64,000 bases of DNA from an uncultured Eubacteriales bacterium. Its GTDB lineage: Bacteria; Bacillota; Clostridia; Christensenellales; CAG-917. The translations under genes and the position numbers were made by a program. The notes below the pieces were generated by a model that made no database searches, was not told the DNA's origin, and worked only from the letters and a program-made list of their open reading frames with translations. Shown here one piece after another: positions 1 to 64,000 of the stretch (the first letter of the stretch is position 1; each line of letters starts with the position of its first letter). The stretch is from positions 17,879 through 81,878 of the forward strand of contig URIX01000002.1 in the NCBI GenBank assembly GCA_900547975.1. Direction: 5' to 3'.

Positions 1-32
1 GCCGGCTTGATTTTATCGAGTTTTTCAAACAT
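1..32 (-). CDS. N-terminal tip of an unidentified CDS that runs off the window
   Basis: ATG at 32-30 on the minus strand with AAGGAG 7 nt upstream. Only MFEKLDKIKPA is visible. Confidence 0.3.
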   Translation of the reverse strand, partial: MFEKLDKIKP

Positions 33-217
33 AATACATCTCCTTCATAGAATCCGACAGCGCCGCGTTACCGTCCGCCGCGCCGTCTTTATATCTATCG
101 ATTTACTGCATAACATTATCCGTCCAAACAGTATATTTGTCAAGTTATGAGCCGTATCGCTCGCAACTTTTAATGAAGCAAATCGAACGAAATCAAATAA
201 GATATTTTCAAAACGAG

Positions 218-245
218 TTGATTTTTGCATAATATGTGCTATAAT
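218..245 (+). promoter_or_regulatory. candidate sigma-A promoter of ssrA
   Basis: TTGATT (218-223), 16-nt spacer, extended -10 TGcTATAAT (237-245), about 35 nt upstream of the mature tmRNA 5' end. Confidence 0.45.
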
Positions 246-280
246 CATTGCACCAAAGCGGTTTTTGATTGTCCGCTTTC

Positions 281-645
281 GGGGGTGTTCTGGATTCGAC
301 ATTCGGTCTGATGCGGGATAAGCACGTCGTAGGCTCGGCTACGTTAAAACGGAACGTTAAAATTAAACGCAAAAAACAATCAAAAGAGCTCCTCTATGGA
401 GTTCGCTCTTGCTGCATAATTTAAGTCGGCACGTCGACACGGGGTTTTCTGTTCCCTCGTCAATCGGCGTCAGAAAAACAGACAACGCAATCTGATTTCT
501 CGGTAGGGTTGTTGTCAATACGAGATTATCGAGGCAAGGTTTGTAGGTGAACCGAACTTAGAAAAATTTTAATCACCAACTAAACGTGTAGAAAGTGCCG
601 AGTACGGTCGGGTGGACCGGGGTTCAAATCCCCGCACTTCCACCA
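281..645 (+). ncRNA. ssrA: tmRNA (transfer-messenger RNA)
   Basis: 5' GGGGGTGTTCTGGATTCGAC and 3' GGACCGGGGTTCAAATCCCCGCACTTCCACCA form the tRNA-like domain. Internal tag frame 369-419 (GCA AAA ... GCT GCA TAA) encodes AKNNQKSSSMEFALAA. Confidence 0.93.
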
Positions 646-652
646 GAAATGC

Positions 653-680
653 AAAAACCGCGTATCTAACGCGGTTTTTT
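653..680 (+). terminator. rho-independent terminator of ssrA, repeated at 823-851 and 995-1022
   Basis: AAAAACCGCG-tatctaa-CGCGGTTTTTT hairpin followed by a T-run. Confidence 0.8.
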
Positions 681-698
681 CATTTAGTGGGAATGTGT

Positions 699-751
699 GG
701 GGATTATGCGATTTTGGCAAAATCGCATCACGGCAATGCCGTGTGAACCCC
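699..751 (+). other. split inverted T-arm module, unit 1
   Basis: GGGGATT, then hairpin ATGCGATTTT/ggc/AAAATCGCAT (706-728), then hairpin CACGGC/aat/GCCGTG (729-743), then TGAACCCC. With the hairpins removed the flanks rejoin to the exact reverse complement of the ssrA T-arm (619-633). Confidence 0.7.
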
Positions 752-869
752 TTTCGGCTGCACGCGATTGACCTATGGTAGCAATCGCTGTTGGGCAAAT
801 CCCGTACTTCCACCAGAAATGCAAAAAACCGCGTATCTAACGCGGTTTTTTCATTTGGTAGGAATGTGT

Positions 870-922
870 GGGGATTATGCGATTTTGGCAAAATCGCATC
901 ACGGCAATGCCGTGTGAACCCC
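870..922 (+). other. split inverted T-arm module, unit 2
   Basis: Same sequence and layout as 699-751, one repeat period downstream. Confidence 0.7.
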
Positions 923-1041
923 TCTCGGCTGCACGCGATTGACCTTTGGTAGCAATCGCTGTTGGACAAAACCCCGCACTTCCACCAGAAATGCAAAAAC
1001 CGAGTATCTAACGCGGTTTTTTCATTTAGTGGGAATGTGTG

Positions 1042-1088
1042 CGGGGATTGCACGATTTCATCGTGCCGTTGCGATGCAACCTGAACCG
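1042..1088 (+). other. split inverted T-arm module, unit 3 (diverged)
   Basis: CGGGGATT, then GCACGAT/ttc/ATCGTGC (1050-1066), then GTTGC/gat/GCAAC (1068-1080), then CTGAACCG. The layout matches units 1-2 but both stems have different sequences. Confidence 0.6.
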
Positions 1089-1113
1089 TGTTTGGCCAGA
1101 TTTTCTAATAAGT

Positions 1114-1141
1114 AAAAACCGCATTAGATGTGCGGTTTTTT
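1114..1141. terminator. bidirectional terminator closing the ssrA repeat array and sdaA
   Basis: AAAAACCGCA-ttagatg-TGCGGTTTTTT, A-run on one side and T-run on the other, between convergent transcription units. Confidence 0.7.
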
Positions 1142-1161
1142 GCTCGAAAACAGGTTGTTTG

Positions 1162-2397
1162 TTATTTCTTTTTGTAATGCTTTGCGTGGCGCAGACGGGA
1201 ATGTCCGTAACTCTTGGCAAGTCCGCCGCCGGATGTTTCGCGATAGCGTACGTTGATGTCTTTGCCCGTTTGGTACATTGTTTCGACAACCGCGTCAAAG
1301 GATATTTGACGGGAAGTGGTGAGAAAACTCGCAAGCGACACGGCGTTTATCGCACGCATTGCCGCAACTGCGTTTCTCTCTATACACGGGATTTGCACAA
1401 GTCCCGCAACGGGGTCGCAAGTCAAGCCCAGATGATGTTCCATTGCAACTTCTGCGGAATACTCGATTTGGTCGAAGTCCATTCCGAAAAGTTCCGCAAG
1501 AGCCGCAGCCGCCATAGAACACGCCGTTCCGCATTCCGCTTGGCAACCGCATTCCGCGCCGCTTATCGATGCGTTCGTTTTGACGATATTGCCGATTATT
1601 CCCGCCGTGCAGAGTGCGTTTATAATCGTATCGTCCGAGTATTTGTGCACGTCTTGCTCGTATTTGAGGACGGCGGGAAGAATACCGCACGCGCCGCAGG
1701 TGGGGGCGGTTGCGATAACTTCGCCCGAAGCGTTCTGCTCGCTGACGGCAAAAGCGTATGCGCAAACGAGGCGATTTTCCTTCGTTTGCGGCGTTTCGTC
1801 TATGTGGCGTTGCTGATAAAGTATCTTTGCTCTGCGTTCGGTGTTGAGACCGCCGGGAAGCACGCCGCTCGCTTTCAAGCCTTGCTTGATTGCGTTTTTC
1901 ATGGTTTCCCAAATAGTTGCGAGATAGCCGCGAATTTGCGCGCCCTCGAAGCGTTCGACGTACTGGGGAATGCTTATTTCGTTTTCGTCGCAATACGCTC
2001 TTATTTGCTCGAACGTATGGTGGGGGTAGACTTCGGGCGGGTCTATCGAACTTTCGCCCTCGACCTCGATTGCGCCGCCGCCCACGCTGTATACGCGCCA
2101 CGAATCCGTAATCTTTCCGTTTAGGTCAATGGCGAACAAATCCATAGTATTCGGGTGGGGCAGATGTTCGTTTTCATAGTCGAAAACGACGTCTACGGGT
2201 TTCGTAAAAGTTTTTTTAAGAACGACGTCCGTGCCGTGTCCTTTTCCCGTTTTTGCCAGCGAGCCGTAGAGGATAACCTTGAACGAATACGCGCTCTTGT
2301 TGCGTTCCATAAACAGTTTTGCGGCTTTTTCGGGACCCATAGTGTGCGAACTCGACGGTCCGCGTCCGATTTTGTACAGTTCTGTCAAACTTTTCAT
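1162..2397 (-). CDS. sdaA: L-serine dehydratase, iron-sulfur dependent, single-chain form
   Basis: N-terminus MKSLTELYKIGRGPSSSHTMGP is typical of L-serine ammonia-lyase, and Cys-rich C..CGxxG segments lie in the C-terminal half. Start chosen at the ATG with AAGGA upstream; the ORF track starts at 2418 on a GTG. Confidence 0.85.
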   Translation of the reverse strand: MKSLTELYKIGRGPSSSHTMGPEKAAKLFMERNKSAYSFKVILYGSLAKTGKGHGTDVVLKKTFTKPVDVVFDYENEHLPHPNTMDLFAIDLNGKITDSWRVYSVGGGAIEVEGESSIDPPEVYPHHTFEQIRAYCDENEISIPQYVERFEGAQIRGYLATIWETMKNAIKQGLKASGVLPGGLNTERRAKILYQQRHIDETPQTKENRLVCAYAFAVSEQNASGEVIATAPTCGACGILPAVLKYEQDVHKYSDDTIINALCTAGIIGNIVKTNASISGAECGCQAECGTACSMAAAALAELFGMDFDQIEYSAEVAMEHHLGLTCDPVAGLVQIPCIERNAVAAMRAINAVSLASFLTTSRQISFDAVVETMYQTGKDINVRYRETSGGGLAKSYGHSRLRHAKHYKKK

Positions 2398-2692
2398 ATG
2401 TGATTTATCCTTGTGCACACATTATAACACAAATAAACTTCGGCGCAACGCTTTGAGAGGTATTGAAAACGAGAAAATTCAATGAAACGAGTTATATTTT
2501 TTTCGATTTTCTTTCGCAACGATTTGCCAAGCGTATAAAAAGTGTGCTAATATATCAAAGTTTTATATAGTAACACACGATTTTGCGTGCGGAAAAGCGA
2601 TTCAAAAGGCGCAAAAAACGCTCTAAAATACGCTCAAAACACGCCAAACGACGCACAATATGCGCCGAAACGTAGGAAAAAGAAGGCTCAAT

Positions 2693-4519
2693 ATGGTCAG
2701 AAACGATTTGAGAAACATCGCAATCATCGCCCACGTCGACCACGGCAAAACCACGCTCGTGGACGGTATGCTCAAACAATCGGGTACTTTCAGAGAAAAT
2801 CAACAGGTTGCAACCTGCGTTATGGACTCAGGCGACCTCGAAAGAGAAAGAGGTATCACGATTCTTGCAAAAAATACGTCAATCCACTACAACGGCACGA
2901 AAATCAACATCATCGACACACCCGGACACGCCGATTTTTCGGGTGAGGTCGAACGTGTTTTGAAGATGGTCAACGGCGTCGTGCTTTTGGTCGACGCGCA
3001 AGAAGGTCCTATGCCTCAAACGCGTTTCGTCGTCGAAAAAGCACTCGCTTTGGGACTTAAAATAATCATCGTAGTCAACAAAATCGACAAACCCGACGCA
3101 AGACTTTCCGAAGTCGGCGACGAGGTGCTCGAACTCTTGCTCGACCTCGACGCGAGCGACGAGCAACTTCAAAGCCCCATTTTGTATTGCAGCGGCAAAC
3201 AAGCCACCGCAACTCGCGATTACCACGTTCCCGGCAAAGACCTCAAACCGCTTTTCGACACCATTATCGATTATATCCCCGCACCCGAAGGCGACGAGAA
3301 CGGCGAATTGCAACTTCTCGTGTCCGCAATCGACTACAACGATTACGTCGGTCGTATCGGCATAGGCAGAATCGAAAGAGGCAAGGTGGATATGGCAAAG
3401 GAAGTCGTGGTTTGCGACTATCACAGCGGCATTTCTCCGTACAAGAGCAAAATCGTCAACCTTTTCCAAATCGAAGGACTCAAACGCGTTCCCGTCGAAA
3501 ACGCTATGGTGGGCGACATCGTTTGTTTCAGCGGTATAGAAAACATCACAATCGGCAACACCATTTGCTCGCCTGCAAAAATCGAACCCGTGCCGTTCGT
3601 CAAAATCGGCGAACCCACTATCGAAATGAATTTCTGCGTCAACGACAGTCCGTTCGCGGGCAAGGAAGGCAAGTTTGTCACATCTCGTCACTTGCGCGAA
3701 AGATTGTTCAAGGAACTCTTGAAAGACGTTTCGTTGAGAGTGTACCAAACCGAAACCCCCGATACGTTCAAGGTTTGCGGCAGAGGCGAAATGCACCTTT
3801 CCATTCTCATCGAAACTATGCGCAGAGAAGGGTATGAGTTCGGCGTAAGCACCCCGAAGGTCATCTTCAAGGACATCGACGGCGTAAAGTGCGAGCCTAT
3901 GGAACAACTCTTTATCGACGTGCCGTCCGATTGCGTCGGTTCGGTTATGGAACGTATGGGTGTAAGAAAGGGCGAACTCGTCACGATGAATCCGCAAGGC
4001 AGCCGTATCCGTATGGAATTCAAAGTGCCTGCGCGCGGATTGTTCGGATTCAAAAACGAGTTTTTGACGGACACCAAAGGCGAGGGCGTTATGAACCAAC
4101 TCTTTGCAGGCTATGCGCCCTACAAAGGACCCATTCCTCGCAGATTCACAGGCTCGCTCGTCGCATACGAAACGGGTGAAGCCGCAACTTACGGACTTTT
4201 CAACGCGCAAGAAAGAGGCATTTTGTTCATCGACCCGCAAACTCCCGTTTACGAGGGTATGGTCGTCGGCATGTCGCCCAAGAACGAGGACATTCGCGTC
4301 AACGTCTGCAAGCGTAAACACGTCACCAATATGCGTGCCGCAGGTTCCGACGAAGCACTTCGCCTCAACACGCCTCGCAAATTCAGCCTCGAAGAAGCCA
4401 TCGAGTTCCTCAACGACGACGAAATGCTCGAAGTCACCCCCAAGAATATTCGCATAAGGAAGATTATTTTGTCGGGGGCCGAACGTCTTAAACTCGCCTA
4501 CGGCGGCAAAAACGCCTGA
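2693..4519 (+). CDS. typA: translational GTPase TypA/BipA
   Basis: [20 protein letters not shown]1 motif, [15 protein letters not shown]-like domain order, ~608 aa. Confidence 0.92.
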
Positions 4520-4625
4520 TTGAGCGAATAACTGCGTCAGGCACGGCTTGCCTCAAAATCGTGTACGCTTATGTACACTGGGTTTTGATTCAAGCCGTGC
4601 ATTTCTTGTTCTTCATCTCAATCAG
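4516..4625. other. three-tier long hairpin beginning at the typA stop codon; probable terminator or 3' UTR structure
   Basis: CTGATTGAG (4516-4524) pairs with CTCAATCAG (4617-4625), GCACGGCTTG (4541-4550) with CAAGCCGTGC (4591-4600), and the tip is GTGTAC/GTACAC (4561-4578). Confidence 0.55.
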
Positions 4626-4773
4626 ACGTTTTTGCAAGTAAAAAAATAAATTTCAAAACAAATATCACCCCAAACATTCTTCTATATAAATTTTTTTAAC
4701 AATCCTATCTTTTTTTTCTAAACAACCAACTTATACTTATTGTTTAATCTATTCACTAATAAAAACATATTCA

Positions 4774-4825
4774 ATATGAAACATTTTTCATATTTTCTTG
4801 ACAATTCGCTGTTCGGTGCTATACT
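4774..4825 (+). promoter_or_regulatory. candidate promoter with an upstream palindrome for the metal-binding protein gene
   Basis: TTGACA (4798-4803), 16-nt spacer, TGcTATACT (4817-4825). Palindrome ATATGAAA-catt-TTTCATAT at 4774-4793. Confidence 0.4.
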
Positions 4826-4864
4826 TTTGGTGAAATCAAAATCTCATTTACTTCGGAGGTCGAT

Positions 4865-5125
4865 ATGAAAGAGATTACACTCAAAGTAGAAGGTATGCAA
4901 TGCGGTATGTGCGAAAGTCACGTCAACGACACGGTGCGCAAAGCGGCAAACGTCAAAAAGGTTACGTCTTCGCACGTCGAGGGCAAAACCGTCGTGATTT
5001 GCGAGGATAACGTAGACGTCGACGTCATCAAAAACGCAATTCAAAAGGACGGCTACAACGTCGGTGAAGTGGACGTCAAACCGTATGAAAAGAAAGGCTT
5101 GTTTTCGTTCTTCAAAAAGAAATAA
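4865..5125 (+). CDS. heavy-metal-associated (HMA) domain protein, CopZ-like
   Basis: GMQCGMC metal-binding motif near the N-terminus, 86 aa, GGAGG RBS. Confidence 0.75.
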   Translation: MKEITLKVEGMQCGMCESHVNDTVRKAANVKKVTSSHVEGKTVVICEDNVDVDVIKNAIQKDGYNVGEVDVKPYEKKGLFSFFKKK

Positions 5126-5162
5126 GTGTAAGAACGCCGATTTTTAATGTGCTCAAAAAGCA

Positions 5163-5189
5163 GAAACGCCACCGATTCGGTGGCGTTTC
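5163..5189. terminator. bidirectional terminator between the HMA gene and glyQS
   Basis: GAAACGCCACC-gattc-GGTGGCGTTTC between convergent genes. Confidence 0.75.
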
Positions 5190-5210
5190 GTATTGCGTTT
5201 TATACTTCTA

Positions 5211-6596
5211 TTAATATTTGAACTGTTCGGTGAAGTAGTCAACGAGGCTGTCGATGGGCAAGCGAACTTGCGCCATAGTGTCGCGTTCGCGCACGGTTAC
5301 GCAACCGTCTTCGAGAGTGTCGAAGTCAACGGTGACGCAGTAGGGCGTGCCGATTTCGTCTTGACGGCGGTATCTCTTGCCGATTGAAGCGGACGTGTCG
5401 TAGTCGCAGGCAAAGTGCTTGGAAAGTTCGATATAGAGTTCTTCCGCTTTCTCGTTGAGTTGTTTTTGCAAGGGAAGCACGGCAACTTTGACGGGTGCGA
5501 GCGCGTGGTGCAAGTGAAGCACGACTCTCGTGTCGTTTTCGCCGACTTGTTCTTCGTCGTATGCGTCGCAGAGAAACGCAAGGAACACGCGGTCTGCGCC
5601 GAGGGACGGCTCGACGACGTAAGGAACGTATTTTTCGTTGGTTACGGGGTCGATATAACTCAAATCCTTGCCCGACGTTTTCATATGTTGATTGAGGTCG
5701 TAGTCGGTGCGGTCCGCAACGCCCCAGAGTTCGCCCCAACCGAACGGGAATTTGTATTCGAAGTCGGTGGTCGCTTTGGAATAGAAGCAGAGTTCCTCTT
5801 TTTCGTGGTCGCGAAGTTTGAGGTTTTCGTCCTTCATACCGAGGTCGAGCAACCATTGATGGCAGAAGTTCTTCCAGTAGTTGAACCAGTCGAGGTCCGT
5901 TCCGGGTTTGCAGAAGAATTCAAGTTCCATTTGCTCGAATTCGCGGATACGGAAGATGAAGTTGCCCGGGGTGATTTCGTTGCGGAAACTCTTGCCGATT
6001 TGACCGATTCCGAACGGGATTTTCTTGCGGGTGGTGCGTTGCACGTTCTTGAAGTTTACAAATATGCCTTGCGCCGTTTCGGGACGAAGATATACGGTTG
6101 ACGTGGAATCTTCGGTGACGCCGATGAAGGTTTTGAACATAAGGTTGAATTTTCTGACGCCTGTGAAATTGCTGTTTCCGCAAACGGGGCAGGGGATTTT
6201 ATGTTCGATGATGTATTGTTCCATCTGCTCGTTTGTCCAACCGGAAATATTTTCTTCGATGCCGTGCTTTTGGTTGTATTCTTCGATGAGGTCGTCGGCG
6301 CGGTGACGAGATTTGCAAGATTTGCAGTCCATCAAGGGGTCGGAAAAACCGCCGATATGACCGCTGGCTTGCCACGTTGTCGGGTTCATAATTATTGCGC
6401 TGTCAAGTCCGACGTTGTAGGGATTTTCAACCACGAATTTCTTCCACCAAGCCTGCTTGATGTTGTTTTTGAGTTGAACGCCGAGAGGGCCGTAGTCCCA
6501 AGAGTTGGAAAGACCGCCGTAGATTTCACTTCCGGGATAGACGAATCCGCGGTTTTTTGCGAGGGCAACAAGTTTGTCCATAGTCAGTTGTGCCAT
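5211..6596 (-). CDS. glyQS: glycine--tRNA ligase, single-chain class II
   Basis: [44 protein letters not shown] lies 8 nt upstream of the ATG at 6596. Confidence 0.92.
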
Positions 6597-6766
6597 AAAG
6601 TTATCTCCTTTCGCACTCATCCGGATGATGAGCCGATAAATATTGTGTATAAATAATAGAATAACGGCGCAAAAAAGTCAAAGATAATCGTTATATAACA
6701 TAAATTAGGATATATTTACAAACCGTTCAAGCGGAAAGCGGATTGAAACGAAAAGCCATATTCGTC

Positions 6767-6805
6767 GAAAGCGGACAACGAAAGCGTACAACGAGAGCGG
6801 ACAAC
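6767..6805. repeat. 3 x 13-bp tandem repeat
   Basis: GAAAGCGGACAAC GAAAGCGTACAAC GAGAGCGGACAAC, between the Cys-rich gene and the glyQS promoter region. Confidence 0.8.
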
Positions 6806-6963
6806 GTAAACGAACGTAAGCGAGTCAAAACGGAACGTGCTTGTAAATCGGCAAGCGGAGCAAATCAAACGCGCCACCTCGTTTGAGATGACGCGTTTGC
6901 GACGTAGATACAAAAACATAACTTCGGGCAATTCGTGCTCACGTTATGCCCGCGCGACGTTTG

Positions 6964-7161
6964 TTATTTGCAGCAACCGCAGCCGCCCGTGCCGCCACCG
7001 CAAATGCAGGAAAGGATGAGAATCAGCCATACGATGTCGCAAGAATTGCATCCGCCCATCGTGCCGCCGCAACCGCAGTTGTTCAAGAGCATCAAGAGCA
7101 AAATAATGTCGCAACAATTACAGCCGCATCCGTTTGCACCGTTTGTAAAGAATCCGTTCAT
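6964..7161 (-). CDS. Cys/Gly-rich micro-protein (65 aa) with two hydrophobic cores, possibly YjcZ-like
   Basis: GAAGGAGG RBS 7 nt before the ATG. Sequence is GCGCNCCDIILLLMLLNNCGCGG then GGCNSCDIVWLILILSCICGGGTGGCGCC, an internal duplication. Confidence 0.6.
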   Translation of the reverse strand: MNGFFTNGANGCGCNCCDIILLLMLLNNCGCGGTMGGCNSCDIVWLILILSCICGGGTGGCGCCK

Positions 7162-7268
7162 TTTATGTACCTCCTTCTATATTCGGATTGCTCCTACATT
7201 ACCTTACGCAACCTTTGAAATTTGTGTTACAAAGGCATTGAACGGATTTGAGATAAATATATTTTTGT

Positions 7269-7733
7269 GTGGATCAATTAAAGCGAATGATAGGAATAGT
7301 TGCGGGATTGCTGCTTACGCTCGTAGTGTCGGGGTTATGCTCGCTTTGCTTCAACATCGACTTAAAATGGTGGATTGCGCTCGATAAACCTGCGTTTGTG
7401 TTGCCAAACGTGTGGTTCAGCGTGTTCGTATGCGCAAGTTATTTGTCGTCGGTGCTTGCAATATCGAGGCTTGTCGAGTACAAACATATTTTTCCGTCGA
7501 TGCTTTATTTTTTTGTTTTGGGAATATTTTGCGTGCTGTTCGTGTTTTCGTTTTTCACGCTTAAAAATTTGCTCGTTGCATTCATATCGATGACGATAGT
7601 GCTTGCAACGTCCTATGCGCTCTTTATCCGCTTCCTCACGAAAGAAGTGAAAATAGCCCTTGAATTTCTGCCTACTTTTCTATTCAACGTCTACGGCTTT
7701 TTGTGCGTTCTCTGCATTTTTATGAACAATTAG
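7269..7733 (+). CDS. TspO/MBR-like five-TM membrane protein
   Basis: WWIALDKPAFVLPNVWFSVFV resembles the TspO W..L.KP...PP..F..VW motif. About 150 aa and hydrophobic throughout. Start uncertain (GTG at 7269 or ATG at 7287). Confidence 0.5.
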   Translation: MDQLKRMIGIVAGLLLTLVVSGLCSLCFNIDLKWWIALDKPAFVLPNVWFSVFVCASYLSSVLAISRLVEYKHIFPSMLYFFVLGIFCVLFVFSFFTLKNLLVAFISMTIVLATSYALFIRFLTKEVKIALEFLPTFLFNVYGFLCVLCIFMNN

Positions 7734-7860
7734 ATGCTCGGCAAATGACAATATATTATGTTTGATTTCTTCAATAGCATATGAAAAAATAAGTTTATAT
7801 TTAGAATTGCAGTATGAAATTCAAATCTAAGTTATAAATAATAAACAATCAAAGGTATCA

Positions 7861-7887
7861 AAAAAAGACGAACGAAGTCGTCTTTTG
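7861..7887. terminator. hairpin terminator, one of three copies of the same hairpin
   Basis: AAAAAGACGAACGAAGTCGTCTTTT. The same hairpin occurs at 9040-9066 and, inverted, at 10417-10443. Confidence 0.6.
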
Positions 7888-7997
7888 TTGTATGCAAATA
7901 CCTATTTCGATACAATTTGCGTACACCCCATAAAAAGTGCGTACACCTTGTCAAAATTTGCGTACAGTTAAACGCACCGATAAATTGGAATTTGACG

Positions 7998-8480
7998 TTA
8001 TAATTTCAGTACTGCAATCAATTCTTTCCCATCCATATCTCCTGTTTCCTCAAATCCGAAAGAATGGTACAGGTGTTTGGCAATATCATTTTCGGGTTCA
8101 TATGACAGCCAACAGTACTCTGCTTTACCACAAGGCGATGAGTTTATGAAATCTAACGCCAAACTAAGTGCTTCTTTTCCATATCCCATGTTTTGGAATT
8201 TTCTGTCTATCATAAATCGCCAAAGATTATAATTACCAGAGGCTATTTGGGGGGCATCTTCCCAATAATCGTCTTTGTCAAAACCTATCATCAAAAAACC
8301 AATGGGAGTATCATCCTCATATATTCCAAAGGGATAGGCATAGCCATTTCCTGTTATTGCTGTATATGCTTCAATAATACTTACATCATTACTTGCAACA
8401 AAACCTTCTTGTTCTTTCGCTACTTTTAATTCGAGAATATCCCACACATTCTTTCCGTTAATTCTCTCTAATCGTAACAT
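7998..8480 (-). CDS. GNAT family N-acetyltransferase (diamine/spermidine acetyltransferase-like)
   Basis: The RFMIDRKFQNMGYGKEAL acetyl-CoA binding motif (Q/RxxGxG/A) sits in a 160-aa protein. Confidence 0.8.
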   Translation of the reverse strand: MLRLERINGKNVWDILELKVAKEQEGFVASNDVSIIEAYTAITGNGYAYPFGIYEDDTPIGFLMIGFDKDDYWEDAPQIASGNYNLWRFMIDRKFQNMGYGKEALSLALDFINSSPCGKAEYCWLSYEPENDIAKHLYHSFGFEETGDMDGKELIAVLKL

Positions 8481-8576
8481 ACTTTGCTCCTCACAAAATT
8501 CTTATTTATCGTTGAGTCTATTATAGCACAAATTTCGCATTTTTTCAATACATTCGCCTACCGTATAACGAAAAAA

Positions 8577-8630
8577 CTTTCGTTCCGTAGCAATATCTAT
8601 CGTTCCGTTGATAGACCTTTCGTTCCGTAG
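8577..8630. promoter_or_regulatory. three direct repeats TCGTTCCGT at an exact 20-bp period upstream of the GNAT gene
   Basis: cttTCGTTCCGTag at 8577, ctaTCGTTCCGTtg at 8597, cttTCGTTCCGTag at 8617. Confidence 0.45.
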
Positions 8631-8697
8631 TTGTTTGCTGTAAAAAACAGAACCCTGCAAAAGTGCGGTTAAACATTCCGGCAAGTCATACAAAATT

Positions 8698-8845
8698 TAA
8701 TGAAATCCTGCTTTGCAGGATGAAATCTTAGGTGTGCAACCTCAGATGAAATCAAATCCGCCTCAATTAACCCCGTGTTAGAGGGATTTCATCACAAGGT
8801 GATTTCATCCACGAAGTGGATTTATTCCGACGAAGGCGGATTTAG
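8698..8845. repeat. array of GATGAAATC / GATTTCATC 9-mers interleaved with mini-hairpins
   Basis: (A/G)ATGAAATC occurs 3 times (8699-8753), then GATTTCATC 2 times (8785-8810) plus degenerate GATTTAT and GATTTAG. AAATCCGCC (8753-8761) pairs with GGCGGATTT (8835-8843). Confidence 0.7.
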
Positions 8846-8847
8846 TT

Positions 8848-8889
8848 AAAAAAGACTGCAATTTTGTATCAAAATTGCAGTCTTTTTTT
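8848..8889. terminator. bidirectional terminator
   Basis: AAAAAAGACTGCAATTTT-gtatc-AAAATTGCAGTCTTTTTTT. Confidence 0.75.
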
Positions 8890-9072
8890 GGTGCGGATGA
8901 CAGGACTTGTAGCGAGAGAAACGAGCGTAATAGCGATTGTTGCGCAGTATGCGCCAATCGTGTCAGCTGCACAAGTGCAGGTTGCAAACATTGTTTGCCG
9001 ACAATTGAAAAATTGTCGCAAGTCCGTTGCCGTAACAAAAAAAAGACGAACGAAGTCGTCTTTTGTTGCGTG
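8889..9072 (-). repeat. stand-alone inverted copy of the element that follows tRNA-Leu
   Basis: Reverse complement matches 10414-10590 with only a few substitutions. It ends in CAAGTCCTGTCATCCGCACCA (8909-8889), a tRNA-Leu 3' end copy with one mismatch. Confidence 0.9.
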
Positions 9073-9184
9073 TGTACGGCAAAATCTCGTTTTTCGGGCG
9101 ATTTTCGAGAGTGTGTTGGACGATAAGTACTTTTTTGCGATTGTTATGAAGAGTGTGGTGGATGATAAGCATTGGTTGCTCTGA

Positions 9185-9652
9185 TTAATTTACAAATTCC
9201 AAAACGGTTTCATCTTCATTTATGCGGTACACAAACGGAGAATAGGCTTTTGCTATCTTTGTCCAAAGTTTTTTTGCTCCTACATTTTTCTCGTTGTATT
9301 TTATTTCCCATTTGCCATGATAGATTGATAAAATCAAATTAACTGCATCGATTGCATAATGATTTCTTCGGTAGGAAGGAAAAATCGTAAACTCTGCTAT
9401 CGTATAATCCGGATGATGTCCGATAGCGGAGTATGTATTCAACATAACAAAACCGACCATAATTTCATCATCGTAAATGAAAAAGGCTTTTCTCTCCGCA
9501 TCGGTAAAATACGCATCAAAATATTCGTAATGATAATTTCCTTGTTCGTCCATGTTGTCAGGATAGTACTTTGTCATCTCATACAAATATTTTTGATTTA
9601 TATTCCATAAAAGTTTGCGTTCTTCCGCTTTAACTTCTTGTAATCTGATCAT
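9185..9652 (-). CDS. GNAT family acetyltransferase
   Basis: 155 aa. FTIFPSYRRNHYAIDAV lies at the acetyl-CoA pocket position, and the overall length and pattern fit small GNAT proteins. Confidence 0.65.
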   Translation of the reverse strand: MIRLQEVKAEERKLLWNINQKYLYEMTKYYPDNMDEQGNYHYEYFDAYFTDAERKAFFIYDDEIMVGFVMLNTYSAIGHHPDYTIAEFTIFPSYRRNHYAIDAVNLILSIYHGKWEIKYNEKNVGAKKLWTKIAKAYSPFVYRINEDETVLEFVN

Positions 9653-9735
9653 CTTTATTCCATCGCGTTATTCAAATTTGTCTTTGGTATAATTTTAGCA
9701 TATTATGCGGTGCTTTTCAATCAAACGCATAGGTA

Positions 9736-9776
9736 TAAAAATATCGGTCTGTAAGAAAAGACTTACAGACCGATGC
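9736..9776 (-). terminator. terminator of the tRNA-Gly/tRNA-Lys unit
   Basis: ATCGGTCTGTAAG-tctttt-CTTACAGACCGAT followed by ATTTTT on the minus strand. Confidence 0.75.
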
Positions 9777-9779
9777 GTT

Positions 9780-9855
9780 TGGTGCATCCTCAGGGACTCG
9801 AACCCTGGACCCACTGATTAAGAGTCAGTTGCTCTACCAACTGAGCTAAGGATGC
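9780..9855 (-). tRNA. tRNA-Lys (anticodon CUU)
   Basis: Cloverleaf GCATCCT...AGGATGC-A-CCA, anticodon loop CT-CTT-AA, T-loop GGTTCGAGTCC. Confidence 0.93.
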
Positions 9856-9946
9856 ATATCTCGGCGACAATTACGCTTTATGCGGTCGTTGTCGCTCCCT
9901 AGATATTTTGAACGACCATTGCTGATCGTTCAATTCCGCTTGCGCG

Positions 9947-10104
9947 TGGAGCGGGAGACGGTGTGGTCGCTTTCGCGACAACCTTCGGTGCGAACCCTTG
10001 CGGGTCTGCGATTGCATCGCACTTCACTGTGTGAAGCCGAATCCCGTCAACCGATTGCTCGATTTTCAAAGATTCTTTTTCACTCACACTATCGTTGCTT
10101 CCGT
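9947..10104 (-). repeat. 158-bp insert downstream of tRNA-Gly(GCC), ending in a direct copy of the tRNA's last 15 nt
   Basis: TGGAGCGGGAGACGG at 9947-9961 repeats 10105-10119. Split inverted T-arm module at 10046-10001 (minus strand): CGGGATTCGG, CTTCAC/aca/GTGAAG, TGCGAT/gca/ATCGCA, GACCCG. Confidence 0.85.
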
Positions 10105-10179
10105 TGGAGCGGGAGACGGGATTCGGACCCGCGACTTTCACCTTGGCAAGGTGACACTCTACCACTGAGTCACTCCCGC
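10105..10179 (-). tRNA. tRNA-Gly (anticodon GCC)
   Basis: GCGGGAG...CTCCCGC-T-CCA, anticodon loop TT-GCC-AA. Confidence 0.93.
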
Positions 10180-10328
10180 AAGCACAAATTACTATATCAA
10201 ATCAATTTGCAAAAAGCAACAATTTTTTGCCATAAAGTTAAAAATATTTTATAAAATCAGCATATAACACTCTTAATTTTGTTTTTGCTTTACAGAAACC
10301 GAAATTATGCTATAATAATGATGTTTTT

Positions 10329-10413
10329 GCGGATGTGGTGAAATTGGCAGACACGCAAGATTTAGGTTCTTGTACTATATAGTGTGCAGGTTCAAGTCCT
10401 GTCATCCGTACCA
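10329..10413 (+). tRNA. tRNA-Leu (anticodon UAG), class II with long variable arm
   Basis: GCGGATG...CATCCGT-A-CCA, anticodon loop TT-TAG-GT, 85 nt. Confidence 0.92.
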
Positions 10414-10590
10414 ACAAAAGACGACTTCGTTCGTCTTTTTTTTGTTACGGCAACGGACTTGCGACAATTTTTCAATTGTCGGCAAACAATGTTTGCAACC
10501 TGCACTTGTGCAGCTGATGCGATTGGCACATACTGCGCAACAATCGCTATTACGCTCGTTTCTCTCGCTACAAGTCCAGTCATCCGTACC
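10414..10590 (+). repeat. 177-bp element downstream of tRNA-Leu, ending in a copy of the tRNA 3' end
   Basis: Terminator AAAAGACGACTTCGTTCGTCTTTTTTTT. Module GGACTT, CGACAATT/tttc/AATTGTCG, GCAAAC/aat/GTTTGC, AACCTG (10455-10502). CAAGTCCAGTCATCCGTACC (10571-10590) matches tRNA 10393-10412 at 19 of 20 positions. Confidence 0.88.
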
Positions 10591-10750
10591 CAAAAAGCCT
10601 CTAAGCAGTAGATGTTTAGCGGCTTTTTCATTTTTCGCTAAGAAAAACTGTTTATCTTTTGCCACAAAACAATAAAATCATTGATATTTTGAGCAAAAAA
10701 TTCCAAGAAAATAAAAAGCCAAACCGCCACCGGTGCGGATTGGTAAAGTG

Positions 10751-10924
10751 TGGTGGAGATAAGGGGATTCGTAGGAAGCGACCTGGACGCTTCCGTAATA
10801 GCGTCAGCGTCAGCCCGTAGTGGTTCGCACGGTGAAACCGTGGTGCGATTTTTGAAAAAATCGCGCAATCCACTTATTCCCCACAAAAAAAACAAGCCGA
10901 ACAGAGTTCGACTTGTGTTCTTTT
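10751..10924 (-). repeat. 174-bp insert downstream of tRNA-Ala, ending in a perfect 21-nt copy of the tRNA 3' end
   Basis: TGGTGGAGATAAGGGGATTCG at 10751-10771 equals 10925-10945. Terminator at about 10886-10920. Split inverted T-arm module at 10874-10819 (minus strand): AGTGGATT, two hairpins, CGAACCACT. Confidence 0.88.
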
Positions 10925-11000
10925 TGGTGGAGATAAGGGGATTCGAACCCCTGGCCTTCGCATTGCGAACGCGACGCTCTACCAACTGAGCCATATCCCC
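10925..11000 (-). tRNA. tRNA-Ala (anticodon CGC)
   Basis: GGGGATA...TATCTCC-A-CCA with the G3:U70 alanine identity pair, anticodon loop TT-CGC-AA. Confidence 0.92.
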
Positions 11001-11183
11001 ACATTCGCTTTTAGAAACATTCGATTTGTTCCTTGCTGTGTTATTATATCACATTATTTGATTTTGACAATTAATTTTTAACCTTTTTTTTGATATATTC
11101 TAAAAGGATTCGTGTGCTAACACATATAATACGGCTTCAAATGGATTTTGTTTGAATTTTTTTGGGAAAAATATAAAAAAGTA

Positions 11184-11240
11184 TTGACAATAGAATCCCG
11201 ATAGTGTAAATTATAACTAACGAGAATCATTATCGATAAT
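11184..11240 (+). promoter_or_regulatory. candidate promoter plus Fur/PerR-type box of the regulator-rubrerythrin operon
   Basis: TTGACA (11184-11189), 17-nt spacer, TAAATT (11207-11212). GAGAATCATTATCGATAAT (11222-11240) contains AATCATTATC, the half-site of the Fur-family 19-bp consensus. Confidence 0.45.
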
Positions 11241-11276
11241 AAATACAAATTAAATAACGATTCGAAGAAGGGTAAA

Positions 11277-11663
11277 GTGACAAAGAGAAACACGATACAA
11301 AAAGAAGTGGTTGCGAGGATTGTGAAAGAGGCTTGCAATCATCCGACGGCGGATATGGTCCTTGTCGAGGCGAAGAAAGAGTTGCCGAATCTCAGTTTAG
11401 GCACGGTGTATCGCATTCTCAAAGATATGGCAAACGAGGGCGAGATAAGGGAAGTGGCATGCAAAGACGCGCCGTCGAGATTCGATAAAACCACTATGAA
11501 CCACGGGCATTTCCGGTGCGTGAAGTGCGGAAAAGTCGAAGATGTATTCTTCAATCTTGACAAAATCGACAAGAGTATCGTGGATTTCGGCGACAATCTC
11601 GTGCTTGAAAGCCAACTGTTTTTCAGAGGAATATGCAAGGATTGCAGAGAAAAATCGGAGTAA
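11277..11663 (+). CDS. Fur family transcriptional regulator (PerR-like)
   Basis: Winged-helix LGTVYRIL, HGHFRCVKCGKV and C-terminal CKDC zinc motifs. 128 aa, GTG start. Confidence 0.8.
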   Translation: MTKRNTIQKEVVARIVKEACNHPTADMVLVEAKKELPNLSLGTVYRILKDMANEGEIREVACKDAPSRFDKTTMNHGHFRCVKCGKVEDVFFNLDKIDKSIVDFGDNLVLESQLFFRGICKDCREKSE

Positions 11664-11722
11664 AAAACGCAATATAATTGCGAAAATAATAAAAAACAAC
11701 AAGAATTTAAGGAGAAAGAACT

Positions 11723-12268
11723 ATGGCAAAATTTATATGTCCTGTATGCGGATACGTACACGAAGGCGACAGCGCACCCGAAAAATGCCCGCAATGCGGT
11801 TGCCCCGGCAGCAAATTCATCAAGGATGACGGCGCAAAAAAGGTTTGGGCGGCAGAACACGTCATTGGCGTCGGACAAGGCGTTCCACAAGACATCTACG
11901 AAGGTTTGAAAGCCAACTTCGAAGGCGAATGCACCGAAGTCGGTATGTACCTTGCAATGGCAAGAGCGGCACACCGCGAAGGCTATCCCGAAATCGGTCT
12001 TTACTGGGAAAAAGCGGCATTTGAAGAAGCCGAACACGCCGCAAAATTCTGCGAAATGCTCGGTGAACTCGTAAGCCCATCCACGAAAGTCAATCTTGAA
12101 AAGCGCGTCGAAGCGGAAAACGGCGCAACGAGCGGCAAATTTGAACTCGCCAAACGTGCCAAAGAAGAAGGACTCGACGCAATCCACGACACCGTGCATG
12201 AAATGGCTCGTGACGAGGCACGCCACGGTAGGGCATTTGAAGGTCTTCTCAACCGCTACTTCAAATAA
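11723..12268 (+). CDS. rbr: reverse rubrerythrin (N-terminal rubredoxin-like CxxC...CxxC plus ferritin-like diiron domain)
   Basis: [26 protein letters not shown], then the EGECTE...EEAEHA...ARDEARH diiron ligand motifs. Confidence 0.88.
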
Positions 12269-12392
12269 GACTTCGCTAAATCGCGACTAACTTTGTCAGA
12301 GGCACTCGTCCGACAACTCATTTACGATTAGTAAATTAGGGTTGCCATCCGAGGGCCTCTTTCGCGTTATTCATCGATTTAGCAAAGTCTTA
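12266..12392. other. long two-tier hairpin beginning at the rbr stop codon
   Basis: TAAGACTTCGCTAAATCG (12266-12283) pairs with CGATTTAGCAAAGTCTTA (12375-12392), 17 of 18. AGAGGCACTCG (12298-12308) pairs with CGAGGGCCTCT (12350-12360), 10 of 11. Confidence 0.6.
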
Positions 12393-12774
12393 AAGAAAAA
12401 ATAATAATATGGCGAATAACCGTGCCATTTGTACGTTAGCATTGCGCATTAAAATTTGAAAAATAAAATAGTTTGTGCTATAAAAACACAGTATTATCCA
12501 AGTTTATATTTGATGTTTGTTATATTTTTTACTCGAGGAGCAACCGTCGAATGCCGAAAAACAAGCTTTCGGGTTCTATCTTACAAATTGAACCATCCAA
12601 AAACAAAAAAATTTAATAACCCCGTTGACAAACGGAACAGGTGCAGATTTATAATATAAATATAAAGGTTTTCGTTCAGGGACGATATTTTTTTATAAAC
12701 AAAAACAATCGTGGACTGTTTGATAACAAATCGCGTATTTTCGCGATATCGTTTCGGGAAAGGCAAGGGGCATT

Positions 12775-13563
12775 ATGTACAAAGAAAGCAAACTCGCAAA
12801 AAACAAGGCGGTCGGAATCATTCTGATGATTCTCGGAGTGTTCGGTTTTTTGATTATCATACACAGGCTTTGCTGCTACAAATTCGAATATGACGAAAAA
12901 TTCAGCCCCGTAGATTACGGGAAATTTAATATTCTGTCTTTCTTCACAATTCAATCCAACGTGTTTGTATACGTGTATCTTATTTGTGCGGGGCTTGCGT
13001 CCCTTGGCGTCGAGGGGGCAAAGAAGGTCGCGTACAATCCGCTTGTCGGCGCAATGGCAACGACGTACATTCTTGTTACAGGGCTCGTATACACCGCGGG
13101 CATTCCCATGGGCTTTACTCCGCCGTTCAAGTGGGGCGATTCCTACCACGCGATGAGCAGTTTTATTCAGGTATACTTCCATATGATTATACCGCCGATT
13201 ATGCTGATATTGTGGTTTTTCCCGTTCACGGACAGGCGCACGAATCATAAGACGGTATGGGCATTTGCGATATATCCGTTCGTGTATTCGATCTTTTCCA
13301 TAATCCGGGGCGCGGTTGGAAAAATGCACTTTTATCCTTATCCGTTTTATCGTCCCGAATTTATATGGTCGATATTCTCAAAAGGCGATATCAATTATCC
13401 GCTTGCGTATTTTTTGATGTTCATCGTGCTTATGGCGGGAATGTTGCTGTTTGTCGGCATAGGCAGACTTATGATGTTCATAAACGATACAATGATAAGC
13501 AAAACGTTTTGCCATAGCAACGAGTGCATGGTGAGCGGACAAAGCGACGCAGACGTCGGGTAA
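12775..13563 (+). CDS. Pr6Pr-family-like integral membrane protein
   Basis: Multi-TM protein with the SFFTIQSN motif I associate with the Pr6Pr / FAR-17a-AIG1 family. Confidence 0.5.
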   Translation: MYKESKLAKNKAVGIILMILGVFGFLIIIHRLCCYKFEYDEKFSPVDYGKFNILSFFTIQSNVFVYVYLICAGLASLGVEGAKKVAYNPLVGAMATTYILVTGLVYTAGIPMGFTPPFKWGDSYHAMSSFIQVYFHMIIPPIMLILWFFPFTDRRTNHKTVWAFAIYPFVYSIFSIIRGAVGKMHFYPYPFYRPEFIWSIFSKGDINYPLAYFLMFIVLMAGMLLFVGIGRLMMFINDTMISKTFCHSNECMVSGQSDADVG

Positions 13564-13634
13564 GTCTTTCGGTATTCTGTTGTTGACTTTGGGGCGAAAG
13601 GGTGATATTCTATCGTCGCAAAAAAGGAGTAGAA

Positions 13635-14600
13635 ATGAAAGCGGCAATCATCGGACTGGGCGTTATCGGAAAGGTACATTACAACATTTTGAACAAGCAA
13701 GGTGTTGAAGTCGTTGCAATCTGCGACACGGACGACGGCGTGCTTGAAAAATACGACGGCGTAAAAAAATACACCGATTATAAAACGATGCTCGACAATG
13801 AAGATATCGATGTCGTGCATATTTGCACGCCGCACTATCTGCATGCAGATATGACGATATACGCGCTTGAAAGAAACGTGAACGTGCTGTGCGAAAAACC
13901 GCTGTGCATAAGAAAAGAAGACATCGCGCGGATTATCGACGCGGAAAATAAATCCGAGGCGATGCTCGGCGTATGCCTGCAAAACAGATATAATAAATCC
14001 AGTCAATTTGTCAAAAGATATTTTCAAAACAAAAAAATCGATTTTGCCTTTGGCAACGTGTTGTGGCATCGCGACAAGGCGTATTATGCGTCGGGAGAAT
14101 GGCGGGGCAAAAAAGAAACCGAAGGCGGCGGAGTGCTTATCAATCAGGCAATACATACGCTTGATTTGATGCAATGGATTTGTGGTGAGCCAAAGAGCGT
14201 TTGCGCAAACGTGTACAATTATTCGCTTAAAGACGTCATCGAGGTGGAAGACACCGCAGTCGCGCTGTTCAAAGGTGACACGGATTTCGAGTTTTTTGCC
14301 ACCAATACCGCAAAAACCGATTTGCCGGTCGAAATTCGTTTTATTACTGGCGGAGATACTGTTACGCTTTATCCCGACAAGGTGCTTATCAACGGCGAGG
14401 TCGCAGACATCGAAAACGAAATCGCATGGAACGGTAAGCGCGCCTACGGCAACGGACACGAGAAACTTATCGGTCATTTTTATGATTGCGTCGCAAAAAA
14501 AGAAAAATTCCGGATTGACGGCAGCGAAGCGGCAAAAAGCGTGAAGGAAGTTCTGTCTGCTTATGAAAGCGACGGAAAACTCGTTGAAATATTAATTTAA
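13635..14600 (+). CDS. Gfo/Idh/MocA family oxidoreductase
   Basis: MKAAIIGLGVIGKVH Rossmann N-terminus and the EKP motif (CEKPLC). GGAG RBS before the ATG at 13635. Confidence 0.8.
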   Translation: MKAAIIGLGVIGKVHYNILNKQGVEVVAICDTDDGVLEKYDGVKKYTDYKTMLDNEDIDVVHICTPHYLHADMTIYALERNVNVLCEKPLCIRKEDIARIIDAENKSEAMLGVCLQNRYNKSSQFVKRYFQNKKIDFAFGNVLWHRDKAYYASGEWRGKKETEGGGVLINQAIHTLDLMQWICGEPKSVCANVYNYSLKDVIEVEDTAVALFKGDTDFEFFATNTAKTDLPVEIRFITGGDTVTLYPDKVLINGEVADIENEIAWNGKRAYGNGHEKLIGHFYDCVAKKEKFRIDGSEAAKSVKEVLSAYESDGKLVEILI

Positions 14601-14621
14601 TCGTAATAAAACCGAAACCGT

Positions 14622-14649
14622 AAAAACAGCCCGAGCGGGCTGTTTTTTT
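14622..14649. terminator. bidirectional terminator
   Basis: AAAAACAGCCC-gagc-GGGCTGTTTTTTT between convergent genes. Confidence 0.8.
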
Positions 14650-14663
14650 GTAAAATTTGGCAA

Positions 14664-15521
14664 TTAAGTTTGTAAATTTATCGAGATGTAAAACTGTTTG
14701 GGCGTTATGCCGAACTCGTTTTTGAATGCGCGGAAAAAGTGGGTATAATCCGAGAAACCGCACTTTGCAAACACTTCGGTTATAGGGAAGCCTTCTTCGA
14801 TAAACTGTTTTGACAAGACCAGCCGTTTTTTTAGGATATATCGGTGAGGGGAAGTGTTGGTGTATTCCTTGAAAATGTGCGCGAAGTAGTATTTGTCTAC
14901 AAACAACGCAGACGCGATTGCATCAAGGGAAAGATCTTGCGATATATGTTCGGAAATATAATCGATTGCTTTCGTCACGCAGGGATTTGCTTTTCCTAAT
15001 ATAGTGAAGTCGTCGCGGCTTTGCAAAAAATATTGTCCCAGCAACACAAGCAACGCTTTTATTCGATCCTCATTTTCGATATCTGCGCCGAAGTCGCCGG
15101 TTTGCGAAACGGAAAAGCCGTCCAGAATATGGCGTATTTTGTCCGAAACCGAGCTGTTGCGGATAAGAAAAGCATTGTGTTCGTGCGCCTGCAAAAAACA
15201 GGTGTTCAGGTCGGTTTTCGCGGTTGAGATGCGCTTCAAATATCGTTGATTGAGCCACACGACAAAGCGTTCGTACGTCATGGCAGAGTCTTTGATGTCA
15301 AGTTGATGAAGTTTGTTGGGCGGTATCAAAAGCACGTCGCCGGGGTGCAGGGAATACTTGCAATCTTCCACGATGTACGACGCAGAACCCTGCAAAAAGA
15401 AATAGATCTCCGAAAAATCGTGAGAATGCAATTCCACCGTCTTGAAATCCTTGTCTTTTTTGTGATGCACCTCGAAAGTCGAATTGCTCATTTGTTGATT
15501 TTCGTATTTTGTTCCGTTCAT
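14664..15521 (-). CDS. AraC family transcriptional regulator (cupin sensor plus HTH)
   Basis: N-terminal cupin (HSHDFSEIYFFLQG) and C-terminal AraC HTH (FSDYTHFFRAFKNEFGITP). Divergent from the uronate operon. Confidence 0.85.
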   Translation of the reverse strand: MNGTKYENQQMSNSTFEVHHKKDKDFKTVELHSHDFSEIYFFLQGSASYIVEDCKYSLHPGDVLLIPPNKLHQLDIKDSAMTYERFVVWLNQRYLKRISTAKTDLNTCFLQAHEHNAFLIRNSSVSDKIRHILDGFSVSQTGDFGADIENEDRIKALLVLLGQYFLQSRDDFTILGKANPCVTKAIDYISEHISQDLSLDAIASALFVDKYYFAHIFKEYTNTSPHRYILKKRLVLSKQFIEEGFPITEVFAKCGFSDYTHFFRAFKNEFGITPKQFYISINLQT

Positions 15522-15630
15522 ATCTTAACAATACTTCAAAATCGCAAGATATACAAGTAAAAAAGCAAAAAATAAAATTTACTATGCAAAAGTTGTGTGA
15601 TAAAATTATAATCAATAAGGAGTGTGAAAG

Positions 15631-16824
15631 ATGAGTTTTTTTGACGATAACCTTTTACTTTCGGGGGATACGGCGCGCAAAATTTACAGCGAAATCGCGC
15701 GTCTTCCCATAATCGACTATCACTGCCATCTCAACGAAGTTGATATTAAAAACGACAAGAAGTTTTCCGACATAGGTGAACTGTGGCTTTCGGGCGACCA
15801 TTACAAATGGCGTGCAATGCGTCTTTGCGGCGTTGACGAAAGTTATATTACGGGCGACTGCTCTTACGAAGAAAAGTTTTTGAAATACGCCGAGATTATG
15901 CCCAAACTTATAGGCAATCCGCTTTACTATTGGACGCATATGGAACTCGTGCAAATTTTTGGCATAAACGAGCCTCTAAGCAAAGACAGCGCAAAGAGAA
16001 TTTATGAAAAAGCAAACGCTGTTTTGAAAGGGCTCAGCGTGCAAAAACTGCTTGAAAAATTCAGGGTGGAATATATCGCAACCACCGACGATCCGTTTTC
16101 CGATTTATCTTGCCACGGCGATATAAACGGGGTGAAGGTGCGCCCGACGTTCCGTCCCGACAGATGCTTTTCGGAAGGCATCGACAAGGTTCAACTTGAA
16201 AAGAGATTGGACTATTTTGTTTCCAAAGGTTGCAAAATCGCAGACCACGGGTTTGACGATTTTTCCGACACGCAAAACATCGAATGGCTGATTGAAAAAT
16301 GCTTTGAAAATGGAGTTGTTTTGCAACTGCACTTCGGCACTTTCCGGAACGTCAATACCACGGCGTTTAACAAAATCGGGAAGGACAGCGGTTTTGACGT
16401 TTTCAGGACAAACGTTGATACGGACGCTCTTGCACGACTTCTTGACAAAATGCACACAAAACTCGGGAATTTGCCCAAAATCATACTTTATCCGCTCAAT
16501 GACGAATGTTTAAGGGCTGTTTGTGCGATTTCCGGCGCATTTCCCAACGTCATTGTCGGCGCGGCGTGGTGGTTTAACGACACAGTATCGGGCATAAAAA
16601 GACAGCTCGAAACCGTGTCGGAATATGCGGCTCTCGGCACGAATCTCGGCATGCTTACGGACAGCAGATCGTTCAGTTCGTATGTGCGGTTCGACTTTTA
16701 CAGAAGGATACTTGCAAGTTTTATTGCAAACAAAGTCGATAAGGGAGAATACGACCAAAACAGCGCAATCGCGCTTGCAAAAGACATTGCATACAACAAC
16801 GTAAAGGAGGTTTTGGGACTGTGA
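15631..16824 (+). CDS. uxaC: glucuronate isomerase
   Basis: LPIIDYHCHLN...LWLSGDHYKWRAMRLCGV are hallmark UxaC motifs. At 397 aa it is shorter than the roughly 470 aa I recall for E. coli UxaC. Confidence 0.85.
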   Translation: MSFFDDNLLLSGDTARKIYSEIARLPIIDYHCHLNEVDIKNDKKFSDIGELWLSGDHYKWRAMRLCGVDESYITGDCSYEEKFLKYAEIMPKLIGNPLYYWTHMELVQIFGINEPLSKDSAKRIYEKANAVLKGLSVQKLLEKFRVEYIATTDDPFSDLSCHGDINGVKVRPTFRPDRCFSEGIDKVQLEKRLDYFVSKGCKIADHGFDDFSDTQNIEWLIEKCFENGVVLQLHFGTFRNVNTTAFNKIGKDSGFDVFRTNVDTDALARLLDKMHTKLGNLPKIILYPLNDECLRAVCAISGAFPNVIVGAAWWFNDTVSGIKRQLETVSEYAALGTNLGMLTDSRSFSSYVRFDFYRRILASFIANKVDKGEYDQNSAIALAKDIAYNNVKEVLGL

Positions 16825-17867
16825 AAATGACCTTCCGCTGGTATGGCGAAAACGATTGCATACCGCTAAATTACATAAAACAAATACAGGGAATGAGCGG
16901 GGTTGTGACCGCCGTTTACGACACGCCCGTCGGAGAAGTCTGGAAAGAAGAAAAACTTGAAAGGCTCAAAACCCTTGCAAACGACGCGGGGCTTAATATG
17001 GAAGTTATCGAGTCCGTCCCCGTACACGAAGACATAAAACTCGGAAAACCTACGAGAGACAAGTATATCGAAGCGTACAAGCAAAATATCGTCAACTGCG
17101 GAAAAGTCGGCGTCAGGTGCATTTGTTATAATTTTATGCCCGTGTTCGACTGGCTAAGGACAGACCTTTATTTCAAGCATAAAGACGGCGCGACGTCGCT
17201 TGCTTACGATCACGAGAAACTGCTTTCGTTAGATCCCAAAAATCTGCATTTGCCGGGCTGGGACGAAAGTTATTCGACGGAAGAACTCAACAAACTTCTT
17301 GAAGAATACAAGGGAATCGCGCACGAGAAACTGTTTGAAAACCTTGTGTATTTTCTGAATGCGATTATGCCTGCCTGCGACGAATCGGGCATCGACATGG
17401 CGATACATCCCGACGATCCGCCGTGGGATATGTTCGGTTTGCCCAGAATTATTTGCAAAGAAGACGACTACGATAAGTTGTTTAATGCGGTGCCGAATAA
17501 GCACAACGGAATAACGTTCTGCACGGGAAGTTTGGGTGCGGGCAGGTTCAACGACTTGCCGAAGATGGCGGAAAAATATGCAAGCAGGATTTATTTTGCG
17601 CATCTTCGTCAGCTGAGATATGACGGGGAAATAAATTTTTACGAAAACGGACATCAGACCGACTGCGGAAACGTCGATGTGTACGCGATAGTCAAGGCAC
17701 TTGTCGAAAACGGGTTTGACGGTTACGTTCGTCCCGACCACGGCAGAAACGTGTGGGGCGAAGACGCAAAACCCGGATACGGACTGTTTGACAGAGCTAT
17801 GGGTGCGTGTTATCTCACAGGACTGTTCGAGGCGGTTGAAAAGGATATTAAAGGAGAGAAAAAATGA
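16821..17867 (+). CDS. uxuA: mannonate dehydratase
   Basis: MTFRWYGENDCIPLNYIKQIQGMSGVVTA matches the UxuA N-terminus. The true start may be the ATG at 16827. Confidence 0.9.
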   Translation: MKMTFRWYGENDCIPLNYIKQIQGMSGVVTAVYDTPVGEVWKEEKLERLKTLANDAGLNMEVIESVPVHEDIKLGKPTRDKYIEAYKQNIVNCGKVGVRCICYNFMPVFDWLRTDLYFKHKDGATSLAYDHEKLLSLDPKNLHLPGWDESYSTEELNKLLEEYKGIAHEKLFENLVYFLNAIMPACDESGIDMAIHPDDPPWDMFGLPRIICKEDDYDKLFNAVPNKHNGITFCTGSLGAGRFNDLPKMAEKYASRIYFAHLRQLRYDGEINFYENGHQTDCGNVDVYAIVKALVENGFDGYVRPDHGRNVWGEDAKPGYGLFDRAMGACYLTGLFEAVEKDIKGEKK

Positions 17868-18694
17868 GCGTTCCTTTCAAAGTCGATTTAACAGACAAAA
17901 TTGTTGCGATTACGGGTGCGGGTGGTGTGATTTGCTCGGAATTTGCCCGTGCGCTTGCGGAGTGCGGCGCAAAAGTCGCGCTTCTCGATATAAACTATGA
18001 CGCGGCAAAGAAATTTGCGGACGAGATTGGCAAAAACGCGCTTGCCGTGCAGTGCAACTGCCTTGACAAAGCGGACATTCAAAGAGCAAAAGACGAAATA
18101 AACGCCAAGTTGGGGAAAGTGAATTTTCTTATCAACGGCGCAGGCGGAAACAATCCCAAGGCGACCACAGACAACGAGGTTATGACGGCGGATCTCGAAG
18201 GAGCGAAAGACTTTTTTGCCCTTGAAGAAAGCGGACTGAAATTCGTGTTCGATCTAAATATAACATCGGCGTTTTTGGTGACGCAGGTTTTTGCAAAAGA
18301 CATGGTCAAAACAGGCGGAAACATCATCAATATTTCGTCGATGAACGCGTTTAGACCTCTCACCAAAATCCCTGCATACAGTGCGGCGAAAGCGGGCGTA
18401 TCCAATTTCACCGAGTGGCTTGCGGTGCATTTTGCGCCGTGTAATATTCGTTGCAACGCAATCGCGCCGGGATTTTTCGTGACAAATCAGAACAGGACGC
18501 TTTTGTTCAATGCCGACGGCACGCCGACGGCAAGAACAGGCAAGATTCTGAATGCAACGCCGATGAAAAAATTCGGAGAGATAAGCGATCTTATCGGGTG
18601 CCTGTTGTGGCTCGCCGACGACAAAGCAAGCGGATTCGTAACGGGAACGGTTATACCCGTTGACGGCGGATTTTCGGCATACAGCGGAGTGTAA
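17864..18694 (+). CDS. SDR family oxidoreductase, probable D-mannonate/fructuronate oxidoreductase
   Basis: TGAGGVICSEF cofactor motif, YSAAKAG catalytic motif, and its position between uxuA and eda. Confidence 0.65.
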   Translation: MSVPFKVDLTDKIVAITGAGGVICSEFARALAECGAKVALLDINYDAAKKFADEIGKNALAVQCNCLDKADIQRAKDEINAKLGKVNFLINGAGGNNPKATTDNEVMTADLEGAKDFFALEESGLKFVFDLNITSAFLVTQVFAKDMVKTGGNIINISSMNAFRPLTKIPAYSAAKAGVSNFTEWLAVHFAPCNIRCNAIAPGFFVTNQNRTLLFNADGTPTARTGKILNATPMKKFGEISDLIGCLLWLADDKASGFVTGTVIPVDGGFSAYSGV

Positions 18695-18695
18695 T

Positions 18696-19271
18696 ATGAA
18701 ACAAGTAATTCCCGTAGTTGTCATAAACGACGAAAAAGAAACGATAGAAATTCTCTCGAAATTGAGAGAAGGCGGCATAAACTGCGCGGAAATCACATTC
18801 CGTACGGCGTGCGCAAAAGAGGCGATTGCAATCGGTACGAAAGCCTTTGAAGATATGAATATCGGCGCGGGCACGGTTATCAATGCCGAGCAGGCAAAAA
18901 GCGCAGTACAGGCGGGTGCAAAGTTTATCGTGTCCCCGGGGTTTTCCGACGAGGTGGCTTGCTATTGCATAGACGAGAATATTCCGTATTATCCGGGGTG
19001 TGTGACACCCACCGAGATTATGCGCGCGCTCTCGTACGGATTGAACGTCGTCAAGTTTTTCCCTGCGGGCGTATACGGCGGACTGAAAGCGATGAAAGCA
19101 TTGTCGGCACCGTTTCCGCAAATCAGATTTATCCCGACGGGCGGTGTGGATTTGATCAACCTGAAAGAATACCTTGATTTCGACAAGGTGTATGCCGTGG
19201 GCGGCTCTTTTATGATGAAAGGCGATATCGTAAAAAACTGCAAGGAGATTGTAAAGATATGCGAGTTGTGA
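18696..19271 (+). CDS. eda: 2-dehydro-3-deoxyphosphogluconate (KDPG) / 4-hydroxy-2-oxoglutarate aldolase
   Basis: VIPVVVI...GGINCAEITFRT...GAGTV...FIVSPG...KFFPA...FIPTGG are typical Eda blocks. Confidence 0.88.
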   Translation: MKQVIPVVVINDEKETIEILSKLREGGINCAEITFRTACAKEAIAIGTKAFEDMNIGAGTVINAEQAKSAVQAGAKFIVSPGFSDEVACYCIDENIPYYPGCVTPTEIMRALSYGLNVVKFFPAGVYGGLKAMKALSAPFPQIRFIPTGGVDLINLKEYLDFDKVYAVGGSFMMKGDIVKNCKEIVKICEL

Positions 19272-20278
19272 CTTTTGGAGAAATAATGCTTCGTCTGGCA
19301 CCCGAAAACTATTTGCGGTTCGTACAGGCGGACAGGCTTGAAGCGACTTTTGGCGGTGCGGAAGCAAACGTTGCCGTGTCGCTTGCAAATTTTGGCGAAG
19401 ACGTGGCTTTTGTGAGCAAACTTCCGTCACACGAGATAGGACAAAGCGCGATAAATTCCCTTCGCAAATTCGGCGTCGATACGTCGTTTGTCGCAAGGGG
19501 CGGCGAGCGAGTCGGCATTTATTATTGCGAAAAGGGCGCGAGCCAACGCCCTAGTAAAGTTATATACGACAGGGCCGGCAGTGCAATCGCAACCGCAACC
19601 GGCGACGACTTCGATTGGGACAAAATCTTTGACGGAGCAAAATGGTTTCACTTTACGGGCATAACGCCTGCCCTTAGCGATACGTTGGCAAGCATAGTTT
19701 TGCAAGCTGTCAAGAGCGCAAAGGAAAAAGGAATAACCGTGTCGTGTGACCTGAATTTCCGCAAAAAACTTTGGAGCAAGGAAAAGGCGAAAGAAGTTAT
19801 GAGCGAAATATGCAAGTACGTCGACGTGTGCATAGCAAACGAAGAAGACGCAAAAGACGTGTTCGGAATCGAGGCGGAAAACACCGATATCGAAAGCGGA
19901 AAACTTAATGAACAAGGTTACGTTTCGGTTGCCAAACAACTTGTCGATAAGTTTGGTTTTAAGGCGGTTGCAATCACGTTAAGAGAAAGCATAAGCGCAA
20001 ACGACAATAATTGGTCGGGAATGTTGTACACGGACGGTAAGGCGGTTTTCAGCAAGAAATACGCAATGCATATCGTGGACAGAGTCGGCGGCGGAGACAG
20101 CTTCGGCGCAGGACTTATTCATTCGTTGCTCGCGGGTAAAAATGCAAGTGAAGCGATTGAATTTGCAGTTGCGGCAAGTTGTTTGAAACACTCGATCGAG
20201 GGCGATTACAATATGGTGAGCAAAGAAGAAGTAGAAGCGCTCGCAAACGGAAATGCAAGCGGAAGAGTGCAAAGATAA
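19259..20278 (+). CDS. kdgK: 2-dehydro-3-deoxygluconokinase (PfkB family)
   Basis: VVTFGEIMLRL N-terminus and the DRVGGGDSFGAG PfkB signature. Confidence 0.85.
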   Translation: MRVVTFGEIMLRLAPENYLRFVQADRLEATFGGAEANVAVSLANFGEDVAFVSKLPSHEIGQSAINSLRKFGVDTSFVARGGERVGIYYCEKGASQRPSKVIYDRAGSAIATATGDDFDWDKIFDGAKWFHFTGITPALSDTLASIVLQAVKSAKEKGITVSCDLNFRKKLWSKEKAKEVMSEICKYVDVCIANEEDAKDVFGIEAENTDIESGKLNEQGYVSVAKQLVDKFGFKAVAITLRESISANDNNWSGMLYTDGKAVFSKKYAMHIVDRVGGGDSFGAGLIHSLLAGKNASEAIEFAVAASCLKHSIEGDYNMVSKEEVEALANGNASGRVQR

Positions 20279-20291
20279 AAAGGATACTACT

Positions 20292-21212
20292 ATGAACAAA
20301 ATTACAATATCAGGGTTTTATGATGAAATAAGCAGCAAATTAAGTGCCCAAATCGGTGTATTGCATCAACTCGGAGAGCATTATATGTGCCCGAGAAACG
20401 TAGACGGCAAAAACATAGCCGATTATTCTTTCGAAGAATTCAAAGAGAAGATTTATCCTATTCTTAAAAAGGAAGATATACACTTTTCTTCAATCGGTTC
20501 ACCGATAGGAAAGGTGGGTATCGACGACGACGAAGGCTTTGAAAAGCAAAAGAAACAGCTTGCGGAGCTCGTGAAAATCGCAAAACTTACGGAGTGCGAA
20601 TACATCAGGGTGTTCTCCTTCTTTTACGGCGACAAAAATCCGAAAGATTGCACGGAAAAAGTTATTGCCCGCCTCAAAGAAATGCTTGCCATCGTCAAAG
20701 GAAGCGGCGTAAAACTTTTGCACGAGAACGAAAAGAAAATTTACGGAGACGTGCCTTCAAGAGTGCTTGAAATTTACAACGCGATAAACGACGAGGATTT
20801 CGTGCTTTGTTTTGACGCAAGCAACTACATCCAATGCGACGTAAATCCCAAAGACGCTTTCGATATGCTCAAAGACCTCGTCGTGTATTATCACATCAAG
20901 GATTGCTCGACCTATAAGGTTGAAGTTCCCGTGGGAACGGGCGAAGGACATTACGATTACATCATCGGCGAACTGACAAAGCGCGGATACGAAGGATTTA
21001 TGACGCTTGAACCGCATACGTTCAAGTACGCCGTTATGAAACCGCTCGTATACTTCGTGCCGTTCGTCAAATTCGCAATGAAGGACTATTTCAAAGCGTT
21101 TCGCCTCATCGACAAAAAGATGGGCAGAAATTACTTTGCGTGCGCTTCGAGGAAAACGGTTTTCCTCTGGCAATATAACAACCTTAAAAAATTGATTTCG
21201 GAGGCAAAATAA
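20292..21212 (+). CDS. sugar phosphate isomerase/epimerase (xylose-isomerase-like TIM barrel)
   Basis: Pattern HENE...HIKD...LEPH typical of the AP-endonuclease-2/TIM family. Start taken at MNKITISG. Confidence 0.6.
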   Translation: MNKITISGFYDEISSKLSAQIGVLHQLGEHYMCPRNVDGKNIADYSFEEFKEKIYPILKKEDIHFSSIGSPIGKVGIDDDEGFEKQKKQLAELVKIAKLTECEYIRVFSFFYGDKNPKDCTEKVIARLKEMLAIVKGSGVKLLHENEKKIYGDVPSRVLEIYNAINDEDFVLCFDASNYIQCDVNPKDAFDMLKDLVVYYHIKDCSTYKVEVPVGTGEGHYDYIIGELTKRGYEGFMTLEPHTFKYAVMKPLVYFVPFVKFAMKDYFKAFRLIDKKMGRNYFACASRKTVFLWQYNNLKKLISEAK

Positions 21213-22369
21213 TGGATAAAAAAGAAGTCAGATACGGCATTGTAGGAATCGGTAAACAAGGCACATTTTACACCAAGATATTCACGAAGTTAAAAGGTCT
21301 TGTAAAAGGCGCAAAACTCACCGCAGTGTGCGACATTTTGCCTGAACGTCGCAAGTACGCCGAAGAAAACCTCAAAGGCGTTAAAGTGTTCGACAACTAT
21401 CAAGATATGTTCAAATCGGGGCTTATCGACGTCGTTATGGTGGAAACTCCGCACTATTTCCACTCGCAAATCGCAATCGACGCAATGAAAGCAGGGCTGA
21501 ACGTGCTCTGCGACAAGCCTGCGGGCGTTTTCACAAAACAAGTGCGCGAAATGAACGAAGAAGCGAAAAGGCATCCCGATTTGTTGTTCGGAATGATGTT
21601 CAATCAGCGCACGAATCCGCTATATATAAAGGCAAAAGAGATTATCGACAGCGGTCGTCTCGGAAAACTCACGCGTATCGTATGGATAATCACAAACTGG
21701 TATCGTCCGCGCGCGTATTATGCACAAGGCGGCTGGCGCGGCACGTGGTGGGGTGAAGGCGGCGGCGTTCTTCTCAACCAATGCCCCCACCAACTCGATT
21801 TGTTTACTTGGCTTGCGGGGCTTCCCGTCAGCGTAACGGCAACGGCGTCAACCGTCGGGCGTGATATCAGCGTTGAGAACGACGTGACGGCTTATTGCAA
21901 GTTCGCAAACGGCGCAACCGGTGTGTTTATCACCTCAACGCACGACGCTCCAGGTACTAACCGTCTCGAAATCACCGGAGAGGGTGGAAAAATCGTCATC
22001 GAGAAAGGCAAACTCACCTTTACGGAAAATAAGGAGCTTGAACCCGTATTCTCCGAGCACAACACCGTGTTTATGGGTAAACCAAAGACTAAAAAATACA
22101 CATATCGCGGAATCGGGCATTATCTTGCCCTCACGAAATATCCGCCGCAACATATCGGCATAATCAAGAATTATACCGATTATCTTCTCAAAAAGACGGA
22201 CAAATTCACTGCACCCGGCGAACAAGGCATCATCGGACTTACGTTCTCCAACGCAATCCATCTTGCAAGCTGGACGCACAAGGAAGTTCAAATCCCGTTT
22301 GATGAAAATTTGTTTATCGGCGAGCTTGAAAAACGCAAGGAAGCCGAAAAAGAAAACGGCAAAAAATAA
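21212..22369 (+). CDS. Gfo/Idh/MocA family oxidoreductase
   Basis: VRYGIVGIGKQG Rossmann N-terminus, CDKPAG (EKP-type) motif, GGGVLLNQCPHQLD. Confidence 0.8.
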   Translation: MDKKEVRYGIVGIGKQGTFYTKIFTKLKGLVKGAKLTAVCDILPERRKYAEENLKGVKVFDNYQDMFKSGLIDVVMVETPHYFHSQIAIDAMKAGLNVLCDKPAGVFTKQVREMNEEAKRHPDLLFGMMFNQRTNPLYIKAKEIIDSGRLGKLTRIVWIITNWYRPRAYYAQGGWRGTWWGEGGGVLLNQCPHQLDLFTWLAGLPVSVTATASTVGRDISVENDVTAYCKFANGATGVFITSTHDAPGTNRLEITGEGGKIVIEKGKLTFTENKELEPVFSEHNTVFMGKPKTKKYTYRGIGHYLALTKYPPQHIGIIKNYTDYLLKKTDKFTAPGEQGIIGLTFSNAIHLASWTHKEVQIPFDENLFIGELEKRKEAEKENGKK

Positions 22370-22398
22370 TCGAAAATACACAAAAAAAGGGAGTTATT

Positions 22399-23976
22399 AT
22401 GAGCGATATTTCAAACGTCGCACAGGCGACGGAACAAAGTTTCATTTCGCGGACAAGCGGACTCAAAACCAAGGATTATATCGGCTACGCGATGGGCGAT
22501 ACTGCGTGCTGTCTTGTTTTCGGTCTGGTCACGTCGTTTTTGCAAAAGTTTTACACCGACATTTTCAGTTTAAGTCCGCTGTTCATCATGCTTATGTTCA
22601 TCGGCGCGAGAATTTGGGATGCAATCAACGATCCGCTTATGGGCAGAATTTGCGATACGGTTAAGTTGTCAAAGTGGGGCAGATACCGTCCGTGGTTTTT
22701 GTGGGCGGCAGGACCGCTCTTTGTCTCGTCCGTGCTTATGTTCATCAAATGGCCGGGACTTACGGGCGAAGAAAACTATGTCGGCACTTGCATTTACGCA
22801 ACCGTTACATACATTGCGTTCGGCATGAGTTATACAATGTTGCAAATCCCTTACGGCGGTCTCGCATCCGTTGTCACTACCGATGAAAAAGAGCGCACAA
22901 AACTTTCCGTTTTTCGTTCTATCGGCGCGGGCGTGGGCAGCGTTCCCGCCGTGCTTATCGCGTCGTTCTGCTATAAGAAAGTCGGTGTAAATCCGGAAAC
23001 GGGCAGAGAAATCTCCGAAATGCAATATTTGCCGATAATCATCGGCGTAGTAGTCATCTCGCTCGTTGCTCTTGTTATGCTCGTTCTTGCGTTTGTATTC
23101 AACAAGGAAAGAGTCATCGCACAGCCCAAAGCAAGAGTTAAAGGCGAGAGTAAAGAAATCGTCAAAGCGCTTTTCAAAAACAGATCGTTCATAGCAGTCA
23201 GCGTTGCAAGTATGCTTTTGCTGGCAGGACAAATGTTTACGCAAAGTTTTTATCTGTACCTGTTCGATGATTATTTCGGAAAGCCGTGGATGAATCTCGT
23301 TTCTACTGCTTGCACGTACGCACCTATGGTCATATTCATGTTATTCACGCCGAAACTCGTCAGAAAGTTCGGCAAAAAAGAACTTTGCGGAGTGGGTATG
23401 ATAATTGCTGCGGTTGCAAATCTCGGCATGTTCGCACTTCGTTCGGTCAATCCCGACATTCTCGCATATCTATTCCTTGTGCTGTGCTTTGCGAGCGGTA
23501 TAGGTCTTACGTTCATTATATTGCAAGTGTGGTCTATGGCAACCGACGCAATAGACGAAATCGAAGTCAAGACAGGCAGGCGCGATGACGGAACGGCATA
23601 CGCATTCTTTATGTTCTTCAGAAAACTCGGTCAGGTCATTGCCGCAATCGCTGTCAACGGTGCGCTTCTTGGTATGCATTACGACTATACGAAAGGCGCG
23701 ATTCAAACCTCAAAAAACCTTGAAATAATGTACGATATGGCGACCATTATCCCGGCGGTGCTTTTTGGAATTATGGCTGTCGTGTTGCTTGTATGGTATC
23801 CGCTTTCCAAGAAGAAAGTTGCAGAACTGCAAGTGATGAAAGAAGAACATCTCAAAAACGCATTCGAAAGCAACGCGATTGCAATCGACAACACAAGCGG
23901 CATAGAAAAACTTGGCGAGTCGTGCGCGCAACTTGAAGAAGATGCCGAAGAAGCGACTGATAAAAAATTGGATTAA
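22399..23976 (+). CDS. glycoside-pentoside-hexuronide (GPH):cation symporter family transporter
   Basis: About 12 TM. GARIWDAINDPLMGRICD...WGRYRPW is the GPH/MelB-type signature. Confidence 0.85.
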   Translation: MSDISNVAQATEQSFISRTSGLKTKDYIGYAMGDTACCLVFGLVTSFLQKFYTDIFSLSPLFIMLMFIGARIWDAINDPLMGRICDTVKLSKWGRYRPWFLWAAGPLFVSSVLMFIKWPGLTGEENYVGTCIYATVTYIAFGMSYTMLQIPYGGLASVVTTDEKERTKLSVFRSIGAGVGSVPAVLIASFCYKKVGVNPETGREISEMQYLPIIIGVVVISLVALVMLVLAFVFNKERVIAQPKARVKGESKEIVKALFKNRSFIAVSVASMLLLAGQMFTQSFYLYLFDDYFGKPWMNLVSTACTYAPMVIFMLFTPKLVRKFGKKELCGVGMIIAAVANLGMFALRSVNPDILAYLFLVLCFASGIGLTFIILQVWSMATDAIDEIEVKTGRRDDGTAYAFFMFFRKLGQVIAAIAVNGALLGMHYDYTKGAIQTSKNLEIMYDMATIIPAVLFGIMAVVLLVWYPLSKKKVAELQVMKEEHLKNAFESNAIAIDNTSGIEKLGESCAQLEEDAEEATDKKLD

Positions 23977-24021
23977 AGTGCGCGAAACGACATTTATAAT
24001 GAAAATAACGAGGGATAAAGT

Positions 24022-24768
24022 ATGAAATACGGTGTACAATTGTTTTCTTTAAGAAAGTATCTGAAAGATGAAAAAGGATATGAACAAGTGTTTAAGCGCA
24101 CAAAAGAAATGGGGGCGCAAGTGGTGCAACTGTCCGGAGGAAAGCCCGTTAAGGCGGAGTTTATCAAGTCGCTCGTAGACAGATACGATTTGCCCGTTTG
24201 CATAACTCACGATAAATTCGACAGGCTTGAAAATGACCTTGACGCGCTTATCGCCGAACATAAGATTTACGGTTGCAACAATATGGGTATCGGAATGATG
24301 CCAAAGCAATTCCGCACGGGGAAAATCGAGGATTTGGACAAATTCGTTGACTTTTTGAATACGACTTGCGAGAAACTTGCCAAAGAGGATATGACGATTG
24401 CTTATCACAATCACTGGTTCGAATTCGACGAAATCGACGGCAAGGTTATATACGACTATATGATCGAACATACTGATCCGAGAGTGCAGTTTATTCCCGA
24501 CACGTATTGGATCAGATTTACCGGAAACGACATCGAGAAGTATCTTGAAAAGCTTGCGGGAAGAGTTAATACTTTGCACCTTAAAGACTACAAAAACAAA
24601 ATTTTCAGAGCGGTGGGAAAGGGTACGCTCGATTTTAAGAGCATACTTGAATCAGCCGAAAAATGCGGAGTTAAGAACGCCGTCGCGGAACTTGATTTTT
24701 CGCCGAATCCGTATAAGAGCGTCGAGTTTTCGATGAAGACGTTAAAGAAGATTGCAAATGGAAACTAA
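24022..24768 (+). CDS. sugar phosphate isomerase/epimerase (TIM barrel)
   Basis: YHNH...LHLKD...ELD pattern, 248 aa. Confidence 0.6.
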   Translation: MKYGVQLFSLRKYLKDEKGYEQVFKRTKEMGAQVVQLSGGKPVKAEFIKSLVDRYDLPVCITHDKFDRLENDLDALIAEHKIYGCNNMGIGMMPKQFRTGKIEDLDKFVDFLNTTCEKLAKEDMTIAYHNHWFEFDEIDGKVIYDYMIEHTDPRVQFIPDTYWIRFTGNDIEKYLEKLAGRVNTLHLKDYKNKIFRAVGKGTLDFKSILESAEKCGVKNAVAELDFSPNPYKSVEFSMKTLKKIANGN

Positions 24769-25975
24769 AACGATTTCAACGCCTTGCGGCAACGTTATCG
24801 GCGAAGTTACGCCGTACGGATTGCGGTTCAGGGGTATAAAATACGCAGCAGCCGGACGTTTTGAAATGCCCGTCGAAGTCAGGTCTTTCGGCGGTGATTT
24901 CGACGCGACAAAACAAGGCGTATGCTGTCCGCAAATGCGTGCATTCTGGAACGAAGAACACAGATTTTATTATCAGGAGTTCCGCAAAGGAAAAGATTTT
25001 ACTTACAGTGAAGATTGCCTTATCCTTGACGTTCATGCGCCCGACAACGCCAAAAACTGTCCCGTGATAGTTTTTATTCACGGCGGAAGTTTCACGGGCG
25101 GCAGCATAAACGAGATGCAGTTCAACGGCTCGGCGTACACGAAGCGTGACGTGATTTTCATTGCGATAAACTATCGTCTCAACGTATTCGGTTTTTTTGC
25201 CGACGGTGTGCATTGCAAAGGCAATCTCGGATTATACGACCAATACACCGCGATCGAGTGGATCAGACACAACGTCAGCTCTTTCGGAGGCGATCCCGAC
25301 AACATAACTCTTATGGGGCAAAGCGCGGGCGCAATGAGCATACAAACGTTGATTTGCTCGGACTATCTCAAAGGCAAAGTCAAGGGCGCAATCATGCTGT
25401 CCGGTGGAGGAAAACGAGGCGCGATATTGCCTTTGTCAAAGCCGAACACGAGATATTGGAAAAAACTCGTAAAAGTAACGGGAGCGAATTCGTTTGAAGA
25501 ATACAAAGCCATGCCGACGGACAAGGTATGGACTGCGTGGAAAACAAAATATTCGCTTGGAAAAGCACTTTGTACAAAACCCGTGATCGACAACGAATTG
25601 GTAAAAAACGCAAAGTATGACACAGACATCCCGATAATCTTCGGAACGGTCAAAAAAGACTTGTTGCCGCCCGTGCTCAATCATATGGCAAGAGCGTTTG
25701 CAAGAAAACAAAAAAGAAAAAATACACCGTGTTACGTGTTTTCGCTCACGCGACTGTTGCCACCCGATAACGCGTCTTTCCATTCCTGCGACCTTTGGTA
25801 TGCGCTCGGCTCGCTCGGGGATTCCTTACGACCTTTTACGCAAGACGATTACGACTTGTCCGATGAAATGGTTGACAGATTTTCAGCTTTTGCAAAATCG
25901 CAAAATCCCAACGCCGACGGCAAACCGCAATGGAATGTCTATTCATCAAAATCCGACATCAAAGTTTTCAAATAA
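24752..25975 (+). CDS. carboxylesterase (type B family)
   Basis: PVIVFIHGGSFTGGS oxyanion region and the GQSAGA nucleophile elbow. Confidence 0.78.
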   Translation: MQMETKTISTPCGNVIGEVTPYGLRFRGIKYAAAGRFEMPVEVRSFGGDFDATKQGVCCPQMRAFWNEEHRFYYQEFRKGKDFTYSEDCLILDVHAPDNAKNCPVIVFIHGGSFTGGSINEMQFNGSAYTKRDVIFIAINYRLNVFGFFADGVHCKGNLGLYDQYTAIEWIRHNVSSFGGDPDNITLMGQSAGAMSIQTLICSDYLKGKVKGAIMLSGGGKRGAILPLSKPNTRYWKKLVKVTGANSFEEYKAMPTDKVWTAWKTKYSLGKALCTKPVIDNELVKNAKYDTDIPIIFGTVKKDLLPPVLNHMARAFARKQKRKNTPCYVFSLTRLLPPDNASFHSCDLWYALGSLGDSLRPFTQDDYDLSDEMVDRFSAFAKSQNPNADGKPQWNVYSSKSDIKVFK

Positions 25976-25995
25976 ATTTATATAAGCAATTCAAG

Positions 25996-26023
25996 TGCGA
26001 ACGCCTGCCGCGTTCGCATTTTA
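25996..26023 (+). terminator. terminator of the esterase gene
   Basis: TGCGAACGC-ctgcc-GCGTTCGCA followed by TTTT. Confidence 0.7.
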
Positions 26024-26072
26024 AGTTGTAGCCTTTAGCGACAAAAAACCACCACTTGAAGTGGTGAAATAG

Positions 26073-26261
26073 AGGTTGCGCACAAAATTTGTGCGTAAGC
26101 AGATGTATAGATAAATAGGGTGGCGTTCTAATTGCACAAAATCCGCAATATGAGATTTTTATAAATTTAAAGAATTTATAGGCGTAGTTTTGTAGCAAAA
26201 AATTCTCGAAGAAAAATAATACGAACCCATTATCTGAGTTCGTATTATTGTCATTTGGTGA
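26073..26261. repeat. 190-bp dispersed direct repeat, copy 1
   Basis: AGGTTGCGCACAAAATTTGTGCGTAAGCAGATGTATAGAT...AATAATACGAAC-ccattatctga-GTTCGTATTATTGTCATTTGGTGA recurs at 47734-47923, by eye about 12 mismatches and 1-2 single-base indels. Confidence 0.9.
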
Positions 26262-26335
26262 GCAAAATAATGCATCAATTGATTGAGTTTACATTAGTTT
26301 GTTTAGCGGTTTAGATTACAAGAACAGCACAAAAA

Positions 26336-26749
26336 CTAATGATTGTTTTTATGAGTGTGTTGCCATTCTTGGAATTCATCGTATGAACGGATGTAGTCGT
26401 CTTCGGAATACTTTTCGGATGCAAGAACAAGCAGGACGCCGTCGTGAGAAAAGTCAAAGATTTCACGCCACACGTTGTGACCTATGTATAGCCCTTTTGC
26501 CGGGTCGTCAAGGGTTACGACTTGTTTTTCTTCGCCGTTTGTCAGCATAACTTTGCAACTGCCGTGAATTGCGATATAGATTTGTTGTAAATTCTTGTGC
26601 GAATGGAATCCTCGACTGGTATGTTCGCCGACGCCGTAAATGTAATAAACGCGTTTTACGGTGAAGGGAATTTCTTTTTCGTATTCTGCGACTACGAGCA
26701 TTCCTCTCGAATCGCCGTGTTTTTGGAAGTCTATTTGTTTGATGTCCAT
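26336..26749 (-). CDS. fdtA: dTDP-4-dehydro-6-deoxyglucose 3,4-ketoisomerase (FdtA/WxcM-like cupin)
   Basis: FQKHGDSRGMLVVAEYEKEIPFTVKRVYYIYGV...RGFHSHK. Start taken at MDIKQ with AAGGA upstream. Confidence 0.75.
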   Translation of the reverse strand: MDIKQIDFQKHGDSRGMLVVAEYEKEIPFTVKRVYYIYGVGEHTSRGFHSHKNLQQIYIAIHGSCKVMLTNGEEKQVVTLDDPAKGLYIGHNVWREIFDFSHDGVLLVLASEKYSEDDYIRSYDEFQEWQHTHKNNH

Positions 26750-27684
26750 AGTTTTGTCCTTATGAAACGTTTTATTGAAATAACCGGGTGTTTGATTGCC
26801 ATAAAGCAAATATATTTAAGACGTTTGCAAGCGGTGCTTTTTTCGTTATGCGCGGATTCAAACGCTTTTTTTTCGCGCAACCATATTGCTTCGTTTTTCC
26901 ACGCCTTGTAATCGGATTTTGCTGCCGATGGATTCTGACAGTAGGGAAGTACCTCGTTTTTGAAAATACTATCCGATACTTCCAGATACTTTTCGCTTAA
27001 TCCGCCTTGACTGCTGATGCCGCCACTTCGATATTTTATAACGATTCTATCCCAAAATGTGATAGGTATGCCCATTCGTGATAATTTCAAATTTGACGGA
27101 TAGTCTTCGACAAGAGGGTAGCGTTCATCGTAACCGCCCATAAGTTCAAAACTCGTTTTCGTTCTTGCCGTGCAACAACCGAAAATCAGGTTGAAACCTC
27201 GCATTTTCTCGAACAATTCTTGCGGCGTTGAATTTTCTATCGCGATGATTTCCGCCGACGTTGGCGCGTCATATAAGTGCGTTTCGAGATTCTCGTCGTA
27301 AACGGCTCGTTTTGCGGTTATAACGTCGGCATTCGTACTTTCGAATCGTTCGACCCATTGCGTCAGCACGGATTCGTCAAAAAACTCGTCGTCAGCCGCG
27401 ACGTTGAACAGATACTTGCCGTTCGCTTTCGATAAAGCGCGGTTTAGATTCTTGGTTATGCCGAGATTGCTATCGTTTCGTGTAACAATCAAATCGACTA
27501 TATTTCCCGTGTTATTTGCGCGGATATATTCGATTATTGCCTCGCCGTCGAAGTCGCTCGACGCGTCGTCGCAAACGATATATTGAATATTCGGATACGA
27601 CTGCATAAGCACGGAATCGATTGCGCCGAATATTGTTTTTGAATTGTTGTATGAAGGCGTGACGACGGTTACAAGGGGATTCAT
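26731..27684 (-). CDS. family 2 glycosyltransferase
   Basis: VTVVTPSYNNSKTI...VCDDASSD...ADDE (GT-A DxD). Its ATG overlaps the rfbB stop (TAATG). Confidence 0.8.
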   Translation of the reverse strand: MNPLVTVVTPSYNNSKTIFGAIDSVLMQSYPNIQYIVCDDASSDFDGEAIIEYIRANNTGNIVDLIVTRNDSNLGITKNLNRALSKANGKYLFNVAADDEFFDESVLTQWVERFESTNADVITAKRAVYDENLETHLYDAPTSAEIIAIENSTPQELFEKMRGFNLIFGCCTARTKTSFELMGGYDERYPLVEDYPSNLKLSRMGIPITFWDRIVIKYRSGGISSQGGLSEKYLEVSDSIFKNEVLPYCQNPSAAKSDYKAWKNEAIWLREKKAFESAHNEKSTACKRLKYICFMAIKHPVISIKRFIRTKLWTSNK

Positions 27685-28697
27685 TATCTGCCCTCGTACA
27701 TTTTGGCGTAATAATTTTGATATTCGCCGCTGATTATTCTTTCCCACCATTCCTTATGCGTGAGATACCAGTCGATTGTGCGACGGATTCCGTCTTCAAA
27801 CGTAGTTTGAGGCAACCAACCGAGTTCACGGTGAATTTTTGTCGGGTCTATTGCGTATCTACGGTCATGTCCGGCTCTATCGGTGACAAATTTGATTTCG
27901 CCTTTGCCGAGGGTGTTGATGATTGTTTGCACGACTTCCAAATTGTTTTTTTCGTTGTGGCCGCCGATATTGTAGACTTCGCCGACTCTGCCGTTGTGGA
28001 TAATAAGATCAATGGCAGAGCAGTGATCCTCGACGTAAATCCAGTCGCGAACGTTTTTGCCGTCGCCGTATACGGGAAGCGGTTTGTCGTTGAGAACATT
28101 TGCAATCATCAAGGGGATCAGTTTTTCGGGAAAGTGGTACGGCCCGTAGTTGTTTGAACAACGAGATATGGTGACGGGCAAACCATAGGTGCGATGATAT
28201 GCCAAAACGAGCAAGTCCGCCGATGCTTTTGATGCAGAGTAGGGACTCGATGTATGAATAGGAGTTTCTTCCGTGAAGAACAAATCGGGTCTATCAAGTG
28301 GCAAATCGCCATACACTTCGTCGGTAGAAACCTGATGGTATCTTGTGATTCCGTATTTTCTGCACGCGTCCATAAGCACTTGCGTGCCCAGAATGTTTGT
28401 TTTTAAGAAAATTTCGGGATTGACAATGGATCTATCAACGTGGCTTTCCGCTGCAAAGTTGACAACGATATCGGGCTTTTCGGATTCAAAAAGTTTGAAG
28501 ATATTCTCTCTATCGGTTATGTCGATTTTGACGAATTTGAACTTCGGGTTCTTCAATGCATCTTCAAGCGTTTCCATATTGCCGGCATAGGTAAGGCTGT
28601 CAAGACAAACGATTTGATAATTCGGATGTTTGTCCAGCATATGATATATAAAGTTGCTACCGATAAATCCGGCGCCGCCGGTGACAAAAATTTTCAT
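27684..28697 (-). CDS. rfbB: dTDP-glucose 4,6-dehydratase
   Basis: [22 protein letters not shown] catalytic motif, 337 aa. Confidence 0.92.
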
Positions 28698-29572
28698 AGT
28701 CTATTTTCAGTGTTTGCCAATCTTAAAAGATATTGACCGTATTCTGTTTGCGCAAGGTTTTCACCCAACTGTCTTAGGTGCTCTGTTGTGATATAGCCGT
28801 TGCGCCATGCAATTTCTTCCAAACAAGAAATATATAAACCTTGTCTGTTTTGTACAACTTCAACGTATGTTGCTGCTTGCATCATTCCGCTAGGGCTGCC
28901 TGTATCGAGCCACACCGTGCCTCGTCCCAGCAAAATGACTTTCAACTGTTTGCGGCTTAAATATTCATTGTTTATAGATGTTATTTCAATTTCGCCTCTC
29001 GCAGAAGGCTTGACGTTTTTTGCAATTTCCACAACGCTGTTGTCATAGAAATAAAGTCCCGGAACAGCATACGACGATTTGGGCTTTTCAGGCTTTTCTT
29101 CAATGGAAATAACGTTGAAGTCTTTGTCAAATTCAACTACGCCGAATTCCCGTGGGTGTTTGACAGGATAACCGAATACGGTTGCGCCATTATTGTCGGA
29201 TATCGCTTGTTTGAGTGTCAGAGCCAAGTTTTGTCCGTAAAAAACGTTGTCGCCCAAAATCAAGCAAACGTCATCGTTGCCAATAAAGTCCTCGCCGATA
29301 ATAAAAGCGTCTGCAAGTCCGCGCGGCTTATCTTGTACAGCGTACGAAAACCGAACGCCCAAAGACGAGCCATCTTTTAACAGCGATTTGTATTGTTCGA
29401 TAGCCTCAGGCGACGAAATAATCAAAATATCTCTTATGCCTGCAAGCATCAAAATTGACAAAGGATAATAGATGAGCGGTTTGTCATAAATAGGCAAAAG
29501 CTGCTTTGATACAGCGATTGTCAACGGATATAAGCGTGTGCCTTTTCCGCCTGCTAAAATTATGCCTTTCAT
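28694..29572 (-). CDS. rfbA: glucose-1-phosphate thymidylyltransferase
   Basis: [18 protein letters not shown]...[17 protein letters not shown]. Confidence 0.92.
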
Positions 29573-29725
29573 CGTGGATTTCCCCTTTTTAGGTTAGTTA
29601 AAAATTTGATATACCTAAATATACCACCAAAAGAGTTGAGATGTCAACATTGACAAAAAATATGTAAAAATATAGTGACAAAAGGAGTAATAGATTCTCG
29701 TTGCCAATACTTTTATCGAAAATTG

Positions 29726-29753
29726 TTGATATATCGTGAAATTATGTTATAAT
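29726..29753 (+). promoter_or_regulatory. candidate promoter of the plus-strand glycan operon
   Basis: TTGATA (29726-29731), 16-nt spacer, extended -10 TGtTATAAT (29745-29753). Confidence 0.45.
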
Positions 29754-29819
29754 AAACAAAGAATGGCCTCAATCAATCTGTGGTTGTTCAATATTTGTTA
29801 GGGTAGGAATAGGCAGTTA

Positions 29820-30923
29820 ATGAAAATACCGTATTTGGATTTGAGTGTAATGCACAACGAGTTGAACGATCGACTTATTGCGGCGTTCAATAGAGTTTTG
29901 AGTGCAAATAGTTTTATTCTCGACAAAGAAGTCGAGAATTTCGAAGCACATTTTGCTCAATACTGCGGCGCAAAATATGCAATCGGATGCGGAAACGGAC
30001 TCGATGCGTTATATTTGACTCTCAAAGCGATGGTCGTGACTTACGGCGACGAAGTTATCGTTCCGTCAAACACTTATATCGCGACGGCACTCGCGGTTTC
30101 TTACGTCGGTGCTACGCCGGTATTTGTCGAGCCGACGCTCGATACTTTCAATATCGATCCCGAAAGAATAGAAGAAGCGATCACGGACAAAACAAAAGCC
30201 ATAATCGCAGTCAACCTCTATGGCAGAATGGCAGATTTGGACAAGATTAAAGCAATCGCGGACAAATATTCGTTAAAACTTATAGAGGATTCGGCGCAAG
30301 CGCACGGTGCGGAATACAAAGGACATAAATCGGCATATTACAGCGATGCGGCGGGATTTAGTTTCTATCCCGGCAAAAACTTGGGAGCACTCGGCGACGC
30401 CGGCATAATCGTGACGAACGATGCCGACCTTGCGGACAAACTTCGTTGCTTGAGAAACTATGGCTCAAAAATCAAGTATGAGCACATTGTCAAGGGAACA
30501 AATTCGCGTCTTGACGAAATGCAAGCGGCTTTTTTGGATGCAAAACTTCCAGAACTTGACAAATGGAATGCTCGCAGACAAGAAATAGCGCAAAGACTGA
30601 TAAATGAGGTGCACAATCCGCTTATCGTTATGCCCAAACCTTGCGACGAAGACCACTTCAACGTATGGCACATTTTTGCAGTGCTTTGCAAAGAACGCGC
30701 TGCTCTTGAGAAATATCTTAACGACAACGGAATAGGGACGAACAAGCACTATCCAAAGTCGATGCACTTGCAAGGCGCATATCGAGATCTCGGATTCAAG
30801 AAGGGCGATTATCCTATTGCCGAAACGATTTCCGAATGTGAATTGTCCATACCCGTTTATTATGGTATGACCGACGAGCAAGTCGATTATTTGATCGAAA
30901 AATTGAATTGTTTCGAGGCGTAA
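29820..30923 (+). CDS. fdtB: DegT/DnrJ/EryC1 aminotransferase (FdtB-like dTDP-3-keto-6-deoxyhexose 3-aminotransferase)
   Basis: PLP-lysine context [10 protein letters not shown] and an ED.AQAHGA-type block. Adjacent to the fdtC-like gene. Confidence 0.8.
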
Positions 30924-30924
30924 T

Positions 30925-31356
30925 ATGATTCATCCGCTTTCCGACGTTCAAAGCACGAATATAGGTGACAACACCAACGTATGGCAATTTGTCGTTATAC
31001 TTCGTGGCGCAAAAATCGGCTCGAATTGCAATATATGCGCCAACTGTTTCATTGAAAACGACGTCGTTGTGGGCGATAACGTGACCGTCAAATGCGGCGT
31101 ACAGTTGTGGGACGGTTTAAGAGTCGAAGACAACGTTTTTATAGGCCCGAATGCAACTTTTTGCAACGATAAATTTCCAAAGTCGCACAACAAAGACTTT
31201 GCGTTGTTGCAAACAACCGTGAAAAAAGGTGCATCTATCGGGGCGAATGCTACAATTTTGCCGGGGATAACCATCGGCGAAAACGCAATGATAGGCGCAG
31301 GGGCGTTGGTGACGAAAGACGTTCCTACAGGCGCAATAATCAAAGGGAAATATTGA
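30925..31356 (+). CDS. fdtC: hexapeptide-repeat acetyltransferase (FdtC-like sugar 3-N-acetyltransferase)
   Basis: Left-handed beta-helix repeats ([38 protein letters not shown]), 143 aa. Confidence 0.75.
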
Positions 31357-31357
31357 T

Positions 31358-32650
31358 ATGGAAAAACAAAAGCAAAAAATTGTTTTCTATTTCAGAAAAA
31401 ACGTTTTGGCAAAAGGCGATTTTGCTCTTTATTATTGCGTTGCGAACGAGATTGCGGAAAACTTCGACATCGACGTTTTTTGCGTAAACAACTCATACAA
31501 AGAGATTCAACAAGAGTATTTAGATTCAAAAATAAACTTCTGTGATTTGAACGAAAGCAACCTCAAAGACTTTGAAGGGGCATATTTCGTTACGGCTTAC
31601 AACCAGTTGTTTTTCTTGCTCGAAGAAATCGAGAGCATCAAATCCGCAAAAATACTTTTATTGTTTTTGCATCCACAAATCACAAATTGGATGAACAATC
31701 AGTTGCCGAAAAATGCGAATGTTAAAAGCATATATAAATTGTTGCGTGAAAAAAACGCTTACGGATTTATGGATTGCGCAAATTTGTTCGCACTCGAAAA
31801 GCGAACCAATATATGTTTTGAAAAACGTTATTTCCCAGTAGTCTTCGACGATAAACACGTTTCACAACACGTCGACGCTTGCGATGTCGTGTCCGATGAC
31901 GAAATAAATATCGGTTGGTTCGGACGGCTCGACGCGGACAAGATTTATTCTTTGCTCAACGTGCTGGACAATTTGCTTGAAGAAGGCATTTGTAACGTCA
32001 ACTTCCATTTGATCGGTGACGGAAACGCGAAAAAACTTATCAACGTAAACAAATACGCTCCCAATATAAAGATCGTGTTCAATTCGTTTATGTTCGGCGA
32101 GGAAAGGGATTCGTATTTAAGAAGCAACGTAGATATGGTAGTCGCAATGGGAATTTCCGCTTTGGACGTGGCGTTGTTGTCCATTCCGACCGTTATTCCG
32201 ATCGTATCTTCTCAAAGAATCAGAGATGATAAATTGGCGTATATTTTCGATGCGAACGATTATTGTTTGGGTTGGAACGTGACCGACGTTGACGCCGCAA
32301 CGAAGAAAACTTACGGCATTAAACAAATCATAGGCGATTTGCAATGCGGACGCAAGAAGGAATTGGGTGAAAAGTGCTACGATTATGTACAATCAACATT
32401 TAACGTTAAGGAACATTCGCTCGATTTGGTAAAGTTGATTACGTCAACGAATCTTACCGTTGTCGATTGCTTGGCAAACGCAACGATTGCAAATCAACTG
32501 CGCAAATTCCGCTTGTACAAACGTTTGCGCGGTGCAAACAGAGGTTACAACGATTATTTGTCTTTCCGTGTAAAATTGGCACGGTTCAAAGAAATGAAAT
32601 TCGCGAGCCAAGTGAAATTTGCATTGAATAAACTATTGAAAAAAGGATAA
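31358..32650 (+). CDS. hypothetical protein, paralogue of the N-terminal half of the next gene (possible GT-B-like glycosyltransferase)
   Basis: Shares the order KIVFY/FF...INIG.FG...H.IG...AMGISALD/AYGENAISAAKFG.P.VIP with residues 1-400 of 32655..35129. Confidence 0.5.
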   Translation: MEKQKQKIVFYFRKNVLAKGDFALYYCVANEIAENFDIDVFCVNNSYKEIQQEYLDSKINFCDLNESNLKDFEGAYFVTAYNQLFFLLEEIESIKSAKILLLFLHPQITNWMNNQLPKNANVKSIYKLLREKNAYGFMDCANLFALEKRTNICFEKRYFPVVFDDKHVSQHVDACDVVSDDEINIGWFGRLDADKIYSLLNVLDNLLEEGICNVNFHLIGDGNAKKLINVNKYAPNIKIVFNSFMFGEERDSYLRSNVDMVVAMGISALDVALLSIPTVIPIVSSQRIRDDKLAYIFDANDYCLGWNVTDVDAATKKTYGIKQIIGDLQCGRKKELGEKCYDYVQSTFNVKEHSLDLVKLITSTNLTVVDCLANATIANQLRKFRLYKRLRGANRGYNDYLSFRVKLARFKEMKFASQVKFALNKLLKKG

Positions 32651-32654
32651 CGAA

Positions 32655-35129
32655 ATGAGTAAAATAGTCTTTTTTATTGAAACTAACGCCCCGATAACAG
32701 ACGCGCAGCGAGTTATTCTTAACCTTGCCGTTTCGGCGTATAAAGACGGTCAGGACATTGTGTTTTTGAACAATTATCAGTTGGAAGAAGCTGATTTGTC
32801 CGAAGACGCAAAACAAATATTCGAATTGACGAGCGAGGTCGATTTTTCGAAATATGAAGGGGCTGTCTTCTTTACGCCGTGCAACTATATGTTGCATTTA
32901 CTTGCTCATATTTCGTGCCTTAATGACGCGAAAATTTGCTTGTATTCTTACGATAAACGATCTATCGACTGGCTTATCAGTCACTTTGCGGACGGTAGAT
33001 GCGTAACGAACATAAAAAATTTGCTGATAAATACAAACGCCCTTTCTTTCAGAGGCGGAAACTGCGTGTTTGCAAATTACGATTCTGATGGCAGAGAAGT
33101 GCTTTATATTCCGCCGTTTATTGACGAGAGCATTGAGTTCCAACCCCAAAGCGTCGTAAACGAAAACGTAATAAATATAGGCGTTTTCGGTCCGTTCGGC
33201 GCGGCTGTGGCGAATATGCTCACAAACCTTATTCGCAACATGCGAGTGCAAAAAATCGATAAACTGGTGAAAATCCATATCATTGGCAAAACGAGCGAAA
33301 TGTTCAACGGAAAGTTTTCCGATTGCTCGACAAACTATACGAATATGATATACACCGGCGAGATGGCCGAAGAAGACTATGCGCAGTATATAAAGAAAAA
33401 CGTAGATATTATACTTGCATATGGCGAAAATGCGATATCTGCGGCAAAGTTCGGCGTGCCCGTCGTTATTCCCGTAATCGATGCAAAACCGTTCGAGGGC
33501 AACAGATACGTTTATTTGTTCAATGCGGAAAATCACGTTTTCGGTTGGAATTTTGCCGAGTCAGTCAAACTTGACGACGATTGCGTGACGTTCAAAACCG
33601 TTCTTAACGACATTTACGAAAAAGGGCTCAAACAAGAGCGTGCAAAACAATGCTTCGAGTTTGTCGTTGCCAACGCATCAAAAGCATATGCACTCGATTC
33701 TTTGTATAAGCAGATTGAACAAAGCCAACTTACATTGTCTGATTGCTTGGACAACGTTTATATTACCAAAAGACTCAAACAGTATTTTGCAAGTACGGCA
33801 AAAAGTTTCGGCGAGTTTATAGCCGTCAAAGCAAAGCCCGTTGAAAATGCGAAAACACCGAAGAAATCCGTCAAAAAGGCTATTTTGGACAATGCTCGCG
33901 TTTTCATCAAAAAACGCAAATTTTTTGAACTCCAAGCTGGATACGTCAAAAAAGTTTCGCAGATCATTGCAAAAAAGGATAAAAACGGAAAGATAAAGGT
34001 TGCATTTATCGTCGTTTTCAAGAGCGTTTTCCCAACGCGTCCGATATTTGAAAAAATGTGCGCAGATCCTAATTTCGATCCGTATATTGTGGTTGCGCCG
34101 AACGTTGGAAGAACGATGAAATATCAGCGCGATCTTTATAACGATACGTTCGAAGGACTCAAAGAGGAATACGGAGATAGAGTTATCGGGGGATATGATA
34201 TTGCAAACGATAAGTATTATGAACTAAAAGACGAATATAGCGTCATTTTCTTCTGCAATCCGTACAAGCATTTGGTGCATCCTTATCACGAAATCGAGTA
34301 TTTCCTCGACAAACCCGTTTTGCCGATTTATTCGAGTTACGGATTCGCCGCGTTGAGTTTTTGGGACGAAGTCATCGCAACGGATTTCTATAACTATTTG
34401 TGGAAAGCGTGCGTAGAAACGCCGTCAAATCTCAAACATTTGCAACAAGTTCAAACCATAAAGGGTAAGAACGGCGTTGTTACGGGATATATCAAGGCGG
34501 ACGGACTTGCGAATGTCGTACCAACGCCGAGAGATAGAAAACGTATTTTGATTTGCCCGCATCATACGGTATGGGGGTGGAAAACTCTCAATATTTCCAA
34601 TTTCCTGACATATTGCGATTTGTTTGTCGAATTGCCGAAGATGTATCCCGATATCGATTTCGTGTTTAGGCCGCATCCGCTTTTGATGGATAATCTGAAA
34701 GCACACAAAGTTTGGACTCAACAGCAAATAGACGACTATCTCGCAAGAATGCTTGAAAGTCCGAATATTACCTACGACACGTCGGGTGACTATTATCAAC
34801 AATTTGTCGATAGCGACGCAATGATTCACGATTGCGGTTCGTTTATTGGCGAGTATCTCTATACGGAAAAGCCATGTTGCTATATGATCAAGTCGGAAGA
34901 AGAAACTTATAAAGGGCTTGTTCCGCTCGGTCAGCAATGTATGGATCAGTACTATCACGCTAAGTCGAAAGAAGATATAATCAACTTCATAGAGAACGTC
35001 GTTATAAAAGGCAACGATCCGATGAAAGCGCAAAGAGAGGCGTTTGTGAAAAACGAACTTAAAGCAAATTATCCTCACGCGGCCGATACGATGATAAATA
35101 TGATTAAAAAGGAACTTAAAATAAAATGA
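32655..35129 (+). CDS. two-domain protein: uncharacterised N-terminal domain plus CDP-glycerol/ribitol glycerophosphotransferase (TagB/TagF family) C-terminal domain
   Basis: The C-terminal half carries FVFRPHPL...IHDCGSFIGEYLYTEKPCCYM, typical of the TagF family. 824 aa. Confidence 0.75.
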   Translation: MSKIVFFIETNAPITDAQRVILNLAVSAYKDGQDIVFLNNYQLEEADLSEDAKQIFELTSEVDFSKYEGAVFFTPCNYMLHLLAHISCLNDAKICLYSYDKRSIDWLISHFADGRCVTNIKNLLINTNALSFRGGNCVFANYDSDGREVLYIPPFIDESIEFQPQSVVNENVINIGVFGPFGAAVANMLTNLIRNMRVQKIDKLVKIHIIGKTSEMFNGKFSDCSTNYTNMIYTGEMAEEDYAQYIKKNVDIILAYGENAISAAKFGVPVVIPVIDAKPFEGNRYVYLFNAENHVFGWNFAESVKLDDDCVTFKTVLNDIYEKGLKQERAKQCFEFVVANASKAYALDSLYKQIEQSQLTLSDCLDNVYITKRLKQYFASTAKSFGEFIAVKAKPVENAKTPKKSVKKAILDNARVFIKKRKFFELQAGYVKKVSQIIAKKDKNGKIKVAFIVVFKSVFPTRPIFEKMCADPNFDPYIVVAPNVGRTMKYQRDLYNDTFEGLKEEYGDRVIGGYDIANDKYYELKDEYSVIFFCNPYKHLVHPYHEIEYFLDKPVLPIYSSYGFAALSFWDEVIATDFYNYLWKACVETPSNLKHLQQVQTIKGKNGVVTGYIKADGLANVVPTPRDRKRILICPHHTVWGWKTLNISNFLTYCDLFVELPKMYPDIDFVFRPHPLLMDNLKAHKVWTQQQIDDYLARMLESPNITYDTSGDYYQQFVDSDAMIHDCGSFIGEYLYTEKPCCYMIKSEEETYKGLVPLGQQCMDQYYHAKSKEDIINFIENVVIKGNDPMKAQREAFVKNELKANYPHAADTMINMIKKELKIK

Positions 35130-35773
35130 ACGTCGGAATAGTGTTGGCAGGCGGCGTCGGGAGACGTTTCGGCGGAAACGTGCCAAAACAGTATCAAACC
35201 ATAAACGGAAAAGAAGTGATTTACTACTCGATAAACGCGCTTACAAACAGTTCAAGCGTTGACAAAATCATTGTCGTTGCGCAAAACGAGTATGCAAACG
35301 GTATAAAAGAAATCAATCCGAACGTCGAAATCGTTGAGGGCGGCGATACGAGAAACAAATCGCTCTACAACGCTTTGCGTTTCATAAAAGACAATTATAC
35401 TTGCGAAAAGGTGATAATTCTCGAAGCGGCTCGACCGATGATAACGTCGAAAATTGTTGACGATTATCTCGAAAGACTCGATCGCGCAGACGCCGTGATA
35501 ACTGGTCAAAAAATAGTGGCAAGTCTCGGATGCTATCATATGCACACGGTAAACAGGGAAGACTATTATCTCATCGAAGCACCCGAAGCGTTCCGATTCG
35601 ATTTGCTTTTCGACAACTTCGATAAGGATTCCAAAACGATAACGGCAACCAATCAGCATTTGCCGGCAGACAGCAAACTCGATATAAACTTCGATTTTGC
35701 AAACAATCTGAAAATAACGTATTTCCCCGATTTGAAATACTGCGAAAACTTGATGAACGAAAATGAGCTATAA
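35126..35773 (+). CDS. IspD/TarI-family cytidylyltransferase
   Basis: MNVGIVLAGGVGRRFGGNVPKQYQ...GGDTRNKS. Confidence 0.8.
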   Translation: MNVGIVLAGGVGRRFGGNVPKQYQTINGKEVIYYSINALTNSSSVDKIIVVAQNEYANGIKEINPNVEIVEGGDTRNKSLYNALRFIKDNYTCEKVIILEAARPMITSKIVDDYLERLDRADAVITGQKIVASLGCYHMHTVNREDYYLIEAPEAFRFDLLFDNFDKDSKTITATNQHLPADSKLDINFDFANNLKITYFPDLKYCENLMNENEL

Positions 35774-36476
35774 ACTGATTGCAATGGATTTGGACGGAAC
35801 GCTCACACAGCACAAGTCCAAACTCGAACAACAAAATACGGATTTGCTCTATCAACTGAAAAGCAAGTATTCTCTCGTTATGCTCGGCGCAGGCGGTTGC
35901 CAAAGAATATACGAGCAAATGAATTGCTTTCCGATAGATATAGTCGGCAATTACGGGATACAAGAATCAACCGTCGAGAACGGCAATTTCAAGATTATCA
36001 GAAACGACGTGTATTCCGTCGATAAATCGTTTTTTGAAAATACCGTCACCCAAATCCGAAAAGAAACGGGATATACGAATTACGTCGGACAAAACGTCGA
36101 GTTCCACCAGTCGGGGTTGGTTACGTTCCCTTTGCTCGGAACGGGTGCAAAACTCGAAGATAAGTTGGCATTCGATCCGGACGGAAAGAAACGCACTGAA
36201 ATTTACGATCTTGTCGCATCGTCATTTTCCGATTATAATTGTTTTATAGGCGGTACGTCGTCTTTCGATATATCCGCAAAGCAATATAACAAGTACAATG
36301 CGCTTGTGAAGTACATAGCGGAAAAAGGCATATCCAAAGAAAGCGTGTTGTTCATCGGCGACGACTTCAAAAAAGGCGGAAACGACGAGCATGTTATGCT
36401 CGGTGGCGTTGATTGCATAAGCATCGATAATTACAAAAATACGGCAAATATTCTTAAACAAAAAGGAATAATTTGA
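35763..36476 (+). CDS. HAD-IIB (Cof-type) hydrolase/phosphatase
   Basis: IAMDLDGTL motif I, GDDFKKGGNDEHV motif IV region. Confidence 0.7.
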   Translation: MSYKLIAMDLDGTLTQHKSKLEQQNTDLLYQLKSKYSLVMLGAGGCQRIYEQMNCFPIDIVGNYGIQESTVENGNFKIIRNDVYSVDKSFFENTVTQIRKETGYTNYVGQNVEFHQSGLVTFPLLGTGAKLEDKLAFDPDGKKRTEIYDLVASSFSDYNCFIGGTSSFDISAKQYNKYNALVKYIAEKGISKESVLFIGDDFKKGGNDEHVMLGGVDCISIDNYKNTANILKQKGII

Positions 36477-36488
36477 ACGGGTGGAAAA

Positions 36489-37775
36489 ATGAATGTAGGT
36501 GTAATTTTGGCGGCGGGACTTAGCGAAAGATTCAAAAGCAAAGTCCATAAGCAATATCTCAAACTAAACGGAAAAGAAGTGATTTATTATTCCATTATCG
36601 GAATGAAAGAGAGCGGTTGCTTCGACATAATTATTGCTGTCGTTGACGGAGACGAATACGAGAGCGGCTATATTGCAAACAAATATAATGTTGTGTGTGT
36701 CAAAGGCGGCGATAAACGAAACAAATCCATAAAAGCCGCAATCGATTTTGTGACAAACAATTATTCCAATGTCGACAAAATAGTATTTCAGGATTGTTCG
36801 CGTCCTTTCGTCAAGAAAGAAATATATCTTGATTTCATCGACAAACTCGACGATTATTCCGCCGTCGTTATGTCGTCTGATATAAACGATACGCTTTCGA
36901 CAAACGAAGGGATTTTCGTTAACAGAAAAGAGTATTGCCTCATTCAAACTCCTGAAGCGTTCCATTTCAACGATATAAAAAACTGGTTTTCGGCAAATAG
37001 TTCTTATACTGCAATAGTAAATCAGATGCCGGATAAAACGGCGGCTTTATTATATAAACCTAATTCTTTTAATATCAAAATCACGTATCCCGAAGACTTG
37101 TTCCTTGCAGAACAGTTTATGAATATTGACTATTTGAGCCTTTCTACTGCAAAAAACGAGTATGCGAAAATAAAGGGGAAGGTGTTGCTTCTCGGCGGAA
37201 GCGGCGGCGTCGGACAATGCATCGTGCAAGCACTGCAAGCCGACGGCGTCGAATACTTTGCGCCTTCTCATAGAGAACTCGATTTGCAAGGACTGACGAT
37301 TGAAAGCATAAAACGCGCTTGTCCGTTCGAGCCTGACGTAATTATAAACGTCGCGGCTGCATATGCCGACGATTCGGTAAATATCGTTGAATCTTACGAC
37401 AAGATATTCGATGTCAATTTGCGTTCTAACCTAGTTTTGATAGAATACGCAAAAACTCTCGGCAAACGAGTCAATCTTGTATTTATGAGTTCTTCGTCAT
37501 CGACGAGAGGAAGAGAAAATTTGACAAATTATTCTGCGGCAAAAGCCGCGCTAAACAGCGTTGTCGAAAGTCAGGGCGAAACCTTGCATAAGAGCGATAT
37601 TTATGTAAATGCGTTGATTCCTGAGAAGATCAATACACCGTTGATAGCCAAATTGCATAAGCGCGAAATCAATCCACGAGAGTTGCTTGATGCGCACGAG
37701 GTTATTAATGCCGTTATGTATTATTCCACAACCGACGAATACGGCAAATTAATCCATATTCGCAAAGGCCTGTAG
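36489..37775 (+). CDS. bifunctional cytidylyltransferase-SDR reductase (Bcs1/TarIJ-like CDP-ribitol synthase)
   Basis: N-terminal GVILAAGLSERF...GGDKRNKS (IspD fold). C-terminal LLLGGSGGVGQ and YSAAKAAL (SDR). Confidence 0.72.
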   Translation: MNVGVILAAGLSERFKSKVHKQYLKLNGKEVIYYSIIGMKESGCFDIIIAVVDGDEYESGYIANKYNVVCVKGGDKRNKSIKAAIDFVTNNYSNVDKIVFQDCSRPFVKKEIYLDFIDKLDDYSAVVMSSDINDTLSTNEGIFVNRKEYCLIQTPEAFHFNDIKNWFSANSSYTAIVNQMPDKTAALLYKPNSFNIKITYPEDLFLAEQFMNIDYLSLSTAKNEYAKIKGKVLLLGGSGGVGQCIVQALQADGVEYFAPSHRELDLQGLTIESIKRACPFEPDVIINVAAAYADDSVNIVESYDKIFDVNLRSNLVLIEYAKTLGKRVNLVFMSSSSSTRGRENLTNYSAAKAALNSVVESQGETLHKSDIYVNALIPEKINTPLIAKLHKREINPRELLDAHEVINAVMYYSTTDEYGKLIHIRKGL

Positions 37776-37931
37776 ATTTGAGTTGTGTATATAAAATTTG
37801 CGGAAAGATGAATGCATCTATCTTATGCGTTTTTGCCAAAATTGTAGATTTTTTATAGCCGTCACTGGTAAGAGAATTACTGCTTTTTGAAACGAAATTT
37901 ACATAAATAATAGTCTAATTTTGTCAACTGT

Positions 37932-37977
37932 CATATGGTGTATGCTTGTTTTTAAAAAGACAAGAATACGCCATATG
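37932..37977. other. 46-bp imperfect palindrome at the left edge of the mobile island
   Basis: CATATGGTGTATGCTTGT-ttttaaaaag-ACAAGAATACGCCATATG. The core GTATGCTTGT is shared with the palindrome at 39415-39476. Confidence 0.6.
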
Positions 37978-38099
37978 CAAAATAAAATTAATTCATCGCA
38001 ACTTTATTAAATCTCATTGTAAATCACAATTAAATTGTTTTGTAAAAAATAGAAAGTTTAGGGCTAAAAACGACCTAATTTCACCCTGATTTTTTCAAT

Positions 38100-38245
38100 T
38101 TGTCTGTTAGACTTGCCATACTCAAAGGCTTCAACCAATACTTCTCGGAAGAGTTGGCGCAGAAAGTGAAAATGGGCATGAGAGAAACAAGCCTTAAATG
38201 CTTGTATCAAGGCGGTGGTTTGCCGTACGGATATAACGAGGTCTT
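38100..38245 (+). pseudogene. large serine recombinase fragment (internal piece only)
   Basis: LAILKGFNQYFSEELAQKVKMGMRETSLK..GGGLPYGY parallels ILEGFNQYFSEELTQKVNRGLRESWLK of the opposite-strand pseudogene that it abuts. Confidence 0.6.
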
Positions 38246-39075
38246 CTATAAATTGCTTTTGTATCGGTTTTTTTGTTGCAGGCTATATTCTTTCGTGTTC
38301 TGGACAGGCAGGAATAGTAGTAGTGTATATCGCCTGTCATAGTCGTTCCGCTTATTCCGACCATTTTGTGCTTACAATCTCCGCAAATAAGTTTGCCGGA
38401 TAGGATGTAATCGTAAATCTCTTTCTTGCGACTAGGCGCACGCTTATTCTCTTTATGTACGGCGCAGACCTTTGCCCATAACTCGTCCGATATGAGTTTC
38501 GGAAATATGTTATCGTATTTCGTACCTTGACGTTCCACGACTCCGTTGTATTTTGTATTGCGCAAAACGTGATATATCAACGATACTCGTATTGGTTGTC
38601 CGTCACGATTTCTATATCCGCATTCTTTGAAATGCTTTTCTATTGCGTTTGCGGTATAGCCTTGTGCGCACTTGGTGAACATCTCGACGACGAGCGGCGC
38701 TTCTATGGGGTGGGGAACGTATTTTTTATCTATAATATCGTATCCGAAAACGCTGTGTCCGCCCGTTGCGTTGCCTTTGAGCCAACTTTCCCGAAGTCCG
38801 CGATTCACCTTTTGTGTGAGTTCTTCCGAGAAGTATTGGTTGAATCCTTCGAGTATCGTTTCCATCATTCGTCCTTCGGGTGTATCCGTAATGCGTTCCA
38901 TTGCGGACAAAAGTGCAACTCCGTTGTCTTGCAACGTCTTTTTATTGATAACGGATTCAACTTTATTTCTCACAAATCTGTCCAACTTGTAAACGATGAC
39001 GTAAACGTGAGCGAATAAACAAACAAGAACATCGTTGTGCGCACTTTGGACAAGTGTGAAATCGTGAGCGAACAC
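38194..39075 (-). pseudogene. large serine recombinase lacking the N-terminal catalytic Ser region and the C-terminus
   Basis: Starts inside the resolvase domain (VYKLDRFVRN), continues through the recombinase domain and zinc ribbon (LICGDCKHKM...YYYSCLSR...IACNKK), then degenerates. Confidence 0.7.
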
Positions 39076-39414
39076 AGTTCAAACCCTGTTGTGATATAAA
39101 CTACCGACAGCGTAGCATATATCCGTTTTAAAGCGTGAATGGGTCAAAAGATAGTTTGCGTGGTAAAAATATGTTTTTAATGGGTAAAAAGGTGTTGTGG
39201 ATGAGAGGGGGATGGGGTGTGTACGCCGAAAAGACAAAAGCAGATTTCGCAACTTGATATAAAAAAAGATAAAAATCTGCCTATGAAAAAGAGGACAAAA
39301 AATCGCATTGCCGATATGCGAGAAAAACGGGCCCGATTCGCCAAGCGGTTTAGCGCGAACGGCCCGTTCCGCACGGCTGCGATTTTGCCTTTTTAGGCGG
39401 TTTGTTTTTATACA

Positions 39415-39476
39415 AGGCGTATGCTTGTCTCGGCGAGGCGCAGCCGAGCCGACTTGTTCAAGACAAGCATACGCCT
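39415..39476. other. perfect 16-bp-stem palindrome with a nested hairpin
   Basis: AGGCGTATGCTTGTCT (39415-39430) pairs with AGACAAGCATACGCCT (39461-39476). The loop contains CTCGGC/GCCGAG. Confidence 0.7.
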
Positions 39477-39694
39477 AAGTGCCCGAAAACATTGTTTTCT
39501 TTCGTCTTACGCTGCAAATATTGACTATTCGGGACAATGATGCTAAAATATATTAGACATAATGAAAATATTCTAGTATTTAGAGATTGTTTCAAATATC
39601 ACAACAAAATTTGTAGTATTTAGAAAACAATCTTGCATCCGAACGCAAGGTAAAAGTGTTTGGCAATAAAAAGAGCAATTGCGTGTTATAGATA

Positions 39695-40126
39695 ATGACT
39701 AAAACCCAAGAAGAAATTACGCGAAACATGCGTAGCAATAAATGCAGAGATACAAAACCGGAGTTATTGTTGCGCAGCGAACTATGGAAACGCGGATTAC
39801 GATATAGGAAAAACTATAAAAAATTAGTCGGAAAACCCGATATCGTATTTGTAGGAAAGAAAATCGCGATTTTCGTAGACGGAAAAATGTGGCACGGATA
39901 CGACTGGGAAAATCAGAAAAACGATTTCAAATCGCATCGAGATTTTTGGATTCCGAAAATAGAACGCAACATCGCTCGTGACAAGTTCGTAAATCAACAA
40001 TTGGAAAACGACGGGTGGACTGTGCTGAGATTTTGGGATTTCGAAATAAAAAAACACCTTTCGGATTGTGCAGATAAAATAGAAAACATATACAACGAAA
40101 AAAAGATCATCGGAACGGAGATATAA
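39695..40126 (+). CDS. vsr: very short patch repair endonuclease (Vsr)
   Basis: TKPELLLRSELWKRGLRYRKN...GKPDIVFVGKKIAIFVDGKMWHG...WTVLRFWDFEI. Confidence 0.88.
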   Translation: MTKTQEEITRNMRSNKCRDTKPELLLRSELWKRGLRYRKNYKKLVGKPDIVFVGKKIAIFVDGKMWHGYDWENQKNDFKSHRDFWIPKIERNIARDKFVNQQLENDGWTVLRFWDFEIKKHLSDCADKIENIYNEKKIIGTEI

Positions 40127-40127
40127 G

Positions 40128-41135
40128 ATGTTAAAAAGTATTGATTTATTCGCAGGTATCGGCGGCATTCGGCTCGGGTTCGAAAATGCCTTCGGCGACG
40201 AATTGAAAACGGTATTCGTCAGCGAATGGGACGAATACGCTCAAAAAACTTATAAGGCGAATTTCCACGACGATTTCGAAATCGCCGGCGATATAACGAA
40301 GATAAAGGAAACGGATATTCCCGACTTCGATATATGTCTTGCGGGATTCCCTTGTCAGGCATTCAGTTTGGCAGGACAGCGCAAGGGCTTTAAAGACGAT
40401 TATAAAGGAATGTCTCGCGGCACGTTATTTTTCGACGTGGCGAGAATTTGCGCCGAGAAAAAACCGAAAGTAATTTTCTGCGAAAACGTAAAAGGTTTGA
40501 CGATACACGACAAAGGAAGAACATTCGAAATTATTACCGAAACACTCAAAGAAATCGGTTATACTCCGTTCGAACAAATATTAAACAGCCGTAATTTCGG
40601 CGTTCCGCAAAACAGAGAACGCATTTATATCGTTGCATTCAGAAACGATATAGCCCCGAAAGAATTTATCTTCCCCGCGAAAACCGACGATACGAAACGT
40701 ATTCGCGATATTATGGAAGAAAATCCCGTTCCCGCGAAATATTATCTCAGCACCTGCTATATGGACACTCTTATCAGACATAAAGAACGTCACGCGGCGA
40801 AAGGACACGGTTTCGGATATGAAATTCGAGATCTCGACGACGTTTCGGGCGCAATTGTATGCGGCGGTATGGGCAGAGAAAGAAATTTGATTATAGATAA
40901 AAGACAGACGAATTTAACGCCTACTACCCACATTAAGGGTGAAATCAATAAAGACGGCATTCGCAAAATGACTCCGAGAGAATGGGCAAGACTGCAAGGG
41001 TTTCCGGACGATTACAAATTCGTTTTGGCGGACGTTCATCTTTACAAGCAATTCGGAAACAGCGTAACCGTTCCCGTAATACAAGCAATAGCGGAAAAAA
41101 TCAAAGAGGTACTCGATAAAAATGGCAGAGATTAA
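40128..41135 (+). CDS. DNA (cytosine-5)-methyltransferase, copy 1
   Basis: Motif I DLFAGIGG, IV GFPCQAFS, VI ENVKGL, X QFGNSVTVPV. Confidence 0.92.
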   Translation: MLKSIDLFAGIGGIRLGFENAFGDELKTVFVSEWDEYAQKTYKANFHDDFEIAGDITKIKETDIPDFDICLAGFPCQAFSLAGQRKGFKDDYKGMSRGTLFFDVARICAEKKPKVIFCENVKGLTIHDKGRTFEIITETLKEIGYTPFEQILNSRNFGVPQNRERIYIVAFRNDIAPKEFIFPAKTDDTKRIRDIMEENPVPAKYYLSTCYMDTLIRHKERHAAKGHGFGYEIRDLDDVSGAIVCGGMGRERNLIIDKRQTNLTPTTHIKGEINKDGIRKMTPREWARLQGFPDDYKFVLADVHLYKQFGNSVTVPVIQAIAEKIKEVLDKNGRD

Positions 41136-42288
41136 AGGGAAAAATAAGGGCGAATGGTCCGAAATGTACATTTTCTTCAAATTAATGTCCGATAGAAAAG
41201 TTTACGTCGCGGACAAAGATATGAATAAACTGAAAGACGTATTCTTAAATATCGTCAGTATTATTCGTGAAGAAGTTGCGGGTAAAGAATATCGTTATTT
41301 TACGGGCGATAAAGTGGTTATCACGCTTAACGGCGAAACCGTAATGACTTTGGATTCTTCATTGTTTACGGAAAAAGCCGCACGCGTTTGGAAAATGATA
41401 ACCGAAAATAAGGGCAATACTACTTTTACCGACGACGAAATCAGAGAATTTCTCGAGTCGATTTTCATTCACAATATATCGGCTCCCGCACAAAAGAAAA
41501 ACGATTATTTCGGCGGCACGAAAGATATCGTTCTCGATACGATAGATTATCGCTCCGGCGTAAGTCAAATAATGGGCTTTTCCTGTAAATCGGATATCGA
41601 TGCCGCATCGACGCTATTCAATGCAAGCGGAGATAATACTAATTTCGAGTACGAACTGGTCGGAAATATAAACGACGATGTAATGAACGAATTTAATTCG
41701 TTATTTAACGAAGTGATCCGGAAAGGCGTAGTTTGTCACGACGTGGCAACCGGCAGCCGTATGAATTATTTGAAGTCCTGTGGCATCGATGTAAAATTCG
41801 TAAATCCCGTAAAGGAAACCGCAAGACAAAATTTGATACGTTGCGGCGGTTTGGAAACTCCTGCCATTGTTGCGGAGATGTTGAAATATTACTACTACGA
41901 CAAATCGGGAGCGGATACATCTCTCGATGAAGCGATTAAACATCTTGCCGAATCCGATCCCGCAGGGTATTCTTTCGGCGAGTTATACGATACATATCAT
42001 CTGAAAATAGCAAATCTTTTGTATTCCATGTTCACGGGCTTGCGTTTTTCAAAACCGTGGAACGGCAAATCCGATGTGAGCGGCGGATATATCGTTGTTA
42101 AACGCGACGGCGACGTCGTTGCTTTCCACTCCTGCATTGCCGACGAATTCAAGGATTTTCTTGTGGACAAATTAAAGTTCGAAGCACCGTCTTGCAGTCG
42201 TCACGATTATATGTCGATTTATAAAAAAGACGACGGCAAATACTATCTGAAATTTGCCCTGCAATTCAGATTTAAATTGAAAAAATAA
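41122..42288 (+). CDS. type II restriction endonuclease, HpaII-family-like (tentative)
   Basis: N-terminus KGKNKGEWSEMYIFFKLMSDRKVYV resembles what I recall of HpaII-family enzymes. It overlaps the upstream methyltransferase by 14 nt and sits in a vsr-M-R arrangement. Confidence 0.55.
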   Translation: MAEIKGKNKGEWSEMYIFFKLMSDRKVYVADKDMNKLKDVFLNIVSIIREEVAGKEYRYFTGDKVVITLNGETVMTLDSSLFTEKAARVWKMITENKGNTTFTDDEIREFLESIFIHNISAPAQKKNDYFGGTKDIVLDTIDYRSGVSQIMGFSCKSDIDAASTLFNASGDNTNFEYELVGNINDDVMNEFNSLFNEVIRKGVVCHDVATGSRMNYLKSCGIDVKFVNPVKETARQNLIRCGGLETPAIVAEMLKYYYYDKSGADTSLDEAIKHLAESDPAGYSFGELYDTYHLKIANLLYSMFTGLRFSKPWNGKSDVSGGYIVVKRDGDVVAFHSCIADEFKDFLVDKLKFEAPSCSRHDYMSIYKKDDGKYYLKFALQFRFKLKK

Positions 42289-43223
42289 TGAGAGTATGCA
42301 GTTTGTTTTGCGGAATCGGCGGAATAGACCTTGCCTTTACGCAAGCCGGGCATGAAATCGTATGGGCTAACGATATCGATAAATATGCCTGCATGACCTA
42401 TCGGCACAATTTCCCCGAGTCGGTTTTGATCGAAGGCGATATTCGCGCGATCGATAAACACGATATCCCCGATTTCGATATACTTGCGGCAGGGTTTCCT
42501 TGCCAACCGTTTTCGGTTTGCGGAAAACAAAAAGGCTTTTCGGACGAACGCGGAAATTTATTCTTCGAAATCGGAAAAGTAATCGATGCGAAACATCCGT
42601 CTATCGTGTTTTTAGAGAATGTGGCAAATCTTATCGAACACGACCACGGTAAAACGTTCAACGTTATTCATAACGAACTTGCGTGGCGCGGATATTTTAT
42701 TCGCTACCTGATTGCAGATGCTTGCGATTACGGCATTCCGCAACACAGAATGAGAACCTATATCGTCGCATTTTCGGACAGAACCGCCTGCGAAAATTTT
42801 ACGTTTCCGGAAAAAGTTCTGCTCGAAAAACGAATAACAGATATTATCGACGTAACCGTAAAAGCTGACGACAAATATTACTATTCACCCGTTTCTGCAA
42901 AGTATCAACGTTTAAGTCGATATATTACCGACGAAAAGCAGTTGTATCGATTTGCGGATTACGGTGTCCAATCGGGCAAAGACGGCATATCGTTTACGCT
43001 CAAAGCGAATATGGGAACGTATTACGACCGAGTGCCGATTATAAAGGATAATTTCGGCATACGAAATATCACGTTGACGGAATGCCTTGCTTTACAAGGT
43101 TTCCCGAAAAGCTTCTCTTTTCCTCTTGCCGTTCCAGAGAGAGAACAATACAAACAAACTGGAAATACTGTGTGCGTAGGAATAATAGAAAAAATAATTA
43201 GGTGTATTACAAAAGATGAATAA
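42288..43223 (+). CDS. DNA (cytosine-5)-methyltransferase, copy 2
   Basis: SLFCGIGG, GFPCQPFS, ENVANL, QTGNTVCV. The start overlaps the upstream stop (TAATG). Confidence 0.9.
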   Translation: MRVCSLFCGIGGIDLAFTQAGHEIVWANDIDKYACMTYRHNFPESVLIEGDIRAIDKHDIPDFDILAAGFPCQPFSVCGKQKGFSDERGNLFFEIGKVIDAKHPSIVFLENVANLIEHDHGKTFNVIHNELAWRGYFIRYLIADACDYGIPQHRMRTYIVAFSDRTACENFTFPEKVLLEKRITDIIDVTVKADDKYYYSPVSAKYQRLSRYITDEKQLYRFADYGVQSGKDGISFTLKANMGTYYDRVPIIKDNFGIRNITLTECLALQGFPKSFSFPLAVPEREQYKQTGNTVCVGIIEKIIRCITKDE

Positions 43224-43788
43224 AATATTTAAATTGCCGACAAAATCCGACTTAAAGAGTCGTACATCTACTATCAGTAATGCTTTTGCAATAGCTATTA
43301 CTCCGTATATTTATCCTTCATTAAATGAAATTGAACACTTTTTAAAGGAATTACATCTTGAACAAGGACAATGTGCATATTGTTTAGGCAAAGCAAACGC
43401 AATGGATCATGTAAAACCTTTAGTTACAGGTGGACTACCAACCGGATATATTACTGAAATTCGAAATTTAGTTCCTTGCTGTTCAGCTTGTAACAGTGCA
43501 AAAGGTGCACAGGATTTTAGAGCTTGGTACAAAAGCGAAAAAAATATTAAGCGATTGCACTCTGAGGGATTAACTGATACTGAAATTAATGAGCGTTTTG
43601 ATATCGTTTCACGATATATTGATAAAATTCCTGCGCCAATTGATTACAAAACAATACTTGGCGATAACTTGTGGAATGAATTTCTACATAGAAAAGAAGA
43701 AATGGTGCGTCTTCTAAAAGAAGATCAATTGTTTTGCGATGAATTAAGTGCTATAATTAAAAACAAAATCGATTCGGAGAATAATTGA
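43216..43788 (+). CDS. HNH endonuclease (candidate restriction partner of methyltransferase 2)
   Basis: CAYCLGKANAMDHVKPLVTGG...NLVPCCSACNSAKG. 8-nt overlap with the upstream gene. Confidence 0.8.
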   Translation: MNKIFKLPTKSDLKSRTSTISNAFAIAITPYIYPSLNEIEHFLKELHLEQGQCAYCLGKANAMDHVKPLVTGGLPTGYITEIRNLVPCCSACNSAKGAQDFRAWYKSEKNIKRLHSEGLTDTEINERFDIVSRYIDKIPAPIDYKTILGDNLWNEFLHRKEEMVRLLKEDQLFCDELSAIIKNKIDSENN

Positions 43789-43789
43789 T

Positions 43790-44851
43790 ATGCCTTTTGA
43801 AGTAATAGATTTGTTTTGCGGAGTCGGAGGGCTTACATGCGGAATGCGACAGGCAGGCTTTCGTGTTGTAGCCGGATTCGACAATGATCAAACATGTGAA
43901 TATACATATAGCCACAATAATCATACGGAATTCCATTGTAGAAATATCAAAGAAGTAACAGGAGCGGAAATAAACGGTTGTTATTCGTCCGGTGCTCAGA
44001 AAATCCTTGTAGGTTGCGCGCCATGTCAACCGTTCTCGACAATGAGCTATAAGCGTTTTATTGCATCACCAAGAGAAAATGATATGAAATATGATTTATT
44101 ATCGGAATTCGGAAGACTAATAAAGGACGTTCAGCCTGTCATTGTTGCTATGGAAAACGTGCCCGAGTTAAGGAATACAGGTGTTTTTCAAAGCTTTTTA
44201 GAAACTTTGAGAGATAACGGATATTTTACCGACGGCGGTCGTGTTGTATATTGCCCCGATTATGGCATTCCGCAAAACAGGCACAGATTTATTCTATTAG
44301 CATCAAGAATCGGAGAGATTACACTTCTCCCTCCTACTCACAAGCGAAAAGAAGTAACGGTTCGTCCGTTTATTGAAAAATTACCTCCCATTGCAGCCGG
44401 AGAAATGTATGAATTCGATAAACTCCACCGCACGGCAAGTCTTTCCGAAATAAATCTAAAACGTATTAAAGCGTCTGTTCCCGGTGGAACTTGGAAAGAT
44501 TGGCCCGAAGAATTAAGATGCGCTTGTCACAAAAAAGATTCGGGACAAACATATACGTCTGTTTACGGTAGGATGTCTTGGGATAAAATCGGACCGACTA
44601 TGACAACACAGTTTTTCTGTTACGGCACAGGACGATACGGTCATCCGGAACAAGATAGAGCTCTATCCTTACGCGAAGGAGCTTTGTTGCAAACGTTTCC
44701 CCGAGATTACGAATTCTTCCCGCCAGACGTCACTGATTATTGCATGAGAGACGTGGCACGGCACATAGGGAATGCTGTTCCTGTTCGCTTGGGCGAAATC
44801 ATAGGATGCTCAATAAATAAACATTTAGAAAAATATACGGAGGTGCACTAA
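43790..44851 (+). CDS. DNA (cytosine-5)-methyltransferase, copy 3
   Basis: DLFCGVGG, GCAPCQPFS, MENVPEL, HIGNAVPV. Confidence 0.9.
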   Translation: MPFEVIDLFCGVGGLTCGMRQAGFRVVAGFDNDQTCEYTYSHNNHTEFHCRNIKEVTGAEINGCYSSGAQKILVGCAPCQPFSTMSYKRFIASPRENDMKYDLLSEFGRLIKDVQPVIVAMENVPELRNTGVFQSFLETLRDNGYFTDGGRVVYCPDYGIPQNRHRFILLASRIGEITLLPPTHKRKEVTVRPFIEKLPPIAAGEMYEFDKLHRTASLSEINLKRIKASVPGGTWKDWPEELRCACHKKDSGQTYTSVYGRMSWDKIGPTMTTQFFCYGTGRYGHPEQDRALSLREGALLQTFPRDYEFFPPDVTDYCMRDVARHIGNAVPVRLGEIIGCSINKHLEKYTEVH

Positions 44852-46737
44852 TGCCAATAGACTTTAAATTAAAAGTTAGTCCGAGAATGCTTGAATTGCT
44901 CAGTAAAGATTTGTATACAAATATGTATTTCGTATTGGCTGAGTTAATCGCCAATTCATATGATGCAGATGCTGAAAATGTATATGTGTATATTGATGAT
45001 GATGAAATACGGGTAGAAGATGATGGTAACGGTATGAGCCCGGACAATCTAAACGATAAGTATTTATTGGTTGGCGGGGAATCCAGAAATTCCGAAGATA
45101 ATGCACGCACATCTAGGAAGAATCGTTTAAAAATGGGAAGGAAAGGAGTTGGTAAATTGTCGGCGCTTTCTATTTCAAACGGTTTTAAACTAGTTACTGT
45201 TTGTGATGGATATACCATTGGATTGTTTATTCCGAATCGTATAGAACATGATGATGAATCGTTAAGAGTTTTGAGCCAAAACGAGTTTTCATTAAAAAGA
45301 ATTACGAATCATGGAACGGCTGTTATAATGGAGTCGCCGAAGGTGGCAATTCCGAAGCTACAAGATACTGTATTAAAGAATCTTGCAAAAATATTTCCAA
45401 ATGATATAGAAGATTTTAAAATACATGTTGTGTTTAAAGGCGAAGAGAAGATTTTGATTCCCGATGAGAAAGACGTGATTATGCGGTTGGCTTCGTTTAT
45501 TTCTATAGGGGACGAAAAAAGATATTTGGCTGAATCGTTGCCAACAAATGAGAAAAATTTACAAAAGGATCATTTGGATGCTTATGAAGAAACTATAGAA
45601 ATGTATGATAGTAACAATGTGCTTAAAGAAATTACGGTGCGCATATATGGCTGGATTGGTACTTACAAAACTACTCGCGGGATGAAGAGGGAAATTAATG
45701 AGTTTTCAGACAACTATTTGGCAATTTTCGCACACAATAAAATGGGATTGCGAAATATATTACCAATAATCGGAAAAAACCGTGTTTATGAGAGTTATAT
45801 TGTTGGGAATTTGTATATAGATGCCTTTGAAGCTGCTAATTTCCCAGACATGGCAGGAACAAACCGTCAAGGTTATAATGAAAACGATCCCAGGTGGATT
45901 ACAGCATTAAAATATATAAGAGAAATAACGGATAGAATTGTAAAACTGCATGAACAGTTTGCCATTGCCGAGAAAATTGAAAAAGACACGGAAAAAGAAG
46001 CGAAAAAAGAAGCCGATGAGTTAGCTTTGAAAGAACGTCTTGACCGCGCTACCAAAAATATAACAGAAAATATAGCGCGTAAAATAAATGATAATACGTC
46101 TCCTGAACAGATCAAGCAAGCGGTTTCATCGGAAATTGAAGCCATGAAACCCATTCTCGGATTTAAGTCTATAGTGGATGCGAATAAAAAGAAAATAATG
46201 ATAAGCCAAACATGGAAAGATAAAATTGTATCCGATGTAATTTATCAAATGCTTCTATTTAATGGCGTACCCAAAGAGGACATCATATATTCAAATGGAC
46301 CCGATCCGGAAACGAACTTACCTGAACGAGATATTTATGGTTATCTACAGAAATTCTTTATTCACAGTGCATCCACCGAAATGATATATGTGCTGTTTGT
46401 AACAAGTAAGAATGTTTTGAATGTTGAAGAAGATAACCCTTCTGCGAGTTGGGGCGTTTTAATGGAAATAGGTGCGGCATGGGTTACGAAAAAAGATCAC
46501 TGGATTTTTAATATAGACAATTTCAAGCCCGAGCAGCCGCTTAATATTGAAGATAAATGGGTCGCAATTTATACGATAGATGATGAAGCTGGAAACAAAA
46601 TTTTATCTCTAACAGAGGCTATGGCAAATAGCTTTTGCAATAAAATAATTGCAACCTGTTCCGCATGCGGATATACCGCAAAAGCTTTTGAGAATAATAA
46701 AAAGTATTTGGTAGATAACTTTGTAGCGATTTGTTAA
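44851..46737 (+). CDS. GHKL (HATPase_c_3 / MORC-like) ATPase with coiled-coil linker and TIR-like C-terminal domain
   Basis: Bergerat-fold motifs ELIANSYDA, DDGNGM, GRKGVGKLS. Lys/Glu-rich helix at about residues 370-420. C-terminus has KIMISQTWKDK...IIYSN...VLFVTSKN...SASWGVLMEIGAAW. The start overlaps the methyltransferase 3 stop (TAATG). Confidence 0.75.
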   Translation: MPIDFKLKVSPRMLELLSKDLYTNMYFVLAELIANSYDADAENVYVYIDDDEIRVEDDGNGMSPDNLNDKYLLVGGESRNSEDNARTSRKNRLKMGRKGVGKLSALSISNGFKLVTVCDGYTIGLFIPNRIEHDDESLRVLSQNEFSLKRITNHGTAVIMESPKVAIPKLQDTVLKNLAKIFPNDIEDFKIHVVFKGEEKILIPDEKDVIMRLASFISIGDEKRYLAESLPTNEKNLQKDHLDAYEETIEMYDSNNVLKEITVRIYGWIGTYKTTRGMKREINEFSDNYLAIFAHNKMGLRNILPIIGKNRVYESYIVGNLYIDAFEAANFPDMAGTNRQGYNENDPRWITALKYIREITDRIVKLHEQFAIAEKIEKDTEKEAKKEADELALKERLDRATKNITENIARKINDNTSPEQIKQAVSSEIEAMKPILGFKSIVDANKKKIMISQTWKDKIVSDVIYQMLLFNGVPKEDIIYSNGPDPETNLPERDIYGYLQKFFIHSASTEMIYVLFVTSKNVLNVEEDNPSASWGVLMEIGAAWVTKKDHWIFNIDNFKPEQPLNIEDKWVAIYTIDDEAGNKILSLTEAMANSFCNKIIATCSACGYTAKAFENNKKYLVDNFVAIC

Positions 46738-46820
46738 AAACGACAAAGTGTAAAAAATAGGAATGGCATTTTGATCTATGCAATTTTTTGGCATTTGGCT
46801 GCAACAGTATAGCACAAAAA

Positions 46821-47495
46821 TCATTCATAAATTGCGGCATATCGTTGTCGCATTTTGATGAAGTATTCAAACACGGTGGATTGCGCTCGCTCGAGTATGG
46901 CGGCGATTTCGGGATAACTCAGTCCGTTTTGCCTACATTCGAGCGCAATTCTCATATTGTCCGTCAAATTGAGGCTGTCAACGATTGAATCATAGACGGT
47001 ATAGTCTTTGACAACATCTTCTTCAATCTCGCAAGACGGTTCACTTACGGGTGTTAAAGCGTCAAGGCTCACGGAGCGGTAGTAATCGCTTGTTTTTCGT
47101 GTGATAAGTTTAGACATTGATCTAATGCACGCAATCTTGACCGTTATTGCCTTGCCCTTTTTATCGTATGCCAAAACGTCGTTTAATTGCTTTCCGTAAT
47201 GATTACAAAGGAATAGCGCGCCTTCTTGCACTAAATCATAACTGTCGCTGAAAGTGTGGTTAATATCTTTTTTACGTTTTATATCAACGCATAGGTCTGC
47301 ATATATCTTTTGCATTTTGGCTCCCATATATCCGATGAGGAATCGTGTTTCATACATCGCCAACTGTTCTGCCATTGCAAGAACGTTGTTATGAGAGATT
47401 GTTTCTTTGAAAACGTCATAATTTTCAATATGTTTTTTCATTTTGGAATGCGCTCCGAGTTTTATTTGCCTTTCGGCAACAAGACGGCGCAGCAT
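46821..47495 (-). CDS. sigma-70 region-4-type HTH protein (mobile-element sigma/regulator-like)
   Basis: C-terminal LTDNMRIALECRQNGLSYPEIAAILERAQSTVFEYFIKMRQR is a sigma region-4 / LuxR-type HTH. 224 aa. Confidence 0.5.
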   Translation of the reverse strand: MLRRLVAERQIKLGAHSKMKKHIENYDVFKETISHNNVLAMAEQLAMYETRFLIGYMGAKMQKIYADLCVDIKRKKDINHTFSDSYDLVQEGALFLCNHYGKQLNDVLAYDKKGKAITVKIACIRSMSKLITRKTSDYYRSVSLDALTPVSEPSCEIEEDVVKDYTVYDSIVDSLNLTDNMRIALECRQNGLSYPEIAAILERAQSTVFEYFIKMRQRYAAIYE

Positions 47496-47670
47496 CGAGA
47501 AAACTCAAAAACATATCACTTAAAATCACAAGATGCCTATGTCAACGACCAGCGTAAATTATTGCGTTTTCAACAAAAGAGCCTATGTCGAACAAGCAAT
47601 AATTTTGCCGTTGATATAGGCTTTTCTCTGTGCTAAACCGCCGTGCCGAAAGGCAAATAAAACTAGGAGC
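47452..47670. repeat. 27-bp inverted repeats flanking a 165-bp segment that contains the start codon of the sigma-like gene
   Basis: GCTCCGAGTTTTATTTGCCTTTCGGCA (47452-47478) against TGCCGAAAGGCAAATAAAACTAGGAGC (47644-47670), 26 of 27 complementary. Confidence 0.85.
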
Positions 47671-47733
47671 GGTTATTTTTTTATAATCTAATTGAATCGC
47701 TAACGGAATATGGCGCTTCAAGGAGTATAAAAA

Positions 47734-47923
47734 AGGTTGCGCACAAGATTTGTGCGTAAGCAGATGTATAGATAAAAAGGGTGGCGTTTTAATTGCACAA
47801 AATCAGCAATATGAGTTTTTTATAAATTCAAAGAATTTATAGGCATAGTTTAGTAGCAAAAAATTCTCGAAGAAAAAATAATACGAACCCATTATCTGAG
47901 TTCGTATCATTGTCATTTGGTGA
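47734..47923. repeat. 190-bp dispersed direct repeat, copy 2
   Basis: Same orientation and near-identical to 26073-26261, including the 12-bp-stem hairpin AATAATACGAAC/GTTCGTAT(C/T)ATT. Confidence 0.9.
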
Positions 47924-47983
47924 CCGAATCGACACTTTATCTATACAAAAAGATTATATAAAGTGACAAATATGTTGTCAAAT

Positions 47984-48019
47984 AAAAACAGTTTCGCTCT
48001 TTAGGCGAAAACTGTTTTT
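47984..48019. terminator. bidirectional terminator
   Basis: AAAAACAGTTTCGC-tctttag-GCGAAAACTGTTTTT. Confidence 0.75.
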
Positions 48020-48043
48020 GCCTGTTATAACAAACCCGACAAG

Positions 48044-48748
48044 TTATTTGTCGTCGTTTTTAGAAACGATATATTTGAACAAGCGTTTTACGTCTTTGCT
48101 TGACAAGAAGGGATAAAGCTCGTCCATATCTACGTCTTGAAGTTCGCCCTCAACATATTTGTCGACAAGTTTTGTAAGACACTCTTCCGACACAAACGGC
48201 GCAAGAGAAGTGAGGGAGTGTGTATATTTTTTATCGTTGTCGAGTGCGATTTTCAAGAACAATGCGTCACAATCGTTTTCGCTAAGAAACGGCATTATCG
48301 CGCAAAGGTTCAACCCGTCGTATTTGTCCGGATCGCTTAAGATGTCTTCCACGATTTCATGGATGTCATCGTCATCGAGGAAAGGAAGTATTTGTACGAG
48401 CTTATTCTTCTTGTCGGGCTTTTTGTCATCGCCGCCTAGAAAAATATTGCCCAAAGATGCGCCCACGCCATATCCCTTTTGTGCGATTTTTTCGGCTTTT
48501 TTCAATGCGCTTTTCACAAAATCCCACGACAATGCGGTTTTATCCGACGATTCGTTTTCTTCATCTTTTTTATCTTCGATTTCTTCTTCGAGATCATCGA
48601 GTTCTTCGAGAACATCCTCGAATTTGTCTTTTTCGTCCTCGTCCGTAAAAACAAAGTCGGATTTTTCCGCGCGTTGTTCTACGGCTTCTTCAATCGATAT
48701 AGGTTCGTATATCGTTTTTCCGTCTTGCAATTTCTTTTTGAGTATCAT
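48044..48748 (-). CDS. acidic hypothetical protein with four PF(L/V)S/D..D....L repeats
   Basis: Asp/Glu-rich linker (EDVLEELDDLEEEIEDKKDEENE) and repeats PFLDDDDIHEIV, PFLSENDCDALF, PFVSEECLTKLV, PFLSSKDVKRLF. Translationally coupled to the XRE gene. Confidence 0.55.
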   Translation of the reverse strand: MILKKKLQDGKTIYEPISIEEAVEQRAEKSDFVFTDEDEKDKFEDVLEELDDLEEEIEDKKDEENESSDKTALSWDFVKSALKKAEKIAQKGYGVGASLGNIFLGGDDKKPDKKNKLVQILPFLDDDDIHEIVEDILSDPDKYDGLNLCAIMPFLSENDCDALFLKIALDNDKKYTHSLTSLAPFVSEECLTKLVDKYVEGELQDVDMDELYPFLSSKDVKRLFKYIVSKNDDK

Positions 48749-49197
48749 TGTGTGACCTCCGTTCTCATAAATTTTTGTTCGGCGGGCGTAAGCCTCGGTT
48801 TCAGATTTTCCATATCGGTTGTCAGCATTCCGTCCTTTATCGCTTTGAGAATCATTATTCTTTCCGTTTGCGAAAAGAGGTAAAAGTTTGCCGGAATGTC
48901 GATTTTTATGTTACCGTCAACGATGTTCCTCACCACAAACAGCCGCTCGTGTCCCGCAAAAATGTCATCCGGATTGACATCGATTTTTTTGTCAAGACAT
49001 AATAGTTCTTCAATGGTGATGTGAAAGATCTCGGACATGTTCAACAAATCGTCGATGGAGGGAACACCCGTGCCGTTTTCCCATTTGGACACGAGCTGCC
49101 TTGTCACGAAAAGTTTGTTGGCAAGCTCCTCCTGTGTGAGATTTTGCCTTTTCCGCCTCGACGCTATATTGTTGCCGACAGCAATGAAATCGATCAT
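48745..49197 (-). CDS. XRE family helix-turn-helix regulator
   Basis: QNLTQEELANKLFVTRQLVSKWENGTGVPSIDDLLNMSEIFHITIEELL. AAGGAGG RBS before the ATG at 49197. Confidence 0.8.
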   Translation of the reverse strand: MIDFIAVGNNIASRRKRQNLTQEELANKLFVTRQLVSKWENGTGVPSIDDLLNMSEIFHITIEELLCLDKKIDVNPDDIFAGHERLFVVRNIVDGNIKIDIPANFYLFSQTERIMILKAIKDGMLTTDMENLKPRLTPAEQKFMRTEVTQ

Positions 49198-49424
49198 TCT
49201 GCGCCTCCTTACAATTGAATTATATATCGTGCGCCGAAATATGTCACGCAACCGTCCGTTGCATTTTTATGTCAAAATGGTTTTGATATAATTAAATTAG
49301 GAGCTTAAATTTACTAACTAATCGCTAATGCCATAAGCAAGAAACAATACGGAGATGATAAATTGCGGAGTATCGTAAATTCAGACTATGTAAAAACACT
49401 CTATCGAATAGGATTTAAACGTGT

Positions 49425-49590
49425 TTATTGTTTTTTTGTTTGGGAATAGTGTGTTGTGCTGCTGCTTTTGAATACTTGCGTGCGGCGCCTGCGTAATAGC
49501 TTGCCATAATTAATGTAGCATTTGCTGGTTCGGTAATGATGGCGTCCACACCGAATCTTTTGAAATAGTAAGTCGCTTGATTTATTGAAC
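49425..49590 (-). pseudogene. possible glycerophosphodiester phosphodiesterase C-terminal remnant
   Basis: The translation contains YYFKRFGVDAIITEPANATLI, resembling the GVDGIITD end of GDPD enzymes. There is no start codon or N-terminal part. Confidence 0.25.
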
Positions 49591-49609
49591 AATCAAAATA
49601 GTATATATT

Positions 49610-49787
49610 GCCCTCGATTTTTACAGATACCGGCGAAACAAACAGATATTATAAATGCGCCGGCAAAAAGAAATATCACAATGGTTGCACGAAAAGTCAA
49701 GTGCGCAAAGAGTATCTCGAAGATATTGTCGTCAACGCAATCATAGATGAGTTGAATCGCCTGGGAGCAATAGAGTACTACCGATGA
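49610..49787 (+). pseudogene. large serine recombinase C-terminal zinc-ribbon fragment
   Basis: The in-frame translation reads YYKCAGKKKYHNGCTKSQVRKEYLEDIVVNAIIDELNRL. It has no start and is fused directly to the integrase remnant. Confidence 0.6.
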
Positions 49788-50237
49788 TATACACCTTGAC
49801 GAAAGATACATTGTAATAAACAAGCAAATGCAAAACGGTGAAGTTGTCCCGCCCAAAACCGATAGCGGAAATAGAAACGTACCGATTATCGATGTTTTGT
49901 ATCCGTATTTGAAAGACATAGACTTTTCAAAGCACGAAAGATTGTTCCCGATAAAAGAACACGCATTGCGTGTGTATTTCAAAACGCATTGAAAGCAAGT
50001 GGCTTGGACGGTATGGGTTTTACAATTCATTGCTTGCGCCATACCTACGCAACGAGATGTGCTGAAAATAATGTAAATCGTGTTGTTGTTCAAAAATGGG
50101 TTGGACATTCAACGGCGGATATGACAGAAAACGTTTATACGCACATCAATAATGATTTCGAGAAAGACGAAATCGAAAAATTTAATAAGGGGGTAAACGA
50201 TACATATAATCAAGAAAAAAAGACTATTCGGAAATAA
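49786..50237 (+). pseudogene. tyrosine recombinase/integrase catalytic domain, N-terminally truncated and frameshifted
   Basis: PPKTDSGNRNVPII...LFPIKEHALRVYFKT, stop at about 49990, then in another frame GFTIHCLRHTYATRCAENNVNRVVVQKWVGHSTADMTENVYTHI (the R..HxxR..Y catalytic signature). Confidence 0.8.
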
Positions 50238-50275
50238 AAAAATTAGACTATATACTGAGTATATAGTCTAAAAAA
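50238..50275 (-). terminator. terminator of the five-tRNA operon
   Basis: TTAGACTATATAC-tcag-GTATATAGTCTAA followed by TTTTTTT on the minus strand. Confidence 0.75.
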
Positions 50276-50351
50276 TGGTGACCCACCGGAGATTCGAACT
50301 CCGGACCATCGCATTAAAAGTGCGGTGCTCTACCGGCTGAGCTAGTGAGTC
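50276..50351 (-). tRNA. tRNA-Lys (anticodon UUU)
   Basis: GACTCAC...GTGGGTC-A-CCA, anticodon loop CT-TTT-AA. Confidence 0.92.
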
Positions 50352-50353
50352 AT

Positions 50354-50428
50354 TGGCAGGGGTAGCTGGATTTGAACCAACGAATGCCAGAATCAAAATC
50401 TGGTGCCTTACCGCTTGGCGATACCCCT
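50354..50428 (-). tRNA. tRNA-Gln (anticodon UUG)
   Basis: AGGGGTA...TACCCCT-G-CCA, anticodon loop TT-TTG-AT. Confidence 0.9.
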
Positions 50429-50536
50429 ACAACGCAGTCTATCTTATCACCAAAACAAAGTTTTTGCAACAAATATACTGCACTTTTTTGCCGAATGTAA
50501 ATAATTTTTGTTTCGGCTGTGACAGATTATCAAAAC

Positions 50537-51073
50537 GTTTGATTTTCTGCCCGTTCGAATCCGATGAAGTTATCATTGAACTCGAACTTATATCGACTCT
50601 ATTTAGAGTGATGTTTCAAAAGTGGGGTGAATAGTGGGATTCGCGCCGTTTGACCTATGCCGAGCGACTCGCGCTACACAGGCACGCATCTTTATGCGTT
50701 TCCGTACGACTTTTCGAAGGTCTGCACTATCACGCCGGGGCAGTCAAACAATTCACAGGATTGTTTGATTTTCTGCCCGTTCGAATCCGATGAAGTTATC
50801 ATTGAACTCGAACTTATATCGACTCTATTTAGAGTGATGTTTCAAAAGTGGGGTGAATAGTGGGATTCGCGCCGTTTGACCTATGCCGAGCGACTCGCGC
50901 TACACAGGCACGCATCTTTATGCGTTTCCGTACGACTTTTCGAAGGTCTGCACTATCACGCCGGGGCAGTCAAACAATTCACAGGATTGTTTGATTTTCT
51001 GCCCGTTCGAATCCAATGAAGTTATCATCGAACTCAAACTATATTGACTCTTTTCAGAGTAATTTATCAAAAG
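50537..51073 (-). repeat. tandem array (about 2.4 units of 225-226 bp) downstream of tRNA-His, each unit ending in the tRNA's last 21 nt
   Basis: TGGGGTGAATAGTGGGATTCG at 50623-50643 and 50849-50869 equals tRNA-His 51074-51094. Units 1-2 are near identical; the unit next to the tRNA is slightly diverged. Confidence 0.9.
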
Positions 51074-51151
51074 TGGGGTGAATAGTGGGATTCGAACCCA
51101 CGACCTCCAGGGCCACAACCTGGCACGCTAACCAACTGCGCTATATCCACC
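51074..51151 (-). tRNA. tRNA-His (anticodon GUG) with encoded G-1
   Basis: G-GTGGATA...TATTCAC-C-CCA, anticodon loop TT-GTG-GC. Confidence 0.92.
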
Positions 51152-51155
51152 ATAA

Positions 51156-51232
51156 TGGCGAGCCTGAAGAGATTCGAACTCCCGACACACGGCTTAGAAG
51201 GCCGTTGCTCTATCCTGCTGAGCTACAGGCTC
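51156..51232 (-). tRNA. tRNA-Arg (anticodon UCU)
   Basis: GAGCCTG...CAGGCTC-G-CCA, anticodon loop CT-TCT-AA. Confidence 0.92.
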
Positions 51233-51267
51233 ATTGCATTAGACGCTCAAAGATTGTTTGAGTTCTT

Positions 51268-51412
51268 GTAATGGAGCGGGTATTTGGAATGCCGCACTTT
51301 TGCATGCAACATATTCCACTAAACCGCAAGCCGTTTTGGACAGGTTTTGTACGATGCGGCAATCTCGCTTTTCGCTCGATGCGGACCGTCCAATTCCCGT
51401 CAAAGACGGTAA
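51268..51412 (-). repeat. 141-bp insert downstream of tRNA-Gly(UCC), ending in a 14-nt copy spanning the tRNA 3' terminus
   Basis: GTAATGGAGCGGGT at 51268-51281 repeats 51409-51422. On the minus strand GACGGGAATTGGAC just after the tRNA resembles the inverted T-arm GATGGGAATCGGAC. Confidence 0.7.
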
Positions 51413-51486
51413 TGGAGCGGGTGATGGGAATCGGACCCACGCAATCAGCTTGGAAGGCTGACATTCTACCATTAAACTACACCCGC
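51413..51486 (-). tRNA. tRNA-Gly (anticodon UCC)
   Basis: GCGGGTG...CACCCGC-T-CCA, anticodon loop CT-TCC-AA. Confidence 0.92.
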
Positions 51487-51572
51487 ACGGACTCAAATCG
51501 CACTTTTTTAGAGCAATCTATAATTCAATGCTTGACAATATTACCACATCGGCGTATTTATGTCAACAAAAT

Positions 51573-52037
51573 TTAGATTAGATTTACGATTTTGACCGTA
51601 AATTTTCCGTCGTGAACGACGGCGTAGGCGTATGACGGCGCGCCCGAAAGCGGCGAACATATCGAGCCGGGACATACGAACGTAATTCCTGTGCTTTCGT
51701 CGATTTGCGCAAAGTGCGTATGCCCGTAAAAAACGAGTGTGCAACCGAGTTCGCGCGCTCTCAAATCGAGTTCCAAAAGACCGCGCTTGACGTGGTATTT
51801 ATCGCCGTGAGTGAGTAAAATGCGCACGCCGTCTGTTTCGACGACTTCTTCGTCGCAAAACTCGTATCGGTCGCAGTTGCCCTTTACGCCGTGAAAGCCT
51901 TTGTGGCACATCAAATCGCCGAGAGAGCCTAATCCGTCGCCGAGGAAGAAAACGTATCTGCTTTCGTTTGCGACGTCCGTAAGGCGGCTTGGAAGCGGCA
52001 TATTGTGGCTGTCCGAAAATGCGACGATAGTGTTCAT
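51573..52037 (-). CDS. YfcE/MJ0936-family metallophosphoesterase
   Basis: AFSDSHN, FLGDG, GNCD, LTHGD, GHTH metal-ligand blocks. 154 aa. Confidence 0.82.
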   Translation of the reverse strand: MNTIVAFSDSHNMPLPSRLTDVANESRYVFFLGDGLGSLGDLMCHKGFHGVKGNCDRYEFCDEEVVETDGVRILLTHGDKYHVKRGLLELDLRARELGCTLVFYGHTHFAQIDESTGITFVCPGSICSPLSGAPSYAYAVVHDGKFTVKIVNLI

Positions 52038-52041
52038 AATT

Positions 52042-52626
52042 TTAGTTGCGCTCGTTCAGTTTTTCGAGCATAGCGTGCAGGGCTCTGCCTCTGTGGCTGA
52101 CTGAATTTTTTTCGGCTTGCGACGCTTCGGCAAACGTTTTTTGCAGTTCGTCGCTATAAAAGAGCGAGTCGTATCCGAATCCTTCGCTTCCGCGTTCTTC
52201 GGTCAGAATCGAGCCTTCAACGCGACCTTTTGCGGTGATAAACTCGCCGTTCGGATAACAAATGGTGATTACGGTTGCAAAATGCGCGCGTCTGTTTTCC
52301 ACGCCGTCGAGGTTTTTGAGAAGCAACCGACGATTCGCCTTGTCGTCGTGTGCTTCGCCCGCGTAGCGAGCGGAATAAACGCCCGGTGCGCCGTTTAAGG
52401 CGTCCACCATAAGCCCCGTGTCGTCGGCAAGAGTCGGCATATTGCAAACGTCACAAATTGTGCGCGCTTTGAGGTACGAGTTTTCTTCGAGCGTAGTCCC
52501 CGTTTCCTCGACGTCTATGTCGATTCCGAGTTCTTTGAGAGAAAGCAATTCGTCAAACGAGTTGCCGAGAATCGCTTTGATTTCACTGAGTTTGTGGGCG
52601 TTGTTGGTGGCTATTGCGAGTTTCAT
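52042..52626 (-). CDS. rdgB: XTP/dITP diphosphatase (RdgB/HAM1)
   Basis: ATNNAHKLSEIKAIL...ETGTTLEENSYLKA...ADDTGL...GAPGVYSARY...GFGYDSLF. Confidence 0.9.
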   Translation of the reverse strand: MKLAIATNNAHKLSEIKAILGNSFDELLSLKELGIDIDVEETGTTLEENSYLKARTICDVCNMPTLADDTGLMVDALNGAPGVYSARYAGEAHDDKANRRLLLKNLDGVENRRAHFATVITICYPNGEFITAKGRVEGSILTEERGSEGFGYDSLFYSDELQKTFAEASQAEKNSVSHRGRALHAMLEKLNERN

Positions 52627-52635
52627 AATAAGTCC

Positions 52636-54333
52636 TTATGCCTTGCGATTTATGGATTTTGCAACGTTGATAAAGTGGTCTGCGACACGCTCGGAATCGG
52701 AAGCGAGCGAGAGGTATTGCGCGCCGACGTCTGGCGTGCAGTCGCCCGATCTGAGTCTTGCGATATGGTTTGCGCCCATTGCTTCGGTGAGGTCGTCGAT
52801 GTTGTCCTCGATTTTGTTTGCATCTTCAAGCGATGACGAATCGCAGTTGACGTACGCTTTCATAACCTTTTGGAACAAATCGCCTATGCGGCTTTGAAGG
52901 TGGCGAACCTCTTGAATCGCGATATCCGAGAATGTTTGATTGGATTCTTTGAGTTTGTCGGCGTATTCGACGATGTTTTCCGCATAGTCGCCGACGCGTT
53001 CGAGGTCGGTTATGGTGTGGAACGTGGTTGCAAGATAGTTGTGGTCGGCGTCGTTCATTTCGAGTTTGGAAAGATTGACGACGAATCTTGCGATTTCCTT
53101 GTTAAGGAAGTTAAGTTCGTTTTCGTTCTTGCGGAATTGCTCTATATCCGAATAATCGAGCGTGCAGATTATGTTGCAGGCGATGTCGTAGTTGTGAAGC
53201 GCGATTTCCGCCATGTTGACGATTTCGTTTTTGGTTTGTTGAACGGCGATAGGCGGCGTTTTGAGCATATGCTCGTCGATGTAGAACATATGTTCTTCGG
53301 GTTGTTCGTGCGCTTTGTTCTTGTCGGGCAGAATCTTGCAAACGAGTTTAACCGATAAGTTTGTGAGCGGCAACATAATTATGACCGTAATGACGTTGAA
53401 TATCGTGTGGAACATAGCGAGTTGCGTTTGCGGAACGCCGGGGAACATCTTTTCAAACAGATATCCGAACGTAATGACTTTTGCGGGATTGACCGCTTTC
53501 GAGATTTCGCGCATCATCATTGCGACGATCATAAAGATGACAACGCCGGATACGTTGAACAAAAGGTGAATGAGCGCGGTGCGTTTTGCGTTGGTGCTCG
53601 AAGTGAGACCTGCGATGATTGCCACGACGCACGAGCCGATGTTCGAACCCATCGTGAGGTAGATACCTTGGTCGAGGTTGATGAGCCCCGTAAATGTCAT
53701 AGTGATTGCAACGGACGTCATAACCGACGAACTTTGAATTATGGCGGTGAGAATCGTGCCTATCAAAACGAGAAGAATGGGATTCGATATGGAAGCGAGA
53801 AAGTTTTTGACGGAATCGAGAGCGGCAAAGACTTTCATAGAAGCACTCATCATATCCAGACCCACGAACAGCATACCGAAGCCGGCGAGGATACCGCCGA
53901 TTTTCTTTGCGATGTCTTTTTTGGCGAACGCCATAGTAAACGCGCCGATACCTGCAAAGGTTGCAAACACGACGCCGGTGGAAATTGAGTTTTCGAACAT
54001 ACCGAGCGCGGTGATTTGACCCGTGATTGTCGTACCGATGTTTGCGCCGTAAATTACGGTTGCGGCTTGCATAAGCGACATAATGCCCGCATTGACAAAA
54101 CCGATGACCATAACGGTGGTTGCGCCCGACGATTGAATCGCCGCCGTTGCGACCGTGCCAATGCCGACGCCGACGAGTTTGCTCTTGGACGTTCTTGCAA
54201 AGAGATGTTTTAGTTTGTTTGAACTGACGGATTCGAGGTTGGTACTCATCATAGTGCAGGCGATGAGAAAAACGCCTATACCTGCTATGAGAGATAAAAC
54301 TGCCGTTGCGATTTGGACGGGTGTCATAAACAA
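52636..54333 (-). CDS. Na/Pi cotransporter family protein with C-terminal PhoU-like repeats
   Basis: IQSSGATTVMVIGFVNAG and IQSSSVMTSVAITM duplicated NptA motifs, plus a C-terminal PhoU-type helical domain (ERVGDYAENI / ERVADHFINV). Confidence 0.88.
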   Translation of the reverse strand: MFMTPVQIATAVLSLIAGIGVFLIACTMMSTNLESVSSNKLKHLFARTSKSKLVGVGIGTVATAAIQSSGATTVMVIGFVNAGIMSLMQAATVIYGANIGTTITGQITALGMFENSISTGVVFATFAGIGAFTMAFAKKDIAKKIGGILAGFGMLFVGLDMMSASMKVFAALDSVKNFLASISNPILLVLIGTILTAIIQSSSVMTSVAITMTFTGLINLDQGIYLTMGSNIGSCVVAIIAGLTSSTNAKRTALIHLLFNVSGVVIFMIVAMMMREISKAVNPAKVITFGYLFEKMFPGVPQTQLAMFHTIFNVITVIIMLPLTNLSVKLVCKILPDKNKAHEQPEEHMFYIDEHMLKTPPIAVQQTKNEIVNMAEIALHNYDIACNIICTLDYSDIEQFRKNENELNFLNKEIARFVVNLSKLEMNDADHNYLATTFHTITDLERVGDYAENIVEYADKLKESNQTFSDIAIQEVRHLQSRIGDLFQKVMKAYVNCDSSSLEDANKIEDNIDDLTEAMGANHIARLRSGDCTPDVGAQYLSLASDSERVADHFINVAKSINRKA

Positions 54334-54495
54334 ATTGTTTTTGCACGCCTGTGCGTGCGTGTGGGGTTTGCCCGTACGGCTTTTGCCGCGTCTTCTTACA
54401 ATCCAATTATTGTCTTTGTTAATTATAAATAAAAATCCGATGATTGTAAAACGGAATGCTCAACTTGCTCCATAATTCGACAAAATGCGTAAAAA

Positions 54496-54618
54496 ACACG
54501 ATATGTGTTATACATATATGCAACACGATTCGTGTATATGCATATCGAAATCGAGGCAAAAATTGCGGATTTGAGGTAAATTTGAGGTAAAAGCGCAAAA
54601 ATAAAACACGATTCGTGT
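54496..54618. promoter_or_regulatory. repeated 13-bp palindrome ACACGATTCGTGT in the region upstream of the Na/Pi transporter
   Basis: Exact copies at 54523-54535 and 54606-54618 (83 bp apart), degenerate ACACGATATGTGT at 54496-54508, and tandem ATTTGAGGTAAA twice at 54569-54592. Confidence 0.45.
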
Positions 54619-54680
54619 AATGAATCGTGCAGAGAATAAGGTATTTTTTCAAAATTTGTATACAATAAAAAAATACCGAC

Positions 54681-55976
54681 TCAGGTTGTTTTTGATTGGT
54701 GGAAAGGTCTGAAATCGTCGTCCTCGTGCAAATTGCCCGTCAGGTCGTTTTCGAGCAAAATGCCGCGCTGAACAGAGTGATAACCGTATTTGGCTCTAAT
54801 TTCGTCGAGGGTTTGTTCCAGTTTGTCCGCCTTATCGCTTTGTTCGTCGAACAAACTCATTTGCATGCCGTCTTTGCTTTCGAGCCTTATTGCCGAAACC
54901 GTGATTGCGCGAAGCGGCTCGCCGAAGTTGTGTATTTTTTCAAGCAAGCCTATCGCGGCTTTTGCGATTGCGCCCGAATTTGCCGAAGCGGGCGAAAGCG
55001 GAATTTGTTTGGACGTCCATTGCAACGCGGGATTTTTTATCGAAAGACCGACGCCGTTTGCCACGAGGTCGAAACTTCTGAGGCGCAACGCAACCATATC
55101 CGAAAGCGCGTATATCACGATTTTCGCTTCTTGCAGGTTTTTTATGTCGCGGGGCGTGGTCGTGCCGTTTGAAACGCTTTTGGGAACGTGAACGTCGTAG
55201 TAGTGTTTGACTTCTTCCGTTTCGATTCCTTGCGCGGCGTTTATCATATTGTCGGCGACGATTCCGAAAATGTGACGCAAAGCGTCACGGTCTGCGTTTG
55301 CGAGTTGCCGTATGGTGCGAATGTTGAGTTTTGTGAGTTTTTCGGACGTCTGACGACCTATCATAATCATCTCGGACGGAGACATATCGCCTATGACTTC
55401 CATATAATGCTCTTTGTCGAGAACGGTGGTCGCGTCGGGCTTTTTGAGGTCGCTTCCGAGTTTTGCGAGAGTTTTGGTAAAGGATACGCCGACGGAAATG
55501 GTGAGTCCCGTCTTTTCTTTCACGAGTTGACGCAATTTGTTTGCAATGGTTACGCCGTCGCCGAAAAGTTTTTCCGAGCCGGTCACGTCAAGCCAGCACT
55601 CGTCTATGCCGAATCTTTCCACTCGGTCGGTGAATTGCGTGTAGATTTCAAAAACTTGTTTGGAATATTTGACGTATTCGTCAAAGTGCGGAAGAACGAA
55701 CACTATATCGGGGCATTTTTGCCTTGCGGACCATAGCGTTTCGCCCGTTTGAACGCCCGCTTTTTTTGCGAGTTGGTTTTTTGCAAGCACTATGCCGTGT
55801 CTTGCTTCGGGATTTCCGCAAACGGCAAGTGGCATCCCGTCGTATTCGGGATGCAGTTTTTGTTCCACCGAAGCGTAGAAGTTGTTTAGGTCGCAATGCA
55901 GTATTGTTTTTCCCACAATTCGATTATACACATTTTTGCCTTGCAAAACAAGCGGTTCTAGTTTATAATAATTCAT
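54681..55976 (-). CDS. dinB: DNA polymerase IV (Y-family)
   Basis: ILHCDLNNFYASVE...SIDEcW-like GIDECWLDVTG...LPV-type little-finger region. 431 aa. Confidence 0.9.
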   Translation of the reverse strand: MNYYKLEPLVLQGKNVYNRIVGKTILHCDLNNFYASVEQKLHPEYDGMPLAVCGNPEARHGIVLAKNQLAKKAGVQTGETLWSARQKCPDIVFVLPHFDEYVKYSKQVFEIYTQFTDRVERFGIDECWLDVTGSEKLFGDGVTIANKLRQLVKEKTGLTISVGVSFTKTLAKLGSDLKKPDATTVLDKEHYMEVIGDMSPSEMIMIGRQTSEKLTKLNIRTIRQLANADRDALRHIFGIVADNMINAAQGIETEEVKHYYDVHVPKSVSNGTTTPRDIKNLQEAKIVIYALSDMVALRLRSFDLVANGVGLSIKNPALQWTSKQIPLSPASANSGAIAKAAIGLLEKIHNFGEPLRAITVSAIRLESKDGMQMSLFDEQSDKADKLEQTLDEIRAKYGYHSVQRGILLENDLTGNLHEDDDFRPFHQSKTT

Positions 55977-56016
55977 AGATAAATTTTTTAGCGCGGTAGC
56001 GCGCGAGGAGAGATAT

Positions 56017-57003
56017 ATGATTTTGGTTACGGGCGGAGCAGGTTACATCGGCTCGCATTGCGTAAGAGAACTCAAAGAAAGAAATATGGACGTCGTGGTT
56101 TACGACAATCTCGTCACGGGACACATCGAGTCCGTGCCTTCGGACGTACCTTTCGTCAAAGGCGACATCTTTGATGTCGAACTGTTGCGTTCGACGTTCA
56201 GAAAGTACGGCGTGGATTCCGTCATTCACTTTGCGGCGTATTCGCTCGTGGGCGAAAGTATGAAGAATCCCGCAAAGTACTATCACAACAACGTTGCTGG
56301 CACTCTCGCGCTTTTGGACGCTATGATTGCCGAAAACGTCAAGTATCTCGTGTTTTCGTCGTCTGCGGCAACCTACGGCGATTGCGGCGACGGTTTGATA
56401 ACCGAAGACAGTCCGCAACATCCCACCAGCGTGTACGGTCAAACCAAACTTATGATGGAACAGTTTATGCAGGACTACGACAAGGCGTACGGTCTTAAAT
56501 ACGTCGCGCTTCGTTACTTCAACGCGGCAGGCGCGCACAGAAGCGGCGAAATAGGCGAGGCTCACAACCCGGAATCGCACCTCATCCCCATCATTTTGCA
56601 AGTTGCAAACGGCACGAGAGACCACATCGGCATTTTCGGCGACGATTATCCCACGCCCGACGGCACTTGCGTGAGAGATTACATTCACATCACCGACCTT
56701 GCCGACGCGCATATCCGAGCCCTCGATTACCTCAAAAACGGCGGAAAATCCACCTATTACAACCTCGGCAACGGCAACGGATTCAGCGTCAAAGAGGTCA
56801 TCGACGTCACCGAGCAAGTGACGGGACGTCATATCGAAAGGACTATCGAAGCGCGCAGACCCGGCGACCCCGCAACTTTGGTTGCGTCGAGCGAAAAGAT
56901 AAAGAGAGAACTCGGTTGGAAGCCTCAATACGACAGCCTCGAAAGTATAGTTTCGTCGGCTTGGAAGTGGCATTCCACTCATCCGCACGGCTACGAGAAA
57001 TAA
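56017..57003 (+). CDS. galE: UDP-glucose 4-epimerase
   Basis: MILVTGGAGYIGSH...SSSAATYG...YGQTKLM (YxxxK). Confidence 0.92.
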   Translation: MILVTGGAGYIGSHCVRELKERNMDVVVYDNLVTGHIESVPSDVPFVKGDIFDVELLRSTFRKYGVDSVIHFAAYSLVGESMKNPAKYYHNNVAGTLALLDAMIAENVKYLVFSSSAATYGDCGDGLITEDSPQHPTSVYGQTKLMMEQFMQDYDKAYGLKYVALRYFNAAGAHRSGEIGEAHNPESHLIPIILQVANGTRDHIGIFGDDYPTPDGTCVRDYIHITDLADAHIRALDYLKNGGKSTYYNLGNGNGFSVKEVIDVTEQVTGRHIERTIEARRPGDPATLVASSEKIKRELGWKPQYDSLESIVSSAWKWHSTHPHGYEK

Positions 57004-57188
57004 GTTTTCCTTGATTTGAAAGGATTTTTGACAAAGCGAGGCGAAAAAACACATCGTCGCGCTTTGATTCAAATACAATTATAATGCATACAATGCGGCG
57101 TTTTCGTCGCATCGCAACGTCGAATTTCGTTATGAGCAAAATGCAAAATATTTTTCGACAAAAGAATATTCGACGATAGGGGGTTGAT

Positions 57189-58055
57189 ATGAAAGTAAGA
57201 AAAGCGATTATACCTTGCGCGGGATTCGGCACGAGGTTTTTGCCGGTGACGAAAGTGTTGCCCAAAGAACTGTTGCCTATCGTAGATACGCCTGCGCTTT
57301 GCTATATCGTCGACGAGGCGGTGAAGAGCGGTATCGAGGAAATCGCGATTGTTATTTCGCCTCAAAAAGAGAGCGTAAAACGTCTTTTCGAGCCTAATGC
57401 CGCACTCAACGAGCAGTTGATGACGAGCGGTAAAAAGGAAGAGTTTGCGCTTGCAAACAAGGATTACGGCGCAAAAATCACGTTTGTGGTGCAAAAGACT
57501 ATGAATGGCAACGCAAACGCCGTCAAACTCTGCGAGGATTTTGCAAACGGTGAGCCCGTAGCGGTGCTGTTCGGCGACGATTTGATGTACGTCGGCGAGG
57601 GCGAAAAACCCGTCACGAAGCAACTTATAGACGCTTATTACGCAACGGGCGGCGCTACTATCGTAGGATGTCAGCGCACGAGCGAAGAAGTGGCAAGACG
57701 TTGCGGCGTTATGATAACAAACAAGGCTATCGACGAAAAAACCACCTTGCTCGACGGTATAATCGAAAAGCCGAAGGACGAGTTGCCAAGCGAACTCGTA
57801 TCTCTGGGAAGATTCGTGCTTGCGCCGTCCATATTCGAGGCAATCGAGCGCACGCCGTACACCAACGGCGAAGTGTATTTGTCGGAAGCGATAAGCATTC
57901 TCGCAAAAGAAAAAGCGGTTTGCGCATACGAATTTTCTGCACGTCGCTACGACGTCGGCAACAAGGAAGGTTATCTCGAAGCGACGGTGGAATACGCTTT
58001 GAGAAACAAGAATCTCAAAGACGAGTTTTTGCAATATATAAAACGCGAATTTTGA
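57189..58055 (+). CDS. galU: UTP--glucose-1-phosphate uridylyltransferase
   Basis: KAIIPCAGFGTRFLPVTKVLPKELLPIVDTP. Confidence 0.92.
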   Translation: MKVRKAIIPCAGFGTRFLPVTKVLPKELLPIVDTPALCYIVDEAVKSGIEEIAIVISPQKESVKRLFEPNAALNEQLMTSGKKEEFALANKDYGAKITFVVQKTMNGNANAVKLCEDFANGEPVAVLFGDDLMYVGEGEKPVTKQLIDAYYATGGATIVGCQRTSEEVARRCGVMITNKAIDEKTTLLDGIIEKPKDELPSELVSLGRFVLAPSIFEAIERTPYTNGEVYLSEAISILAKEKAVCAYEFSARRYDVGNKEGYLEATVEYALRNKNLKDEFLQYIKREF

Positions 58056-58256
58056 GAATCGGATTCCGAAAATAATCGGGCTTCGGGAAACGACTCAACC
58101 GAAGCAGAAAATAATCGAATTTAGAAACGAAAATGACGAATTTTGAAAATAAGCGGTTAGAATATCGATTTCCCCGCGTATTTTCAAAGTTTGCCGAGTG
58201 AAGAAAAGGCAAAAACACAGGAAAACCGATGTTTTGAAAGGAACGAAATAAAGAGT

Positions 58257-59744
58257 ATGCAAAGGACTTGCGACATCTGCGGCGATAGAGAGGCGACTCT
58301 TTTTGAAAGCGTGATTATAGACAATAATCCCGTCGAGTACGGCTATTGTCGCGAGTGCTACGAAAATGCTTTGAAATGCGGCAAAAATCCGCATGAAGAA
58401 GCAAATTACAGGCTTTCTCGCCGAGATAAAGAATGCAAAATTTGCGGATATACGGTTGAAGATTTTGAAAAAAACTTCCTTTTCGGTTGTGCGAATTGCT
58501 ATTCTCAAATGCGGAAAATCGCGCTCGACGCGGCAAGCAAAGCGCAAGGTGTAAACGCCGAGTTTTTGCACGCTCACGCACCCGAAAATACCGTTTCGAC
58601 CATACTCGATTTGAAGGGCGCGCACGGCGCGTACGGTGTCAGAAACAATCTAAACGGCAATTTCGAGCGTTTTGACGTAAGCGACTCACTGCCGCGCCCA
58701 AGCCTTTTGAAGTCGGCAAAGTACTGCACGATAAACGAACTTGTCAAAAATAACGTCGTTTCCTCTCGCATACGTCTTGCAAGAAACGTTGCGGGGCTTG
58801 AATTTCCTCGCAATATCAAGACGACCGACCAACGAGTGGTCGATTTGATGAACGGCGCGTACGCGGCGGCGCAAGGGGTGTTCGAGGCAAGACTTTTGCC
58901 TATGAACAAACTCAAAAAAGAGCAGAAAAAAGCACTTATAGAGCGGCATTTAATTTCTCTTGCTCTTGCAAACAACACGCAAAACGGCGCGGTAATCGTC
59001 GAGGGCGACAAAAAATTCGGTATATCCGTGATGATAAACGAGGAAGACCACATAAGGGAGCAGTGCGTCGAAGAAGGATTCAACCTTAAACGCGCATACG
59101 AAAGACTGCGTGTTTACGACGAAAGGCTCTTGCACACGTTGCCTATCGCGTACGATTCGCAACTCGGCTTTCTGACGGCGTGTCCGACCAATCTCGGCAC
59201 GGGTATGAGGGCTTCTTGTATGCTGTTTTTGCCTGCGTTGAAGCGTGCGGGCGCAATCGAGGACGCGCTCAAAACGTTCAAGAGCGAGTTCGGATTGACG
59301 GTAAGAGGAGTATACGGCGAGGGTAGCGAAGCGGCTTACGATATGTATCAAATATCCAACTCTCGAACGCTCGGCGTAAGCGAGGACGAGATTATTTCGC
59401 AAGTCGAACAAGCGGTTGCGAGAATGTGCTATTGCGAAAGGGTCGCGCTCGAAAAACTCGTCAAGGAAAGACAGACCGAACTTTTGGACGGAATATCGAG
59501 AAGTTACGCCGTGCTTAAAGGCGCGTACGCGCTCACGGCGCAAGAACTTATGAAACTTCTCGTCGACGTAAAAATCGGCGTTATACTGGGCATTTTGCCC
59601 ATAAAATCCACTGCGATAACGGACGAAATGATATGGGCGTGTTCCGCCTCGTCCTTGCAGATTTTGACAAACGGAAGTTCGAAGGAAGAGAGCGACAAAA
59701 TGCGCGCTCGCATAGTTAGAGAACTTCTGGCGGAGGAAAAATGA
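58257..59744 (+). CDS. mcsB: fused McsA-like zinc-finger/UVR module and protein arginine kinase McsB
   Basis: N-terminal CDICG...CRECY...CKICG...CANCY (McsA-type Cys4 pairs). The remainder has SSRIRLARNVAGLEFP and CPTNLGTGMRAS (ATP:guanido phosphotransferase signature). The ORF could start at 58191. Confidence 0.8.
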   Translation: MQRTCDICGDREATLFESVIIDNNPVEYGYCRECYENALKCGKNPHEEANYRLSRRDKECKICGYTVEDFEKNFLFGCANCYSQMRKIALDAASKAQGVNAEFLHAHAPENTVSTILDLKGAHGAYGVRNNLNGNFERFDVSDSLPRPSLLKSAKYCTINELVKNNVVSSRIRLARNVAGLEFPRNIKTTDQRVVDLMNGAYAAAQGVFEARLLPMNKLKKEQKKALIERHLISLALANNTQNGAVIVEGDKKFGISVMINEEDHIREQCVEEGFNLKRAYERLRVYDERLLHTLPIAYDSQLGFLTACPTNLGTGMRASCMLFLPALKRAGAIEDALKTFKSEFGLTVRGVYGEGSEAAYDMYQISNSRTLGVSEDEIISQVEQAVARMCYCERVALEKLVKERQTELLDGISRSYAVLKGAYALTAQELMKLLVDVKIGVILGILPIKSTAITDEMIWACSASSLQILTNGSSKEESDKMRARIVRELLAEEK

Positions 59745-62332
59745 TAACCTACTCTGACAACGCGCGACTCGTGCTTCAAAGGGCAAGCGAACTTGCCGTA
59801 CGCACGGGCGGACTTGTTTGCACCGAACATATTTTGTTCGGACTTTTGGACGTTGACGGCTCTGCGGCGCAGAGATTGCTCAATCAATGCGGCGTGTACG
59901 AGGACGACGTAATCCGCGTGTTTTCGCCTATGCCTATTCGCCCCAATGTCGAGATGTCGACGAGGGCGGCAAGAGCGGTGCAAAGCGCAAAAGACGTCGC
60001 AACGAGGCTCGGCTCGCAAGTTGTGGGAACAGAACATATTTTGTACACCGTTCTCGACGAAACGTCGTCGGTTGCAAGCGAGATACTGCGAGCAAAGGGA
60101 ATTGACCCCGAATATCTGCAACGACTCACTTACAGCTCAATCGTGTCGAGCGGCGGCGGCAGGGCGGCGATGTGCCTTGCAAACGGAAACGAAGAAAACA
60201 TAAACGACATTTTGAGCGGTTACATATCCGATTTCTTCGGTGAAAGCGAAAATAAAGGATTGAATCGCCAAGGACAGAGCGGCGGCGAAAACGCTTTGCG
60301 AAACGGCTTTGCAAGCAATGAAAACGCGTTCGGAAAAGCCGATAATTTTTATGAAAATACACGCAAAAACGACGAAAATTCCGATTTCGATTTGTCAAAA
60401 TTCGGCACTGATTTGACGGCGAAAGCGCGCGACGGAAAACTCGACCCCGTCATAGGCAGAGGCAAGGAAACCGAGCGCGTGATACAGGTGCTTTGCCGCA
60501 GAACGAAAAACAATCCCGTGCTTATAGGCGAACCGGGGGTCGGAAAAAGCGCGGTTATCGACGGACTTGCCCAGCGCATAGTTTCGGGGGACGTTCCCGA
60601 CGCGTTGAGGGGCAAAATCGTGTTTTCGCTCGACCTTACTTCGCTCGTTGCGGGCACGAGGTACAGGGGCGATTTCGAGGAAAGACTCAAAGCAACGCTC
60701 AACGGCATAAAACAAAGAGGCAACGTACTGCTTTTTATCGACGAAATTCACACCATACTCAAAGCGGGTTCGAGCGAGGGCGGACTTGACATTGCCAACA
60801 TTCTGAAGCCTATGCTCGCAAGGGGCGAACTGCAAACGATAGGCGCGACCACGCTTGAAGAATATCGCAAACAATTTGAGCAAGACAGTGCGTTAGAACG
60901 CCGTTTTCAACCAGTTTTGGTGGAAGAACCGAGCGTGTCGGACACCATAGAAATTTTGCAGGGATTGAAACCGAAATACGAGGCTCATCACGGCGTAACC
61001 ATAACCGACGAAGCAATATCTTCGGCGGCGATTTTGTCGGACAGATACGTTGCGGACAGATTCCTTCCCGACAAGGCAATCGACCTTATCGACGAGGCGG
61101 CTTCGAGAAAGAAAATTTTTTCCTTTACCACGCCGAGCGAAATCCGCGATTTGGAAAACAAAATCAAGCAAGCCGACCTCGATTTGTGCGAAGCAAAACG
61201 CAGGGATAATTTTGAACTTTGCGCAAAGTATAAGGCACTTCGCGACGACTATATAGAGCAGAAAGAAAAAGCCGAAATCGACTGGAAAGAGAAGTGCGCA
61301 AGCACGAGTTTGTCCATAGGCGAGGACGAAATCGCCGAAGTCGTGGGCAACTGGACGGGAATCCCCGTAAAGCGTATCACCGAGGGCGAAAGCGAAAAAC
61401 TCGTCAATCTCGAAAAGACCTTGCAATCGAGGGTCATCGGACAAGACGAGGCTTGCGCGGCGGTTGCAAAGGCGGTAAAACGCGCAAGAGCGGGACTTAA
61501 AGACCCCAAACGCCCCATAGGCTCGTTTATTTTCTTAGGTCCGACGGGCGTTGGTAAAACCGAACTTGCAAAGGCACTCGCAAGCGCGCTTTTCGGCGAC
61601 GAAGATTTGCTTATTCGAGTGGATATGAGCGAGTATATGGAAAAGGACAGCGTGTCGAGGCTCATAGGCTCTGCGCCGGGACTCGTGGGATTCGAGGAAG
61701 GCGGACAACTCACCGAAAAGGTGCGCAGAAAACCGTATTCCGTCGTGCTTTTCGACGAAATCGAAAAAGGACACCCCGACATATTCAATATTTTGCTTCA
61801 AATCCTCGAAGACGGCATACTCACGGACAGTCACGGCCGCACGGTAAGTTTCAAAAACACGGTGATAATTTTGACGTCCAACATCGGTGCGAAAGAAGCC
61901 GCAACGCCGCAAAGAACGCTTGGTTTTGCAAGCGAGAAAAGCGTTGAAAGCGAGGGTGAAAAAGTGCGCCAAAGCCACATTCAAGCATTGAAAGGCGCAA
62001 TGAAACCCGAAATTATCAACCGTATCGACGAAATCGTCGTGTTCAAGAAACTCGACAAAGAAAACTTGTTCAAGATTGCGGATTTGATGTTCGCCTCGCT
62101 TGAAAAACGCCTCGAATCGAGAGATATAACGGCGCATATCACGCAGAGTGCGAAAGAGTATATCGTAAGCGAGGGCTACGACGCCGAATACGGCGCAAGA
62201 CCGCTTCGCCGCACCCTTCAAAGGCTCGTCGAGGACAAGTTGAGCGAAAAACTTATTCGTTCGGAAATTGCGGCAGGCGACAAGGTTACTATTGATTACA
62301 AAGACGGCGCACTCGTGTTTGAAAAACTTTGA
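59741..62332 (+). CDS. clpC: ATP-dependent Clp protease ATP-binding subunit ClpC
   Basis: Clp-N repeats, two AAA+ modules ([18 protein letters not shown]), UVR-type middle domain. Carries an extra ~90-aa low-complexity linker after the N-domain. Confidence 0.92.
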
Positions 62333-62366
62333 GAAGATGAATTAATATAAATTATTAATTTATCTC

Positions 62367-62395
62367 TTGAAATCAAATATAAAATTTGCTATAAT
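62367..62395 (+). promoter_or_regulatory. candidate sigma-A promoter of hpf
   Basis: TTGAAA (62367-62372), 17-nt spacer, extended -10 TGcTATAAT (62387-62395). Confidence 0.5.
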
Positions 62396-62424
62396 GTAAA
62401 TATAAAGAACTTGGAGGTTACTTT

Positions 62425-62766
62425 ATGAGAATCGAAATATTCGGCAAGAATTACAATCCCAGTGATTCACTCAGAGCAATCACCGAAAAAAAGTGCGCAA
62501 AACTCGAAAGACGTTTTGAGGACGAAAATGCGGAAGTTAAGTTCACCGTGACCTACGAAAACGGCGATTACACCACGGATATGGTTGTCACAAGCAAGGG
62601 CATATCCTATCGTGCAAGCGCGCTGAGCGGCTCTCCGTTTGACAATCTCGACGAGGTTATTCCCAAACTGCTCGGACAGATGAGAAAGCAAAAAGACATT
62701 TGGGGCAAGGACAAAAAAGGAACGCCCAACGTCTACGAAGAAGAAGTAGAGGGCGAAGAAGAATAA
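62425..62766 (+). CDS. hpf: ribosome hibernation/ribosome-associated inhibitor protein (short HPF/RaiA family)
   Basis: MRIEIFGKNYNPSDSLRAITEKKCAKLERRF fits the sigma-54 modulation/S30EA family fold pattern. 113 aa, GGAGG RBS. Confidence 0.8.
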   Translation: MRIEIFGKNYNPSDSLRAITEKKCAKLERRFEDENAEVKFTVTYENGDYTTDMVVTSKGISYRASALSGSPFDNLDEVIPKLLGQMRKQKDIWGKDKKGTPNVYEEEVEGEEE

Positions 62767-63546
62767 ATGAAAGTCGGCATATCGACGGCAACGTTTTTCA
62801 CAAAAGTTTTGACCGAGGATTCGTTCTCGGTCATTAAACGTTTAGGGGCGGACACTTGCGAGGTGTTCCTGACCACATTTTACGAGTACAAAGACGCCTT
62901 TGCGCAACTTCTTAAAGAACGCAAAGGCGATTTTGACGTTTATTCGGTGCACTCGCTAAACACTCAGTTCGAACCGCAACTGTTCAACAAAGCACCCAGA
63001 ACGTACAACGACGCGGAAGAAATATTCCGCTCTGTGCTGTCGGCGGGAAGAACGCTCGGCGCAAAAGCGTACACTTTTCACGCGCAGGCGAGATTGAAAC
63101 AAAGCGTGTATATCGACCCGAAGTTCGTGGGCGAGCGTATGACAAAACTCGGAGCAATCGCAAACGAGTACGGCATAAAACTCTGTCTTGAAAACGTGCA
63201 TTGGGCAACTTTCGATTCGCCCGAATTTTACAGGCAAATGAAGCCGTATGCGAGCGGTATCGGCACGGTTTTGGACATCAAGCAGGCAAGACAGTCGGGT
63301 TACGACTGGCGAGAGTATCTCGCCGTTATGGGCAAGGACCTTACGAACGTTCACGTCAGCGACGTAAAAGACGGTCAAATCGCGATGGTGGGCAAGGGCG
63401 AATTTCCGTTCAAAGAACTCGTGGTAAGGCTCAAAGATGTCGGCTACGACGGACCGCTTATCATCGAGCAGTATGCGGGGAATTACGATTCCGTGGACGA
63501 AATTGCGGAATCCGTGCAATATCTTAAAAATATTTTGGAGGCATAA
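62767..63546 (+). CDS. sugar phosphate isomerase/epimerase (TIM barrel)
   Basis: FHAQ...LENVH...HVSD...IIEQY pattern, 259 aa. Confidence 0.6.
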   Translation: MKVGISTATFFTKVLTEDSFSVIKRLGADTCEVFLTTFYEYKDAFAQLLKERKGDFDVYSVHSLNTQFEPQLFNKAPRTYNDAEEIFRSVLSAGRTLGAKAYTFHAQARLKQSVYIDPKFVGERMTKLGAIANEYGIKLCLENVHWATFDSPEFYRQMKPYASGIGTVLDIKQARQSGYDWREYLAVMGKDLTNVHVSDVKDGQIAMVGKGEFPFKELVVRLKDVGYDGPLIIEQYAGNYDSVDEIAESVQYLKNILEA

Positions 63547-63551
63547 ACGCT

Positions 63552-64000
63552 ATGCAAATCAAGTTTGATTTCAACAATATGATGGAATCGTCCATCGGCG
63601 AGCAAGGCATCACCGAGAAAGAAATAGAGTCCGTTCTCGACAAGGCGCAGGACAGTTACGCATATTTCGAGAAGAACCGCGGCACAGGCTGGATGGGTTG
63701 GGCGGAACTTCCGTACAATCAAGAGGACGTCGTAAGAGATATTATCTACACGGCGGCGGAAGTCAGAGCGCATTACGAGAACTTTGTGGTTTTGGGTATC
63801 GGCGGAAGCGCGCTCGGTCCTATGGCGGTGTTCAACGCGCTTTGCCATTTCAGATACAACGAACTCGACCCCAAAAAGCGCGGCGTGAAATTCTACGTCG
63901 AGGACAACGTAGACCCCGAACGTATGCTTGCGCTTTTGGACGTTATCGACGTTGAAAAGACGATGTTCAACGTCATCACAAAGAGCGGCGCGACGAGCGA
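63552..64000 (+). CDS. pgi: glucose-6-phosphate isomerase, 5' part (runs off the window)
   Basis: Not in the ORF track because no stop is reached. The translation MQIKFDFNNMM...NRGTGWMGWAELPY...VVLGIGGSALGP...NVITKSGATS matches the Firmicute-type PGI N-terminus. Confidence 0.85.
   Translation, partial: MQIKFDFNNMMESSIGEQGITEKEIESVLDKAQDSYAYFEKNRGTGWMGWAELPYNQEDVVRDIIYTAAEVRAHYENFVVLGIGGSALGPMAVFNALCHFRYNELDPKKRGVKFYVEDNVDPERMLALLDVIDVEKTMFNVITKSGATS

Follow-up and report, generated by a model that had tools for sequence, protein, structure and literature searches.

Short non-coding units behind tmRNA and tRNA genes of an uncultured gut Clostridia bacterium look like miniature insertion elements of the T-loop

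The window, that is, the whole stretch of 64,000 nucleotides analysed here, carries near its beginning a tmRNA gene (ssrA), which is preceded by a promoter-like site at 218-245 and followed by a tandem array of three units (Table 1). Each unit begins with a copy (D) of the 3' end of the gene, the first copy being the end of the gene itself, and continues with a terminator, antisense segments (I3 and I5) and hairpins. The CCA ends lie at 645, 815 and 987, so the periods of 170 and 172 given in the preliminary description of this DNA are correct, and Tandem Repeats Finder reports 2.4 copies of a period of 171 with 93% matches at 625-1041. D2 differs from D1 by one deletion and one substitution and D3 by one substitution; the 3'-end 21-mer gave no match in 100 shuffles, so its chance recurrence is not expected. 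Units 1 and 2 had been called near identical and are 96% identical, and unit 3, described as diverged with the hairpin layout retained, has hairpins of another sequence with compensated changes in the layout of the first two. It stops after the second hairpin, and both the tail and a further D are absent. A terminator follows every 3'-end copy as had been noticed, although the middle one is placed at 824-851 and not at 823-851. The fourth, related terminator (A') was also found again. It lies next to the serine-dehydratase gene in strains with other arrays too, and for this reason it is most likely the terminator that ssrA had ancestrally. The automated terminator scan missed the A-type hairpins, since their A/T extensions use up the T-run, and they were seen in computed folds. 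There are no ORFs inside the units except for the overlap with the 157-aa frame at 580-1053, which lies on the minus strand, matches no Pfam family and, in line with the earlier suspicion, is not supported as a gene. Spurious ORF calls arise from these units.

Table 1. Features of the tmRNA array and of the units behind tRNA genes in the window (D, 3'-end copy; I3 and I5, antisense segments; H1 to H3, hairpins).
Feature	Position	Strand	Parts	Remarks
tmRNA gene (ssrA)	281-645	+		ARAGORN; Rfam RF00023, 152.6 bits
D1	625-645	+		first 3'-end copy; final 21 nt of the tmRNA gene, T-loop C56 to CCA
Unit 1	625-795	+	D1 625-645; terminator A 653-680; I3 689-705; H1 706-728; H2 729-743; I5 744-751; tail with H3 764-788	covariance model match 695-762, 72.5 bits
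Unit 2	796-966	+	D2 796-815 (decayed); terminator A 824-851; I3 860-876; H1 877-899; H2 900-914; I5 915-922; H3 935-959	covariance model match 866-933, 71.9 bits
Unit 3	967-1113	+	D3 967-987; terminator A 995-1022; I3 1031-1049 (includes exact antisense GTGCGGGGATT); b-type H1 1050-1066; b-type H2 1067-1081; decayed I5 1082-1089	older, truncated; covariance model match 1039-1101, 45.5 bits
Terminator A'	1114-1141	+		related to terminator A
Serine-dehydratase gene	1162-2397	-		convergent; ATG start at 2397; faced by terminator A'
Second Leu unit	8889-9070	-		inverted, about 95% alike; only a decayed tRNA-Leu 3'-end remnant upstream
Unit behind tRNA-Gly(gcc)	9947-10104	-	I3 10037-10048 (exact 12-nt antisense); two hairpins; I5 10000-10006 (exact 7 nt); 3'-end copy 9947-9961	analogous; missed by the family models
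Unit behind tRNA-Leu(tag)	10414-10591	+	Leu 3'-end copy 10572-10591 at its end	homologous; gene 10329-10413
Unit behind tRNA-Ala(cgc)	10751-10924	-	terminator; I3 10867-10884; H1 10843-10866; H2 10828-10842; I5 10820-10827; tail; Ala 3'-end copy 10751-10770	homologous; covariance model, 68.1 bits; gene 10925-11000
Tandem array behind tRNA-His(gtg)	50537-51094	-	3'-end copies 51074-51094 (in the gene), 50849-50869 and 50623-50643	separate unit family; period 225-226
Insert behind tRNA-Gly(tcc)	51268-51412	-	antisense T-loop copy 51388-51398; 3'-end copy 51268-51281	single, about 141 nt

The tmRNA array is no assembly artefact. Near-identical units close to the k-mer length in a metagenome-type assembly would be prone to repeat expansion or mis-joining of short reads, and collapse or expansion had been named as a danger from the beginning. 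However, the three-unit array was recovered in an independent assembly (L003), where it is identical except for one SNP, and nine other assemblies of the same species have different arrays, each of which is internally consistent. Coherent variants occur in more than 25 other assemblies, one of them a long-read chromosome (the MAG chromosome CP091723.1, locus L023, in which a unit is followed by a second D). An assembly error thus has next to no chance of being the explanation.

The expected copy-number polymorphism was found among strains of the species, which are defined here by an identical serine dehydratase. Their arrays have two to four D copies and several unit types of 164-318 nt, and the first unit differs in its terminator (A or B), its hairpin set (a or b) and its tail (X or Y). 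With its head-to-tail, near-identical units and its polymorphic copy number the array has the features of a plain tandem repeat, and the close likeness of units 1 and 2 and the complete identity of the two tRNA-His(gtg) units (100%) would suit an ordinary minisatellite (VNTR) that arose in one lineage by slippage or unequal crossover. The repeat boundary in the T-loop would then be a coincidence, but it recurs at six separate genes of the window; moreover, different unit types hold the first position in different strains, and homologous units are also seen behind other tRNA genes and in further species. We therefore regard a mere minisatellite as very improbable: slippage and crossover are valid as the mechanism of copy-number change, but do not account for the origin of the units.

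The direction of the change is seen in 16 species-level genomes that have the same tmRNA 3' end. One of them (L035) has no unit at the tmRNA gene, and in four others (L029, L030, L031 and L034) nothing but terminator A and the flanking gene comes after the most distal D. This distal D is decayed in L029, L031 and L034; the array of L020 also ends in a decayed D, but there a B-type terminator follows. Two or more D copies are present in 11 of the 16 genomes, and the first D is intact while decay is seen in the distal and inner copies. D travels with the units: in L093 one sequence, GCACTTCC, is shared by the gene and the inner copies, whereas the most distal D reads GCATCTCC, which is the tmRNA type of another species. 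The ancestral state in the related species is a tmRNA gene with one terminator, as unit-less relatives display it, and therefore the units can be read as T-loop insertions. A direct repeat of the 3' part of the gene, starting at the T-loop crossover, flanks the inserts at the tmRNA and at five tRNA genes; the inserted DNA provides a working 3' end, and the original, moved to the far end, decays there. Consequently, these sequence comparisons indicate that units insert at the T-loop, bring a new 3' end and displace the old one downstream, and the duplicated segment does run from the start of the T-loop to CCA, as had been supposed.

Units are present at six of the ten tRNA and tmRNA genes in the window, namely at tmRNA and five tRNA genes. 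The covariance model finds six copies in the window, with no match at the Gly and His units, whose layout is analogous to that of the tmRNA-type units. Model searches also bore out the expectation that related units occur elsewhere in the genome, since those at tRNA-Ala and tRNA-Leu are homologous to the units of the tmRNA array, and nhmmer counts 114 unit copies in all the DNA analysed (the window and related loci). Furthermore, when metagenomes were scanned with a tail motif, units came to light behind tRNA-Ala(cgc), tRNA-Ala(ggc), tRNA-Arg(acg) and tmRNA, at distances of 88-108 nt. The population is polymorphic for an inversion between the two inverted Leu units.

One scaffold is common to the units at tmRNA, tRNA-Ala and tRNA-Leu and, in relatives, at tRNA-Arg. 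It consists of a terminator, an antisense copy of the T-arm which is split by two covarying hairpins (H1 and H2) at the insertion point, a conserved tail (CGGGCTGAC ... GCTATTACG ... CTAC) and the 3'-end copy. I3 is antisense to the region from position 57 to about 70, and I5 to that from about 47 to 56/57. In H1 and H2 93.7% of the cells are paired and double changes are found in 11 of 13 pairs; these values were attained in none of 500 shuffles, and slid controls gave 12-47%. Such covariation speaks for selection acting on a folded strand rather than for decaying DNA. The antisense segments match their local target specifically. Ungapped scoring of I3 against the target classes was weak owing to indels, so duplex energies were used instead: I3 gave -17.0 kcal/mol with its own class against -11.6 with the other classes, I5 gave -15.5 kcal/mol with its own class, and the I5 of the Leu units gave -15.8 kcal/mol against -8.4 or weaker. 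In label permutations the observed value was attained 0 times in 5000 in each test, for I3 and for I5. Many I3 segments are imperfect when compared with their own target. In the predicted single-strand fold I3 and D form a closing stem, from whose junction H1 and H2 protrude (z = -10.2 and z = -6.0). As to which strand folds, the G:T versus A:C mismatches disagree with the fold energies of the top and bottom strands.

Each unit might instead be a small structured RNA gene, with I3 at its start, the following CCA at its end and termination at the terminator that comes next. The I3:D helix of 12-19 bp with its 3' (N)CCA overhang would be a minihelix-like mimic of the acceptor-T arm of the upstream tRNA or tmRNA, and such an RNA could be a decoy, a processing substrate or a regulator. 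It is true that the 5' and 3' ends meet in the predicted fold, with TTCCACCA or ACCA left as a single strand, that H1 and H2 covary, that a terminator follows every D and that, on inspection, the type-A I3 (GGGAATG...) would retain a G3:U70-like pair. However, no sigma-70-like promoter was found within the units, where the gap from the preceding terminator to I3 is only 5-15 nt, and Rfam 15 searched over 1-3000, 8700-11300 and 50100-51600 returned only the tmRNA and tRNAs at threshold. In addition, type-B units pair only 12 nt with D and leave an 8-nt tail, the inner D copies decay, and an RNA gene would leave both the insertion polarity and the T-loop start of D unexplained. This possibility is accordingly considered improbable.

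The units are att-flanked and carry no recombination genes. Neither a recombinase ORF downstream of the arrays (10 species loci) nor an integrase or transposase beside them (10 species loci and L073) was found; the neighbours are only housekeeping genes, an LRR protein, a lipoprotein and a methylase/ATPase/WYL island. No Y1 transposase was seen in the related loci examined. Neither the tmRNA 3' 20-mer nor the tail motif had an exact match in the viral contigs scanned, blastn of the units against phage and plasmid records gave no match, and no cognate autonomous element was found in about 0.85 Mb of related loci, the viral contigs or the phage and plasmid records. Behind tRNA-Lys(ttt) in the window there are pseudogene fragments of an integrase and a serine recombinase, and larger cargo (an LRR protein gene, a lipoprotein gene and the methylase/ATPase/WYL island) sits at the same junctions.

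The preliminary description likened the duplication to that made by a tyrosine integrase at a T-loop att site, and it mentioned neither the antisense T-arm copy with its two hairpins nor the homologous units at other tRNA genes. Its T-loop-to-CCA repeat and the insertion itself stand, but there is no integrase by any array, and because homologous units with matching antisense segments occur at several tRNAs, a single tyrosine integrase with a single att site is insufficient. A broader version is that the units are relics of integrase islands or prophages at T-loop att sites, made by a tyrosine integrase of the "sublocation II" kind or by a serine recombinase as in Dehalococcoides, which were deleted down to their att-proximal ends and then amplified by unequal crossover; the scaffold would be the conserved attP region of one element family whose integrases diversified onto different tRNAs. 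[quoted passage not shown] Such relics, however, should have random end points, whereas units of 135-230 nt with the same ordered modules are seen at at least seven different targets in many species; no array adjoins an integrase, and the hairpin covariation suggests that the folded strand is selected. Moreover, we know of no attP site for which an antisense core copy split by covarying hairpins has been described. Island relics are thus an unlikely source of the units.

Several other known types of DNA were compared and rejected. The unit ends (CAAAAAAGACAAG... and ...GCGTTTGCTAC) are not inverted repeats as in a MITE; I3 forms an inverted repeat with D, but lies within the unit, and the duplication of 15-21 bp ends at CCA. 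Casposon-like or CRISPR-like staggered integration does not agree with the lack of terminal inverted repeats and with the foreign-type D in L093, nor tRNA-primed reverse transcription with the type-B I3, which falls short of the CCA end. An integron cassette array is contradicted by the T-loop sequence (GTTCAAA/GTTCGAA), which does not fit GTTRRRY, and by the lack of intI nearby. There is no Rfam match to a hammerhead or other ribozyme, and no promoter formed by circularisation is evident by inspection at the junction of tail and D. An IS110 bridge-RNA module was rejected because there is no ORF, no promoter was found and both antisense segments pair with the same (top) strand.

With their observed insertion polarity, polymorphism, shared scaffold at different tRNAs, hairpin covariation and target-specific complementarity, the units have the appearance of miniature site-specific insertion elements that belong to a family not described before. 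More precisely, we think it somewhat probable that they are non-autonomous T-loop insertion elements which are moved in trans and recognized as a folded strand. Non-coding units of about 135-320 bp would enter tmRNA and tRNA T-loops between positions 56 and 57. The first component of a unit would be its own T-loop-to-CCA copy (D) with a terminator directly after it, so the target gene would remain intact while the old 3' end is pushed downstream and decays there. The second would be the antisense T-arm copy, in which H1 and H2 part I3 and I5 exactly at the insertion point, and the third the conserved tail. New units would enter at the live gene and the arrays would therefore grow at the gene-proximal end, whereas unequal crossover between units would change the copy number and shuffle modules. 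The movement, now or recently, would be due to a recombinase encoded elsewhere, and this enzyme would recognize the folded single strand with I3 paired to D and I5 to the 5' half of the target's T-arm, a structural mimic of the T-arm or a guide for it.

Some points tell against this proposal. Neither a recombinase, transposase or other ORF tied to an array nor a free, phage-borne or plasmid-borne copy turned up in the loci and records searched. The insertion is read from comparisons, and homologous recombination with foreign alleles together with unequal crossover could yield the strain differences. Retargeting to a new tRNA would need a coordinated change of D, I3 and I5. Because I3 is imperfect and inner D copies are decaying, the units in the window may be fossils, and because some arrays end in a truncated unit (unit 3 in the window, and also Arg, Leu and His), secondary deletions are required.

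A stronger form of the proposal, put forward only tentatively as a possibility, is that the units represent a new class of nucleic-acid-guided mobile element, whose antisense segments pair with the displaced non-template strand and position the putative recombinase. The pairing would take place on either side of position 56/57 at highly transcribed tRNA and tmRNA genes; the choice of target would be set by base pairing and could be re-set for any tRNA, and the 3'-end copy of the element would keep the target gene alive.

tRNA and tmRNA genes are classic landing sites of islands and prophages, and to our knowledge all described insertions there rely on an integrase borne by the element. In this one human-gut Clostridia genome a compact non-coding module of about 170 bp is found again and again at the same T-loop position of many tRNA genes. 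If mobile, the units would be smaller than any other site-specific insertion element known, and they would suggest a mode of recognition, by folded-strand mimicry or guiding, that could be reprogrammed in the manner of bridge RNAs. Should they instead be fossils, it still holds that an essential RNA gene receives its terminator, and sometimes its 3' end, from them, that they form hypervariable stretches which are of use in typing strains of gut Christensenellales-like bacteria, and that they drive rearrangements such as the polymorphic inversion between the Leu units.

Among known systems, the ssrA genomic islands of Dehalococcoides, which have the serine recombinase DsiB, stack in tandem downstream of ssrA and vary from strain to strain as the units do (PMC3146451). 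Units and T-loop islands have in common a direct repeat of about 20 bp from the T-loop to the 3' end, by which the element restores the gene. However, T-loop islands are kb-sized and coding, with their own integrase module by attL, while the units are 135-320 bp without an ORF and have a shared hairpin scaffold, an antisense target copy and many target tRNAs in one genome. CIMEs of streptococcal ICEs are bounded by att sites, lack recombination genes, are thought to be mobilised in trans and form tandem accretions. This concept has also been invoked for ssrA islands (PMC3146451). The units are likewise att-bounded and free of recombination genes. CIMEs, in contrast, are kilobase-long deletion derivatives of a known ICE and have att sites in common with an identifiable autonomous partner, whereas the units have a conserved compact architecture and no partner was found in the loci and records searched.

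The units also resemble the bridge RNA of IS110, a structured non-coding RNA of about 170-180 nt, in size and in having segments that are complementary to both flanks of the recombination point, with which the specificity of the bridge RNA changes (PMC11208160). Its left guide pairs with the bottom strand and its right guide with the top strand, and the system has a donor loop, a CT core, no long duplication, a promoter upon circularisation and an adjacent DEDD recombinase gene (PMC11208160). In the units, on the other hand, the top strand is the one to which both segments are antisense, and neither an ORF nor a promoter was found. IS200/IS605 and REP/REPIN-RAYT systems have no terminal inverted repeats but hairpins in single strands, with a short segment by the hairpin foot that pairs with the target or the end, and short non-autonomous derivatives of them exist; the bottom strand of the unit tail is REP-like, that is, GTAG and a hairpin. 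Their guides are only 4-5 nt, they do not copy the 3' end of a gene, and we know of no targeting of tRNA T-loops by them. Lastly, in CTXphi attP(+) and integron attC two inverted segments pair within a single strand to form a recombination-competent duplex, structure is conserved rather than sequence, and tandem arrays arise at one chromosomal site. CTXphi uses XerCD at dif and integrons IntI at attI with GTTRRRY cores, and both carry genes, whereas the units carry nothing and their predicted duplex mimics the T-arm of a tRNA.

In the window, the 3′ end of the tmRNA gene is repeated in tandem: the segment from the T-loop to the CCA is found three times, where the chance expectation for its recurrence is zero, and one and the same intrinsic-terminator hairpin stands behind each copy. 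Tandem Repeats Finder placed the array at 625-1041 (period 171 nt, 2.4 copies, 93% matches). The preliminary description had reported such a threefold array, with near-identical units 1 and 2, a diverged unit 3 that kept the hairpin layout, a related fourth terminator and an artefactual 157-aa ORF, and this observation is confirmed: its coordinates and periods proved correct when repeats, 3′-end copies and terminators were re-located, unit 2 is 96% identical to unit 1, unit 3 has different hairpins in the same arrangement, a hairpin was found at the fourth site, and the ORF (580-1053, minus strand) matches no Pfam family. The feature extends further and is more unusual than in that account, from which the antisense, split T-arm present in each unit was absent.

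Features of the tmRNA and tRNA-His arrays and their surroundings
Feature	Position	Strand	Remarks
Promoter-like site upstream of tmRNA	218-245		promoter scan
tmRNA gene (ssrA)	281-645	+	ARAGORN, tag AKNNQKSSSMEFALAA; Rfam RF00023, 152.6 bits
T-loop-to-CCA segment in the tmRNA gene	625-645	+	CAAATCCCCGCACTTCCACCA
Second 3′-end copy of tmRNA	796-815	+	one deletion and one substitution against 625-645
Third 3′-end copy of tmRNA	967-987	+	one substitution against 625-645
Intrinsic-terminator hairpin	653-680, 824-851, 995-1022	+	same hairpin after each 3′-end copy
Fourth hairpin	1114-1141	+	related to the array terminators
L-serine dehydratase gene	1162-2397	-	flanks the array
Tandem array behind tRNA-His	51094-50537	-	starts in the T-loop; period 225-226

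In each of these hairpin-rich units the terminator is followed by I3, a segment antisense to the 3′ part of the T-arm, which reads GTG(C/T)GGGGATT(T), the reverse complement of AAATCCCCGCAC, and which in units with terminator A is lengthened to GGGAATGTGTGGGGATT, so that its antisense match takes in most of the acceptor strand. Then come the hairpins H1 and H2, the segment I5 (TGAACCCC, the reverse complement of GGGGTTCA, the 5′ half of the T-arm), a tail and the next 3′-end copy (D). A unit thus contains a complete antisense T-arm split by H1-H2 at position 56/57, and the split point is the start point of the direct repeat. Folded as a single strand, 619-815 is predicted to reach -61.5 kcal/mol (z = -10.2), T-arm and acceptor strand pairing with I3/I5 and terminator, H1 and H2 forming branches; a lone unit with terminator B and tail Y is predicted to be closed by a 12-bp I3:D stem (z = -6.0). 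Among 26 diverse units H1 and H2 covary strongly, with 93.7% of cells paired, changes on both sides in 11 of 13 pairs, none of 500 shuffles as high and shifted controls at 12-47%. Another reading of this folding is that the units may be RNA genes, the modelled I3:D helix having a 3′ NCCA overhang; searches within the units gave no ORF, no sigma-70-like promoter and no matching Rfam family.

The same design is found at other genes. Six of the ten tRNA/tmRNA genes in the window (tmRNA, Gly-gcc, Leu-tag, Ala-cgc, His-gtg and Gly-tcc) were found by a systematic check to have their own T-loop-to-CCA copy 135-226 nt downstream, and the same scan gave an antisense T-arm copy in five of these six; that of the Leu unit was recognised by sequence reading and backed by duplex tests. 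Two of the four unit-less genes, Arg-tct and Gln-ttg, have another tRNA a few bases downstream. The tRNA-His array contains the segment three times, two of its units being 100% identical, and relatives have 1, 2 or 3 copies. The search for related units elsewhere, which the preliminary description had proposed, gave units at Ala and Leu that are homologous to the tmRNA units (H1, H2, CGGGCTGAC, GCTATTACG and ...CTAC), whereas their I3, I5 and D fit the local tRNA. A covariance model of I3-H1-H2-I5 recovered three tmRNA copies, one Ala copy and two Leu copies in the window, six in all, with no further significant match; the layout of the Gly and His units is the same, without detectable homology. 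With nhmmer, 114 unit copies were found in 0.85 Mb of collected loci, and a metagenome scan found the tail motif at 71 loci. In 23 of these, all human-gut contigs, the match is preceded at a distance of 88-108 nt by a gene for tRNA-Ala(cgc), tRNA-Ala(ggc), tRNA-Arg(acg) or tmRNA. Matches in soil and other samples were rejected as chance matches in coding DNA.

Target specificity was examined by duplex energies, the 24 nt that precede H1 being paired with positions 57-73 from each of eight target classes. For nearly all classes, I3 pairs best with the class to which its unit belongs (mean -17.0 versus -11.6 kcal/mol), a fit reached by none of 5000 label permutations, and among Ala isoacceptors it tracks the acceptor differences (TTAT/ATAA, TTGG/CCAA, TTGT/ACAA). 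Moreover, I5 suits the 5′ T-arm half of its local target (for Leu units, -15.8 versus -8.4 or weaker; 0/5000 permutations), and in the tRNA-Gly(gcc) unit stretches of 12 and 7 nt are exactly antisense. I3 is imperfect in many units, so pairing is either mismatch-tolerant or decaying.

Several further observations concern the surroundings of these genes. Inverted Leu units, 8889-9070 (-) and 10414-10591 (+), flank a 1.3-kb segment with a GNAT gene, tRNA-Lys, tRNA-Gly and tRNA-Leu, which in locus L111 has the opposite orientation to that in the window and in L107-L109; the Leu units thus mediate a population-level inversion. A solo Leu-unit terminator, CAACAAAAGACGACTTCGTTCGTCTTTTTTT, lies at 7860-7890 (-), downstream of a GNAT gene, as a direct repeat with the copy at 9038-9068. 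A series of ATGAAATC-type hairpins, located between the second Leu unit and a GNAT gene, contains sub-threshold matches to Rfam Gut-1 RNA (8700-8848; 31.7 and 29.6 bits, gathering score 50). Just 3′ of tRNA-Lys(ttt), which has no mini-unit, two pseudogene fragments, one from a serine recombinase (Zn_ribbon_recom, 49608-49787, +) and one from the C-terminus of a tyrosine integrase (PF00589, 49989-50237, +), represent a decayed classical island. In locus L073, a defence-like island (429-5138; C-5 DNA methylase, HATPase_c_3 protein, WYL regulator) meets the left end of an Ala unit exactly at the would-be tRNA CCA, with a remnant of another tRNA 3′ end 44 nt upstream. Intergenic direct repeats of about 215 nt (26055-26266 and 47716-47928; 91-95% identical, 21.6 kb apart) have a terminal hairpin AATAATACGAAC...GTTCGTATTATT, a type also found after distal 3′-end copies in Arg arrays and in the tmRNA array of locus L093.

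The tmRNA array is not an assembly artefact. An identical serine dehydratase protein is encoded on ten contigs from human-gut assemblies; one has the three-unit array of the window with a single SNP, and comparison with the others, a check which had also been suggested, shows polymorphic copy number, with 2-4 copies of the tmRNA 3′ end and units of 164-197, 290 or 318 nt. These units are composed of interchangeable modules (terminator A/B, hairpin pair a/b, tail X, Y or long-Y), and their shuffling has its breakpoints in two conserved segments, I3 and I5; copy-number change among near-identical units is ordinary unequal crossover. The gene-proximal unit differs among strains, so the sequence directly 3′ of the tmRNA CCA varies within one species. 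In addition, six of the ten strains (L001, L005-L008, L010) have a 3.7-kb gene for a 1146-aa LRR_5/Flg_new surface protein between the last 3′-end copy and the dehydratase-side terminator; this indel, absent from the window, begins immediately after ...GCACTTCCA of the last copy and stops at the probable ancestral terminator.

With each species represented by a single genome, a scan for the tmRNA 3′ 20-mer gave 16 genomes, all MAGs labelled Clostridia, Christensenella sp. or Firmicutes CAG:238, and 11 of them have at least two 3′-end copies, spaced by 164-196 nt or by 322 nt. L035 has no unit, its tmRNA being followed by an A-like terminator and unrelated DNA. The arrays of L029, L031 and L034 end in a decayed copy (e.g., CAAATCCCGCACTTCACCGG, AAATCCCACAC, AAAGCCCGCAC), beyond which lie only terminator A and the flanking gene; in L030 the arrangement is the same, with an intact most distal copy. 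Therefore, the ancestral state is tmRNA plus terminator. Each unit entered between T-loop positions 56 and 57, bringing a new 57-76 segment and its own terminator and displacing the older end downstream. The T-loop insertion logic, which the preliminary description had correctly drawn from integration at tRNA 3′ halves, is supported for the tmRNA array by the ancestral state and the decayed distal copies. In the four-copy array of L093 (oriented, 4842-5415), the gene and inner copies read GCACTTCC and the most distal copy GCATCTCC, the type found in the tmRNA of a different species (L086), both being compatible with the 5′ strand GGGGGUG via G-U pairs; this foreign type suggests that the 3′-end copy travels with the unit, although it may alternatively be a fossil of older host sequence.

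Taken together, these comparisons show a family of compact non-coding insertions that have specialised on T-loops, both in tmRNA and in several tRNAs; they replace the 3′ end and terminator of the gene and accumulate gene-proximally. The main rival is that the units are reduced relics of integrase-borne elements; simple decay is opposed by their uniform architecture and size, their many targets and the covariation. No recombinase was found adjoining the arrays in the flanking loci examined, and neither viral contigs nor phage or plasmid records gave a match to the units. As specialised insertions, the units would be moved in trans, now or formerly, by a putative recombinase recognising a folded strand, in which I3:D and I5:target would rebuild the T-arm duplex around the H1/H2 junction. 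Both I3 and I5 have their complement in the tRNA gene's non-template strand, which is exposed in highly transcribed genes.

A literature search of limited reach found no published description of such units. In Dehalococcoides, tandem ssrA islands are kb-sized, with a 20-bp repeat, a mid-T-loop junction and the serine recombinase DsiB (PMC3146451). The proposed fold may act as a structural mimic, like the folded strands of CTXphi attP and integron attC, or alternatively as a guide, as in IS200/IS605 and IS110, whose bridge RNAs were retrieved as a literature comparison (PMC11208160). That the units represent a new, nucleic-acid-guided kind of element has an appreciable probability, though one below even odds, and they are best filed as a variant of site-specific insertion at tRNA/tmRNA genes.

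What the first reader, a model, noticed from the sequence alone, without database searches (positions are those of the whole stretch)
699..1088. Recurrent structured module: inverted copy of the neighbouring RNA gene's T-arm, split by two covarying hairpins
In the tmRNA units, GGGGATT-[hairpin]-[hairpin]-TGAACCCC (699-751, 870-922) collapses to GGGGATTTGAACCCC when the 38-nt hairpin pair is removed. That is the exact reverse complement of the ssrA T-arm GGGGTTCAAATCCCC (619-633). The same design follows three tRNAs, always in the same orientation relative to the upstream RNA gene.
- tRNA-Ala (minus strand, 10874-10819): AGTGGATT-[2 hairpins]-CGAACCACT against T-arm complement AGGGGATTCGAACCCCT. 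The one difference is a compensatory base-pair change.
- tRNA-Gly(GCC) (10046-10001): CGGGATTCGG-[2 hairpins]-GACCCG against CGGGATTCGGACCCG.
- tRNA-Leu (10455-10502): GGACTT-[2 hairpins]-AACCTG.
The hairpin sequences differ between loci: ATGCGATTTT/AAAATCGCAT with CACGGC/GCCGTG; GCACGAT/ATCGTGC with GTTGC/GCAAC; CTTCAC/GTGAAG with TGCGAT/ATCGCA; CGACAATT/AATTGTCG with GCAAAC/GTTTGC. Order, stem length (5-10 bp) and 3-5 nt loops are preserved, which is covariation and implies selection on structure (RNA or DNA cruciform). The inverted copy also extends into the acceptor region, so the gene's 3' end and the module form a long imperfect inverted repeat around the terminator. I do not recognise this as any described element class.
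Basis: seen in the sequence. Interest (0 to 1): 0.85.

Follow-up and report, generated by a model that had tools for sequence, protein, structure and literature searches.

The report
Structured repeats trailing tRNA/tmRNA genes
The hairpin module is real, but it is the middle of a 145-226-base non-coding repeat that follows tRNA and tmRNA genes and copies their 3' end both directly and inverted: a gut-Clostridia counterpart of the E. coli "tRNA-linked repeats", whose function has been unknown since 1978.

Summary
Observation confirmed. GGGGATT-[2 hairpins]-TGAACCCC lies at 699-751 and 870-922, with none expected by chance. A third copy lies at 1042-1090, and cognate versions follow tRNA-Ala, tRNA-Gly(GCC) and tRNA-Leu.

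In 88 related loci the flanks match the adjacent gene's T-arm: 0-2 mismatches of 14, against 3-7 for other tRNAs. The hairpins covary strongly. A covariance model finds the module only inside repeats behind tRNA/tmRNA genes.

The module is not free-standing. It sits inside a repeat unit made of:
- a terminator;
- conserved blocks and further hairpins;
- a direct copy of the gene's last ~21 nt, from the T-loop to CCA.

This is the architecture of E. coli tRNA-linked repeats (Rfam RtT), but there is no sequence homology.

Units vary in number (0-4) and type between close relatives. New types lie next to the gene, and the ancestral terminator stays at the far end.

My best reading (confidence about 0.4) is a DNA cassette that recombines inside the gene's last 21 nt, as integrative islands do, with no enzyme identified. 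The rivals are an RtT-like processed RNA (about 0.3) and a passive by-product (about 0.2). I class it as a new variant of a known but unexplained kind.

The parts
281..645 (+). tmRNA gene (host gene); its T-arm is at 619-633
   Evidence: ARAGORN; Rfam RF00023, 152.6 bits
646..815 (+). tmRNA-linked repeat unit 1. Contains terminator 654-680, inverted acceptor/T-stem copy about 685-705, module 699-751, hairpin 3 at 764-788 and direct 3'-end copy 796-815.
   Evidence: Tandem Repeats Finder: period 171, 2.4 copies, 93%; inverted repeats; covariance-model hit 77.6 bits
816..987 (+). tmRNA-linked repeat unit 2. Contains terminator 823-851, module 870-922, hairpin 3 at 935-959 and direct 3'-end copy 967-987.
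988..1113 (+). Truncated unit 3. Contains terminator 995-1021 and the inverted copy. Its module at 1042-1090 has different hairpins (GCACGAT/ATCGTGC and GTTGC/GCAAC). It has no blocks and no direct copy.
   Evidence: covariance-model hit 42.2 bits, E 4e-11, not in the seed; sequence
10751..10924 (-). tRNA-Ala(CGC)-linked unit. Contains terminator 10892-10916, module 10819-10874, conserved blocks CGGGCTGACGCT..GCTATTACG at 10794-10818, hairpin 4 at 10775-10793 and direct 3'-end copy 10751-10771.
10414..10591 (+). tRNA-Leu(TAG)-linked unit. Contains terminator 10416-10439, inverted copy 10444-10460, module 10455-10505, GCTATTACG at 10546-10554 and direct 3'-end copy 10571-10591.
9947..10104 (-). 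tRNA-Gly(GCC)-linked unit inside the Gly-Lys operon. It has no terminator. Module at 10001-10046; direct 3'-end copy at 9947-9964.
   Evidence: the site is empty in L055 and L042
50537..51073 (-). tRNA-His-linked repeats: 226 nt x 2.5 copies. Direct 3'-end copies at 50624-50640 and 50850-50866. The inverted T-arm copy is not split by hairpins (for example 50999-51018).
   Evidence: Tandem Repeats Finder
51270..51412 (-). tRNA-Gly(TCC)-linked unit. Has an inverted GGGAATTGGAC and a degenerate direct 3'-end copy at 51273-51289.
8889..9072 (-). Orphan Leu-type unit, 97% identical to 10414-10591. It is not adjacent to a tRNA gene. The homology runs from one CCA position to the next.

Best explanation
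The module is the centre of a non-coding repeat unit, 145-196 nt long (226 nt at tRNA-His), that follows tRNA and tmRNA genes. It is a clostridial counterpart of the E. coli tRNA-linked repeats.

Reading in the gene's direction, a unit consists of:
1. a bidirectional terminator;
3. conserved blocks (GGCTGAYGC ... GCTATTACG) with one or two more hairpins;
4. 'CTA';
5. a direct copy of the gene's last ~21 nt, from T-loop C56 to CCA.

I propose that it behaves as a DNA cassette.
- It is gained and duplicated by a crossover inside the last ~21 nt of the gene, as integrative islands are.
- The incoming unit supplies a fresh 3' end and a terminator.
- The previous 3' end and terminator are pushed downstream.
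- In one strand, the direct and inverted copies can fold into a duplex replica of the gene's 3' end. That helix and the hairpins would be the cis-acting structure for this recombination.

Shown: the architecture, the cognate matching, the hairpin covariation, the restriction to tRNA/tmRNA flanks, the copy-number and type differences between relatives, and the distal position of the ancestral terminator.

Inferred: the crossover mechanism, the single-strand folding, and the existence of a recombinase acting in trans. No such enzyme was identified.
For: Architecture and reach:
- The same unit design occurs behind tmRNA, Ala(CGC/GGC), Arg(ACG), Lys(CTT/TTT), Leu(TAG/CAG), Val and Gly(GCC).
- Direct 3'-end copies lie 144-196 nt downstream of many tRNAs.
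- Units at different tRNAs share terminator types, hairpin types and blocks. Only the tRNA-derived segments differ.
- Some Ala units still carry the tmRNA-type TGAA, which points to transfer between genes.

Insertion behaviour:
- Filled and empty sites have identical outer flanks, for example tRNA-Gly(GCC) in the window and L040 against L055 and L042. The same holds for Lys(CTT), Leu, Asn and His.
- All tmRNA loci that share the downstream serine dehydratase gene end with the same A-type terminator. Foreign B-type units lie next to the gene (L012: B,B,A; L071: B,A,A).
- L071 is the same species as the window but has a different proximal unit.
- The direct copy starts at T-loop C56. Islands that use T-stem-region sites leave the same kind of displaced 3' fragment (PMC4383910). 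For Ms6 integrase, the target follows the copy of the T-loop core carried by the element (PMC1762012).

Structure and expression context:
- Strong terminators precede the units and no promoter-like site lies inside them.
- Hairpins covary with almost only Watson-Crick pairs and show no sense-strand G.T excess.
- The module occurs only inside these units: in 64 kb scanned with filters off and in 656 kb of related loci.
- At least one unit is present behind tmRNA in 13 of 14 assessable species-level genomes.
Against: - No recombinase was found. The genes flanking the arrays are housekeeping genes. The only integrase in the window is a frameshifted remnant at another tRNA, and it has no module.
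- Matches in mobile DNA are almost absent. There were none in viral contigs and none in plasmids. The single hit in the phage collection is an unverified scaffold with an ordinary tRNA-Leu array.
- Ten or more different tRNA targets would need either many integrases or one that reads only the conserved T-loop.
- The internal junction (hairpin 4-CTA|C56) lacks the symmetric left half of a normal core site.
- Filled and empty differences can also arise from deletion between the 21-nt repeats. Copy-number change can arise from unequal crossing-over.
- E. coli repeats of this class are transcribed and processed (PMC8144298).
- The Gly-type units lie inside tRNA operons and lack a terminator, so they must be transcribed; the His units likewise lack a strong terminator.
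- The closing helix with an NCCA tail is what tRNA-processing enzymes recognise (my own knowledge).
Confidence: 0.4

Rival explanations
1. RtT-like processed RNA. [quoted passage not shown] Its 5' inverted copy pairs with the 3' direct copy. This forms a mimic of the acceptor/T-stem helix with an NCCA tail. The tRNA-processing enzymes then cut out a stable, multi-hairpin small RNA. That RNA would act as a regulator or as a decoy for tRNA-binding proteins.
For: - Rfam RtT's consensus has exactly this closing helix and a ccaCCACCA tail.
- The Ala and tmRNA units fold with a 15-17 bp closing helix that leaves the CCA free, with z-scores of -4.1 and -2.75.
- E. coli repeats of this class are made by terminator read-through, are processed, and bind Hfq and CsrA (PMC8144298).
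- The Gly units lack terminators and lie within tRNA operons; the His units also lack a strong terminator.
- The orphan unit's homology runs from one CCA to the next, which is the predicted RNA.
- In Arg, Gly and Val units the left flank pairs perfectly with the direct copy rather than with the right flank.
- Prevalence behind tmRNA is high.
Against: - A strong terminator stands before every a/b-type unit, so distal units would hardly be transcribed. They still keep perfect hairpins.
- No promoter-like site lies inside the units.
- Sense-strand G.T pairs (5) are fewer than A.C pairs (12) in the two hairpins. The antisense strand folds slightly better.
- Copy number and type change between strains of one species, which is unusual for a needed RNA.
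- No Rfam family matches, RtT included.
Confidence: 0.3
2. Passive by-product. Heavy transcription and terminator hairpins at tRNA 3' ends provoke template switching and unequal crossing-over. These create inverted and direct duplications. Gene conversion against the conserved tRNA gene, and within each palindrome, keeps the copies matched. Nothing is selected.
For: - Direct-inverted-direct copies of one segment around a palindromic terminator are what two template switches produce (my own knowledge).
- The 5-nt loop of the A-type terminator is flipped at 1114-1140 and in L009.
- The tandem copies are near-identical.
- Chimeric units and rearrangements occur (L037).
- Non-homologous families, including E. 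coli RtT and the His and Asn types, share the design.
- The wobble counts are the same on both strands, as expected for DNA.
Against: - Units at ten or more tRNAs share homologous terminators, hairpins and blocks. They therefore spread from a common source rather than arising locally.
- Series of compensatory substitutions in four hairpins point to a constraint on pairing.
- The interior is not derived from the tRNA: local alignments score no better than shuffles.
- The same B/ii/b unit sits next to the tmRNA gene in several genomes with different surroundings.
Confidence: 0.2
3. Guide-bearing element. The two flanks of the module (L...R) are a split guide. They pair with the T-arm strand of the target gene, in the manner of the target-binding loop of an IS110 bridge RNA. 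This would direct a recombinase to the T-loop.
For: - The two flanks are jointly complementary to a continuous T-arm strand. The hairpins bulge out at or within a few nucleotides of the T-loop position (C56) where the direct copy begins.
- The flanks change with the target.
Against: - No IS110-type or other recombinase ORF lies in or next to any unit.
- Both halves pair with the same strand, unlike bridge-RNA guides (my own knowledge).
- The insertion position of the hairpins varies between families, and some families have no split at all.
- No promoter-like site was found.
Confidence: 0.05

Closest known systems
E. coli tRNA-linked repeats (TLRs; Egan & Landy 1978, Rudd 1999, as summarised in PMC8144298), including RtT RNA (Rfam RF00391)
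   Same: - Lie directly behind tRNA or rRNA genes, with 1-5 units per locus spaced 150-180 nt apart.
- The last 18-19 nt are identical to the 3' end of the upstream gene.
- An inverted copy of the T-stem/acceptor (GGGGAAGGAT) pairs with that direct copy to close a multi-hairpin fold.
- They sit between successive terminators.
- Their function is unknown.
   Different: - No detectable sequence or covariance-model similarity.
- In E. coli the inverted T-arm is an intact 5-bp/7-nt hairpin. Here its loop carries two covarying hairpins.
- This family has its own conserved blocks.
- It also follows tmRNA.
- The direct copy is 21 nt, starting at C56.
Integrative genomic islands at tRNA/tmRNA genes (tyrosine integrases, T-loop/T-stem crossover class; PMC4383910, PMC1762012)
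   Same: - The target gene is regenerated by sequence carried on the element.
- A displaced 3' fragment that begins in the T-loop marks the far end.
- They form tandem arrays.
- The newest member lies next to the gene.
   Different: - Units are 145-226 nt long and have no integrase or any other ORF.
- They carry an inverted copy of the target.
- No matching phage or plasmid attP was found.
Integron attC sites and the folded attP of CTX phage (my own knowledge)
   Same: - Structure is conserved while sequence varies.
- An imperfect inverted repeat can fold in one strand into a duplex that resembles the double-stranded target.
- The tip of the fold can be branched.
- They form cassette-like arrays next to a fixed site.
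   Different: - No RYYYAAC/GTTRRRY boxes.
- No integron integrase was seen.
- Unit boundaries lie in the direct 3'-end copy, not in the module.
- Units carry no gene.
REP/BIME/REPIN and MITE-type intergenic palindromes (my own knowledge)
   Same: Short, non-coding, hairpin-forming and repeated.
   Different: Those are dispersed and conserved in sequence. This module occurs only inside units linked to tRNA/tmRNA genes, and its flanks change with the neighbouring gene.

Membership tests
tRNA-linked repeats (TLR, E. coli definition in PMC8144298) | Located in a tRNA or rRNA operon, immediately downstream of the RNA gene | tested here: met
   Units start at the CCA of tmRNA, Ala, Leu, Gly, His and other genes. 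Of 69 full-length model hits, 51 lie 38-54 nt after a gene called in the locus, or in its 2nd or 3rd unit. The other 18 are in loci where the gene is cut off or was not called; those inspected follow a 3'-end copy. One orphan copy at 8889-9072 is the exception.
tRNA-linked repeats (TLR, E. coli definition in PMC8144298) | The 3'-terminal ~18-19 nt of the unit are identical to the 3' end of the upstream gene | tested here: met
   The copy is 15-23 nt long, usually 21 nt from C56 to CCA, with 0-3 mismatches.
tRNA-linked repeats (TLR, E. coli definition in PMC8144298) | One to five units per locus, spaced about 150-180 bp apart | tested here: met
   There are 1-4 units per locus. Spacing is 144-196 nt, 226 nt for His, and 317 nt where a nested insert is present.
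RtT RNA (Rfam RF00391) | Match to the family covariance model | tested here: not met
   No RtT hit in the window at the gathering threshold. No hit in 600-1200 at E<=10, and none in L011 units at E<=1. The same model scores 133-138 bits on E. coli.
RtT RNA (Rfam RF00391) | Closing helix between the inverted T-stem/acceptor copy and the direct 3'-end copy, leaving an NCCA tail | tested here: met
   The minimum-free-energy folds of the Ala and tmRNA units have this helix. The RtT consensus is shown.
Integrative island at a tRNA gene | Regenerated target gene plus a displaced 3' fragment in the same orientation | tested here: met
Integrative island at a tRNA gene | Integrase gene inside the element | tested here: not met
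   Units hold no ORF that is not spurious. Flanking genes are housekeeping genes.
Integron attC | R''/R' boxes (RYYYAAC / GTTRRRY), with the recombination point inside the folded site | tested here: not met
   The module flanks follow each T-arm and not that consensus. The boundaries of polymorphic units lie in the direct repeat, outside the module.
IS110-family bridge RNA | Encoded at the end of an element that carries the DEDD recombinase gene | tested here: not met
   No such ORF lies beside any unit in the window. None was seen among ORFs within 4 kb downstream of 18 tmRNA genes in related loci, judged from ORF lists without Pfam scans.
REP/BIME-type dispersed palindromes | Many copies dispersed in intergenic regions, independent of RNA genes | tested here: not met
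   The covariance-model scan gave no hits away from tRNA-linked units in 64 kb or in 656 kb.

The most novel reading that the evidence does not exclude
tRNA-linked repeats, here and in E. coli, would be a general class of self-retargeting, protein-less cassettes. Each carries a direct and an inverted copy of its host gene's 3' end. In a single strand these copies fold into a replica of the target duplex. A host or mobile-element recombinase that reads only the conserved T-loop would then insert the cassette into whichever tRNA or tmRNA gene it matches. This would be an integron-like or CTX-like single-strand pathway operating at tRNA genes.
Probability: 0.12. Interest if true: 0.88.

Novelty: new variant of a known kind. 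Interest (0 to 1): 0.6.

Why it matters
- tRNA-linked repeats have been known in E. coli since 1978, with no accepted origin or function.
- An unrelated family in gut Clostridia shares the same design. It has many variable copies, clear structural covariation, cognate matching to at least nine RNA genes, and differences between close strains.
- This suggests the design reflects a general process at tRNA gene ends, not an E. coli oddity.
- It also supplies the comparative material needed to test whether these units are mobile DNA, processed RNAs, or both.
- In practice, such units confuse island finders, tRNA fragment calls and assemblies around tRNA and tmRNA genes.

Tried and rejected
1. Known RNA family. 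Rfam at gathering and at permissive thresholds found only tRNA, tmRNA and chance hairpin hits.
2. Decayed tandem copy of the tRNA gene. Local alignment of unit interiors to the 5' 55 nt of the cognate tRNA, direct or inverted, scored no better than shuffles.
3. attP of a phage or plasmid.
   - Viral contigs gave 0 hits for the tmRNA 3' 21-mer and 0 for the block pattern.
   - Plasmids gave no match.
   - The single hit in the phage collection is an unverified scaffold that carries an ordinary tRNA-Leu(CAG) with two units.
4. Linked recombinase. Pfam scans of genes beside the tmRNA array and the tRNA-Lys(TTT) island, and ORF lists downstream of 18 tmRNA genes in related loci, showed housekeeping genes. 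The only integrase is a frameshifted remnant at tRNA-Lys(TTT).
5. Generic palindromic repeat. Rejected by the covariance-model scans.
6. Sense-strand RNA signature. Wobble counts do not favour the sense strand.
7. Whole-unit consensus structure. RNAalifold on a plain MAFFT alignment of whole units gave only a partial structure, because the variable hairpins misalign. I therefore built a seed from 12 modules of equal layout.
8. Promoters inside units. No promoter-like site was found by the consensus scan.
Full report
**1. What is in the window**

ARAGORN and Rfam find a tmRNA gene at 281-645(+) and nine tRNA genes. The tmRNA is followed by a 171-nt tandem repeat at 625-1041 (2.4 copies, 93% identity).

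The tmRNA T-arm GGGGTTCAAATCCCC is at 619-633. The tmRNA 3' end and the sequence after the terminator form a 37-nt inverted repeat that is 78% complementary (627-663 and 669-705).

Cognate versions of the module follow three tRNA genes:
- tRNA-Ala, at 10819-10874(-);
- tRNA-Gly(GCC), at 10001-10046(-);
- tRNA-Leu(TAG), at 10455-10505(+).

**2. The module is part of a larger unit**

Reading in the direction of the RNA gene, each locus shows the same order of parts:
1. the gene's CCA;
2. a bidirectional terminator;
3. an imperfect inverted copy of the acceptor-3' strand and the 3' strand of the T-stem ('X-L');
4. hairpin 1;
5. hairpin 2;
6. the inverted copy of the 5' strand of the T-stem ('R');
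7. a linker with conserved blocks and one or two further hairpins;
8. 'CTA' or a G-run;
9. a direct copy of the gene's last ~21 nt, starting at T-loop position C56 and ending in CCA;
10. another terminator.

Direct copies in the window are at 796-815, 967-987, 10751-10771, 10571-10591 and 9947-9964. Further copies belong to tRNA-His and tRNA-Gly(TCC).

Six of the ten RNA genes in the window carry such units. Four of these have the two-hairpin module. The tRNA-His repeats (226 nt x 2.5, 50537-51073) contain the inverted T-arm unsplit.

**3. Related sequences**

A scan of one genome per species with the tmRNA 3' 20-mer returned 16 loci. They come from Christensenellales-like Clostridia metagenome-assembled genomes.
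- Of 14 assessable loci, 13 carry one to four units behind tmRNA.
- The units are a mosaic of two terminator types, at least four hairpin-pair types and two linker types.

A metagenome scan with the linker blocks CGGGCTGACGCT...GCTATTACG returned 71 loci.
- Roughly half are chance matches in coding DNA.
- The rest are units behind tRNA-Ala(CGC/GGC), Arg(ACG), Lys(CTT/TTT) or tmRNA. One of these loci also carries a related unit behind tRNA-Val.

A hit in the phage collection, on an unverified scaffold, showed two units behind tRNA-Leu(CAG).

Units at different genes share terminators, hairpin types and blocks. Only the tRNA-derived segments differ. The units are therefore one homologous superfamily that has been retargeted many times.

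**4.

*Cognate T-arm match.* For nine representative modules, the two flanks match the adjacent gene's T-arm with 0-2 mismatches of 14. Non-cognate tRNAs with a different T-stem give 3-7 mismatches. tmRNA, Ala and Arg have nearly identical T-stems, so they cannot be told apart on the stem alone. A search with each gene's own half-sites found the split copy 37-57 nt after the gene in dozens of loci, with inserts of 32-43 nt.

*Specificity.* I built a covariance model from 12 modules.
- In the 64-kb window with filters off, it found only the tmRNA- and Ala-linked modules at full length. These include 1042-1090, which was not in the seed. The Gly and Leu modules hit weakly.
- In 656 kb of window plus related loci, it found 69 full-length hits. 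Fifty-one lie behind an annotated gene or in its array. The rest are in loci where the gene is cut off or was not called.
- These loci were fetched because they contain units. The meaningful point is therefore the absence of hits in the remaining sequence.

*Covariation.* On the model-fitted alignment of 53 distinct rows:
- 93.8% of cells are paired, against 79.5% in shuffles (0 of 500 shuffles reach the observed value);
- 17 of 21 pairs have changes on both sides;
- slid controls give 37-60% pairing.

Two caveats apply. The alignment is fitted to the structure, and the sequences fall into a limited number of related types. Even so, the hairpin-1 variants form compensatory series such as GCACGAT, CCACGAT, GCGCGAT and GTGTGAT, each with a matching partner arm.

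**5. Which pairings matter, and on which strand**

The 42 distinct modules fold as a three-way junction: L:R plus the two hairpins. The L:R stem shows one clear compensatory change, in the Ala units of the window lineage (GGGG/CCCC to GTGG/CCAC). L082 looks like a half-way state.

In other units L and R do not behave as a selected pair:
- In Arg(ACG) and Gly(GCC) units, L and R are faithful inversions of a T-stem that contains G.U. L:R therefore carries an A.C mismatch on the sense strand, while L pairs perfectly with the direct copy.
- In the Val unit, L:R does not form at all, but L pairs with the direct copy.

Whole units fold with a 15-17 bp helix between X-L and the direct copy that leaves CCA free. 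The z-scores are -4.1 and -2.75, and the antisense strands score similarly.

Within hairpins 1 and 2 there are 706 Watson-Crick cells, 5 G.T, 12 A.C and 10 other mismatches. Antisense folds are on average 1.6 kcal/mol more stable.

There is thus no signature of a sense-strand RNA. The data fit DNA hairpins, an antisense RNA, or elements that turn over quickly.

**6. Comparison with what is known**

PMC8144298 summarises the E. coli tRNA-linked repeats:
- 22 units at ten loci, with one to five per locus;
- each ends with 18-19 nt identical to the 3' end of the upstream tRNA or rRNA gene;
- spacing of about 150 nt in the example given (rrnB; 175-178 nt at tyrT);
- no known function.

I fetched the tyrT-tyrV region. 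Each 178-nt unit contains three tRNA-derived pieces:
- GGGGAAGGAT, the inverted copy of ATCCTTCCCC from tRNA-Tyr;
- a T-arm-like hairpin;
- the direct copy AATCCTTCCCCCACCACCA.

Rfam's RtT model scores 133-138 bits there. Its consensus closes the fold by pairing the inverted copy with the direct copy, leaving ccaCCACCA as a tail. That is the same architecture as here.

RtT does not match the window or the related units even at permissive thresholds. This is therefore an analogous or very distant family, not a member of RF00391. The two-hairpin expansion and the blocks are new.

**7. Evidence on how units come and go**

Several sites are filled in some genomes and empty in others, with identical outer flanks:
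- tRNA-Gly(GCC): empty in L055 and L042, filled in the window and L040;
- tRNA-Lys(CTT): empty in the window and L055, a 60-nt remnant in L040, a 317-nt unit in L042;
- tRNA-Asn, tRNA-His and tRNA-Leu show the same kind of difference.

All tmRNA loci that share the downstream serine dehydratase gene end with an A-type terminator. B-type units lie next to the gene (L012: B,B,A; L071: B,A,A). L071 is the same species as the window, yet it has a different first unit.

The breakpoints must therefore lie inside the ~21-nt 3' segment. The incoming DNA brings a new 3' end and terminator, and the old ones move outward. Integrative islands leave the same pattern at tRNA genes (PMC4383910).

For the Ms6 integrase, the target follows the copy of the T-loop core carried by the element (PMC1762012). 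One T-loop enzyme could therefore, in principle, serve cassettes with different cores. That step is inference.

Other observations bear on mobility:
- In L075 the most distal copy carries another tmRNA acceptor variant (GCATCTCC). This fits either an exchange of 3' ends or import from another species.
- L037 shows a chimeric unit, with a tmRNA-type module and an Ala-type direct copy, and a hydrolase gene between units. The repeats therefore also drive rearrangements.
- The window has an orphan Leu-type unit at 8889-9072(-). It is 97% identical to the one at tRNA-Leu, and its homology runs from one CCA to the next.
- A preprint reports that the E. coli tyrT/rttR region is enriched in exonuclease-resistant DNA under stress (bioRxiv 10.1101/2024.07.17.603846). 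This is only a hint.

**8. Weighing the explanations**

For a DNA cassette:
- the insertion pattern;
- the mosaic structure and rapid turnover;
- terminators in front of every a/b-type unit, and no promoter-like site;
- covariation dominated by Watson-Crick pairs.

Against a DNA cassette:
- no recombinase was found;
- no mobile-element counterpart was found;
- there are many target genes;
- every polymorphism could also come from deletion or unequal exchange between the repeats.

For an RNA:
- the RtT precedent;
- the tRNA-like closing helix;
- the units inside tRNA operons that lack terminators;
- the CCA-to-CCA orphan copy.

I rejected a decayed tRNA duplicate and a generic palindrome.

I put the DNA-cassette reading at about 0.4, the processed-RNA reading at about 0.3, a passive by-product at about 0.2, and a guide-type mechanism at about 0.05. 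The DNA-cassette and processed-RNA readings are not mutually exclusive.

**9. Verdict**

- The thing is a new, structurally distinctive variant of the tRNA-linked repeat class. It is widespread in gut Clostridia and apparently mobile or at least recombinogenic.
- Its mechanism and function remain open, but they can now be tested.

Noticed in passing
window 8889-9072 (-): An orphan copy of the tRNA-Leu-linked unit, 97% identical to 10414-10591(+). It lies downstream of a GNAT acetyltransferase gene and is not next to a tRNA gene. Its homology begins at the last CA of the tRNA's CCA and ends at the CCA of the direct copy. With the tRNA-Leu unit it flanks a 1.3-kb segment in inverted orientation.
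   Followed up: partly
L007 about 570-720; L042 (units at tRNA-Lys-CTT and tRNA-Leu); L037 128-255; inverted in L040 next to tRNA-Leu; L071 unit 3: A second small element of about 150 nt, starting CCGCAAGC.GAGAGAGACGCAAGCGCG.AGCATTTGCGGA and ending GCGTAGA. It is inserted at one position of the conserved block (GGCTGA|CGCT). In one case it lies inverted after GGATGA of the tRNA-Leu 3' end. In L071 a larger, gene-carrying insert sits at the same point. The block looks like an insertion hotspot.
   Followed up: partly
window 10105-10179 and 51413-51486 (also L040, L042, L049, L055): Both tRNA-Gly genes have T-loops TCCGAAT and TCCGATT. That places C at position 55, where tRNAs almost always have U (pseudouridine 55).
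   Followed up: no
window about 49300-50240 (+), next to tRNA-Lys(TTT) at 50276-50351: A tyrosine-integrase gene broken by frameshifts; its C-terminal HxxR...Y region is still readable. An XRE-type HTH gene (48745-49251) and a 628-aa HATPase_c_3 protein (44851-46737) lie upstream. This is probably a decayed island. No far-end repeat of the tRNA is present in the window, and there is no hairpin module.
   Followed up: partly
window 1114-1140; L009 5540-5568: The terminator shared with the convergent serine dehydratase gene is the A-type terminator with its 5-nt loop flipped (TAGAT instead of ATCTA). This is the expected product of a template switch within a hairpin.
   Followed up: no
L037 1-2152: A chimeric unit with a tmRNA-type module but a tRNA-Ala-type direct copy. 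It is followed by an alpha/beta-hydrolase-like gene (580-1548) and then an Ala-type unit. The repeats appear to have joined two loci or captured a gene.
   Followed up: partly
L075, distal end of the tmRNA array: The last direct copy reads CAAATCCCCGCATCTCCACCA, while the gene reads ...GCACTTCCACCA. Both variants can pair with the same 5' strand GGGGGTG, so 3' ends appear to be exchangeable between lineages.
   Followed up: no
window 580-1053 (-) and other ORFs over 9880-10994: ORFs of 101-157 aa that run through the repeat arrays and tRNA genes are mechanical artefacts, not genes.
   Followed up: no

Follow-up and report, generated by a model that had tools for sequence, protein, structure and literature searches.

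Inverted copies of a tRNA-Leu trailer unit, one of them a layer in a strain-variable cassette stack, in an uncultured human-gut bacterium

The two inverted repeats that surround a tRNA-carrying segment in the window (the whole stretch of 64,000 nt analysed here) are copies of the tRNA-Leu(UAG) trailer unit, a member of a genome-wide non-coding family located directly behind the CCA of tRNA genes. The copy standing apart from tRNA-Leu, referred to in the following as the orphan, is, judged by sequence comparison, one layer in a stack, variable from strain to strain, of small cassettes without a recombinase, and no scar of a lost tRNA. Together with site-specific recombination in trans as the way in which such layers would move, and RecA-type inversion of the segment as a possible consequence, this forms our preferred explanation, which we consider reasonably probable as a whole.

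Near-identical inverted repeats of about 180 bp around a 1.3-kb segment had been described by the initial annotation, and the repeat search bore this out: the arms measure 185 nt each, are 97% complementary and have 1343 nt between them. In a base-by-base comparison six mismatches were found, at unit positions 107, 108, 117, 167, 176 and 180, all within the outer 79 nt, and the inner 106 nt contained none. The homology of the orphan to the tRNA-linked unit ends exactly at the unit edges. The left arm, i.e. the orphan (8884..9068, minus strand; fold z = -4.5), consists of a terminator (9041-9064), the tRNA 3' end copied in antisense (TACGGCAACGGACTTG), three hairpins and a sense 3'-end copy, CAAGTCCTGTCATCCGCACCA, at 8889-8909 on the minus strand; the left copy does, as had been noted, carry its own tRNA 3' end. 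The right arm, i.e. the tRNA-linked unit (10412..10596, plus strand; fold z = -5.1), has its terminator at 10416-10439 and its 3'-end copy, CAAGTCCAGTCATCCGTACCC, at 10571-10591. Terminator hairpins were detected within both arms. The open reading frames 8805..9038 and 10370..10675 lie inside the arms, mirror each other as the repeat does, and are spurious. Sub-threshold Gut-1-like Rfam hits adjoin the arms. A whole-genome search returned the two arms as the only full copies of the unit. Further hits were partial matches to the core, behind tRNA-Arg(CCG) on contig C1, and 31 nt of the unit terminator at window positions 7860-7890.

The segment between the arms (9069..10411) is potentially invertible and holds GNAT2, tRNA-Lys, a tRNA-Gly trailer unit, tRNA-Gly, divergent promoters and tRNA-Leu. 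Its three tRNAs were confirmed by ARAGORN and Rfam: tRNA-Lys(CUU) (9780..9855, minus strand), which heads the left-hand stack in the window orientation, tRNA-Gly(GCC) (10105..10179, minus strand) and tRNA-Leu(UAG) (10329..10413, plus strand), the latter with its own promoter at 10289-10316. The Gly unit (9947..10104, minus strand) carries a 15-nt copy of the tRNA-Gly 3' end. The GNAT gene reported for the segment corresponds to the reading frame 9185-9652 on the minus strand, a weak GNAT (PF00583, 23.1 bits against a cut-off of 20.7). The right arm is followed by a further terminator, AAAAAGCCTCTAAGCAGTAGATGTTTAGCGGCTTTTT (10597..10640, plus strand).

In the genome as a whole, at least 11 of the 43 tRNA genes are followed by a duplicate of their own 3' end, and the units in question are all built alike: a terminator comes first, then the tRNA 3' end in antisense, two to four hairpins, and finally the tRNA sequence from C56 to CCA in sense orientation. 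The 21-nt copy in the right arm has two mismatches to tRNA-Leu (one in the body, plus CCC for CCA), that of the orphan has one, and among the remaining units there are seven exact 16-nt copies, a Tyr unit with one mismatch and two Gly units with three each. As in the tRNA-linked repeats (TLRs) of E. coli, the right arm lies directly behind its tRNA gene in the same orientation, and the unit finishes by repeating the 3' end of that gene. Orthologous units were found behind tRNA-Leu(UAG) in G010, G013, G005 and G012. Six aligned rows of the Leu unit across species were too similar to show any covariation. The family does not have the make-up of a MITE: there are two near-identical copies only, and the family ends are templated by each member's own tRNA. 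An autonomous duplicating or mobile unit had been suggested at first. What holds of this is the discrete movable module, with its exact edges and its indels between strains; the autonomy does not hold, because the unit encodes nothing.

The orphan does not lie behind its cognate tRNA; it is preceded by the GNAT2 cassette, which is located behind tRNA-Lys. Read along the minus strand, the stack runs from tRNA-Lys-CCA to the GNAT2 cassette (...GCA), the Leu unit (...CCA), the GNAT1 cassette (...ACA) and a Leu-type terminator, and each cassette opens with a terminator immediately behind a ...CA end. The GNAT2-type cassette (9067..9779, minus strand) comprises a left-end terminator (9743-9774), a promoter (9720-9692), the coding sequence and a conserved right end of about 70 nt (9135-9066) finishing with ...GCCGTACACACGCA. 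GNAT2 was not found in any of the 60 relatives searched; on L092, a 97% identical GNAT2 cassette sits directly behind a tRNA-Leu(UAG). The right end of the cassette family, ...GAGATTTTGTCGTACACACGCA, is common to 30 metagenome contigs, on which it lies behind tRNA-Lys, Pro, Arg, Leu(AAG) and Leu(UAG). These contigs also share the left end, in which CCA is followed by AGTGTGATGGTCTATAAG..., their cargo varies, and some of the cassettes are joined in tandem.

On the other side of the orphan, the next element after CAAGTCCTGTCATCCGCACCA is a perfect 19-bp hairpin (8848-8888). This hairpin had been taken for the orphan's own downstream terminator and proved instead to be the left end of the GNAT1 cassette (7891..8888, minus strand). 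In minus-strand order, this cassette consists of the terminator hairpin, a dyad array, a promoter (8548-8520), the gene (7998-8480), four TGTACGCA repeats and the end ...GGTATTTGCATACA. The exact GNAT1 protein (PF00583, E = 2.6e-11) is listed in 474 index blocks. A cassette about 90% identical to window positions 8893-7883 lies directly after the CCA of tRNA-Tyr, or after the 3' copy of a Tyr unit, in L055, L057, L060 and L061. Following the GNAT1 cassette, the left-hand stack ends at its base with the lone Leu-type terminator ACAAAAGACGACTTCGTTCGTC... (7860..7890, minus strand), which matches the first 31 nt of the unit at 100%; in the sister species G013 its homologue sits behind tRNA-Leu(UAG).

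These neighbours bear on the motif CCGTACA just upstream of the orphan. If a second tRNA-Leu(UAG) had once stood there and later been deleted, CCGTACA could be what was left of it, as the initial annotation had considered. The 6-nt match of CCGTAC to the tRNA-Leu 3' end would agree with such a history, as would the orphan copy, which resembles the tRNA-Leu 3' end more closely than the linked copy does, by one base with CCA counted. However, CCGTAC lies inside the cassette end of about 70 nt that recurs in the 30 contigs behind Lys, Pro, Arg and Leu tRNAs. The consensus of this right end is ...GTCGTACACACGCA, from which the window differs by one T-to-C change, giving CCGTAC, so that the match to tRNA-Leu is explained by this single change. 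Thus, CCGTACA is a variant of a conserved cassette end and not the remainder of a tRNA, and what lies upstream of the orphan is a cassette right end found behind different tRNAs. Furthermore, a tRNA at that position was seen in no same-species strain or sister species examined, and the block containing the orphan is cleanly missing from strain variant L059. The deletion of a tRNA-Leu paralogue is therefore largely refuted already, and we regard it as very improbable.

Strain variants that are 96.7-98.7% identical to the window over their longest matches were compared. The GNAT2 cassette and the orphan together form a strain-variable block of 891 nt (8888..9778, minus strand), with the 7-nt repeat TTGGTGC (GCACCAA in minus-strand reading) at its edges. 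In the same-species scaffold L059, tRNA-Lys ends in ...GCACCA and is directly followed by the terminator at 8848-8888, with exactly this 891-nt block missing. The Gly unit is missing from L054 and L059, both of which have two Leu units in tandem; L054 has the orphan too, with three Leu units in total. Between strains, the number of Leu units is thus one, two or three. The Ala unit is absent from L050 and L051. Across related strains, three elements vary in presence, the 891-nt block as well as the Gly and Ala units, and an empty site was found for each. The outermost Leu unit behind tRNA-Leu has a cassette with the family left end after its 3' copy in L054, and a different unit in L062, showing that the 3' copy of a unit can itself receive a cassette. 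Altogether, the comparison shows that strains of this species, and also species among themselves, differ by gains, losses and rearrangements of cassettes and units.

Sequence variants within the units were informative as well. The orphans of L062 and L063 share the variants CAGTTG and GACACG with the tRNA-proximal unit of L059, and these shared variants point to exchange between positions. The inner 106 nt, identical between the arms of the window, differ at three sites each in L062 and L063, which suggests that the arms exchange sequence with each other. Two further ideas were set aside. A conserved unit number, with the orphan as displaced tandem unit U1, was weakened by the three Leu units of L054. 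The base C72 of the orphan copy was considered as proof of a Leu/Lys chimera, but the tRNA-Leu(UAG) of G005 and G012 naturally ends in CCGCACCA; C72 may derive from tRNA-Lys or be the G005/G012 allele of tRNA-Leu, and consequently it does not fix the history of the orphan.

Every junction or breakpoint seen falls on a boundary between CCA and a terminator, which suggests site-specific recombination. In the proposed mechanism, the layers would move with the crossover at the CA within the CCA end. A large serine recombinase acting in trans is the probable enzyme, most likely supplied by a full-size element with junctions of the same kind. In L059, an island with a 547-aa large serine recombinase ends with ...CCCACCA directly on the Ala unit. 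A 70% identical homologue of this recombinase is present in the genome under study at C13:18668-20212, ending with ...GGCACCA, on the same contig as tRNA-Leu(GAG) and 7.2 kb downstream. Insertion at a fixed point with tandem layers at a 3' end, as in accretion islands, is seen in stacks of two to four layers in the window and in L054, L059, L061, L067, L073 and L087. Joining the two ends of the GNAT2-type cassette, as in a circle, gives GTCGTACACACG-CA-AGTGTGATGGTC (CACACG-CA-AGTGTG), a dyad with CA at its centre; no dyad arises when the ends of the GNAT1 cassette or of the units are joined. A transposase producing a CAA duplication of 3 bp would account for the GNAT2-type cassette ends just as well. 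The locus has no recombinase within 5 kb, and none was found linked to the GNAT1 cassette, the GNAT2 cassette or the Leu unit. The orphan itself would have arrived within the cassette block, or would have stayed behind when the tRNA segment turned round. Excision of the 891-nt block is predicted to give a circle joint in which ...CATCCGCACCA is followed by ACGCATCGGTCTG....

The second part of this reading concerns the orientation of the segment, for which inversion by homologous recombination between the arms had been envisaged. Two opposed Leu units with 106 identical inner bases would allow RecA-type inversion of the 1343 nt between them, and by its sequence the arm pair may let the tRNA segment flip. 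One metagenome contig, L037, has the predicted flipped arrangement, with 100% identity over 4518 nt and the crossover inside the identical part of the arms. L037 is the sole contig for this form, a SPAdes contig of low coverage (3.8x) whose k-mers were probably shorter than the 106-nt identical stretch, and at least 19 contigs have the window orientation. Another contig, L042, corresponds exactly to the inter-arm segment. For the reciprocal junction, an exact-identity look-up of three predicted junction reading frames, of a type rarely called by gene callers, gave no match. Leu-type layers are found on both sides of the segment. As all promoters lie inside the segment and both arms contain the same terminators, a flip should, under this model, leave expression unchanged. 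The flanks outside the tRNA cluster are not conserved in sister species at the genus level and therefore do not give the ancestral orientation. In L049, L069 and L083, the terminator AAAAAGCCTCTAAGCAGTAGATGTTTAGCGGCTTTTT occurs directly behind a cassette right end. This was considered as an inverted-type adjacency, with the GNAT2-side spacer on the right-flank terminator, and rejected: the 70-nt spacer end is the generic cassette right end of the 30 contigs and is thus uninformative on orientation.

An inverted segmental duplication that happened once, for instance through a replication template switch, would account for the arms with a fixed orientation, and the flipped contig would then be an assembly error. 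The two near-identical copies in the genome, the contig count of at least 19 to 1, the 3.8x coverage of the flipped contig and the lack of a reciprocal junction on record are in keeping with this. So is the halting of the assembler at the arm edges in a sister assembly (L042, L051), from which it follows that the assembler could not resolve the repeat. However, the end-points match unit edges and CCA junctions to the base, which a random template switch would not respect. In addition, the orphan block is an indel between strains, unit variants are common to both positions, and the same kinds of junction recur with several cassettes in many genomes. A one-time duplication is therefore considered unlikely.

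It could also be argued that the unit is mainly a functional RNA, in which a read-through transcript is cut at the tRNA-like 3' copy and the orphan is a second expressed copy that forms the 3' UTR of GNAT2. Both arms are predicted to be strongly structured (z = -5.1 for the right arm and -4.5 for the orphan), the long-range helix and hairpins are kept in sister species, and three E. coli TLRs are a precedent, being processed sRNAs (PMC8144298). Against this, every unit begins with a strong terminator, so that little read-through is expected; no Rfam family matches either arm at E up to 1; C72 breaks the closing helix in the orphan; and the units are dispensable between strains. The cassette junctions would also be left unexplained. 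As the main role of the unit we hold this to be quite unlikely. It is compatible with the explanation at the DNA level and no replacement for it.

Returning to recombination at CCA ends, we tentatively propose, as a possibility with less than even prospects, that the units are movable landing pads, which would give gut Clostridia an equivalent of the integron based on a serine recombinase. Each pad would carry a spare recombinase target (tRNA 3' half-site, CA and terminator), and gene cassettes, for example GNAT1, GNAT2 and restriction-modification modules, could be captured, stacked and shuffled behind tRNAs, leaving the tRNA untouched. Since pads would move to non-cognate tRNAs and could land inverted, invertible tRNA segments like the present one would be created. 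If the recombinase link is true, this would be a compact natural gene-capture system with programmable-looking targets at tRNA CCA ends, and a mechanistic lead on the E. coli tRNA-linked repeats, which have mostly been without an assigned role since 1978. In any case, what looked like an odd repeat can be read as a record of small DNA layers added to tRNA ends in a human-gut bacterium that is common although uncultured. Cassettes that carry a single gene and have ends in common move widely, from one tRNA gene to another and from species to species, and such layering can surround essential tRNA genes with long inverted repeats. Short-read assemblies are no reliable guide to the orientation of this segment. 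Even if only the ordinary part is true, it is of use for annotation, as the spurious reading frames of the arms illustrate.

Several known systems resemble parts of this locus. Invertons are site-specific invertible promoters in gut bacteria, with short inverted repeats and a nearby invertase. The segment shares with them potentially invertible DNA between inverted repeats in a gut commensal; in contrast, its repeats are far longer (185 nt), its promoters are internal and its terminators lie in the arms, with neither an invertase within 5 kb nor a promoter or coding switch, and it is not a member of this class. Inversions by homologous recombination are known between inverted rrn operons, IS copies and tufA/tufB. 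Here too, long inverted repeats (185 bp, 106 identical) surround a segment of which one flipped assembly exists, although the segment has only 1.3 kb and the evidence for both orientations rests on a single contig.

The E. coli TLRs (Egan & Landy 1978, Rudd 1999) are non-coding, lie directly downstream of tRNA or rRNA genes, are often in tandem and end by repeating the last 18-19 bp of the gene upstream (PMC8144298). The units of the present family are likewise non-coding, directly downstream of a tRNA, in tandem and with a tRNA 3' copy at the end, the copy here being 21 nt (C56 to CCA) except for one shorter and two degraded ones. Unlike TLRs, to which they are unrelated in sequence, the units have an antisense copy of the tRNA 3' end and an initial terminator, and nothing is described among TLRs that matches the orphan, which follows a protein gene and a tRNA other than its own.

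In the staphylococcal SCC composite islands (CcrAB), elements integrate one after another, in tandem, where a conserved gene has its 3' end. The same pattern is seen in the ssrA genomic islands of Dehalococcoides with the large serine recombinase DsiB, where 3'-end copies of about 20 bp mark the boundaries and many layers are recombinase-less and 'cis-mobilizable', growing by accretion (McMurdie et al. 2011, PMC3146451). The locus described here similarly has tandem layers at the 3' end of a conserved gene, many without their own recombinase, and a large serine recombinase may be carried by some elements at the same kind of site. It differs in that the layers have about 150-1000 nt with no gene or one, integration uses many different tRNAs instead of a single gene, the duplication made by the gene cassettes is limited to CA or CAA as against 20 bp, no recombinase is linked to them, and the landing site, i.e. 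the unit, itself appears to move.

The inverted repeats described in the initial annotation proved to be real. A repeat search of the window gave two arms of 185 nt, at 8884-9068 and 10412-10596, which are 97% complementary and lie 1343 nt apart. Both consist of the same Leu trailer unit: the right arm follows tRNA-Leu(UAG), and the left arm, here called the orphan, has no tRNA of its own. Between them lie tRNA-Lys(CUU), tRNA-Gly(GCC), tRNA-Leu(UAG) and GNAT2, a gene for a 155-aa protein with a weak GNAT match (PF00583, 23.1 bits vs a cut-off of 20.7). Compared base by base, the arms differ at six unit positions counted from the inner edge (107, 108, 117, 167, 176 and 180), and their inner 106 nt are identical. 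Assuming random placement of the mismatches, the probability that all six fall outside this inner part is (79/185)^6, i.e. ~0.006. A search of the whole assembly (1.70 Mb, 80 contigs, the window being C2:17879-81878) returned the two arms as the only full copies, along with partial matches to one Leu-unit hairpin behind tRNA-Arg(CCG) and 31 nt of the terminator repeated at window 7860-7890.

Similar inserts are common in this genome. At least 11 of the 43 tRNA genes in the assembly are followed, at a distance of 117-351 nt, by a copy of their own 3' end, usually spanning T-loop C56 to CCA (Arg-CCG, Gly-GCC, Leu-UAG, Ala-CGC, His, Gly-UCC, Ala-UGC, Ile, Trp, Ser-GCU and Tyr). The layout is common to all inserts: a terminator directly 3' of the CCA, then the tRNA 3' end copied imperfectly in antisense, 2-4 hairpins, often closing with a CTGACGC...GCTATTA motif, and finally the sense copy. 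Two of the inserts, Arg and Tyr, occur as tandem doublets. The predicted single-strand fold of the Leu unit comprises the terminator and a multibranch structure that the antisense/sense helix closes, with z-scores of -5.1 for the linked unit and -4.5 for the orphan. In this predicted fold the orphan is without the outer UACGG/CCGUA helix because position 72, U in the tRNA, is C in its copy. The tRNA-Leu(UAG) of this strain (10329-10413) carries a G1-U72 wobble atop its acceptor stem (...CCGTACCA); C72 is found instead in the orphan's copy and in tRNA-Leu of the sister species G005 and G012. An Rfam search of the Leu unit gave no family match. Orthologous units stand after tRNA-Leu(UAG) in four sister species (G010, G013, G005 and G012).

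The sequence next to the orphan contains the CCGTACA that the initial annotation took for all that remains at the place of a tRNA, loss of a tRNA-Leu paralogue being one of its two explanations. Directly upstream of the orphan, the minus strand reads ...CGAGATTTTGCCGTACACACGCA and continues with ACAAAAG. Metagenome contigs (L-numbers in the following) were scanned for this end, two degenerate positions being allowed, and 30 carried it. In these 30 contigs the end is conserved over ~55-70 nt (consensus ...CGACACACTCTCAAAAATCGCCCGAAAAACGAGATTTTGTCGTACACACGCA), and the sequence beyond it varies from contig to contig. Where an upstream tRNA exists, it has the same orientation as the conserved end and lies 267-1148 nt off; these tRNAs were Lys-CUU (L065, L089), Pro-GGG (L080), Arg-UCG (L086), Leu-AAG (L088) and Leu-UAG (L092). 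In five of the six contigs, a terminator with the common sequence CCA-AGTGTGATGGTCTATAAGTCTTTTCTTATAGACCATC forms the left end of the stretch from tRNA to conserved end; L080 opens with a different terminator hairpin. The cargo varies as well: GNAT2, another ORF, or a candidate AraC-type regulator, so called from sequence motifs read by eye. In L092, a GNAT2 cassette, 97% identical, directly follows tRNA-Leu(UAG). Type I restriction-modification genes stand directly upstream of the GNAT2-type right end in L049, and cassettes are joined head to tail (...ACACACGCA-AGTGTGATGG...) in L067, L073, L077 and L087. GNAT2 itself was found in none of 60 relatives searched, 36 species of the same genus included. 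Because its end is shared by 30 contigs, behind differing tRNAs and with differing cargo, the region 9067-9779 is one member of a mobile cassette family. CCGTACA is thus no tRNA-Leu piece, being instead a T-to-C variant of the family's conserved terminus, and the deletion of a tRNA-Leu beside the orphan is rejected as very unlikely. A CC(A/G)(C/A)CACACTCT-like motif occurs three times, at intervals, in the spacer after GNAT2 (9069-9184), its last copy being the cassette terminus; the set looks like an array of recombinase or transposase binding sites.

On its other side, the orphan abuts a second cassette of ~1 kb, which runs on the minus strand from 8888 down to 7891 and carries GNAT1. The terminator at 8848-8888, previously assigned to the orphan, is actually the first element of this cassette. 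Next come a dyad array and a promoter, then GNAT1 with four TGTACGCA repeats behind it, and the cassette closes with ...GCATACA. In the contig index, 474 blocks list the exact GNAT1 protein. In unrelated genomes of other gut Clostridia, the whole cassette, ~90% identical, was found in two positions: between the tRNA-Tyr CCA and the native terminator of the tRNA-Tyr gene (L055), and behind the 3' copy of a Tyr unit, following its CCA (L057, L060, L061). In the window, a lone Leu-type terminator (7890-7860) comes after the cassette. Read on the minus strand, the left-side stack is therefore tRNA-Lys-CCA, GNAT2 cassette, Leu unit ending in CCA, GNAT1 cassette and Leu-type terminator. The dyad array (8698-8845), three TCGTTCCGT repeats (8577-8630) and the four TGTACGCA repeats (about 7900-7990) of the GNAT1 cassette may be protein-binding sites. 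Its leader also gave sub-threshold matches to the Rfam Gut-1 RNA at 8688-8757(+) and 8781-8848(-), with 33 and 32 bits vs a gathering score of 50; the pair forms a dyad.

Contigs of the same species, 96.7-98.7% identical to the window over their longest matches, were compared at this locus. L059 is without window 8888-9778, i.e. 891 nt comprising the GNAT2 cassette and the orphan: its tRNA-Lys ...GGATGCACCA passes directly into the 8848-8888 terminator, and the block has a 7-nt GCACCAA repeat at its bounds. L054 and L059 have no Gly unit and carry two tandem Leu units behind tRNA-Leu; in L054 the orphan is present too, giving three Leu units. L050 and L051 have no Ala unit. The presence of the tRNA-Gly unit (9947-10104) and of the tRNA-Ala unit (10751-10924) thus varies between strains, with clean empty sites at a 15-nt repeat for the former (L054, L059) and at a 21-nt repeat for the latter (L050, L051); L059 has two Ala units. 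The outermost tRNA-Leu-side Leu unit has a further element beyond its 3' copy in L054 (a cassette with a GTGTGATGG... left end) and in L062 (a different unit), and the right flank differs. In L066 (OHKP01000014.1), the orphan breaks off near unit position 121 and continues at window 7799, so that its outer third is lost along with all of the GNAT1 cassette. With this sole exception, all breakpoints seen lie at CCA junctions. On this comparison, the locus is a rearrangement hot spot.

In six of six orphan-bearing strains the orphan's copy ends in CATCCGCACCA, and all tRNA-linked Leu units end in CCGTACC(A/C). The orphan's C may stem from the tRNA-Lys end (GCACCA), kept at a recombinant joint, or it may reflect an older tRNA-Leu allele, since G005 and G012 have CCGCACCA. 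The variants CAGTTG and GACACG are common to the orphans of L062 and L063 and the tRNA-proximal tandem unit of L059, and TAATTG is common to the L062 right arm and the distal unit of L059. Therefore, the two positions have exchanged units.

The initial annotation had also raised inversion of the segment between the arms. The exact GNAT2 protein is encoded on 22 contigs, at least 19 of which show the window order. In L037 (ERZ501515 NODE_27; 38 kb, 3.8x coverage, reported in two samples), GNAT2 lies 981 nt upstream of FUR, with both genes on one strand. Over 4518 nt this contig is 100% identical to the predicted flipped arrangement, and it has the complete right-arm variant pattern, as a crossover inside the identical inner 106 nt predicts. 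The identical stretch is probably longer than the assembler k-mers, and therefore the L037 join hangs on low-coverage read pairs. No contig other than L037 carries its junction ORF, and a look-up of the predicted reciprocal-junction ORFs found none on record. L042, a contig of 1343 nt, is exactly the inter-arm segment. The inner 106 nt show three differences between the arms in each of L062 and L063 and none in this strain. Inner identity here is therefore not simply due to constraint, and it lends indirect support to contact between the arms, as does the presence of Leu-type layers on both sides of the segment. The terminator closing the left stack is tRNA-Leu-linked in this species and in G013, in keeping with a tRNA-Leu that once faced left. 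Altogether, inversion is plausible, with one putative instance, and we give roughly even chances to both orientations existing in present populations.

As to its effect, promoters are predicted inside the segment for tRNA-Leu (10289-10316), GNAT2 (9720-9692) and tRNA-Gly/Lys (a promoter region), and the arms hold, in their identical inner part, the terminators predicted after tRNA-Leu and GNAT2. Therefore, a flip should alter no transcription unit; it would swap which arm follows which gene. No invertase was found within 5 kb. On these predictions, the segment is not a phase switch.

Regarding the mechanism, all layers begin directly after a ...CA end, each bringing a terminator. In a circularised GNAT2-type cassette the joined ends are predicted to read GTCGTACACACG-CA-AGTGTGATGGTC, an imperfect dyad about a central CA with the layout of a serine-recombinase attachment site, and this CA would equal that of the tRNA CCA. 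Site-specific movement of the serine-recombinase type thus seems likely. Against it count that no recombinase is linked to the GNAT1 or GNAT2 cassettes or to the units, and that the joined ends of the GNAT1 cassette or of the units form no dyad; the cassette ends would likewise suit a transposase that duplicates CAA.

Recombinases of the serine type were found elsewhere. L059 (scaffold SAYO22-1 scaffold_1) carries at 618-2261 a large serine recombinase gene (547 aa; Resolvase, Recombinase and Zn_ribbon_recom domains), and the element ends ...CCACTTCCCACCA (...CCCACCA), abutting an Ala unit directly. The gene stands where tRNA-Ala would, and its reading frame extends ~40 codons into the Ala unit. 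This genome encodes four large serine recombinases, the closest homologue (70% identical) being at C13:18668-20212, 7.2 kb downstream of tRNA-Leu(GAG) on the same contig. Its element ends ...CCACACGGCACCA (...GGCACCA), resembling the cassette right ends, and C13:11420-20240 may be one ~8.7-kb element docked on the tRNA-Leu(GAG) CCA. A tyrosine recombinase lies at C13:16983-17456, and the element is followed by a GACCCAGTTGAACCC... terminator type that is also found 3' of cassettes in L080, L088 and G013. In the window, a serine-recombinase fragment at 38269-39000 (244 aa aligned with the L059 enzyme at 60% identity) and a tyrosine-integrase fragment of 120 aa at 49914-50150, adjoining the tRNA-Lys(UUU) cluster, look like remnants of earlier integrations.

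In conclusion, the earlier proposal of an autonomous mobile or duplicating unit is supported in modified form, the unit being a non-autonomous layer in a stack of CCA-docked cassettes. The findings support that the Leu unit moves together with, or like, the single-gene cassettes. Two aspects are new, and no published description of either was found: a trailer unit's spare tRNA 3' end can take a cassette in its turn, and single-gene cassettes that share their ends travel from one tRNA to another and between species. The Leu unit and its stack otherwise combine TLR-like trailers with SCC/ssrA-island-like accretion, both known kinds. SCC composite islands are the second parallel for the accretion of layers. 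The published parallel to the proposed stacking mechanism is given by the ssrA islands of Dehalococcoides, which accrete in tandem, use the serine recombinase DsiB and carry the ssrA 3' end in 20-bp copies; 15 of them are without an integrase (PMC3146451).
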